A DNA stretch of 32,000 nt, taken from NCBI RefSeq assembly GCF_036323395.1, contig NZ_AP028907.1, forward strand, positions 270,001 to 302,000, in the 5' to 3' direction. Made by a program: the position numbers and the translations under genes. The notes under the pieces were generated by a model. The model did no database searches, was not told the DNA's origin, and saw only the letters and a program-made list of their open reading frames with translations. The DNA comes from Pyrodictium abyssi. GTDB taxonomy: Archaea > Thermoproteota > Thermoprotei_A > Sulfolobales > Pyrodictiaceae. The stretch's first letter is position 1. Every line of letters starts with the position of its first letter. This document shows positions 1 through 32,000 of this stretch, in pieces.

Positions 1-24
1 AGGCCCGCAAGAGGCACAGGGGCG

Positions 25-210
25 TTGAAGCCCCACCGCCCAGCAGCAGGGCTCGCAACCCTCCTCCTACTAGCCATCATAGCCAACAGCACCGTAGTGC
101 TCCACATTACACACATCTACAAGACCCAGTACACCCTATACCCTAGCAAATGGCGCATAGGACTACCAATAATCATCTTGCTAGCAGCCTCCAGCACCTA
201 TGCTACATGA
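25..210 (+). CDS. hypothetical small hydrophobic protein
   Basis: 61-aa ORF with a non-ATG start. It has two hydrophobic stretches (LATLLLLAIIANSTVVL, IGLPIIILLAASS). Its TGA stop overlaps the ATG at 207 (ATGA) of the next ORF. No family recognised. Confidence 0.25.
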   Translation: MKPHRPAAGLATLLLLAIIANSTVVLHITHIYKTQYTLYPSKWRIGLPIIILLAASSTYAT

Positions 211-425
211 TCCTCTCCTCTAGAAGACTCGACAAGGTTACCAAAGCTATATGCATACTCACTGTTGCGGCAAACTGGGGCTCACTCGCCACCCTAGCAC
301 TATACACACACGACGTACTCGTCTACACAGGCCTAGCAGCATCACTCATACTCGGCACAACCATACTATACACCCTACAGCGCATAGAGACACCCACGCA
401 CCAGAAGAGGCCTCTAGCCTCCTAG
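207..425 (+). CDS. hypothetical small membrane protein
   Basis: In-frame ATG at 207 inside track ORF 150..425. Hydrophobic segments AICILTVAANWGSLATLALY and VYTGLAASLILGTTILY. ATGA overlap with the upstream ORF suggests coupling. Confidence 0.3.
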   Translation: MILSSRRLDKVTKAICILTVAANWGSLATLALYTHDVLVYTGLAASLILGTTILYTLQRIETPTHQKRPLAS

Positions 426-862
426 CACACCTCCCGGCCAGTCCACACAGCCACATAGCCCCCAGAGAACCCGCCACGACGCCGCCTCTTCTCATCAGCA
501 GCCCGGACCAGGTCCCCCAGACCCAGCCCCCGAAGCCGGAGCCACTCACGCAGAGCCTCAAACAAGTCAGCAGCCTCCTCGATAGACCCCGACTCAGCCA
601 GCTCCATAGCTTCCTCCACGATCTTAGCCCTCAGAAGCGCCTCCAGCTCCGAGCCAGAAACCCTGTAGACGACAACACCCTCCTGGCCCTCGAGCTCCCT
701 CCCAATCCCGTCGCGCACAAGTTTCCAACACACCAACCCCAGGACCCCAGCACCAAGAATCCGGAAGGGAAGCCAATAAGCCAATAGAACACGCAGAACC
801 AGAAGCGCCGGCATACAAGCCAGAGGCACAAGCCCCCAGAAACAAGAGCACATCGAGGACAC
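422..862 (-). CDS. hypothetical protein, N-terminal membrane anchor plus acidic helical domain
   Basis: 146-aa ORF starting at GTG 862 or ATG 853. The N-terminus is hydrophobic (GLVPLACMPALLVLRVLLAYWLPFRILGAGVLGLVCW), followed by protein-like sequence (SELEALLRAKIVEEAMELAESGSIEEAADLFEALREW). The opposite-strand ORF 251..787 is low-complexity P/T/H and looks spurious. Confidence 0.4.
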   Translation of the reverse strand: MSSMCSCFWGLVPLACMPALLVLRVLLAYWLPFRILGAGVLGLVCWKLVRDGIGRELEGQEGVVVYRVSGSELEALLRAKIVEEAMELAESGSIEEAADLFEALREWLRLRGLGLGDLVRAADEKRRRRGGFSGGYVAVWTGREVC

Positions 863-1009
863 AACAATTCAAACAGGAGGTGGAACCGACAGAAGCCGGA
901 TACCAGTGGAACACATCACGCAGCGAAGAGCGGGGGCCCAGACCCCGCAGCTAGGACCCAGGGGCCCTAGGCCCCGGGCCCTGGACCCCTTGGCGGGCCA
1001 CGCAGCCCT

Positions 1010-4140
<3,131 letters not shown>

Positions 4141-4281
4141 TGAGACCCGCCCAGGGCGGGGTCCAGGGCCCGGTCTAGCCGGCCCCTGGGCCCTACCTCC
4201 GCCCACCGGGCCCGTTTGGGCCCCCAGGCCCGGGATAGCAGGGCAACCGGTAGTGGCCCGTTGCGGGCCCCTTGCAGCCAC
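4141..4281 (-). other. 16S-23S internal transcribed spacer, no tRNA
   Basis: Contains the 5' strand of the 23S processing helix (4158-4173, 4181-4190) and the 3' strand of the 16S processing helix (4199-4242). No cloverleaf or T-loop motif is present. Confidence 0.8.
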
Positions 4282-5778
<1,497 letters not shown>

Positions 5779-6005
5779 CACGGCCGCAAGGCGGGCCCGT
5801 GGCCGGGCCACCCCGGTGCCGGCCTGCTATCCCGGGTGCCCGGGGTCTGGCCCCGGGCCCGGTGGGCGGGCGGGGTCTGGGCCCCCGTCAGGCCCAAGCG
5901 TCCCAGGGGTACGGCCCCTGGGTTTGCTTGGGCCCCCATTATTCGCCGCGTGATCGTCCCGCGCGCCCCGCCGGGTTGTCTCCCCGGCGGGGCTCGCCGT
6001 GTTTG
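5779..6005 (-). other. rRNA operon 5' leader carrying the 5' strand of the 16S processing helix
   Basis: 5823-5836 (CCTGCTATCCCGGG) is the exact reverse complement of 4229-4242. 5863-5876 pairs with 4201-4215. Together they give a bulged helix of about 45 bp enclosing the 16S, as expected for a bulge-helix-bulge processing site. Confidence 0.7.
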
Positions 6006-6023
6006 GGGCTTACCGGGCTAGGA

Positions 6024-6040
6024 GAGAATATAAGTATTTC
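6024..6040 (-). promoter_or_regulatory. probable rRNA operon promoter (TATA box)
   Basis: The minus strand reads GAAATACTTATATTCTC. This is the only AT-rich box upstream of the leader. The predicted start near 6000-6005 gives a leader of about 225 nt. GGGTTTTACC (minus strand, about 6078-6087) just upstream could terminate incoming transcription. Confidence 0.5.
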
Positions 6041-6672
6041 GGGGACGTGTTGTGTTAACTCTTCAGAGCCGCTGTATCCCGGTAAAACCCGGTGTTACTG
6101 AGGCATTTTCAATACCGTGACTTGCTCGCCGGCCCGGATGGGTATATGCCTCATCATACCTGATTTAAGACTCTCGGCTAACGTGTTCTACAGCGTCTCC
6201 CTGGCATGAGAGCGCCACGGTAGCTGTGAAGTGGGGCTAGCATCTTCTATGCGGCACATTATACTGTGATGTGGTGGGCGCACCAGGGGATTGCCTTGGA
6301 GCGGGTATCGGGGCACAAAGCCTATTCCCCATTACAGATAATGCTGGTAGGGGCTGTGTGCCGCAGAGCCAGAGGGCAGGGCAGCCCCGCCGGAGGCCGG
6401 GGCCGCGGGGGAGGAGAGGAGCCGAGAGGAGGGGCGTGAGCATGCGCCCTGGGGAGGACTGGCCCGCTGGGCACCGGGGCCGGGACCGGCTGTGACAGGA
6501 GAAGGGGGTGTGGTGTGCCCCCGGCTGGAGGCTAGACCGCCCATCCCCCGCCGGGCTTTGCCCGGCGTCGCGGCTGCGCCGCCGCCGGGAAGCCGGGGGC
6601 CGTGTAGAGGGCGTACCCGGGGGCGCTGTGTATCTGGGTTTCCCTCCAGGGGTGGAGGAGTGTGCTGCCGGG

Positions 6673-7842
6673 CTAGGGGGCGGGGAGCCCGGCCTCCTCG
6701 GCTACTGTCTCCCTCAGCCTGCGTAGGCAGCCCTCGCGGAGCCTTGGCCCCGCTTCTCCCTCCTCTAGGCACTCTCTGGGCGTGTCGTCTGGGCCTAGCC
6801 TCTCCTCGAGAGCCTCGAGGACTCTAGGTGGTAGCCCTCTCCTGTAGACGTCCTCGCAACCGTAGAGCCCCTTGATCAGGCGGGCTGCTACCGCTTCTAC
6901 CGCTGCGCCGGCTGCTAGGGCCCGTACCGCCTCGGCTGGGAACACTAGGTGGTGTACCAGGACTCCTCCGATCTTCTTCTTTGAGAGCTGTGTGGCAGCG
7001 GTATACGCGTCTACCGCCGCGCGGAGGAGGCCTGCGAGCTTCGCAGCCGGGTCGCTGGCCCCACAGGCGCTGTAGGCTAGGGGCAGTAGCCAGCGGCGGC
7101 GGGCGAAGAGGAGGCTAATGAGCGTCAGTGTGTGCTCCCGCCCTGGCGCGGGGGCCCGGCCTCTAGGGGTCCGTGGCTCCAGGAGCCGCTTGGGCGGCTT
7201 ACTGGGGGCTAGCGACATGGTGTAGCGGGCTGCCTGTAGCCAGTCCATCGACGCGTACTCTACGAGCTCTACCGCGTCTCCGCGCCGGGCAGGGTGGGGC
7301 CGCTGCTCAGCAGTCACAGCCTCGAGCCTGGCTCCGAGGAGCGCCGCTGCAGCCGCAGCCGCCTCGAGGGATAGTGCCTGTAGCGCGCTGTGCCCCTCCT
7401 CGTCCAGGACCACGTAGACCGATTGTGGGGGCCTGCGGCTCTGCCGGGCCGTCTCTAGGACCGCGTACAGCATGAAGGCTAGGGCGTCGCCGGGCGCTGC
7501 GGTGAACCTCCAGCCGCCCATCACTCCTCTCCAGGGCACGACGTGGTAGCTTGTGCGGCGGCAGGCCGAGAGGGGGAGGCGTAGGCCGCAGTGCCTCTCC
7601 ATGTAGCCGCGTAGCTTCTCTACCACCTCGCTATAGGCCTCGGAGCGGGGGAAGGCGCCTACCTGTGGCCACACACTGTAGGTGTCTGGTACTAGTACTA
7701 GGCCGGTGTTATCGTAGATGTTTGGGTCCAGCAGAGGCGCTACCGGGTCCAGCGCCTCGGCCGCTGCAGCGCCGTAGATATATTCGAGCCTCTCGCTCCT
7801 CCGGAAGGGGCTACCCATAGCGTATACCGCTAGCCCGGGCAA
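6673..7842 (-). CDS. hypothetical protein (389 aa, Ala/Arg-rich, roughly two-thirds G+C)
   Basis: Long ORF with varied, protein-like sequence (LEYIYGAAAAEALDPVAPLLDPNIYDNTGLVLVPDTYSVWPQ, SYHVVPWRGVMGGWRFTAAPGDALAFMLYAVLETAR). No family motif that I can name with confidence. Confidence 0.6.
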   Translation of the reverse strand: MPGLAVYAMGSPFRRSERLEYIYGAAAAEALDPVAPLLDPNIYDNTGLVLVPDTYSVWPQVGAFPRSEAYSEVVEKLRGYMERHCGLRLPLSACRRTSYHVVPWRGVMGGWRFTAAPGDALAFMLYAVLETARQSRRPPQSVYVVLDEEGHSALQALSLEAAAAAAALLGARLEAVTAEQRPHPARRGDAVELVEYASMDWLQAARYTMSLAPSKPPKRLLEPRTPRGRAPAPGREHTLTLISLLFARRRWLLPLAYSACGASDPAAKLAGLLRAAVDAYTAATQLSKKKIGGVLVHHLVFPAEAVRALAAGAAVEAVAARLIKGLYGCEDVYRRGLPPRVLEALEERLGPDDTPRECLEEGEAGPRLREGCLRRLRETVAEEAGLPAP

Positions 7843-8122
7843 GGCTCCAGCCTACACCCATGAGAGCCCTGCCCCCACCGAGGAGGAAAAGAAGGATACC
7901 CGGGGACGGGGAGAGGGACGGGGCCGCGCACCGGCAGCACACTCCCGCGCCGCGCGGGCACGTGCAGCGCGTGTAGCGGGCAAGGCGGCTCGGTGCGCGG
8001 CCTCGCCCACACCGCCCGGGAGAAGCGCTGGGGCGAGGGGCTTCGGGTGTCCGGCAGAGCATCCTCACAGCCCTAGGGAGGGGCGCAGGCGAGGAGTAGA
8101 CGAGGAGCCGGTGGACGTGGGG

Positions 8123-8199
<77 letters not shown>

Positions 8200-8498
8200 C
8201 ACCCTCCATGAGTCTAGCTGGCAGACGCTATAACCGGTCTATAAGCGTTCCTCCCGGCAGCGCCTCCCGGGGAGTCCTTCAGGAGCGTCTGGCAGAGCCG
8301 GGGAGCCACGGGGCCCAGAAGCGGGGGCTCTGATGCGGGCCTTACCGCCATCCCCCGCGCCCTGGCGGGGTTAGCGAGAGCTAGCTGGGTCTTACAACCC
8401 GGGTTCCCTCTTCATGGCCCCCAGTTTGTACGCCGACAGCCCCGGGATACACTGCTATTTGCGGCGCGGCCGCCAGGCCCGGGGGAGGGGCACGGAGA

Positions 8499-8509
8499 CC
8501 TATATTAGG
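8499..8509. promoter_or_regulatory. near-palindromic TATA element, possibly bidirectional
   Basis: CCTATATTAGG sits in otherwise GC-rich DNA. It is about 135 nt upstream of tRNA-His on the plus strand and faces the GC-rich 8200-8475 region on the minus strand. Confidence 0.4.
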
Positions 8510-8642
8510 CCACTCCTAGGCGAGAGCACAGCGACACGGAAGGAGGGCCGCCTCCGGAGAGCCCGCCCGCCGGGGCGGGTGATGAGGCTCAGCGGCCTCG
8601 CGTCGTGAGCACCCATAGCAGAGGGCGCTGTGACGCGTGAGA

Positions 8643-8719
8643 GGCCGCCGTAGCTCAGCCGGTAGAGCGCGGGGCTGTGGACCCCGAGGTCCCGGGTTCA
8701 AATCCCGGCGGCGGCCCCA
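8643..8719 (+). tRNA. tRNA-His (anticodon GUG) with encoded G-1 and CCA
   Basis: Sequence: G-GCCGCCGTAGCTCAGCCGGTAGAGCGCGGGGCTGTGGACCCCGAGGTCCCGGGTTCAAATCCCGGCGGCGGC-C-CCA. The anticodon loop is CTGTGGA. An extra 5' G (G-1) lies opposite discriminator C73, which is the His identity feature. Confidence 0.95.
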
Positions 8720-8856
8720 CTCGAGCCACCCTCCCAGCAAACCTTCCCGACTCCTCTCCGCCCCTAGCCACTCGCCCTTACCCGGCTACTCCTCCCGCTA
8801 CGGCAGCTCATTCATCACGTAACACCCATGGACGGCGGCGAACCCCTGCTATCTCT

Positions 8857-8872
8857 AATTTAAATATTATAA
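8857..8872. promoter_or_regulatory. strong AT-rich TATA-like element
   Basis: AATTTAAATATTATAA is the most AT-rich 16-mer in the 6-9.5 kb region. It lies about 195 nt upstream of the RNase P RNA P1 stem. What it drives is unresolved. Confidence 0.4.
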
Positions 8873-9065
8873 CTAGTCATTTGATGCATCATACAAGGTG
8901 CTACAAGCACCGTTGCTGTAGGCACAGCATGGACCGCGAACCTAGTGCCCGTATCCGGCTGGGGCCAGCCCCCGGGATACAGGCTGGCTGCGCTGGAGGA
9001 GCAGGGGCGCGCCAGGCGGGTGTCCCAGTTTATCACTGGGTGCTGCATATGTGACAGCTACACAT

Positions 9066-9406
9066 GGCCCCCGGGCCCCGGCTGGCCGCCGACGGGCCCC
9101 TTAGGGGGCCCGAGGAAACTCCGCCCTCCCCGCGGCACCGGGGCCCCGCAAGGGGCGCGGGTGACACCCGCGGCAACGGCACAGAAACGGCACGCCCGCC
9201 CGCGGGAGGACGGTGATGCGGCGAGGGCCCGCCGGCGACGGCGGGCCAGTAACCCGCTGAGGACCCGGGCGGGTGCGTTGAAACGGCCGTCCCCTGGGGA
9301 GCAAGGCGGCGCGCCGATGAGGGCCGCGCGAGTGGCGCGCCGGGGACCGCTTAGTCGAATGCGGCCGTAGGTACAGAAGGCGGGTTATAGCCGGGGCCCG
9401 GGGGCC
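9066..9406 (+). ncRNA. rnpB: RNase P RNA (archaeal type A-like)
   Basis: P1: 9066-9083 (GGCCCCCGGGCCCCGGCT) is the perfect reverse complement of 9389-9406. P2: GGCCGC (9084) pairs with GCGGCC (9361). P3 hairpin: GGGCCCC-TTA-GGGGCCC. CR-I/P4 5' strand: GAGGAAACTCCGCC. CR-V/P4 3' strand: ACAGAAGGCGGGTTATAG. Length is 341 nt with very high G+C. Track ORFs 8945..9370(+) and 9101..9442(-) over it are low-complexity and spurious. Confidence 0.85.
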
Positions 9407-9492
9407 TACTGCCCTGCTTCTGGCCCGAGGAGGGGGACTCATCGCTACATATTAGGTGTATGCTAGCGGTTCTGGCCCCTGGGTGGCCCTGG

Positions 9493-9903
9493 ATGGGTAG
9501 GAGGAGGCGTAAGTATAGGAAGCCACAGCTGCTGAGGGCGCCTAGGGCGCTCCCCACCATATTCGACTGCCCCCACTGCGGCGCCCGCGCTGTTAGCGTG
9601 GAGATGCGGAAGAAGGAGAAGAACGAGCGTGGAGAGATCAAGGCTGTGGTTAAGTGCGGTAAGTGTGGCCTCTACGCCGAGATGTGGGTGCCCGAGATAT
9701 TCCAGCCTGTTGACGTGTACTCGAAGTTCCTGGACGCCTATCTAGAGGGTAGGCTCGAGTACACGTTCATCAAGGAGGGCGGGGAAGCTACCCTGTCGCT
9801 CGAGGAGCTGGCATCGGAGGGCGAGGAAGGAGAGGAGGCGGTTGAGGGTGGCGAAGCCTGGGAGAGTGGAAGCGGCGCTGAGGAGGAAGGTAGAGGCTGG
9901 TGA
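9493..9903 (+). CDS. elf1: transcription elongation factor 1 (Elf1) homolog, zinc ribbon with acidic C-terminal tail
   Basis: Starts at the internal ATG 9493 with MGRRRRKYRKP. A C4 zinc ribbon is present (FDCPHCG...VKCGKCG), followed by PVDVYSKFLDAY, which matches the eukaryotic Elf1 PIDIYSDWIDAC region. The tail is Glu/Gly-rich. A TATA-like ACATATTAGG lies at 9449-9458. Confidence 0.85.
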   Translation: MGRRRRKYRKPQLLRAPRALPTIFDCPHCGARAVSVEMRKKEKNERGEIKAVVKCGKCGLYAEMWVPEIFQPVDVYSKFLDAYLEGRLEYTFIKEGGEATLSLEELASEGEEGEEAVEGGEAWESGSGAEEEGRGW

Positions 9904-10591
9904 GAAGCTCTTCTTCCTCCTATCCGACCCCGAGAAGCCTCTAGACGTGGAAGTAGTAGCGCGGTTCGAGGAGAGCGGAGCGGACGCGCTACTGATAGGC
10001 GGTAGCCTCAACGTGACACCATACGACATAGACAGCTACATCTCGGCTCTCCGCGAGCACGGCGTGAAACTGCCCACCATACTGTTCCCGGGCGGGCTTA
10101 ACAACGTGGCCCGGAGCGCGGACGCTATACTCTTCATGTCGCTGCTCAATAGCCTCGACTCCTACTGGCTGATAGGCGCGCAGGTCTCAGCAGCGCTGCT
10201 GGTAAAGCGCCTAGGGCTAGAGGCCATACCCACTGCCTACATCATAGTGGGGCACGGAGGCGCTGCCGGGCATATCGGCCGTGCACAGCCTGTCCCGCTC
10301 GAGAATGTGTACATAGTAGCGGCCTACGCCGCTGCTGCCGAGCTGCTAGGCTTCCGCGCCATATACCTTGAGGCTGGCTCTGGGTCGCCCCACCCTATAC
10401 CGGTCGAGGCGGTAAGGCATGCTAGGGCTGTTACCGAGGACATACTGCTGATAGCGGGCGGCGGGATAAAGTCGCCAGAGTACGCAAGGAGCCTTGTAGA
10501 CAGCGGGGCTGATGCTATAGTCGTCGGCACCCTGGCCGAGACAAACCCCGAGAAAGCCCTGGGTATACTGGAGAGGGTGAAGAAGAGGTAG
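9842..10591 (+). CDS. geranylgeranylglyceryl phosphate (GGGP) synthase, PcrB family
   Basis: Motifs: FFLLSDPEKP, ADALLIGGS, IYLEAGSGSPHPIP, LIAGGGIKSPE, DAIVVGT. The start is ambiguous (TTG 9842, GTG 9848 or GTG 9866). All three options overlap the elf1 3' end. Confidence 0.9.
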   Translation: MRVAKPGRVEAALRRKVEAGEKLFFLLSDPEKPLDVEVVARFEESGADALLIGGSLNVTPYDIDSYISALREHGVKLPTILFPGGLNNVARSADAILFMSLLNSLDSYWLIGAQVSAALLVKRLGLEAIPTAYIIVGHGGAAGHIGRAQPVPLENVYIVAAYAAAAELLGFRAIYLEAGSGSPHPIPVEAVRHARAVTEDILLIAGGGIKSPEYARSLVDSGADAIVVGTLAETNPEKALGILERVKKR

Positions 10592-10620
10592 CCGGCTGGG
10601 AGCGCCCCGGGGGGGCTCTT

Positions 10621-10932
10621 CTAGCCGTCTTTCTGGATAGGCTGCTCCTGCCCAGACTCTCTACTAGTACAGCCCACTGCCTGGAGCTCGCCACCATACT
10701 TCTCTACGAGAGCCTTCTCGGCGTCTATACCCATCATCGCCGCTATGCTGAGCGTCCACGCAAGCACATCCGCTATCTCCTCTGCAACCTGCTTCCTGTC
10801 GCCCTTGAGGAGTGCTTCTCCCAGTTCCCCTACTTCTTCAACGAGCCAGGTAAAGGTGGCATAGACCCCTCTGCCAGCATCCCGGTAGCCAAAGGCTCTC
10901 TCCATAGCCTTCTGGATACACGAGATCTTCAA
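10621..10932 (-). CDS. MazG-like nucleotide pyrophosphohydrolase (small all-alpha type)
   Basis: 103 aa. LVEEVGELGEALLKGD...VAEEIADVLAWTLSIAAMMGIDAEKAL matches the EExxE/ExxD metal-binding helices of the MazG family. Confidence 0.75.
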   Translation of the reverse strand: MKISCIQKAMERAFGYRDAGRGVYATFTWLVEEVGELGEALLKGDRKQVAEEIADVLAWTLSIAAMMGIDAEKALVEKYGGELQAVGCTSRESGQEQPIQKDG

Positions 10933-11142
10933 GGCCTGGTACCACCCTCCCCATACACTAGCTATAGCGCATCATGCCTTCAAGACATGACTGCATCGCG
11001 TGAACCGGGCAGAGTTAGGTAGAATTAGAACCTATACGCGTCAACCTCGGCTATGCTGCCGCATCACGGGCAAACCGGTTGCAATTATGAATGGGAGAGG
11101 GGAGTATACTGAGGAGCCCCCTGGACAAGTGGAGCCCCGGGC

Positions 11143-11340
11143 TTATATTAGGCTGAAAAGCACAATCGCTGCAATGAACCCCATGGTGATCATCATTACG
11201 TGGATAGGCTTTATCCTGAATACTGCGTCTTCCTCGCTGAAGGCTAGTAGACCAGCAGCTGTGAACACTGTTGGTGCTGTATCTTTGCTCTTCTCCTCCT
11301 TCTTGCTATCCTTCTTCGTGCTCCGAGGCACGGAGCCCAC
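11143..11340 (-). CDS. secG: preprotein translocase subunit Sec61-beta (archaeal SecG)
   Basis: 65 aa with a basic N-terminus. TAAGLLAFSEEDAVFRIKPIHVMMITMGFIAAIVLFSLI matches the SAGL(I/M)RY..E....I...P..V pattern, followed by a single C-terminal TM helix. Confidence 0.8.
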   Translation of the reverse strand: MGSVPRSTKKDSKKEEKSKDTAPTVFTAAGLLAFSEEDAVFRIKPIHVMMITMGFIAAIVLFSLI

Positions 11341-11456
11341 ACACCCTGGTGCGTATCCGGGGCTGGGGAGTGTCTTACCTCTTTCCCTCTACGCGTGTGC
11401 CCCGGGGGCCCGGACACCGGGCCGCCCAGCACACACTCTGTCCCACTACCGACCCA

Positions 11457-11477
11457 CTCCACAGGAAAGCTAGGGGT
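11457..11477 (+). promoter_or_regulatory. ORB-like box a
   Basis: CTCCACAGGAAAGCTAGGGGT. Confidence 0.6.
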
Positions 11478-11534
11478 CGTATGACTAATCGGTAAAGCTA
11501 TTAGATAGATTTTTACACTATTACTCTGGGAGCC

Positions 11535-11555
11535 ACCCCTGCTGTTCTAGTGGAT
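11535..11555 (-). promoter_or_regulatory. ORB-like box c (inverted relative to box a)
   Basis: The minus strand reads ATCCACTAGAACAGCAGGGGT. With box a it brackets 57 bp of AT-rich DNA that includes GATAGATTTTTACAC. Confidence 0.55.
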
Positions 11556-11726
11556 AAGTGAGCTACCGGTATCGGGTTATTGCCGAGTACATAGCTAGCC
11601 TCATTAGTATTGAATGAAAGTTTAGGCAAACACATCTAGATGGAATAGAATAGAGATATAAGGTTTCCAGAATATCATGGATTGTATTGTCTGTTAAATG
11701 CAAGGCTATGTCTGTGGTTGTACGTG

Positions 11727-11766
11727 GCTACTGGAAGCTGTGGGGTCCCCGGAAGTTCCACGGCCC
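11727..11766. promoter_or_regulatory. two partial, opposed ORB-like half boxes sharing a GGGGTCCCC centre
   Basis: Plus strand: GCTACTGGAAGCTGTGGGGTC (11727-11747). Minus strand: GGGCCGTGGAACTTCCGGGGAC (11745-11766). Both keep the TGGAA-N-GGGG part and lose the TCCA part. Confidence 0.35.
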
Positions 11767-11832
11767 GGGCTTCTGTTATGGCTCCAGCTGGGTGGGACGT
11801 CGTCACTGTGTCTGTGGTGGGTTTCTGGTGGG

Positions 11833-11853
11833 CTCCAGTGGAAGGCGAGGGGT
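11833..11853 (+). promoter_or_regulatory. ORB-like box b
   Basis: CTCCAGTGGAAGGCGAGGGGT, located 8 nt from the tiaS stop codon. The CTCCAGTGGAA core is identical to characterised archaeal ORB cores. Confidence 0.6.
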
Positions 11854-11860
11854 TGTTTAC

Positions 11861-13102
11861 CTAGAGGTAAATATTGTCGCTTATCATGGGTGTTGTGGGA
11901 GGGGAGGGCTTCTTCGCCCCGGAGCGGCGGTTTGGCGGCCGCATGAGGTGGTGGAACGAGGATAGTGGGGGCGTGTAGCAGCCGAGTAGACTCCGCTCCT
12001 GTACGCTGCACGGGCCCCCTGTGGTGCCGGGCTCGTGTACACATAGGTACTCGGCGTTTAGCGTCAGGGCGCCCCGGTGGGGCTTCGCCTGACCCCCGAC
12101 CTCTACCAGCGAGCCAGGCGGTAGACGGAGGACTATCTTGCGGAGTATGCCCGTCTCTCTGTAGAATGCTGTGTCGATACAGCCTGTATCGTCGCAGAGC
12201 CGTGCTATGACGTGTCCGCCGGGAATCCTCCTAGCGGAGTGTACGCGGCCTACGACAACCGGGTTATCGTAGGGCCTTATGCGGGAGACCGGCTTCCTCT
12301 GGAGGTGTGCGTTGGTGGCCTGGTTTGTGCGGAAGAGCGCCCAGTGACTGGGCTCCTCGCCAGCGTCTATAATCTCGAGCGCCTTGAGGAGTATGCTGGG
12401 CTGTTCGCCGCGGACCCCGTAGAGTACCGGGTCGTATCCGTGCGGGTGTATGAGCACTCTCCTCTGCGCGTAGTCGTAGTTCATGAACGTGGATGGGCGT
12501 GTGCGGATGTCGAACTCTATCACGCTAGCCTCGTCTATCCTGCGCTCGTGGGGCCAGCGTTCGAGCCTCCTATACACGATGAGCTCGAACGTGAAGTCGT
12601 CTAGAGAGGCTCCTAGCGCGGCGAGGGAGCCTATTAGGCCGCGTGCGCCACGTCCATGCAGTGCTACGACCCTGCCTCCGAGCTCTCCTAGGCACTTCTC
12701 TGCTAGACGGAGCGGTACAGCCTCGTGAACGGCTCTCCTGTAGAGGTTCTCTAGGCACTCTGGCCTCGAGGAGAGATACCCGTGCAGCGTATCGGCCTCC
12801 TCTACCAGTAGCAGTGCGTATGCAGCCTTACCCTGGGAGCCCACAGAGTAGAGCTGGGCCACACTGTGTAGCAGCCTGGCTAGCCGCTCTAGCTCCCGCT
12901 TACCATCCACGTTGAATAGTAGTGCTACGGCGCCGTTGCCCCTCGTCTTCCAGGGCACGGCGGGGTTTAGGCGGATAAGCCACGGGTAGTCAGCTAGGCT
13001 AAGCCCCTCGTCTAGGGCTCGACGAGCCACGAGCGATGAAAGGTGAGTAGTACACCCCGCGAACGACGTGTCAAAGCTGTCAAGGCCTACAGCGGCTATC
13101 AA
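11861..13102 (-). CDS. tiaS: tRNA(Ile2) 2-agmatinylcytidine synthetase TiaS
   Basis: N-terminus VGLDSFDTSFAGCTTH...YPWLIRLNPAVPWKTRGNGAVA, then GRGARGLIGSLAALGASLDDFTFELIVYR and PVLYGVRGE...TNQATNAHL, all typical of TiaS. The C-terminus lacks the four-Cys zinc ribbon seen in the Archaeoglobus enzyme. Confidence 0.85.
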   Translation of the reverse strand: MIAAVGLDSFDTSFAGCTTHLSSLVARRALDEGLSLADYPWLIRLNPAVPWKTRGNGAVALLFNVDGKRELERLARLLHSVAQLYSVGSQGKAAYALLLVEEADTLHGYLSSRPECLENLYRRAVHEAVPLRLAEKCLGELGGRVVALHGRGARGLIGSLAALGASLDDFTFELIVYRRLERWPHERRIDEASVIEFDIRTRPSTFMNYDYAQRRVLIHPHGYDPVLYGVRGEQPSILLKALEIIDAGEEPSHWALFRTNQATNAHLQRKPVSRIRPYDNPVVVGRVHSARRIPGGHVIARLCDDTGCIDTAFYRETGILRKIVLRLPPGSLVEVGGQAKPHRGALTLNAEYLCVHEPGTTGGPCSVQERSLLGCYTPPLSSFHHLMRPPNRRSGAKKPSPPTTPMISDNIYL

Positions 13103-13346
13103 CGGGTTCTCGCCTCTCCCTCGGGTAGCTTGTCAGGAGGAGCCGTAGCCTAATAGGAGGTATCTGTGGAGACGACGGGTAGAATGCTGTAATGCATTAG
13201 GGCATTGTTCTCTGCCAGTACGGCTAGCCGTCACCGGCGGGAGTGCCTTAGCAGGGGTGGTATAGAGAGGCTGTGGTAAAGCGTGCAGGACGTGTGCAGC
13301 ATCAAAACAATTATGCTGGAATGCATTGGAAGGGCTAGGCGTCTTG

Positions 13347-13592
13347 TTAGAAGTTTTCATAGTCTCTTACGACTATCATTGTGAGTGTTGAGCGGACTCT
13401 TGGTGAGCTCCGGAGATTCTTGTACACTATATCCCTTAGCTTGCTCATGTCGTCGCTCTCTATTATAGCGACTATGTCGTATAGGCCGTACACCATGTAT
13501 ACTGCGCGCACCTCAGGCAGCTTCTTCAGTGTCTCGAAGATCTCCTCGTCGGCCCCCATCTCGGTATTTATTAGGATAACAGCCTTGGGCAT
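13347..13592 (-). CDS. stand-alone Lrp/AsnC-type ligand-binding (RAM) domain protein
   Basis: 81 aa. VILINTEMGADEEIFETLKKLPEVRAVYMVYGLYDIVAIIESDDMSKL fits the beta-alpha-beta-beta-alpha-beta RAM fold pattern. No HTH is present. Confidence 0.7.
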   Translation of the reverse strand: MPKAVILINTEMGADEEIFETLKKLPEVRAVYMVYGLYDIVAIIESDDMSKLRDIVYKNLRSSPRVRSTLTMIVVRDYENF

Positions 13593-13769
13593 GGACTACA
13601 CCCCTTTGTGGCCCTATAGTGGGAGACGAGCCAGGGGCTAATACGGCTAGTGGGCAGGTATATAGAAGGCGCTCCAACATCCCCCGGCTACCATGCAGTG
13701 CTAGTGCCCCCGGGCTGTACGCTTAGCGGTGTGCCGGAACCGGGTGGCAGCTGGGCGGTGTAGGCAGTA

Positions 13770-14375
13770 ATGCGCACAGGAAGCGATCTTGGCGTAAGGC
13801 TCTATGCTGTGTACCTTAGGCACGATAACCCGAAATACAATACAGTAGCCAAGCTCATAAGGCTCGGGCTAGTAGCCGAGGTGAAGAAGCCACGCCGCGG
13901 CAGCATCGTGCTGGATCCACTATCGCCCTTCCCCGTCTCGGGGCCGGATAGGAGGATCCTGGAGACCAACGGGCTATGCGTGATAGACGGGTCTTGGCGC
14001 AAGGTGTCCAGGATCCTCGGCCGAATACCCGGCGTCAAGAGGAGGCTCCCGCTTCTACTCGCCGCAAACCCCGTGAACTACGGGAAGCCCTTCCTGCTCA
14101 GCAGTGCTGAGGCGCTAGCAGCAGCCCTCTACATAACAGGCTTCAGGGACGAGGCAGCAAGAATACTCTCCGTGTTCAAGTGGGGCCACGCGTTCATAGA
14201 GCTGAACAGGAAGCTTCTCGAGGAGTACGCCGGGAAGACCCAGAAGGAGATAATCGAGGCAGAATGTAGCATACTGAGGGACAATATAGGGCTCACGGTG
14301 GACGAGTGCTCAGCCGGCAGCCTCCTAGCCGTCTATAAGCGTGTGCTGGAAAGCTACGAAGAGAAAGGCCGCTAA
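13770..14375 (+). CDS. tsr3: 16S rRNA aminocarboxypropyltransferase Tsr3
   Basis: Motifs: RHDNPKYNTVAKL, IVLDPLS, VIDGSWRKV, LLAANPVNYGKPFLLSSAEALAAALYITG, FKWGHAFIELN. Confidence 0.85.
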   Translation: MRTGSDLGVRLYAVYLRHDNPKYNTVAKLIRLGLVAEVKKPRRGSIVLDPLSPFPVSGPDRRILETNGLCVIDGSWRKVSRILGRIPGVKRRLPLLLAANPVNYGKPFLLSSAEALAAALYITGFRDEAARILSVFKWGHAFIELNRKLLEEYAGKTQKEIIEAECSILRDNIGLTVDECSAGSLLAVYKRVLESYEEKGR

Positions 14376-14478
14376 CCTGTCCTGCGTTCCGCTCCGATGT
14401 ATACAGTAGCTCTCCGGAATGCTGTGGGTCTGTGCCAGAGACTAGGTGTATGGGGTTTGAGGGATTTGGGCGAGAACG

Positions 14479-14566
14479 TGGTGCGGGGGGTGGGATTTGA
14501 ACCCACGCAGGCCTACGCCAGCGGGTCCTAAGCCCGCCCCCTTTGACCTGGCTCGGGCACCCCCGC
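14479..14566 (-). tRNA. tRNA-Leu (anticodon UAG), long variable arm, CCA encoded
   Basis: Reverse complement: GCGGGGGTGCCCGAGCCAGGTCAAAGGGGGCGGGCTTAGGACCCGCTGGCGTAGGCCTGCGTGGGTTCAAATCCCACCCCCCGCACCA. The anticodon loop is CTTAGGA. Confidence 0.95.
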
Positions 14567-14664
14567 GCCCAGGGCCGGGGTTGGCAGGCTCCGGGGGCAA
14601 TGAGTGGGGTAGGTGGGGCTTAAATGCCCTTACGCTCCTTGGCATTCATGGTGTCTTGGTGGCC

Positions 14665-15063
14665 TTATACTACCTCTTCTCGGCTTCTGCTTGATATTGT
14701 TGTCTCGGCTAGTATGATCGATACCTTGTCTGCTATCCTCTCGGCTAGCAGCATCTTGTCTGGCGATGGTGGTAGGGCTTGTAGGAGTCTCTCGAGGGCG
14801 CTCCAGAGGGCGTAGGCGGCTTCGGCTAGTATCTTGGTGCGTGTCTCTGGGTCTATGCCGTGTATCATCTTGCATAGTGTCTCTGTGCTGGGGCTTAGGC
14901 TCTCGTGGATGTAGCGTGAGACGGCAGCCGGGCTGACGCCCATTATAGCGGCTACGTCTTTGGCGGCGTAGCCGTTTTCGAGCGCTATCTCGACGAGTCT
15001 ACGCCTGGTCTTCGGGTCTAGTAGTGCTATGGCCTCGCATACTCCTTGCAGCTCCTGGGCCAT
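14665..15063 (-). CDS. helix-turn-helix DNA-binding protein (family unassigned)
   Basis: Start taken at ATG 15063 (MAQELQG); the track ORF extends to 15108. The HTH is GYAAKDVAAIMGVSPAAVSRYI. Confidence 0.55.
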   Translation of the reverse strand: MAQELQGVCEAIALLDPKTRRRLVEIALENGYAAKDVAAIMGVSPAAVSRYIHESLSPSTETLCKMIHGIDPETRTKILAEAAYALWSALERLLQALPPSPDKMLLAERIADKVSIILAETTISSRSREEVV

Positions 15064-15153
15064 GGTGTGGCACCCCACTGGGCGAGGAGTATGGGCTCCG
15101 GGGACCATGTTCCGGGGCTAGAGGGGCTGGAGGGCTGTGCAGCGCCAGGGGTC

Positions 15154-15933
15154 CTAGGCTGGCAGGCCTAGGTCTAGGTGGGAGAGTATAGCGTCGAAGA
15201 CCTGGAGTGAGGGGTCGCGCTTGTAGGCGCGTAGTGTTGCGCGTAGCTTAGCATCTGCTGCTCCTATTTTTGTGCAGCGTCTAGCCCATTCTAGCCTAGC
15301 GAGGCCGCCTACGAGCTGAGTTAGGTTCCCCGGGTTCCGGTGCACGGTGCTAGAGTCGTAGTCCACTATGTACGGCTCCTGGCGTACGGGGTCCACCAGT
15401 ACCTGGCCCCCGGGCCTGGCTAGCTCGCCGTGCCTTATGCCTAGACGGTCGAGACGGTAGGCCTTCCAGAGGAGGCGGCGGAGCAGGTGCTTGGCCTCTA
15501 TACACGTGGCCGGCTCTACGTCGGCCAGCTGGGGGCCGTAGACCGGCTCGACGAGTATGAAGAGCCGGTGGGACATGTATAGCCTTGGGGCTACTCCGGC
15601 CCACGCTGCCGCGGCCCAGGCGGCTGCCTCCCAGAGCATTGAGCTGCGCCGCGAGCGGGGGTGGAGAGCCTTGACGGCTACCACTGAGCCCCGCCAGAGG
15701 GCTAGGAACACGTTGCCCGCCCAGCCTCTGCCTAGTAGCCGGTAGCCTCCGGGCAGCTCGACCCCGCCGTAGCTCACGTAGTGAGTGACCCCGGCCTCCT
15801 CCAGCTCCAAGAGGAGGCGTCTACAGTGGCTACTCTCGGGGTCCGGGTAGCAGACAGCGGGGGCTGCTCCACGTATCTCTATCTTCTCGGCTTCATCCAG
15901 CCTGGGGCCTTGTAGCCCGTCTCTAGGAGCCAT
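15154..15933 (-). CDS. small atypical (RIO/Bud32-like) protein kinase
   Basis: Glycine-loop-like LLGRGWAGNVF, VAVKAL (catalytic Lys), IRHGELARPGGQVLV (HGDL..N-like catalytic loop) and YIVDYDSS (DFG-like). The N-terminal 55 nt overlap cca, so the true start is uncertain. Confidence 0.55.
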   Translation of the reverse strand: MAPRDGLQGPRLDEAEKIEIRGAAPAVCYPDPESSHCRRLLLELEEAGVTHYVSYGGVELPGGYRLLGRGWAGNVFLALWRGSVVAVKALHPRSRRSSMLWEAAAWAAAAWAGVAPRLYMSHRLFILVEPVYGPQLADVEPATCIEAKHLLRRLLWKAYRLDRLGIRHGELARPGGQVLVDPVRQEPYIVDYDSSTVHRNPGNLTQLVGGLARLEWARRCTKIGAADAKLRATLRAYKRDPSLQVFDAILSHLDLGLPA

Positions 15934-17309
15934 GCCAGCTCGTCACCCTGTAGCCTGTCCACGACTCCTGGGAGCGTGGAGACCTGCACCCGGAACCCCT
16001 TGGCGCTCCCCGGTAGCCACTCGTCTACACGGCTGCGTAGAAGCTCTAGGGCGTCCGTGTACCTCCTCCGCCTAGCCACGGCTAGCCTACCGTCCTCGGT
16101 GATCCATGGCCCCACAGCTGTCTCGTCGCTGCGGTACTTCTCTACAAACCTCTGCGCGTTGCCGGTGCTCCAGGCGGGCGGCCCGAGGTGGAGCTGGAGC
16201 GGGGGCAGCGTCCGGGACTCGAGCTCGACTAGCACTATGAAGCGCTGGCCGTCCTCGGAGGCGTATGCGGTTGCGTCTATTACGCTGAAGCCCCAGCGCT
16301 CAAGGAGCCTTCGGGCTGCTCTAAGGGTCCTCCTGGCTATACCCCAGATGTTGTCTGGTGAAAGCCTACGCGGCGACTCCAGCAGGGCTACCACGGTGTT
16401 GCCGGCTCTGGGCCCGTATACGGCTAGGACGCTGCCAGGGGCGGGCGCGTGTACCTCCTTCCTCCCTGGTATATGGAAGAAGTCTCTACGCGGCTCTCGG
16501 AGGTAGAGCATCGAGGCGACTATGAACCGGGCTAGGCTCTGCCTCGACACGGCAGCAGCGACGTTGCGGTCAGGATCCACGGGGTCAACCACTATCATGG
16601 CCGCGTCCTTAAACTTCTTCACGAGCGCCCTCTGGTCCCGGTGGTGGCCCTCAACGTCTATGACTACGGGTGGCTTCCAGGACTGGGCAGCCTCGAGGAC
16701 TGACCGGAAGCAGCCATAGTTTATCACTAGGAGTTCTACAAGGTAGCCGGAGAACCCTTGTACAGCTATCTCTGCCCCGTAGACGCCAATCCTCTTCATG
16801 AATGATTTAAGCAGGCGTATCTCGTCTCTCATCTCCGGCGTCGTCTTCGATACTACGTAGCGGCGGTGGAAGGGAGTCCTATCCACGGCAGTGAGGGGGC
16901 TATCGGGGTCTGGTATGGCGCACCCAGGTACGATCTCCACCCATATTCCGTCGACTAGCACCCGGAGGTAGGGGTGCTGCGCGTAGCGCATCTCTATGGT
17001 GAAGCCCGCGGCAGATAATCTGGAGGCTATCTCATCGACTATGCCAGACTCTATCAACTCTAGACAGTTCCTGGGATGTAGCAGTATGAACAGGTCAAGG
17101 TCCAGGTTGCCTCTAATCCATGTATCCTTGGCGTAGCTCCCCTCAATGGTTACGTGGGCATCCCTTATCCCTAGGTCCTGCAGTACACTCTTTACCAGGC
17201 TCATTGCCTTCTCTGCAGTGTTTCGGGCTTTCTCCCTCTCCGATTCCGAGGGCTTTATCTCGGCTAGTACCTCCTCCTCGACGCCCAGGCGTATACAGCT
17301 CATGGCCAC
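15879..17309 (-). CDS. cca: CCA-adding enzyme (archaeal class I tRNA nucleotidyltransferase)
   Basis: VLAEIKPSESEREKA...VTIEGSYAKDTWIRGNLDLDLFILL (GS...DxD nucleotidyltransferase motif), DRTPFHRRYV, GAEIAVQGFSGYLVELLV. The length of 476 aa is typical. Confidence 0.9.
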   Translation of the reverse strand: MAMSCIRLGVEEEVLAEIKPSESEREKARNTAEKAMSLVKSVLQDLGIRDAHVTIEGSYAKDTWIRGNLDLDLFILLHPRNCLELIESGIVDEIASRLSAAGFTIEMRYAQHPYLRVLVDGIWVEIVPGCAIPDPDSPLTAVDRTPFHRRYVVSKTTPEMRDEIRLLKSFMKRIGVYGAEIAVQGFSGYLVELLVINYGCFRSVLEAAQSWKPPVVIDVEGHHRDQRALVKKFKDAAMIVVDPVDPDRNVAAAVSRQSLARFIVASMLYLREPRRDFFHIPGRKEVHAPAPGSVLAVYGPRAGNTVVALLESPRRLSPDNIWGIARRTLRAARRLLERWGFSVIDATAYASEDGQRFIVLVELESRTLPPLQLHLGPPAWSTGNAQRFVEKYRSDETAVGPWITEDGRLAVARRRRYTDALELLRSRVDEWLPGSAKGFRVQVSTLPGVVDRLQGDELAWLLETGYKAPGWMKPRR

Positions 17310-17690
17310 AGCAGTATGTCCCTCCTACCCCTCTGCCCGTTTACAATATGATGTTCTACTCCTGTAGCCCTCGTCCTAGAACTATAGTCGTGGGAGGGCG
17401 CGGAATACGCTATAGCCGGGACGCTGCTCCTGGGCAGTAACGGCTGTGAGGAGGGCTGGTATTGCTGAGAGGCGTAAAGGCCTCAGTGACGATGGACACC
17501 AGCTCCGAGCCATGTAGCCCCGTTCTCCCCATCATAGGACATGGCCTTGGCCCATCTATACAGCTGGATACAGCAGAAGCCCGTGCCTGGGCGAAGGACC
17601 GGCGGATAGCCGTCGAGCCCACGCCATCACGCCCTGCTAGGTATTAAGAGGGCGTAGTCCCTACAAGGTCACAGTAGCCGGGGACGACCC

Positions 17691-18443
17691 ATGGACGTGT
17701 TTGCAGAACGTGCCAAAAAGGTTCACGATAAGCTGCTCCAGAAGGCACGTGGTATAGGAGACGATGCTATACGCTCGATAGTGTTAAGCCTCCTAGAGAA
17801 CCCGGTGATAACGTTTACCAAGGTGGAGCCGAGGATAAGTTTCTACGAGAGCCCAGCAGCGCCCAAGAAGCACCATGCATACCCAGGCGGGCTTCTAGAC
17901 CACACGCTCGGTGTGACAGAGATAGCTGAGAAGCTCATAGACGTGTACACCGGCATCTACGGCGCTAACGTGGACCGTGACCTCGTCATAGCGGCTGCGC
18001 TGCTTCATGACCTCTTCAAATACTATCAGTATGAGCGAGACCCTCTGACAGGCGGATACAGGCCTCGTAGCGACTGGTACTTCAGCCACGACTTCGCAAT
18101 GGTGGCAGAGCTCTCAGTCCGAAGCGCGCCAGACAAGCTGATAAGGGTAGTAGCTGAGACGCATGGAACAGTGCCCTTCAGCACTATAGAGTCGCAGATT
18201 GTCCACCAGGCCGACACCACAGACTCCCAGATGGTCTCACAGATACAGGATGTAATATGGCGTGCATGCCTAGATATAGAACTCGAGCTGGGCGATGTAA
18301 AGGCGATAAAGGTGTTCAACGAGGCAATGAGAAGGGTGCCGATATTCGAGTACGCCAAAATATACTATACTAGAGGGCGTGACGAGCTAAGAGAGTTCAT
18401 AAAGAAACTGCTAGGCCTAGAGAAGCAACAAAGCCAAGCATAA
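17691..18443 (+). CDS. HD-domain phosphohydrolase
   Basis: HHAYPGGLLDHTLGV and AALLHDLFK make up the H...HD...D signature. Confidence 0.75.
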   Translation: MDVFAERAKKVHDKLLQKARGIGDDAIRSIVLSLLENPVITFTKVEPRISFYESPAAPKKHHAYPGGLLDHTLGVTEIAEKLIDVYTGIYGANVDRDLVIAAALLHDLFKYYQYERDPLTGGYRPRSDWYFSHDFAMVAELSVRSAPDKLIRVVAETHGTVPFSTIESQIVHQADTTDSQMVSQIQDVIWRACLDIELELGDVKAIKVFNEAMRRVPIFEYAKIYYTRGRDELREFIKKLLGLEKQQSQA

Positions 18444-19043
18444 GCACCATGCCGCGAGTGTGATGGAAACCTCTATACCCTGGAGCACCCAGCAAAGCAT
18501 TTCTTGGGGCTATGTGGAGGCCGACATAGGCGTACACTTCACCCACCTAGGCGTAGTGGATGAAGAGGGGTCGATTTACCGAAGCCCTCCACTCCATACA
18601 ATCCATGCAGGCCGATGAAGAACCGTCGGACGTAGAAGAGCTGCTACAGGGCGATGAATTATCCCCTGGCTCCTCTGAGGCGCTACAACGCATAACATTA
18701 TGATGGAGCTATGTCCAGGTGAACGCTTATACACCGTCCATAATGGAGAAGGTGTATAAAGAGGTATAATGGTAACCATATGTAGGCTCCGAGATGGGTC
18801 CGGCGTCATCATCCGTAACGTATCTCCGGTACCTCCTCAGCCGACCGGTACCATCTTCACAGCCGCGTAGACACGATGTGTATCGCACCGAATGAAGGAT
18901 ATCGGGATAAGGGATGGTGCGGGGCTCTGTGTGAGAGCTCTAGCTCATCCCAGCCTACACCTGGTCGCATGGTTTGCTAGTCTTCATCGCCCATTCGGGT
19001 ATTATGCTTAGGGCTCCGGGACGGGGTATATGCTGTACCCTTT

Positions 19044-20147
19044 CTAGCCTAGGACAGTCCTAAGGATTGAAGCGACACTCCGTGGTAGGCTTGGCAGCGC
19101 ACGTAGTAGCTGACGGAGACTAAGTTCTCCAAGCCCTAGGGATGTAAAAACATCTAGCGGAAGCGATGAGATCACTCTTGCCCGTGTCTCGGGCGATGAT
19201 GCCCTTATCTTGTTGAGAAGCTTGCGTTGCAGGTTTACCCATTTCACGATAGACTTGACTCTGTCTAGAGGATTATTGTTCTCAATAATGCTGTTGAACA
19301 GTGCGTATGCTGAGGCTATTGATGGTCGTATGCCTTCGCCGGTCAAAGGGTATACGAAGCCAGCAGCCTCGCCTATTATAGGCACGTTTCTGGTCAAGAG
19401 ATTCTCATTGACGCCGGATACGTTTATCCTGGCACCCTTTATGGGCGTAATAGGGTCTATGTGGCCAAGCTTCATCTTTGCAAAGCTTCTAAGCCGTGAG
19501 CGCAGCGATTCCGCGCCCTCGTAGCCACCCACGCCAATGTCTACTATATTCTGTGACCTTGGGAACACCCAGTAGTATCCTACAAGGTTGCTATCAAACC
19601 ATATCTCTATGACATCTGTGTCAATTGCCCTACTCGTTCTAAATATTTGTTGCACAGCTAGTATGGTCTCGCTGGCTATGTTTGGAAGACCTACGAGGCC
19701 GGGTGCGAGGACTACCCGTTCCCTAGCCTGTAGCGGCATAGAGCCTACTCTCGGCCTCGTAGGGCTAGTGAGGTCAACATACTTCTTATGAACAGTAGCG
19801 CTTTCAAGAAGCGACTTAATGAGTAAACGCTTGTCTACTATATAGCCCCAGCGTTGGCCGTGTGACTCGTGTACAAGCTGGCCGTCCACATATACACGGA
19901 AGCCGTTTATCTCGGAGAGTATGGCGTCGGATAGTATCTTAATGTACTTCTCTATCTGAAGCGGGACAGCCCAGCCGCACGGCTTCGCAGCAAAGTCAGC
20001 CCCCTCGTAGACCTCGACGGAGTAGCCCCTGGCCGAGGCGTAGTACGCGAATGCAGCTCCAGCAGGCCCTGCGCCTACAACAACGAAGTCGGGTCTTACG
20101 CTAGTAGCCATACGGTGCACCCTTACGTGCACGGAGGTGTGGGGCAA
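19044..20147 (-). CDS. geranylgeranyl reductase family flavoprotein (digeranylgeranylglycerophospholipid reductase-like)
   Basis: FAD fold DFVVVGAGPAGAAFAYYASARGYSVEVYE, plus VPIIGEAAGFVYPLTGEGI. An alternative start at ATG 20111 (MATSVRPDF) is possible. Confidence 0.85.
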   Translation of the reverse strand: MPHTSVHVRVHRMATSVRPDFVVVGAGPAGAAFAYYASARGYSVEVYEGADFAAKPCGWAVPLQIEKYIKILSDAILSEINGFRVYVDGQLVHESHGQRWGYIVDKRLLIKSLLESATVHKKYVDLTSPTRPRVGSMPLQARERVVLAPGLVGLPNIASETILAVQQIFRTSRAIDTDVIEIWFDSNLVGYYWVFPRSQNIVDIGVGGYEGAESLRSRLRSFAKMKLGHIDPITPIKGARINVSGVNENLLTRNVPIIGEAAGFVYPLTGEGIRPSIASAYALFNSIIENNNPLDRVKSIVKWVNLQRKLLNKIRASSPETRARVISSLPLDVFTSLGLGELSLRQLLRALPSLPRSVASILRTVLG

Positions 20148-20153
20148 CAGAGG

Positions 20154-21026
20154 CTAGGCTATAGAGCTGCCAAGCATAGCATTCACTATAAAGCTGGGAA
20201 GATATGAAAGATACGAGTTCTGTATACCCCCCGTTATCCTCGTCGAGAAGTCTACAGCCCTTGCTAGCAGCATCTTTATCGTCGCGTAGGCCTTGTTTAT
20301 CCCGGCGCCGTTTAGCCACCGTAGGAAGAGCTGTAAACTGGGCTCATTCTTCACTTTCTCCTTGTCGCGGCTGTCGCGTAGATCGTCTGCTATCTGGTAC
20401 ATAACACCTATAGTCTCGCCGTACCGGGATGCGACATCTATGAGAGAGTAGCGCCCAGCAGCTATAACACCAAGCTCTGCAGCAAGACGGAAGAGTGCGC
20501 CCGTCTTGAGCTTAATCATCTCAAGGTACGTGTCCGGGCTAAGCTGGTCTGGTACCGTGAACGCGTCTATGACTTCACCCCTGGATATATCCAGCCACGC
20601 CTTAACTGTCCGTCTTAGCGCCTCCTCGCCGTACCGCTCAGCTACTATTCTCTGTGCAAAAGGTATAAGGAGGTTGGACACCATCACGGTCTTCTTTAAC
20701 CCATACTTTACCCATGCTGCTTCAGCTCCTCGTCTCACTAGGTCCTCGTCTATTATGTCATCCAAAGCTAAGCTAGCTGCATGAACAAGTTCGACAGCTA
20801 CAGCAGCGTCAAGGGCATCCTCAATTCGTGCACCTAGGCTCCTAGCTACTTCTAGCACTAGGAATCCTCGAAGCCTCTTGCCACCCATAGCTATATACCT
20901 GGCAGCATCAACTGCATTTGCCTCTGGCAGCTCCATGAGCCACCGCTCAATAGCCGTGTCAATTAGCTGGCGCGCTGCACGCCATTGCTCGAGCAGTTGG
21001 CTAGAGTTGAGCCCTTGCATGCCCAC
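20154..21026 (-). CDS. short-chain trans-polyprenyl (geranylgeranyl) diphosphate synthase
   Basis: GGKRLRG, first Asp-rich motif LALDDIIDED, second Asp-rich motif YQIADDLRD. A TATA-like CTTATAATATCTC lies about 30 nt upstream of the ATG. Confidence 0.9.
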   Translation of the reverse strand: MGMQGLNSSQLLEQWRAARQLIDTAIERWLMELPEANAVDAARYIAMGGKRLRGFLVLEVARSLGARIEDALDAAVAVELVHAASLALDDIIDEDLVRRGAEAAWVKYGLKKTVMVSNLLIPFAQRIVAERYGEEALRRTVKAWLDISRGEVIDAFTVPDQLSPDTYLEMIKLKTGALFRLAAELGVIAAGRYSLIDVASRYGETIGVMYQIADDLRDSRDKEKVKNEPSLQLFLRWLNGAGINKAYATIKMLLARAVDFSTRITGGIQNSYLSYLPSFIVNAMLGSSIA

Positions 21027-21168
21027 TCTACCTTTTATTCATCGCTACTGAGATATTATAAGTTGCAGACTTATAGCCGGATTCTTGCTCATTCCTCCAA
21101 GCGCAACGGCCTCCTCTCACTCTTATACCCTTTCCCTCGGAAAACCTAGGACACGGGTGCACACGGCA

Positions 21169-21918
21169 GTGGCGAGAGCTAGACTATCATATCCTGACGC
21201 TAAATCATTCTACAATATGCTCGACGCCATATCTAAGATAGTTGATGAGGTAACAATGATAATAACTAACGAGGGAGTGAAGGCCATAGCACTTGACCCA
21301 GCACACGTGGCACTGATAACTATAGAGCTGCCGCCAGAGAGCTTTATAGAGTACGAGGTAGAGGGCGAAGAAGTAAAGCTAGGGTTCAACGTAGCCAATA
21401 CAGCTAAGCTTATCAAGCGTGGAAAGAAGGGAGACAAACTAGACATAGAAGTTGACGACGAGAGAGTCACCTGGTCAATAGTAGGCGCAACTATAAAGCG
21501 TTACCGCGTACTAAACCTTGACGTCCCCGTCCCCGAGATACCAGATGCACAGCTAGAATTCAAGATAAAGATAGCAATGATAGTAGACCCGTTTAAGAAC
21601 GCGCTTAAGGATGCTGAGGCTGTAGGCGATACGGTAGAGCTAGAGGCTCTGGACGAGAGCACATTCGTGATAAGGGGTGTAGGAGCTGCAACAGCCGAGG
21701 CTAAGATTAGAAGTGATTCGCCTGCAGTAGTCGAATTCAGTGTAGACGAGCCCGGTAAGTCCGCCTACAGTATAGACTATCTGAAACATGTAGTATCGCT
21801 AACAAAGGTTGCTGACACGATTTCGATAGAGTTCTCTCAGGATATGCCGCTAAGGCTGCAGTTCCAACTACCAGCAGGAGGTAAGGTAACATACCTACTA
21901 GCCCCAAAGGTGGCATAG
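21169..21918 (+). CDS. pcn: DNA polymerase sliding clamp PCNA
   Basis: Start placed at GTG 21169 (MARARLSYPDAKSF...), giving the canonical length of about 249 aa. A TCTTATACC box lies about 45 nt upstream. DAISKIVDEVTMIITNEGVKAIALDPAHVALITIELP and the C-terminal KVTYLLAPKV are PCNA-like. The upstream extension in the track ORF looks non-coding. Confidence 0.9.
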   Translation: MARARLSYPDAKSFYNMLDAISKIVDEVTMIITNEGVKAIALDPAHVALITIELPPESFIEYEVEGEEVKLGFNVANTAKLIKRGKKGDKLDIEVDDERVTWSIVGATIKRYRVLNLDVPVPEIPDAQLEFKIKIAMIVDPFKNALKDAEAVGDTVELEALDESTFVIRGVGAATAEAKIRSDSPAVVEFSVDEPGKSAYSIDYLKHVVSLTKVADTISIEFSQDMPLRLQFQLPAGGKVTYLLAPKVA

Positions 21919-21931
21919 TATAGTTAGCCGC

Positions 21932-21959
21932 AAGTAGTGTAAGTAGTGTAGTACTACAC
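21932..21959. repeat. tandem 9-mer (AAGTAGTGT x2) merging into a perfect 14-nt palindrome GTGTAGTACTACAC
   Basis: Read directly from the sequence, 14-40 nt downstream of the PCNA stop. It could be a hairpin terminator or a dimeric protein-binding site. Confidence 0.6.
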
Positions 21960-21994
21960 AGTGTGCAGTCTCCAGCAGGGCTGGACCTGTGGCC

Positions 21995-22065
21995 TCGGGG
22001 TGATGAGAAACACCGGCTCAGCGTAGCCCATAAGGGATGCAGATGGCCAGGACAGCTGACAGACC
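21995..22065 (+). ncRNA. C/D box sRNA candidate 1 (2'-O-methylation guide, 23S rRNA)
   Basis: C box GTGATGA 22000-22006. A 12-nt guide follows, then a degenerate D' CAGC (22019-22022). C' ATGCAGA is at 22037-22043, followed by the 12-nt guide TGGCCAGGACAG and D box CTGA at 22056-22059. The D guide matches 11/12 contiguous nt of antisense 23S (identical to window 1959-1969). The D' guide matches 8 nt (1930-1937), only 32 nt away. The candidate lies in a convergent intergenic gap. The terminal stem is weak. Confidence 0.6.
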
Positions 22066-22084
22066 CCGTACGCAGCCGCTGTAA

Positions 22085-22972
22085 CTACTTCTTCACCCTC
22101 CTCAGTATAGCCTCGGCTAGCTCCTTCGCGGGGTCAACCCCCGTGGCGGCTTGGAGACCTCTCCATAGAGGCGACGCGTTTACCTCTATTACCACATGTC
22201 CTCCCTCGTACTCTATTATATCCACTCCTGCATATATTAGGCCCAGCACCGAGGTTGCTCGAAGTGCTGTTTCAAGGATCTCGCTAGACGGTGAAGCGGG
22301 TAGCGCCTTGGCACCGCGTGCTATGTTGGTCTTCCAGTAGCCTTGTGGCGCCTTGCGGTAGATAGAAGCTATGACCTTCCCGTCTACAACGAATACGCGG
22401 ATATCCCGGTTATCCTTCTTATCAATATACTCCTGCACGTATATAGGCTGGTTGAGTGTCAGTAGGAGGTTCACGACGTAGTAGGCAGTATCTGTGTCGT
22501 CAACCATGAATGAGCCCAGGCCTAGGCTACCTGTTATAGGCTTGAGCACGGCTTTTCTAAGCCTCTCTACCTCACGGAGAACGTCTGACGGATTCTCAGT
22601 AGCCACGGTACTTGGTACAGGTATGCCGTGTTGATGAAGTATCCTTAGGCTTGTGAACTTGTCTCGTGCCGTGAAGAGTGCGTCCGTAGGATTAATCACT
22701 AGTATGCCTTGAGATTCGGCAGTCTTCAGGAAAGCGTAGCGGTAAAGATACTTTTCGACACTTAGTCCACGCCCTAGACCGCGAACGATTATGGCGTCAA
22801 CGTCGAGGCATTTACCGCGATACCGTAGTGGGCAATCAGAGCCTATACTGGCAGCTGTATAGCTCCATAACATGTATATTGGCTGTGCTCCTAGCTCTGA
22901 TAGCGACTTCAATAGGCGTCTAGATGACCAGGTAGGCTGTGGAGAACTATGCAATACAGCTATTCTCGTCAT
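22085..22972 (-). CDS. RimK-family ATP-grasp alpha-L-glutamate/amino-acid ligase
   Basis: Start at the internal ATG 22972 (MTRIAVLHS). Motifs: VLKPITGSLGLG, IYVQEYIDKKDNRDIRVFVVDGKVIASIYRKAPQGYWKTNIARGAKA, AGVDIIEYEGGHVVIEVNASP. Confidence 0.8.
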   Translation of the reverse strand: MTRIAVLHSSPQPTWSSRRLLKSLSELGAQPIYMLWSYTAASIGSDCPLRYRGKCLDVDAIIVRGLGRGLSVEKYLYRYAFLKTAESQGILVINPTDALFTARDKFTSLRILHQHGIPVPSTVATENPSDVLREVERLRKAVLKPITGSLGLGSFMVDDTDTAYYVVNLLLTLNQPIYVQEYIDKKDNRDIRVFVVDGKVIASIYRKAPQGYWKTNIARGAKALPASPSSEILETALRATSVLGLIYAGVDIIEYEGGHVVIEVNASPLWRGLQAATGVDPAKELAEAILRRVKK

Positions 22973-23021
22973 GACCTGGTAGGCCTCACGCTGCCATATA
23001 TTGTGTGGTGGTATAATTATC

Positions 23022-23984
23022 TCACTTGGTATGAAGCGGTGTAGAGGCTTGCTTTGCTCTGTCAAAGGCATGTTCGACAACAAGCGAACCATATATAGGT
23101 GCTGTTAGCGGGTCGGTATGCACTATGAATTCTACTATGTGACGGTTTCCAGGCATATACATTGATACCTTAAATTTCACCTCTTTTAGTATATCTGCCT
23201 CGATGTCGGTAAGTAAGGCTATTACATTGCTATGGAGTTGCTTTGAAGTGACGTGTACTGGTAAACTAGAGATAGGGTATACTCTGGCTTTGTTAGTATA
23301 GCCTGCTAAGATATAGGCCGGAGGCAGCATGGTGGTTGACGCGTATAGGTCTATTCTCTCCTTCTTTGCTATCATCTCGGCAATAATGGGTATGACGTCA
23401 CTATATCTATCTATAAGGCTTTCATATATGCTAGATATATTAGATAGTTCGTTTGATAGTCTTTCCACTCTAACTCGTATGCTGCTGAACCTCTCTGCTA
23501 GCCTGGCGGCAGACTTTGCAGCAACAAGTACATAGTGGATGGATGGGCGTGGTGATGCAACTTCTACTAGATTCTCTCTACCCACACGCTCGGCTATGAT
23601 GTCGGGTAGAGGCTGTGTTACTACCAGCAACTCCGTACCAGTTATGCGTGCAGCGTCGGCGGTTCGCGCAATGATATTCTCGGATCCAGGCTCTGCAAAG
23701 AGTAGTATTAACGATGGCTCATCATGGTACGCCAGTGTATGGTAGAGGAATGCCTCAACAGGACCTATGTATATAGTTTTCTCTGTTAACTGGCGTAGTA
23801 TCCAGTGAAAGAGATGGGCTGATGCTTGAGCGTAGGAGCTGCCAGCAAAGGCTACATAAATGGTGGTGGGCGAGCTCACCCGCTCAACTATGCGTTCGGC
23901 CTTCCTCGTGCTATCTGCTTCTATACTAGATAGTGTTGTTGGTGTTAGAGCAGTGCTGTCTCGAGGGAGCGGCAGCAACTGCAC
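23022..23984 (-). CDS. double SIS (phosphosugar-binding/isomerase) domain protein
   Basis: [16 protein letters not shown]...[33 protein letters not shown] follows the GlmS-type SIS pattern (GxGxS...S.SGET.D). A second, degenerate half follows. The GTG start overlaps the MTAP 3' end by 40 nt. Confidence 0.55.
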
Positions 23985-24769
23985 CTCGCCGGGTCGGGGG
24001 CTTCTGGCAGCCTAGGTATAAGCTCATACAGTAGGCGGCGTGCACGCTCAGTATTCTCCTTCATTACCCTCGTGACCTCTTCTGCTGTGACAGGCTTGTC
24101 GGCCCACACGTCGTAGTCGGTCACAAGAGCTATCGTGGCGTAACATATCTGGGCCTCGCACGCCAGGTTTACTTCTGGTACTAGTGTCATGCCTATGATG
24201 TCGGCCTTGAACACGTCCTTCCATATGCGGCTTTCGGCCCTAGTAGAGAACCGGGGTCCCTCAATACAGATGTAGGTGCCGCGCTCGTGTATACGGAAGC
24301 CAAGTTCCTTGCCTACAGTGATTATCTCCTGGCGGAGCTGCTCACAGAACGGGTCTGCCATGCTAACATGAGCTACTACAGGGCCGTCGAAGAACGTGTA
24401 CTCCCTCTTCTTCGTCATGTCTATGAACTGGTCAGGTACAACCATGTCACCGGGACGATAGTCTTCGCGGAGGGAGCCAACAGCAGACACAGAGATTATC
24501 CATTTGACACCAAGGCTCTTTAAGGCCCAGATGTTAGCGCGATAGTTTATCCTATGAGGCGGGATACGATGCCCCCTACCGTGCCTCGGTAGGAAGGCTA
24601 CACGCCTTCCACGGACGGTACCAACTATTATGTAGTCGCTGGGCTCGCCGTATGGTGTGTACACCTTGACCTCTTGGGGGTTCTCAACTATGCCGGGGTC
24701 GTAAAGGCCACTACCGCCTATTATGCCAATCTCGGCTTTGATACCCGGCTGAGGAGGAAACTGCACCAT
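23945..24769 (-). CDS. mtnP: S-methyl-5'-thioadenosine phosphorylase (MTAP)
   Basis: [62 protein letters not shown]. The C-terminus carries a CSCC cysteine cluster. Confidence 0.92.
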
Positions 24770-24895
24770 CTATTACACACCGTGTCAAACTAGCCCACGC
24801 TTGTGGAAGAATATAATCCTTAATCGGAGTAAGCGTCTGAGACCCTATAGTGATTCCATATAGCAGTAGCGGCGTGCAAGGCACACCTCGGCGCC

Positions 24896-25867
24896 CTAAT
24901 AGCGGGGCTTAACAGCAACTACACCCTGCGCCTTCTCGTTGTAGCGTATTCTTAGAAATCCTACACCACGTAGCCGCTGGATCACGCCCCTGACAACGGG
25001 TCCATGGCCATGTCCCCGGCTTCGTAGCGGCTCGCCGGTATAGTGGAAGAGCACACCTCCAGGCCTAAGCACGCGATACAGCTCTCTATAGAAATCGCTA
25101 CTATAGAGCTCGCCAGCTATACTAAATCTTGGCGGGTCATGAACTATCCTATCAAACACGCTGTCCGGGAAGAACTCTATAAGCTTACTCGCGTCACCAA
25201 GCATGATCTTTACACGGTTGTCCGCTAGCCTGGCACTCCAGGGATTGAACTCGGCTATTGCGAGCACCTCACGGCTAACCTCAATAGTGTATACTTGCTT
25301 TGCGCCAAACTCCAATGATGTTATAGCAGTATAGCCGAGACCAGTACATATATCTAATACTGTATGGCCGTGTCTTACACGTGCTGCTGCAACCTTGTAT
25401 CTAGCATCACGGAGAGGCCCAATGTCACTCACTCTATGCATATGTATGCCATTTATCATAAGTGTCGGTGCATCTACGCCTCGAGGGAAATGAAGCCTCA
25501 TATAGGCGTTGCTGAGCCTTACCTCTACAGGGTAGAGGGAACCATCTTTAGGCGATAAAACATAGACATGGTCTTCTCTTAGCGAGTTAACTATATCAGC
25601 ATTTATACGGATCAACTTGTCGCCCATCTTGGCTACAATAGTGTCATTAATACAACCTAGCGTTAAGCCGTTCAACTGGACCGGGTCGACAGTTTGATAA
25701 GCTCTACACCTTGCGGCAATGTCGACAATGACATAGCCTGGGACTACATTATGGTGCGGCTTAAACATGTACAGCTCTATGGAAGGTGTATCTTCGTTGA
25801 CAGGATAATCTGTCATGACTGGTAGCCATGCTGCTACACTGCCGGCTAGAGTCAGATATAGCCTCAT
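24896..25867 (-). CDS. class I SAM-dependent methyltransferase (DPPxF type) with an N-terminal domain of about 170 aa of unknown function
   Basis: SAM motif I VLDICTGLGYTA, motif IV IVHDPPRFS, motif LRPGGVLFHYTG. The DPP(R)F motif suggests an exocyclic-amine (N-methyl) RNA/DNA methyltransferase. I cannot assign the substrate. Confidence 0.7.
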   Translation of the reverse strand: MRLYLTLAGSVAAWLPVMTDYPVNEDTPSIELYMFKPHHNVVPGYVIVDIAARCRAYQTVDPVQLNGLTLGCINDTIVAKMGDKLIRINADIVNSLREDHVYVLSPKDGSLYPVEVRLSNAYMRLHFPRGVDAPTLMINGIHMHRVSDIGPLRDARYKVAAARVRHGHTVLDICTGLGYTAITSLEFGAKQVYTIEVSREVLAIAEFNPWSARLADNRVKIMLGDASKLIEFFPDSVFDRIVHDPPRFSIAGELYSSDFYRELYRVLRPGGVLFHYTGEPLRSRGHGHGPVVRGVIQRLRGVGFLRIRYNEKAQGVVAVKPRY

Positions 25868-25895
25868 AAATAAGTGCAGATGCGGTCATAGCCGT

Positions 25896-25975
25896 GGGGG
25901 GTGTGATGTACACGACTCTCTCTGAGTCTACATTCGCGCAGTGTCGATGATGTAGGAGGTTTCGGCTGACCCCCT
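25896..25975 (+). ncRNA. C/D box sRNA candidate 2 (2'-O-methylation guide, 16S rRNA)
   Basis: The 5' GGGGGG (25896-25901) pairs with the 3' CCCCC (25970-25974). C box GTGATGT is at 25903-25909, then the 12-nt guide ACACGACTCTCT and D' CTGA at 25922-25925. After a 21-nt spacer come C' ATGATGT (25947-25953), the 12-nt guide AGGAGGTTTCGG and D box CTGA (25966-25969). The D guide has 10 contiguous nt antisense to 16S (identical to window 5406-5415). The TATA-like ATAAATAAG at 25866-25874 is about 26 nt upstream of the 5' stem. Confidence 0.75.
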
Positions 25976-26278
25976 AGTAACGCCTCTAAGCAAATTGTCT
26001 ATGTACATCTTAGCGGCGATAGCGTGCTTGCAGAGCCTATGGTACGTTGACGCCGGACAGGTGCATCGTAGATAGCCTCTTGCGGGATTGTAGTAAACGG
26101 TGTATACGTCCTTACTTCCTCGTACTGTGGCAACATATGCATCTGGACCAATTATCCTCACGTATACGAGTCTTCCTTGATTTATTATCCGGGCTGCCTC
26201 CAATAGCAGTCTTTTAGAGCCCCTGTAGCGGGCCTTGGAGCTACCTGGTATGGGAGCTACTGTATCCAGACGGTGCAC
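25928..26278 (-). CDS. SWIM zinc-finger domain protein
   Basis: CTCPASTYHRLCKHAIA fits the CxCxnCxH SWIM signature. 116 aa. Its last roughly 16 codons lie antisense to C/D sRNA candidate 2. Confidence 0.65.
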   Translation of the reverse strand: MHRLDTVAPIPGSSKARYRGSKRLLLEAARIINQGRLVYVRIIGPDAYVATVRGSKDVYTVYYNPARGYLRCTCPASTYHRLCKHAIAAKMYIDNLLRGVTRGSAETSYIIDTARM

Positions 26279-26337
26279 CCTCCTCCCCTATGGCTGGGCG
26301 AAAGTGGCAATGAAGCCAATGAGAGTTAGGTGTAACT

Positions 26338-27225
26338 ATGGCCAGAGTTGTGCGGCTGTTGAAGGGGATAGCAGAGCTTACGAGGCCGCATAACCTCCTA
26401 GTAGCAGCAGTTACAACTCTCATAGGCTACGGGCTTGTCTCAAAAGCCTATGGCTACCAGCTGATTGAAGACACATTTGCCCAGGCAGCGCTCATAGTTA
26501 TACTCGTCGCAGCAGCAGGCTATGTAATAAACGACTACTACGACATAGAAACGGATAGAGTCGCAAAACCCTGGAGGCCTCTTGTATCGGGGGCTGTACA
26601 GCCGAATGTTGCAAGAATACTGGCCTATATACTCTTCCTATCAGGGATAATAGCGTCAACAAATCTAGGTCCATGTGTGGTAGTATTTGTTATAGTTAAT
26701 GCCATACTTCTTCACGAGTATTCGCGGTGGGTGAAGAAGACAGGGTTCATAGGAAACATGGTAGTAGCACTGAACTCAGCAGCCACCATAATATTCGGAG
26801 GGCTTGTGAGGAGCGTCGAGCTAGAAGTAAAGGTACCCTATTCAGTGTTACTACCAGCGGTATATGCATTCCTGTTTGTTCTTGGTAGGGAGGTGGTAAA
26901 GGGTATAGAGGACGTTGAGGGTGATAAACGCGTAGGCATATCTACGGTGGCTGTAAAGTGTGGTGTCGTGTGTGCCCGTAGAGTTGCAGCGCTACTGCTA
27001 GGCCTGGTAGTAGCCATAAGCCCCTTGCCAGCAGTAACCGGCTTATACAACTGGCTATACGTAGCGTTTGCTGCTATAGTCGATGTGAGCATAGCGGTCT
27101 CGCTCATAAACCTCTACCGTGCTAGTAGCTATCACGAGCTAATAGTAGAAGCTAGGCGGGCTAGGAGCCTACTCAAGCTAGGCTTCCTTGCAGGTGGAGT
27201 AGCCTTCACGGCGGGCCTCCTCTAG
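26338..27225 (+). CDS. UbiA-family prenyltransferase, digeranylgeranylglyceryl phosphate (DGGGP) synthase-like
   Basis: NDYYDIETDRVAKPWRPLVSG (NDxxDxxxD), a second Asp-rich region KGIEDVEGDKRVG, and about 8 predicted TM helices. Confidence 0.85.
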   Translation: MARVVRLLKGIAELTRPHNLLVAAVTTLIGYGLVSKAYGYQLIEDTFAQAALIVILVAAAGYVINDYYDIETDRVAKPWRPLVSGAVQPNVARILAYILFLSGIIASTNLGPCVVVFVIVNAILLHEYSRWVKKTGFIGNMVVALNSAATIIFGGLVRSVELEVKVPYSVLLPAVYAFLFVLGREVVKGIEDVEGDKRVGISTVAVKCGVVCARRVAALLLGLVVAISPLPAVTGLYNWLYVAFAAIVDVSIAVSLINLYRASSYHELIVEARRARSLLKLGFLAGGVAFTAGLL

Positions 27226-27303
27226 CCAGTCGTAGTACAGTAGCCGTGCTAGAGGGGCTCAGAGAGGTCGATGCTCAGCACGCCTCATTGACGCAGCAGC
27301 TCC

Positions 27304-27966
27304 TCAGACTAGGGTAGCCTCTTCACAGCCCTTCCTCAATAAGTCTAGCATGGATGAGAAAGCTCTGCGTAGCCTATTGAGTTTGCGCTTACCTAGTAGT
27401 AGGTACGAGTTAAGCAGATTAGCAAGTAGGTTATAGTCCAAGTCAACAATGGTTCTACCTTCAAAGACTAGTGGTATGTCTATCCTCTCGGAGCCGATAA
27501 TGAACATGTAGTATGACCTTGAGGTATAATTGTAGCCGGTGTACTTATAGCCAGAGTTAATAGCTATGTCTGCTATCATGTCAGCTAGTCTAAGACTGCA
27601 TGTATGGAGCGCGAGTATTGGTGGCTGAGCAGAAGCCCACACGTACCTATGCCCAGTATTCCTGGCGTTGAGTATAGCCTCCCTAAGCTCAGCCGGGTCT
27701 ACTGGGCGATGCCACTTGTATACTATGCCTCCTTGCCGCTTATCTCCCGGAGATGGTGCAGAGAATACAGCAATCCGTCCGCTACAGGAGCTTGAAGTAG
27801 CTATGCACGGAACCGAGTTGATAGCAGCCAGCATGTCTACAATATCGGAGTCCAGCATATCTTCCTTCATGGCGTGGGTGAAGCTGTTCATAAGTTGTTC
27901 GCGGAGTCTTCTCCACGAGTCTGTACTACAAGTATTCAGCTGTAGAGCCGCACACATACAGAACAC
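27304..27966 (-). CDS. taw3: tRNA wyosine-derivative N-methyltransferase Taw3 (TYW3 family)
   Basis: DSDIVDMLAAINSVPCIATSSSCSGRIAVF contains the TYW3 signature (S/T)SSCSGR. The start (GTG 27966 or ATG 27957) overlaps the upstream ORF by 30-41 nt. Confidence 0.8.
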   Translation of the reverse strand: MFCMCAALQLNTCSTDSWRRLREQLMNSFTHAMKEDMLDSDIVDMLAAINSVPCIATSSSCSGRIAVFSAPSPGDKRQGGIVYKWHRPVDPAELREAILNARNTGHRYVWASAQPPILALHTCSLRLADMIADIAINSGYKYTGYNYTSRSYYMFIIGSERIDIPLVFEGRTIVDLDYNLLANLLNSYLLLGKRKLNRLRRAFSSMLDLLRKGCEEATLV

Positions 27967-28660
27967 CTAGCCAGGCGGCAAGGGTGGCATAGCTAGTGCT
28001 GGAAACCGGGTTAAAGGACACAATTAGGCCTTCTCCCATCCCCCTTACTTGGCTGATTATGGTTTTGTCGTCTACTGCTAAAATATGGCTTAGCAGCTTA
28101 GACCGTGGGCCAACTATCTCGTAGATCTCGTTTACACAGCAAGTGAATCCCGGCTTTCCGACAGCGCCTGCAGGGTGAAGAGGATTATAGGAGTAGAGGC
28201 TACCACAGCGTCCGCTACCACGCTGTATCTCGAGGCTATTAATTTCGTCAGAGAGCACCATTACTCCATTCGAGTTGCGCCTTAGTACTAGGTTGAAGAA
28301 TTCGTCATAGTCTACTTTACGGGCATGTACTCCAATAGATTTTAGCATAGATGTGAAGTCCTTAGGGGCTACTACTATACACTCGGAGTTACCAGGTACA
28401 ACTCTACCATAGCTCCATGTGGAGTTGTGTAGGACAACCTCGCCCCTAGTGCATCCGGGGGAACAGATGATACTTCCAACGCCTATTACCTGGTCTATTA
28501 CGAAGCCCTTATTCTCTACAGTGGCCACAAACGGCGTATCAACTATCATACACCTGCAGCTGCCACTACTTATAGCAGTAAACACGCTACTCATGGTGTC
28601 GGGGGACATGATAAGCATCTCTATGGGGTACACCACACTGCCAGCCGGAAGCTGTGGCAT
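27926..28660 (-). CDS. hypothetical protein (244 aa, Cys-rich, no family recognised)
   Basis: ATG start with a TATA-like ATCTATAACC about 27 nt upstream (leaderless geometry). The composition is protein-like, with several Cys clusters (GSCRC, CSPGC, FTCC). It overlaps taw3, suggesting an operon. Confidence 0.5.
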   Translation of the reverse strand: MPQLPAGSVVYPIEMLIMSPDTMSSVFTAISSGSCRCMIVDTPFVATVENKGFVIDQVIGVGSIICSPGCTRGEVVLHNSTWSYGRVVPGNSECIVVAPKDFTSMLKSIGVHARKVDYDEFFNLVLRRNSNGVMVLSDEINSLEIQRGSGRCGSLYSYNPLHPAGAVGKPGFTCCVNEIYEIVGPRSKLLSHILAVDDKTIISQVRGMGEGLIVSFNPVSSTSYATLAAWLGVLYVCGSTAEYL

Positions 28661-28798
28661 GGCTGTGTCCCTCAGCAGCCTGGTTATAGATCATCGCTGG
28701 CGCTCAGCCCTTACATGGTTCTTCATCGGGTCACGCTCAACAGCCTAGTACCCCTATCTACTCTTCGGCCATCATGGTTTAGGGCGGGGCGTTTGGAC

Positions 28799-29227
28799 AT
28801 GATAAAGCGTTGGCCCAGACGCCGTGAATTCCTAGCATACTACCTATTGCTAAAATACGCTAAGGCTAGAAGTACGGGAGAGTCGGAGGATGATTTATGC
28901 GTTAACGCTGGAGAGGCTATAGACTTGCTAAACGTGTTGACAGGGAGCAAAAGACTGTCATCGTCTCTGCTAAAGCAGTTGGTGAAGAGAGGCTTCCTGG
29001 AGAGAAGGAAAGCCCTAGTCTACTGTATAAAGGAGGTAGACGCGCTTCTAGACGAGGCGTTGGTCTACTACCTGGCTGGCAGGCTGCGGCGCCGAGGAAT
29101 AGAAGCCACAGTCAGCCGCGACCACGGGCACCGTATAGTTGTATTCGGGAGAGATTCTTGCAGCGAGATAGCGGAGAAGGCATCCAGGATAGGCATAAAA
29201 GTCGAGTGTGTGGATGATCAGCGTTAG
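28799..29227 (+). CDS. hypothetical protein, possible winged-helix fold
   Basis: Start taken at ATG 28799 (MIKRWPRRREF). SSSLLKQLVKRGFLERRKALVY looks like a wHTH recognition helix plus wing. This call is weak. Confidence 0.4.
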   Translation: MIKRWPRRREFLAYYLLLKYAKARSTGESEDDLCVNAGEAIDLLNVLTGSKRLSSSLLKQLVKRGFLERRKALVYCIKEVDALLDEALVYYLAGRLRRRGIEATVSRDHGHRIVVFGRDSCSEIAEKASRIGIKVECVDDQR

Positions 29228-29269
29228 CGCTGGGTGTCTCAGGAAAGTCTACCGAAGTATCTGAGCCAC

Positions 29270-29626
29270 CTACTCATCCTCGTATAACTCTACTACTATT
29301 CTCGCCTTAACCCTATCCTTGGAGAATGGTGGCGGCGATTCGCCTAGGTCGACCGCGAACACCACATTATTACCCATGCTGTCGGTGAACCTCACTTCCG
29401 CGACATAGCGTTTACGCGGACCGGTCTCGAGGACCTTCAGAACGGCCTCATATATCCTGCTGAGAGCCATCTGTAGGGCAATGGGGCTCGTGAAGTCCTC
29501 CGGCCTTAGCTGGATTGCCTGGAGCCCCTGCATGACCTCACCTATCCGGGCTTCGCCCTCGAATATTGCTAGCTTCTTGATCTCATTGCTGTCATCTTGG
29601 TGGTTCTTGCTCATAACTCCAATCAC
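29270..29626 (-). CDS. hypothetical protein (118 aa)
   Basis: ORF with balanced composition, convergent with the previous gene and divergent from nop5. No motif recognised. Confidence 0.4.
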   Translation of the reverse strand: MIGVMSKNHQDDSNEIKKLAIFEGEARIGEVMQGLQAIQLRPEDFTSPIALQMALSRIYEAVLKVLETGPRKRYVAEVRFTDSMGNNVVFAVDLGESPPPFSKDRVKARIVVELYEDE

Positions 29627-29720
29627 CCATTTTACCCGGTGATAGCGGAATGGAATACTTAAATAGTCTCCTCCGTATGGCTAGCCCTAAAGGGGGTACA
29701 GGAAGGAGGTAACTTCAGCC

Positions 29721-30974
29721 ATGAAGGTTTATATCGTTGACCACTTTACCGGCAGCTACGCGCTCAGCGAGGACAAGAATCTAGTAGCCTACGAGCATGC
29801 ACCTAAGAGCCTTGACGATATGGTAGAGGAGGCGCTGAAGATAGAGCGCGGTGAGCCCACAGCAGCCTACCTAAGGCTCCTCGATAAGCTAAAGGAGATG
29901 GGCGTAGGAACGGTGGTTGTAGAGACCAGTGAGATGGCTAGAATAGCCTCTGGCAAGGGCTTCGAGGTAGAGGTTGAGCCCGCCAACGAGATAGCACGCT
30001 ACTTTAGAGGCCATGTCGTGGAGATAGCCACTAGTACCGAGTTCGTGAAGGATAAGGAGGAGTTCTACAAGCTTCTACACGAGTTCACAATAGAGACAAC
30101 TAGGAGGAAGCTACGCCGTGCAGCACAGAAGCGTGACCTGCTGGCAGCCCAGGCGATAAGAGCTATAGACGACATAGACAAGACGACCAACCTATTCGCC
30201 GCCAGGCTCCGCGAGTGGTACAGCCTACACTTCCCGGAGCTAGACGACCTCGTACGCGAGCACGAGGACTACGTCAAGATAGTAGCTGAGCTCGGCCACC
30301 GCGACAACATAATAGTTGAGAACCTCGTCAAGCTGGGCTTCAGTGAGGAGAAGGCGAAGAAGATAGCAGAGGCGGCGGCAAAGAGTATGGGTGCGGACTA
30401 CCCGGAGTTCGACATAGAGCCCATGCAGAGACTCGCTAGGATAACCCTAGAGCTATACAAGCTACGCAGAGACCTCTCAGAGTACATAGCCCAGGTGATG
30501 AAGGAGGTAGCGCCAAACATAACAGCGCTCGTTGGTCCACTGCTGGGTGCACGCCTCATAAGCCTGGCTGGCGGTCTAGAGGAGCTAGCCTACTTGCCAG
30601 CAAGCACTATACAGGTACTAGGCGCCGAGAAGGCCCTCTTCCGTGCTCTAAGGACTGGAGGCAAGCCGCCAAAGCACGGTGTAATATTCCAGTACCCGGA
30701 CATACACCGCAGCCCGCGCTGGCAGCGTGGTAAGATAGCTAGGGCACTAGCCGCTAAACTCGCTATAGCTGCTAAGGTAGACTACTTCACAGGCAGATTC
30801 ATCGGTGACAAGCTAAAGGAGGCGCTACGGAAGAGGATAGAGGAGATAAAGAGGATATACAAGAAGCCGCCAAAGAGGAAGGAAATCAAGCCGGCAAAGC
30901 CTGCAAAGCCAGCCCGCCCGGCCCGTGGTAGGAAGGGCAAGAAGGGTAGGAAGGGCAAGGGTAAGAGAAGGTAG
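29721..30974 (+). CDS. nop5: C/D box sRNP core protein Nop5 (Nop56/58 homolog) with Lys-rich tail
   Basis: LREWYSLHFPEL, ITALVGPLLGARLISLAGGLEELAYLPASTIQVLGAEKALFRALRTGGKPPKHGVIFQ. The C-terminus is KKPPKRKEIKPAKPAKPARPARGRKGKKGRKGKGKRR. GGAGGT lies 10 nt upstream of the ATG, and the TATA-like ACTTAAATAG is at 29657-29666. Confidence 0.92.
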   Translation: MKVYIVDHFTGSYALSEDKNLVAYEHAPKSLDDMVEEALKIERGEPTAAYLRLLDKLKEMGVGTVVVETSEMARIASGKGFEVEVEPANEIARYFRGHVVEIATSTEFVKDKEEFYKLLHEFTIETTRRKLRRAAQKRDLLAAQAIRAIDDIDKTTNLFAARLREWYSLHFPELDDLVREHEDYVKIVAELGHRDNIIVENLVKLGFSEEKAKKIAEAAAKSMGADYPEFDIEPMQRLARITLELYKLRRDLSEYIAQVMKEVAPNITALVGPLLGARLISLAGGLEELAYLPASTIQVLGAEKALFRALRTGGKPPKHGVIFQYPDIHRSPRWQRGKIARALAAKLAIAAKVDYFTGRFIGDKLKEALRKRIEEIKRIYKKPPKRKEIKPAKPAKPARPARGRKGKKGRKGKGKRR

Positions 30975-31052
30975 GATTCTCCGAGTTTTGATATATTAAT
31001 CCTTCATTCATTGTGGGGTAGTTGTTAAGTATACGTGATTGGGTGAACGGAT

Positions 31053-31760
31053 ATGGTAGAGGTAGTAAATGTTTACGAGCATGAGCGCTACAAGGGCGTC
31101 TATGTAGTCGAACTCGAGGACGGCTCTACGAGGCTGGCAACAGTAAACCTAGCGCCGGGGAAGAGGGTTTACGGCGAGAGACTCTTCAAGTGGGAGGACA
31201 AGGAGCTCCGTGAGTGGAATCCGTACCGTAGCAAGCTTGCTGCAGCGCTGCTCAAGGGTATAGAGGAGCTGCCAATCAAGCCGGGGCACCGCATACTATA
31301 CCTCGGTGCGGCTACGGGTACGACACCCAGCCATGTATCCGACATAATAGGTCTGGAGGGCAAGATCTACGCACTCGACGTAGCGCCGCGTGTGATGAGG
31401 GAGCTGATTGCCGTCTGTGAGACAAGGCCTAACATGCTCCCGCTACTGGCGGATGCTAAGAAGCCTTACGAGTATCGCCACATAGTAGAACTCGTTGACG
31501 GCATTTACGCTGACGTAGCGCAGCCGGAACAAGCAGAGATAGTGGCCGATAACGCGGACTTCTTCCTAAAAGAGGGCGGCTACCTCCTGCTAGCAATAAA
31601 GGCTAGGAGCATTGACGTAACAAAGGAGCCAAGCGAAGTATTCCGCAACCAGATAGAGGTGCTAAAGAACCGTGGCTTCGAGATAGTAGACATGGTCCAT
31701 CTAGAGCCCTTCGACAAGGACCACGCTATGGTATATGCCCGCTACAAGCCTCAGAAGTAG
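31053..31760 (+). CDS. flpA: fibrillarin (rRNA/tRNA 2'-O-methyltransferase)
   Basis: REWNPYRSKLAAALLKG, ILYLGAATGTTPSHVSDI, IYADVAQPEQAEI, LLAIKARSIDVT. It has its own TATA-like TTTTGATATATTAAT at 30987-31000. A T-run (CATATTTTAGC) lies about 20 nt after the stop. Confidence 0.95.
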   Translation: MVEVVNVYEHERYKGVYVVELEDGSTRLATVNLAPGKRVYGERLFKWEDKELREWNPYRSKLAAALLKGIEELPIKPGHRILYLGAATGTTPSHVSDIIGLEGKIYALDVAPRVMRELIAVCETRPNMLPLLADAKKPYEYRHIVELVDGIYADVAQPEQAEIVADNADFFLKEGGYLLLAIKARSIDVTKEPSEVFRNQIEVLKNRGFEIVDMVHLEPFDKDHAMVYARYKPQK

Positions 31761-32000
31761 AGAACTACGCTTCTAACCATATTTTAGCTTCAAGCGTTAC
31801 TGTTTGGGTCAACCCTCCTGTAGAGGATTCCTCCCACCGGTGCAGGAGCATAACGCTAAATAGCAATGTCTAGAAGTGCTAACACAGCGTATACTATATT
31901 TCTGGTGTAGTAGACCGTAGCTTGGGTAGACAGGATCACTTGTTGTACACGTGGTGTACGTGATAAGGGATAGACTATGGCCTACGCTGGAGAAAGACTA

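Follow-up and report, generated by a model that had tools for sequence, protein, structure and literature searches.

The intergenic region at positions 11341-11860 of the window (the whole stretch of 32,000 nucleotides of Pyrodictium abyssi DNA that was analysed) raises the question of whether a chromosomal replication origin can be recognised at a site with no initiator gene beside it. A first-pass annotation had proposed a probable origin here, and our analysis supports that reading through inverted origin recognition boxes (ORBs) that fit the published consensus and enclose an AT-rich core, an element at the position of the ucm, conservation among relatives and synteny with oriC1. We consider it highly likely that the gap holds an origin of chromosomal replication belonging to the oriC1 type, which depends on Orc1-1, and very probably it is the main one of the chromosome.

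The intergenic region and its neighbours

The gap measures 520 bp, as had been stated, and Pfam bore out the identity of both genes that had been named as its neighbours. These genes are:

11143-11340, minus strand: sec61-beta, recognised by Pfam PF03911 and by its translation; a neighbour outside the predicted replicator, with transcription leading away from it
11861-13102, minus strand: tiaS (tRNA-Ile2 agmatinylcytidine synthetase), recognised by the Pfam matches TiaS_FLD, TiaS_TCKD and OB fold; its 3' end abuts the predicted origin

The gene order in the window is AsnC-tiaS-ORB cassette-sec61-beta. The placement of tiaS next to the predicted origin is found in the Pyrodictiaceae and also in Acidilobaceae-type MAGs, Caldisphaera and Metallosphaera, which makes tiaS a conserved anchor gene. 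The best database match of the TiaS protein of the window is 94% identical to it, and no identical counterpart of the PCNA of the window was found among the proteins searched.

No usable inflection of the GC skew was found at the gap at scales of 200 bp and 2 kb over the 32 kb, a result that is uninformative for crenarchaea with multiple origins and is not supportive. The local change of sign in GC skew is due to the composition of genes and boxes, and the large-scale profile is unusable because the GC-rich rRNA operon dominates it. To the right of the gap, the majority of the genes in the 32 kb are head-on to a rightward fork.

The rRNA operon lies 5.7 kb from the gap and is co-directional with a fork leaving it, an arrangement that speaks weakly for an origin. 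The GC-rich block at 1-9400, with ORFs that gave no Pfam matches, was considered as a foreign element and this was rejected, as the block consists of the rRNA operon, tRNAs and the RNase P RNA.

Origin recognition boxes

Three copies of a 21-nt motif had been described in the gap by the first-pass annotation, and their coordinates and strands proved exact. A statistic based on its own pattern would be circular, and therefore we searched with TCCAGTGGAANNNNAGGGGT, which was derived from the published consensus (PMC4153887 Table 2), allowing up to two mismatches. Exactly three matches were obtained in the 32 kb, where 0.02 were expected, all of them inside the gap and within 400 bp; three matches were reached by none of 100 shuffled sequences. 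The boxes and a palindrome associated with one of them are:

11457-11477, plus strand: ORB-C, CTCCACAGGAAAGCTAGGGGT, outer box on the sec61-beta side, with two mismatches to TCCAGTGGAANNNNAGGGGT and the G-string toward ORB-B
11535-11555, minus strand: ORB-B, ATCCACTAGAACAGCAGGGGT (minus-strand reading), inner box on the sec61-beta side, with the dyad toward the AT-rich core and the G-string outward
11727-11746, plus strand: ORB-A', GCTACTGGAAGCTGTGGGGT, degenerate inner box on the tiaS side, with four mismatches and the dyad end toward the core
11833-11853, plus strand: ORB-A, CTCCAGTGGAAGGCGAGGGGT, outer box on the tiaS side, with no mismatches to the published ORB pattern
11856-11871, no strand: palindrome TTTACC-TAGA-GGTAAA, abutting the G-string of ORB-A and overlapping the tiaS stop codon

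ORB-C, placed about 117 nt from the sec61-beta start, is the best conserved box, the 20-mer TCCACAGGAAAGCTAGGGGT being identical in the window and in six of the eight other complete Pyrodictiaceae gaps. The position of ORB-B is kept at approximately 292-357 nt from the tiaS stop and its orientation is the same in all relatives, with invariant columns in an alignment (A1) of the nine Pyrodictiaceae gaps. ORB-A is conserved beside the tiaS stop codon in relatives and is degenerate, with more than four mismatches, in the locus L003.

Two partial copies of the motif had been described as lying face to face at 11727-11766. The one on the plus strand (11727-11746) is conserved in relatives and constitutes the fourth, degenerate box that had not been recognised as such, while the opposing one (11747-11766) is not conserved. 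ORB-A' contains the GGAA core and the G-string and has no TCCA arm; a box of identical orientation scores at +106 to +122 from the stop of tiaS in P. delaneyi, P. occultum and Pyrofollis as well as in the window, and six of its columns are invariant over all nine sequences of A1. Similarly, the half-site CTGGAAACC noticed at 11661-11672 is present, but it is not conserved in relatives.

The palindrome, which the first-pass annotation had missed, stays attached to ORB-A throughout the relatives, including those in which 35-90 nt separate the box from the tiaS stop and the locus L004 with its flipped cassette. A similar TTTAC...GTTAAA comes after ORB1 in Metallosphaera. The palindrome is probably an extension of ORB-A or a putative site for an accessory factor.

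AT-rich core and ucm-like element

The inverted pair formed by ORB-B (minus strand) and ORB-A'/ORB-A (plus strand) flanks an AT-rich core toward which the dyads face. Within it we identified:

11556-11726, no strand: predicted AT-rich duplex-unwinding element (DUE) between the inward-facing boxes, with its least stable part at 11600-11699
11620-11631, minus strand: ucm-like element, GTTTGCCTAAAC (minus-strand reading), inside the core and missed by the first-pass annotation

The G+C counts that had been made by hand, 23/60 at 11581-11640 and 18/60 at 11641-11700, were correct. Among all 100-bp segments of the 32 kb, none is poorer in G+C or less stable than 11600-11699, with a G+C of 0.30 and a nearest-neighbour free energy of -116.4 kcal/mol, which is about 4 sd away from the local mean of -149.9 (sd 7.9). 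The core stays AT-rich in relatives and its sequence, with the exception of the ucm, is not conserved.

A ucm (TTATACAAAC / ATTATACAAAC) inside the DUE is a feature of Sulfolobales and Desulfurococcales origins. In Sulfolobus the ucm, GTTTGTATAAT, is the site bound by the protein UBP (PMC12141716), and the element GTTTGCCTAAAC of the window is its positional counterpart, with the central TA changed to CC. The activity of oriC1 in S. islandicus depends on the ucm, which is also reported to be conserved at both A. pernix origins (PMC12141716).

The pattern GTTTGNNTAAA has a single match in the 32-kb window, and this is the ucm-like element within the core. An element at the equivalent position of the core was found in all eight other complete Pyrodictiaceae gaps. 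H. butylicus, Pyrofollis, L002 and L003 carry the published ucm 10-mer GTTTGTATAA unchanged, P. delaneyi and P. occultum carry it with one mismatch at the equivalent position, and L017 and Caldisphaera have an exact copy of the full 11-mer. The element of the window has two central mismatches to the 10-mer and three to the 11-mer, which is above the single mismatch allowed by Ori-Finder-Arch. The centre of the ucm varies naturally in a CC/GC/TC/TA series, which could be used as a probe of the specificity of UBP.

Location of the initiator gene

An adjacent orc1/cdc6 gene is typical of Orc1/Cdc6-dependent origins and is not obligatory. The statement of the first-pass annotation that the window has no such gene was confirmed by Pfam on the ORFs and by tblastn of three Orc1-1 proteins against the six frames, which gave no match. 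The Pfam scan covered 46 of the 47 ORFs of at least 110 aa (an ORF at 11706-12044 inside tiaS was omitted) and some smaller ones, and detected no winged-helix initiator gene among them; the small unannotated ORFs of the window, considered as candidates for UBP, gave no PDB match.

The genomes of P. delaneyi and H. butylicus each contain a gene for an Orc1-1 orthologue that shares about 60% identity with the Metallosphaera protein. A PDB comparison of the P. delaneyi protein gave as top matches 2V1U and 2QBY chain A, the two initiators crystallised on ORB DNA, 2V1U being A. pernix ORC1. In H. butylicus orc1-1 is located approximately 560 kb from the tiaS/sec61-beta cassette. The possibility of a competing origin beside orc1-1 was rejected, as neither ORB nor ucm was found in the orc1-1 flanks of P. 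delaneyi and H. butylicus.

The lack of an adjacent initiator had been considered unusual, and this holds for archaea in general but not for this lineage, where the situation is already documented. In A. pernix neither cdc6 gene adjoins the origins (PMC5333045), in I. hospitalis the predicted origin and the orc1/cdc6 genes are not co-localised (PMC2614490), and in H. butylicus the origin regarded as the main oriC has no initiator gene beside it (bioRxiv 10.64898/2026.08.15.744077).

Conservation in the Pyrodictiaceae

In all eight further Pyrodictiaceae loci whose gap is complete, the five-element cassette lies between tiaS and sec61-beta. Its cultured carriers include P. delaneyi Su06, with the gap at about 547.8-548.3 kb of CP013011.1, P. 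occultum PL-19 and H. butylicus DSM 5456. The order, spacing and orientation of the elements are identical in P. delaneyi, P. occultum, Pyrofollis, H. butylicus and the MAGs L002, L003 and L005; in L004 the cassette is flipped in place with its internal architecture kept. The mean column identity of A1 is 45%, and nearly all of its 62 invariant columns fall within the five elements and the palindrome, the rest of the gap having diverged. ORB matches outside the gaps amount to 0-2 per 6-21 kb of locus. This pattern indicates purifying selection on the five-element cassette throughout the family. Moreover, the cassette behaves as an autonomous unit, given that it is flipped in L004 and that its downstream neighbour differs between lineages, being the gene for a POR subunit in Caldisphaera and orc1-1 in Metallosphaera.

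Proposed function and alternative explanations

What the sequences themselves show is the set of elements in the gap, how specific they are to it, how well they are conserved and that their position is orthologous to oriC1. By analogy with Sulfolobus and Aeropyrum, monomers of Orc1-1 encoded elsewhere on the chromosome would bind the four boxes in fixed polarity, with the winged-helix domain on the TCCA..GGAA dyad and the AAA+ domain touching the G-string. The inner boxes, ORB-B and the degenerate ORB-A', would act as an inverted pair whose dyad ends face the 172-bp AT-rich core, onto which ATP-bound Orc1-1 would recruit the MCM helicase. The ucm-like element at 11620-31 would be the expected site of the nucleoid protein UBP, helping MCM to leave the origin, and the outer boxes ORB-A and ORB-C may add cooperative initiator binding. 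Protein binding, unwinding and firing at the gap are what we infer from this analogy.

It might be argued that the gap holds an origin which, though conserved, is dormant or a relict, a remnant of oriC1 left after orc1-1 had moved, which binds Orc1-1 and fires never or only under special conditions while replication starts elsewhere. The distance of the H. butylicus initiator gene (about 560 kb), the degenerate inner box and the altered ucm of the window would agree with this, dormant ORB-bearing origins are described for haloarchaea (PMC4595724), and two H. butylicus origins are listed in DoriC (PMC4164010). Nevertheless, the order, spacing and orientation of the five elements are kept across genera with TiaS proteins 52-70% identical, amid intervening DNA that has diverged, and this is not the pattern expected of a decaying relic. 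Moreover, the relocated orc1-1 has no adjacent ORBs that could substitute for those of the gap, and the initiator-distal origin treated as the main oriC of H. butylicus (bioRxiv 10.64898/2026.08.15.744077) is presumably the cassette locus. A relict is for these reasons an improbable explanation.

We regard it as very unlikely that the boxes are operators through which a protein of the Orc1/Cdc6 family, or another factor, regulates sec61-beta or tiaS, even though they lie upstream of sec61-beta, with ORB-C close to its start, and Orc1-2 paralogues of Sulfolobales are reported to regulate transcription (PMC9738581). The boxes fit the ORB consensus of the initiator, an unwinding core and an element at the ucm position would be superfluous for a promoter, and the architecture is kept both when the cassette is flipped relative to the two genes (L004) and when POR (Caldisphaera) or orc1-1 (Metallosphaera) is the downstream gene. 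That the motifs cluster by chance, or that an ordinary spacer hides an unannotated small gene or RNA, is scarcely credible. Several short ORFs of 40-92 aa do overlap the gap, but indels not divisible by three are frequent in its alignment and no conservation was seen outside the five elements; Rfam gave no matches in the gap at gathering thresholds or even at E<=1, and three ORB matches stand against the 0.02 expected.

An origin of the oriC1 type is thus the preferred reading. The find is probably correct and yet ordinary, because origins of such a design with the initiator encoded elsewhere were already known in this group, and the picture of archaeal replication is left unchanged. What it adds is an element-by-element map of the likely main origin of the Pyrodictiaceae, comprising four boxes, an unwinding core, the position of the ucm and the palindrome associated with ORB-A; for these extreme hyperthermophiles a literature search found no experimental mapping of replication.

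Comparison with known origins

In origins of the WhiP type (Sulfolobus oriC3 and A. pernix oriC2, with the arrangement IR(+)/ucm/IR(-)), inverted repeats TACTACTACTAC flank the ucm, usually beside whiP. This type was rejected for the gap, since no TACTAC repeats occur there: a search for TACTACTACTAC with up to two mismatches gave zero matches inside 11341-11860.

Within the family, the tiaS/sec61-beta gap of H. butylicus (CP000493.1, approximately 5.0-5.5 kb) has the same five-element cassette as the window, with an exact ucm 10-mer. We infer that this cassette is the catalogued main oriC of H. butylicus, the case without an adjacent RIP gene in DoriC / Ori-Finder-Arch, which appears to be a prediction itself.

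The oriC1 of A. pernix, which belongs to the same traditional order (Desulfurococcales), is said to have been validated by 2D gels and footprinting in the work of Grainge et al. of 2006 and of Robinson & Bell of 2007, whereas the origin in the window is a predicted one. The nearest match to the Orc1-1 orthologue of Pyrodictium is the A. pernix ORC1 in the structure 2V1U. Like the site in the window, the A. pernix origin lies away from both cdc6 genes (PMC5333045), and it has ORBs and a ucm (PMC12141716; bioRxiv 10.1101/2021.04.21.440749), as the predicted origin has ORBs and a ucm-like element.

The oriC/orc1-cdc6.1 locus of Methanomassiliicoccales (PMC4153887) shares with the window a form of the ORB with a shortened spacer, GTTCCAGTGGAAATGG-AGGGGT. 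Outside Thermoproteota, 50 retrieved loci, mostly of Methanomassiliicoccales, have tiaS at 0.3-4 kb from ORBs and orc1. In this different phylum the ORBs flank the initiator gene and are upstream of tiaS, whereas those of the window are downstream of it, and a ucm is not reported for the locus. We suggest, tentatively and as an idea that may well be wrong, that the replicator rather than the initiator gene is the evolutionarily anchored partner. The tiaS-oriC-orc1 neighbourhood would predate the split between Thermoproteota and Thermoplasmatota and would survive in Methanomassiliicoccales as orc1-ORBs-tiaS and in Sulfolobales as tiaS-ORBs-orc1-1. Pyrodictiaceae, Caldisphaera and Acidilobaceae-type lineages would have had only the initiator gene excised and moved by hundreds of kilobases, leaving a cis element that stays in place at the 3' end of tiaS and can be flipped there (L004). 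If so, the clade would be a natural experiment on the importance of the linkage between initiator and replicator.

Among the closest parallels is the Orc1-1-dependent oriC1 of Sulfolobales (S. solfataricus, S. acidocaldarius, S. islandicus), with the arrangement ORB3-DUE(ucm)-ORB2-ORB1 beside orc1-1. Both share the box syntax TCCAGTGGAA-N4-AGGGGT and inverted inner boxes with their dyads toward an AT-rich core that holds an element at the ucm position; in polarity ORB-B corresponds to ORB2 and ORB-A' to ORB3. The chromosomal anchor directly 3' of AsnC-tiaS is also common to both, as seen in Metallosphaera, and Elf1, PcrB and Sec61-beta are close by as well. In Metallosphaera, a member of the Sulfolobales, the order is AsnC-tiaS-tRNA-ORB(-)-ucm-ORB(+)-ORB(+)-orc1-1, and therefore the site in the window is the positional orthologue of oriC1 from which the initiator gene has moved away; Caldisphaera and Acidilobaceae-type MAGs have four boxes and an exact ucm after tiaS, without orc1. 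The window differs from oriC1 of Sulfolobales in several respects: orc1-1 is not adjacent, the inner box next to tiaS is degenerate, the boxes number four rather than three and the outer one of one side is inverted, the core is about twice as long (172 bp versus 90 bp in Metallosphaera) and the ucm centre is CC where oriC1 has TA. This synteny ties the site to the well-studied oriC1 of Sulfolobus and provides defined targets for work on Orc1-1 and UBP binding and on marker frequency.

Origin recognition boxes in the tiaS/sec61-beta gap

Pfam identified the genes on either side of the gap as those encoding Sec61-beta and TiaS. Since both are on the minus strand, the gap follows tiaS and precedes sec61-beta in the direction of transcription. 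Its extent, 520 bp at 11341-11860, and the three 21-nt motifs that the first-pass annotation had read as origin recognition boxes (ORBs, the Orc1/Cdc6 sites) were confirmed.

Features in and around the gap
11143-11340, minus strand: Sec61-beta gene
11457-11477, plus strand: ORB
11535-11555, minus strand: ORB
11620-11631: ucm-like element GTTTGCCTAAAC
11727-11746, plus strand: degenerate fourth box (ORB-A'), GCTACTGGAAGCTGTGGGGT, the inner box on the tiaS side
11833-11853, plus strand: ORB
11856-11871: palindrome TTTACC-TAGA-GGTAAA, abutting the G-string of ORB-A and overlapping the tiaS stop codon
11861-13102, minus strand: TiaS gene

The zero expectation obtained with the consensus proposed at first is circular, because that consensus was built from the same copies. 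For an independent test the archaeal ORB consensus, CTTCCAGTGGAAACGAAAGGGGT, with its short-spacer form GTTCCAGTGGAAATGG-AGGGGT, was taken from PMC4153887 (Table 2), and the pattern TCCAGTGGAANNNNAGGGGT was derived from it. Allowing up to two mismatches, exactly three matches were found in the 32-kb window, namely the three boxes, with 0.02 expected; a third mismatch added a single unrelated match. The earlier hand counts of G+C proved exact, the minimum (0.30) being at 11600-11699, the least stable 100 bp of the 32 kb and about 4 sd off the local mean. GC skew, which had been proposed as a check, gave no support within the window, nor did gene-strand bias. As for the partial copies described as face to face, the degenerate box at 11727-11746 is kept in relatives, but the opposing copy at 11747-11766 is not conserved in the nine-sequence alignment, and neither is the half-site CTGGAAACC at 11661-11672. 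A WhiP-type origin was excluded, the gap having no WhiP-type repeats.

The unwinding element of S. islandicus oriC1 contains an 11-bp sequence named ucm (Dhanaraju et al. 2025, PMC12141716). Origin activity there requires it, the protein UBP, which also contacts MCM, binds to it, and its conservation extends through Sulfolobales and to the two A. pernix origins (PMC12141716). By comparing the wild-type and mutated oligonucleotides of that study we read ucm as ATTATACAAAC (reverse complement GTTTGTATAAT). The putative ucm-like element of the window lies midway along the AT-rich core and is the single occurrence of GTTTGNNTAAA in 32 kb; its centre is CC, whereas that of ucm is TA.

Conservation in Pyrodictiaceae

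The tiaS loci of H. butylicus, P. delaneyi, P. occultum and Pyrofollis japonicus (complete or near-complete genomes, L081-L084) and of five Pyrodictiaceae MAG contigs (L001-L005) were compared. The gap is complete in four of these contigs; L001 stops about 100 bp past tiaS and keeps ORB-A only. The TiaS of the window is 93-94% identical to the protein of a MAG labelled Pyrodictium delaneyi, 70% to that of cultured P. delaneyi, 67% to that of P. occultum and 58% to that of H. butylicus, which places the window in a Pyrodictium-like species. The genes keep one order throughout (PCNA ... CCA-adding enzyme ... AsnC-tiaS-gap-sec61-beta-MazG-PcrB-Elf1), and every complete gap compared contains the same five-element cassette.

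Cassette elements, with offsets counted from the tiaS stop codon and tiaS set on the plus strand
ORB-A, minus strand: about +8 in the window, H. butylicus, P. delaneyi and P. occultum; +35 to +90 in Pyrofollis, L002 and L005
ORB-A' (degenerate), minus strand: +106 to +122; scored in the window, P. delaneyi, P. occultum and Pyrofollis
ucm-like element, plus strand: +224 to +288
ORB-B, plus strand: +292 to +357
ORB-C, minus strand: 77-90 nt past ORB-B

In L003 ORB-A is degenerate, beyond the four-mismatch limit. Outside the cassette there are 0-2 ORB matches per locus (loci of 6-21 kb). Mean column identity of the nine-sequence gap alignment is 45%, and nearly all of its 62 invariant columns fall within the five elements and the palindrome; judged from the alignment, the cassette elements are under purifying selection. 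At the ucm position the flanks GTTTG..TAAA are invariant (window, L081-L084, L002-L005), and the two central bases are TA in H. butylicus, Pyrofollis, L002 and L003, TC in P. delaneyi and P. occultum, and GC in L004 and L005.

The palindrome TTTACC-N4-GGTAAA is directly 3' of the ORB-A G-string in the window, the five MAG contigs and the four genomes, and travels with ORB-A even when the box sits 35-90 nt from the tiaS stop. A similar TTTAC...GTTAAA follows ORB1 of the Metallosphaera locus (L085, about 11818-11835). It may be an extension of the ORB or an accessory-factor site; no published description of it was found in the literature searched.

In the Hyperthermus sp. MAG contig QNYQ01000017.1 (L004) the entire cassette has the reverse orientation relative to tiaS and sec61-beta, still aligning element for element. 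This inversion of about 450 bp (7600-8075), which retains the five elements and their internal spacing, is known from one MAG contig and might conceivably be an assembly artefact.

Function of the cassette

The origin interpretation is upheld by the specificity of the boxes, the purifying selection on the elements and the synteny with oriC1, and the gap is very probably an Orc1-1-dependent chromosomal replication origin of the oriC1 type. By analogy with Sulfolobus and Aeropyrum (PMC12141716, PMC3607249), an Orc1-1 monomer would sit on each box with a set polarity. The inverted inner pair, occupied by ATP-bound Orc1-1, would load MCM at the AT-rich core, UBP bound to the ucm position may help MCM to become active or to leave, and the outer boxes would add initiator binding.

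That the cassette is instead a dormant relic of an origin seems unlikely, and fits poorly with every element being conserved family-wide. We give still less credit to a promoter or operator region, since the cassette is independent of the orientation and identity of the neighbouring genes. A chance cluster of motifs, or a gene for an RNA or for a small protein, can practically be dismissed, given three boxes against 0.02 expected, a gap conserved only in its elements and no Rfam match within it.

Neighbouring genes

An 81-aa ORF (13347-13592, minus strand) that consists solely of an Lrp/AsnC ligand-binding domain is found directly upstream of tiaS in the window and in all Pyrodictiaceae, Caldisphaera and Metallosphaera loci with gene tables examined (L081-L086). 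The two genes, a tightly conserved pair, adjoin the putative origin. The gene for the PCNA sliding-clamp subunit (21085-21918, plus strand) is 9.5 kb from the putative origin, with the same spacing to the gap and the same gene order in all four complete-genome relatives. RNA genes of the window are as follows.

1040-5778, minus strand: 23S and 16S rRNA genes
8124-8200, minus strand: tRNA-Ala
8644-8719, plus strand: tRNA-His
9073-9399, plus strand: RNase P RNA
14479-14566, minus strand: tRNA-Leu

The left third of the window does not code for protein, and the rRNA, tRNAs and RNase P RNA explain its 65-71% G+C and its many ORFs without Pfam matches. The rRNA operon, 5.7 kb from the putative origin, is transcribed away from it and would be co-directional with the leftward fork.

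Initiator gene

The reported lack of an orc1/cdc6 gene was borne out: the Pfam scan, which covered 46 of the 47 ORFs of 110 aa or longer together with smaller ones, showed no Orc1/Cdc6 domain, and tblastn of three Orc1-1 proteins against all six frames of the window gave no match. Orc1-1 orthologues of P. delaneyi and H. butylicus are 59-61% identical to the Metallosphaera protein. The best PDB matches of the P. delaneyi protein are 2V1U (A. pernix ORC1 on ORB DNA, 1.6e-137) and 2QBY chain A (S. solfataricus Cdc6-1, 4.3e-136), with Cdc6-3 and ORC2 far behind. On the 1.67-Mb chromosome of H. butylicus (CP000493.1) orc1-1 is at about 565.8-567.1 kb and the cassette at about 5.0-5.5 kb, and around orc1-1 of this species and of P. 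delaneyi there is neither ORB nor ucm. We infer that the initiator acts in trans on the cassette. The tiaS/sec61-beta gap of H. butylicus is close to base 1 of the deposited record, and its genome paper reportedly could link neither cdc6 gene to an origin.

The missing neighbour had been called unusual; the gene is truly absent, but the word is too strong for this lineage. Neither cdc6 gene of A. pernix adjoins its origins (PMC5333045), the orc1/cdc6 genes of I. hospitalis are apart from the predicted origin (PMC2614490), and the main H. butylicus oriC is presented as a model ORB(-)/DUE/ORB(+) origin (DUE, AT-rich duplex-unwinding element) with "no adjacent RIP gene", RIP being the initiator protein (bioRxiv 10.64898/2026.08.15.744077).

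Among further loci chosen solely by TiaS similarity (L015-L080), 50 from outside Thermoproteota, mostly Methanomassiliicoccales and related Thermoplasmatota, carry orc1/cdc6 0.3-4 kb from tiaS (at about 6000-10000 of the locus), with 41-53% identity to crenarchaeal Orc1-1. The gene is upstream of tiaS in all but L079, with ORB boxes alongside in nearly all; in L037, L038 and L058 orc1 and tiaS are transcribed away from each other, and the ORBs lie in the intergenic region between them. The Desulfurococcaceae loci L006-L012 and L014 are without the linkage. These 50 loci and Metallosphaera suggest that a tiaS-oriC-orc1 linkage spans two phyla, although each group has its ORBs on a different side of tiaS.

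Comparison with oriC1

The Metallosphaera locus reads Elf1-PcrB-Sec61-beta-...-AsnC-tiaS-tRNA-ORB(-)-ucm-ORB(+)-ORB(+)-orc1/cdc6, with boxes TCCAGTGGAAACAGAGGGGT, which is the classical Sulfolobales arrangement ORB3-DUE(ucm)-ORB2-ORB1-orc1-1 (PMC12141716). A tRNA-like sequence was seen by eye between its tiaS and boxes (L085:11260-11335). The inner boxes of the window share the polarity of Metallosphaera ORB3 and ORB2, dyad to the core and G-string outward. Caldisphaera lagunensis and the Acidilobaceae-type MAG L016 have four boxes and ucm directly after tiaS, ucm being exact in the former and with one mismatch in the latter; no orc1 adjoins the Caldisphaera cassette. Four boxes with only a weak ucm match are present in the Desulfurococcales MAG L013, and L017 has an exact ucm within a more distal box cluster. 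The A. pernix origin, ORB4 included, presumably has the four-box layout.

From the shared tiaS-side layout and box polarity we infer that the window site is the positional orthologue of oriC1, one that has lost its neighbouring initiator gene. The design of the cassette and an unlinked initiator gene are both already documented in this lineage, and the site therefore adds to a known type of origin.

Follow-up and report, generated by a model that had tools for sequence, protein, structure and literature searches.

A probable dual-guide C/D box sRNA gene with a long D'-C' spacer in a Pyrodictiaceae archaeon

The plus-strand segment 25896-25975 of the DNA analyzed here, a 32-kb stretch referred to below as the window, is very probably a functional dual-guide C/D box sRNA gene of a Pyrodictiaceae archaeon, as judged from its sequence and that of its relatives. 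The locus predicts two 2'-O-methylation sites beside helix 5 of the 16S rRNA (equivalent to A60 and A364 of E. coli). In archaeal genomes too few C/D box sRNAs are annotated, and the locus is a well-supported addition to them. It represents a routine gain in annotation and leaves current understanding unchanged.

Archaeal dual-guide C/D box sRNAs were reportedly described by Omer et al. and Gaspin et al. in 2000. The window sRNA shares with this class the four boxes (C, D', C' and D), a pair of 12-nt guides, targeting by the box+5 rule and a K-turn with its terminal stem. As in other members, its rRNA targets lie near each other in the secondary structure and it overlaps the 3' end of a gene in antisense. 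It differs in two respects: the D'-C' spacer is 21-22 nt long, whereas a short K-loop is usual, and the seventh base of both C and C' is U. Archaeal C/D box sRNAs have been catalogued (Dennis et al. 2015, PMC4644070; Lui et al. 2018, PMC6009581), and no paper on the C/D sRNAs of Pyrodictiaceae was found in the literature library searched. There is precedent for the class and its mechanism, as well as for the target site and the antisense overlap. What is new is a family member with a long-spacer variant in one lineage.

Read directly, the segment has the layout GGGGGG U GUGAUGU ACACGACUCUCU CUGA GUCUACAUUCGCGCAGUGUCG AUGAUGU AGGAGGUUUCGG CUGA CCCCCU (Table 1). An earlier note on this DNA had described a textbook set of C/D elements here, and all of them are present. 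The terminal stem of five G:C pairs that it proposed is also found, extended by one wobble pair (G25896:U25975). Its 3-nt bulge holds if the first two bases of the C box are counted in, the bases unpaired before the sheared G-A being U25902, G25903 and U25904 (a K-turn bulge of UGU); otherwise it does not, a small difference of layout. The core pairs of the K-turn (the G-A/A-G core, U-U and the Watson-Crick pair C6:D1) are in place for C and D. The C box fits the RUGAUGA consensus at six of seven positions, and the exception, the seventh base, is outside the K-turn core; C' likewise has U rather than A there. Both guides are exactly 12 nt, within the 10-12 nt range of archaeal guides (PMC7994747).

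Table 1. Coordinates in the window of the sRNA elements, the 16S rRNA targets and the neighboring features
Feature	Position	Strand	Remark
Terminal stem, 5' strand GGGGGG	25896..25901	+	pairs with 25970-25975
C box GUGAUGU	25903..25909	+	kept in all family members
D' guide ACACGACUCUCU, 12 nt	25910..25921	+	10 contiguous pairs with 16S 53-62
D' box CUGA	25922..25925	+	invariant in the family
D'-C' spacer, 21 nt (22 nt to UGAUG)	25926..25946	+	lineage-specific insertion of ~16 nt
C' box AUGAUGU	25947..25953	+	read directly and found by pattern scan
D guide AGGAGGUUUCGG, 12 nt	25954..25965	+	10/10 Watson-Crick with 16S 364-373
D box CUGA	25966..25969	+	read directly
Terminal stem, 3' strand CCCCC(U)	25970..25975	+	read directly
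16S rRNA gene, target RNA	4282..5778	-	Rfam RF01959, 1467.8 bits
D-guide target, 16S 364-373	5406..5415	-	predicted site A367 = window 5412 = E. coli A364
D'-guide target, 16S 53-62	5717..5726	-	predicted site A56 = window 5723 = E. coli A60
SWIM zinc-finger ORF	25928..26278	-	Pfam SWIM at residues 71-92
TATA-like ATAAATAA, candidate promoter	25866..25873	+	centered ~26 nt upstream of G25896
TATA-like AGATATAG	25854..25861		better conserved than the 25866-25873 element
nop5	29721..30974	+	Pfam Nop, E = 3.6e-75
fibrillarin	31053..31760	+	Pfam Fibrillarin, E = 2.1e-106

The box pattern TGATG-N13-CTGA-N3..30-TGATG-N13-CTGA occurs once in the 32 kb when both strands are searched, and 100 shuffles that preserve dinucleotides do not contain it. 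With the criteria relaxed to one mismatch per box, guide lengths of 11-13 nt and spacer lengths of 2-25 nt, the sRNA locus was again the sole match, and 20 shuffles gave none. When the whole RNA is folded by minimum free energy, the result is no better than for shuffles (z = -0.43), which is expected because K-turns are not modelled in the folding. At gathering scores, Rfam detects no C/D family in the window or in 12 homologous loci. In an E-value scan, four of the five sub-threshold matches in the region are to C/D families, all on the plus strand. The best of these are SNORD35 (RF00211; 24.1 bits against a gathering score of 36) and sR11 (RF01150; 18.0 against 39), which cover the same plus-strand coordinates and share the general C/D layout with the window sRNA. 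Because both score below gathering and their guides are unrelated, the window sRNA is a member of neither.

The archaeal rRNA operon lies on the minus strand of the window, with the 23S gene at 1040-4146 beside the 16S gene. The D-guide core GGAGGUUUCG (GGAGGTTTCG in DNA) recurs in the window only inside this 16S gene, at 5406-5415. There the D guide forms 10 Watson-Crick pairs through guide positions 2-11 upstream of box D, and the perfect complementarity claimed earlier is confirmed at 10 of 10 positions. The D' guide forms 10 contiguous pairs (nine Watson-Crick and one G:U) with 16S 53-62, in the UGGGAGUCGUGC region, again through positions 2-11 from its box. The stretch of it that the family conserves (CACGACUC, positions 4-11) lies within this pairing with 16S. 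Both guides have at least 8 bp of rRNA complementarity covering position 5 upstream of D or D'. The D' guide had been regarded as a near-orphan whose best match was 8 nt in the 23S rRNA (1500-1507); that match exists and is superseded by the 10-bp pairing with 16S, which rules the orphan reading out.

The box+5 rule points to A367 for the D guide and A56 for the D' guide, and a check of the register agrees with the earlier assignment of the A opposite window position 5412. Alignment to E. coli rrsH gives the equivalents listed in Table 1. According to the Rfam structure line, A56 is unpaired in the junction between helices 5 and 6. A367, also unpaired, belongs to the GAAAC junction, which has the 3' strands of helices 5 and 4 before it and helix 15 after it. 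The two nucleotides are 311 nt apart in the sequence and are neighbors in the 16S secondary structure, both beside helix 5.

The matches were compared with null guides run against 16S plus 23S. A first null, in which G:U counted as half a pair, gave 5-12%; it was too lenient and was replaced by a stricter run statistic. Runs of 10 or more Watson-Crick pairs that include position 5 arise for 1.0% of shuffled guides and 1.9% of random 12-mers from the window, so that the earlier estimate of under 1% was slightly optimistic. When one G:U is admitted, the corresponding values are 4.9% and 9.0%. Each guide match alone is only moderately improbable. A chance origin of the two together, in identical register, is unlikely.

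Genes for two protein partners of C/D sRNPs, nop5 and fibrillarin, lie 3.7-5.8 kb from the sRNA; an L7Ae gene was not found in the 32-kb window. In the established C/D sRNP mechanism, L7Ae is followed by Nop5 and fibrillarin on each motif, and methylation takes place opposite guide position 5 (PMC7994747, PMC6009581). Given this mechanism and the presence of nop5 and fibrillarin in the window, Am56 (D' guide) and Am367 (D guide) are predicted in the 16S rRNA. In the folded transcript, C and D would make up a K-turn that the G/C terminal stem closes, and C' and D' an internal K-motif. L7Ae would bind both and recruit two Nop5-fibrillarin units. Each 12-nt guide would then pair with nascent 16S rRNA, and fibrillarin would methylate the 2'-OH of the nucleotide that faces guide base 5, counted upstream from D or D'. 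Because both sites are in junctions beside helix 5, the RNA may also act as a chaperone that holds the two 16S segments together during folding, as in the published model of dual guides bridging distant strands (PMC7994747). Two further genes nearby, for TYW3 (27304-27966) and a class I SAM methyltransferase (24896-25867), make up, with nop5 and fibrillarin, a local cluster of RNA-modification genes, which has the same arrangement in contig L001.

A check of conservation had been proposed earlier, and in related genomes the boxes and both guides are kept while the spacer and the flanks vary. The close relatives are contigs L001-L004 and L019 (labelled Pyrodictium delaneyi MAG), whose neighboring proteins are ~90% identical to those of the window. 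Their sRNA core is identical to that of the window, the sole change being a G run that is 2 nt shorter. The closest lineage has 91.4% DNA identity over 3.3 kb, yet all 67 positions of 25903-25969 are identical (P ~0.002).

More distant copies were sought with a pattern that covers C', the guide and D only (TGATG-NN-GGAGGTTTCG-N-CTGA), applied to 185,579 species genomes and to JGI metagenomes. The genome scan gave 32 matches, 29 of them archaeal, and the metagenomes added 38. The D guide is found in the same register in 29 archaeal genome contigs and in about 30 metagenome contigs. Upstream of the searched module, 12 distinct sequences have three further elements that the search pattern did not cover: a C box, a guide with the CACGACUC core and the D' box CUGA. 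Where record titles name a source, the members of this two-guide family come from Pyrodictiaceae and other Desulfurococcales (genome and metagenome contigs). The changes in the D' guide of L030 and L034 are C-to-U transitions that keep the pairing as G:U, and the variable 3' end of this guide (UCU, ACU, AAC or AAA) is not part of the 8 bp that pair with 16S 55-62. The window sRNA has both features of the family, the CACGACUC core of the D' guide and the GGAGGUUUCG D guide, together with the SWIM/methyltransferase synteny found in Pyrodictiaceae. A sequence model (R1) made from ten family members, with the window lineage left out, matches 25903-25969 over its full length (42.7 bits, E = 1.2e-12), with 16 nt of the spacer as an insertion.

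Synteny extends the comparison. In five other Pyrodictiaceae loci the sRNA is likewise antisense, between the SWIM and methyltransferase genes and beside ubiA and an MTAP gene. Homologues of the methyltransferase are found in Pyrodictium occultum (58%), Hyperthermus and Pyrofollis, which indicates Pyrodictiaceae as the family of origin. A search with the SWIM protein matched the window protein itself and one 91% relative; more distant relatives of the locus were reached by the DNA pattern scan and tblastn.

The Desulfurococcales and Pyrodictiaceae members (L005, L014, L021, L024, L028, L030, L034, L035, L062 and L073) have the same two guides and boxes as the window sRNA. Their spacers are shorter in comparison (5-11 nt; 6 nt in L024 and L034) and their terminal stems are often weak or absent. 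Unlike the window, L005 and L028 have an extra C-box/guide module upstream. In these two (L005:225-317 and L028:6715-6807 on the sRNA strand) the third module lies directly upstream and consists of GUGAUGA, a 13-nt guide CUAAGUUGGUUAG and UGAA, resulting in three C-box/guide units in tandem. No convincing target for this extra 5' guide was found in the rRNAs of the window. A metagenome copy, L055:1803-1900 (minus strand), is intact from D' through the spacer and C' to the D guide and D box; unrelated sequence takes the place of its C box and most of its D' guide, and it may be a decayed or rearranged copy. Within the window, the family model has a second match at 30475-30508 on the plus strand (12.9 bits, E = 0.0024; UCUCAGAG...GUGAUGAAGGAGGU). 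It is inside the nop5 coding region and is probably due to chance.

The feature that sets the window sRNA apart is its spacer. The unusual length reported earlier (21 nt) is borne out by comparison: the spacer is 21-22 nt, outside the short loop (K-loop) of archaeal C/D box sRNAs, whereas 30 other distinct sRNAs that share the guide have 4-12 nt. The long form is found only in the window and its closest relatives. The identity of the spacer between the two lineages is not significant alone (0.914^22, ~0.14). A hairpin or K-turn within the spacer was considered and rejected. A 5-bp ACAUU/AGUGU stem can be drawn; its energy is -0.7 kcal/mol at 37 C (z = +0.85), worse than most shuffles. The spacer is most likely a tolerated lineage-specific loop insertion. 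As such it offers a natural test case of how much loop the archaeal C'/D' K-motif tolerates. It is unlikely that the 16-nt insertion is non-neutral, whether by forming an internal stem that would make the motif a eukaryote-like K-turn with a long internal region, by being kept for the SWIM stop and tail, or by serving antisense control of SWIM and the methyltransferase. If it were, one locus would be shaped jointly by guide-RNA constraints and protein-coding or regulatory ones. The spacer also contains CUACAU (25928-25933), which exactly complements AUGUAG (25950-25955, the end of C' and the first guide base). With one G:U this makes a 7-bp pairing that could mask C', and its folding is no better than that of shuffles.

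The sRNA overlaps the SWIM ORF on the opposite strand by 48 nt, the stop codon plus 15 codons, close to the earlier count of about 16 codons. The end of the ORF is antisense to the D box, the D guide, the C' box and part of the spacer, and the spacer carries the complement of the stop codon (25928-25930). In relatives the SWIM stop is placed before the RNA (L034) or 25 nt (L021), 39 nt or 56 nt (L005 and L028) into it, the reading frames differ, and the tails are not conserved. The tail is a side effect of the ORF running on into a conserved RNA gene of the other strand. The overlap had been taken for a special oddity, which does not stand: its extent and frame vary across relatives, and overlap of C/D sRNAs with the 3' ends of genes in antisense is already documented in Pyrobaculum (PMC6009581).

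The TATA-like box that had been pointed out 26 nt upstream of the 5' stem is at that position. Its conservation does not hold in the nearest relative, which has three substitutions in ATAAATAA, and it is therefore only plausible as a promoter. The other TATA-like element, AGATATAG, is listed in Table 1. In other Pyrodictiaceae copies, A/T-rich elements precede the C box by 25-30 nt.

Three other explanations of the locus were weighed. One is that box-like motifs are clustered here by chance and that their conservation reflects nothing more than coding constraint on the C-terminus of the SWIM protein. The 3' half of the sRNA is indeed inside the opposite-strand ORF, and single guide matches are significant only at the 1-9% level. 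Against this, the box pattern is absent from all of the 100 and 20 shuffles, the 5' half is intergenic yet invariant, and relatives that keep the RNA read the SWIM tail in other frames or not at all. The E-value of the family model and the archaeal origin of 29 of the 32 genome matches point the same way. The comparative data effectively refute a chance cluster already, and we consider it extremely improbable. It is also quite unlikely that the RNA is an antisense regulator of the perfectly complementary SWIM-methyltransferase mRNA, beside or instead of guiding methylation. The RNA is antisense to the 3' end of SWIM and the intergenic region that separates SWIM from the methyltransferase gene, its antisense position is kept in Pyrodictiaceae, and regulation by 3'-antisense sRNAs has been raised as a possibility (Lui et al. 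2018, PMC6009581). However, the overlap ranges from 0 to 56 nt across lineages and therefore is itself unconserved, the conserved parts are the boxes and the rRNA-complementary guides, and the same guide is also found in unrelated genomic contexts.

A dual-guide sRNA that is decaying or half-active is the third alternative. Here the 16-nt insertion would disrupt the K-loop and lead to asymmetric assembly, with one site or none methylated. Because the spacer, at 22 nt, is outside the 4-12 nt range and without significant structure (its weak hairpin being no better than shuffles), the C'/D' module could be weakened, and the apparent loss of the 5' half in L055 indicates that decay occurs in the family. 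Yet all four boxes and both guides of the window sRNA are intact, and the core, including the spacer, is 100% conserved between lineages with differences at 8.6% of the surrounding positions. Eukaryotic C/D RNAs function with long internal regions, which also counts against impaired activity. We regard a decaying or half-active sRNA as very unlikely. A functional dual-guide sRNA with a tolerated insertion is the preferred reading.

The D guide of this sRNA is used more widely. NeqsR08 of N. equitans and MKAsR21 of M. kandleri, both detected by RNA-seq (Dennis et al. 2015, PMC4644070, Additional file 1), have an identical GGAGGUUUCG core, which occupies positions 2-11 counted upstream from a D or D' box. 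Because core and register are shared, the same 16S nucleotide is predicted to be methylated. These RNAs differ from the window sRNA in the partner guide, which is AGUCGUAGUGCG in NeqsR08, in the placement of the shared guide, which occupies the D' position in MKAsR21, and in their degenerate boxes (CAGA, CGGA). They are different sRNA families with one guide module in common. In DPANN lineages the same D guide is placed at D' and partnered with GAGAUAGCAGUG, and in other Desulfurococcaceae, Ignisphaera, Nitrososphaeria and Bathyarchaeia it occurs with still other partner guides. Since the guide recurs in many archaeal sRNAs, the A364-equivalent site is a widely shared predicted methylation site. 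Such varied combination of guide modules is a pattern reviewed by Breuer et al. 2021.

The DPANN-type sRNA (L016, L020, L022, L023, L025, L029, L031 and L032, with L041, L053, L060 and L065 from metagenomes) is itself well conserved. Its D guide is (G/A)AGAUAGCAGUG, for which no match was found in the rRNAs of the window, and the RNA lies just downstream of where a conserved opposite-strand ORF starts. The window contains further genes for structural RNAs: RNase P RNA at 9073-9399 and tRNA genes at 8127-8200, 8644-8716 and 14482-14566. The last of these is 85 nt long against a 71-position model, possibly owing to a long variable arm or an intron.
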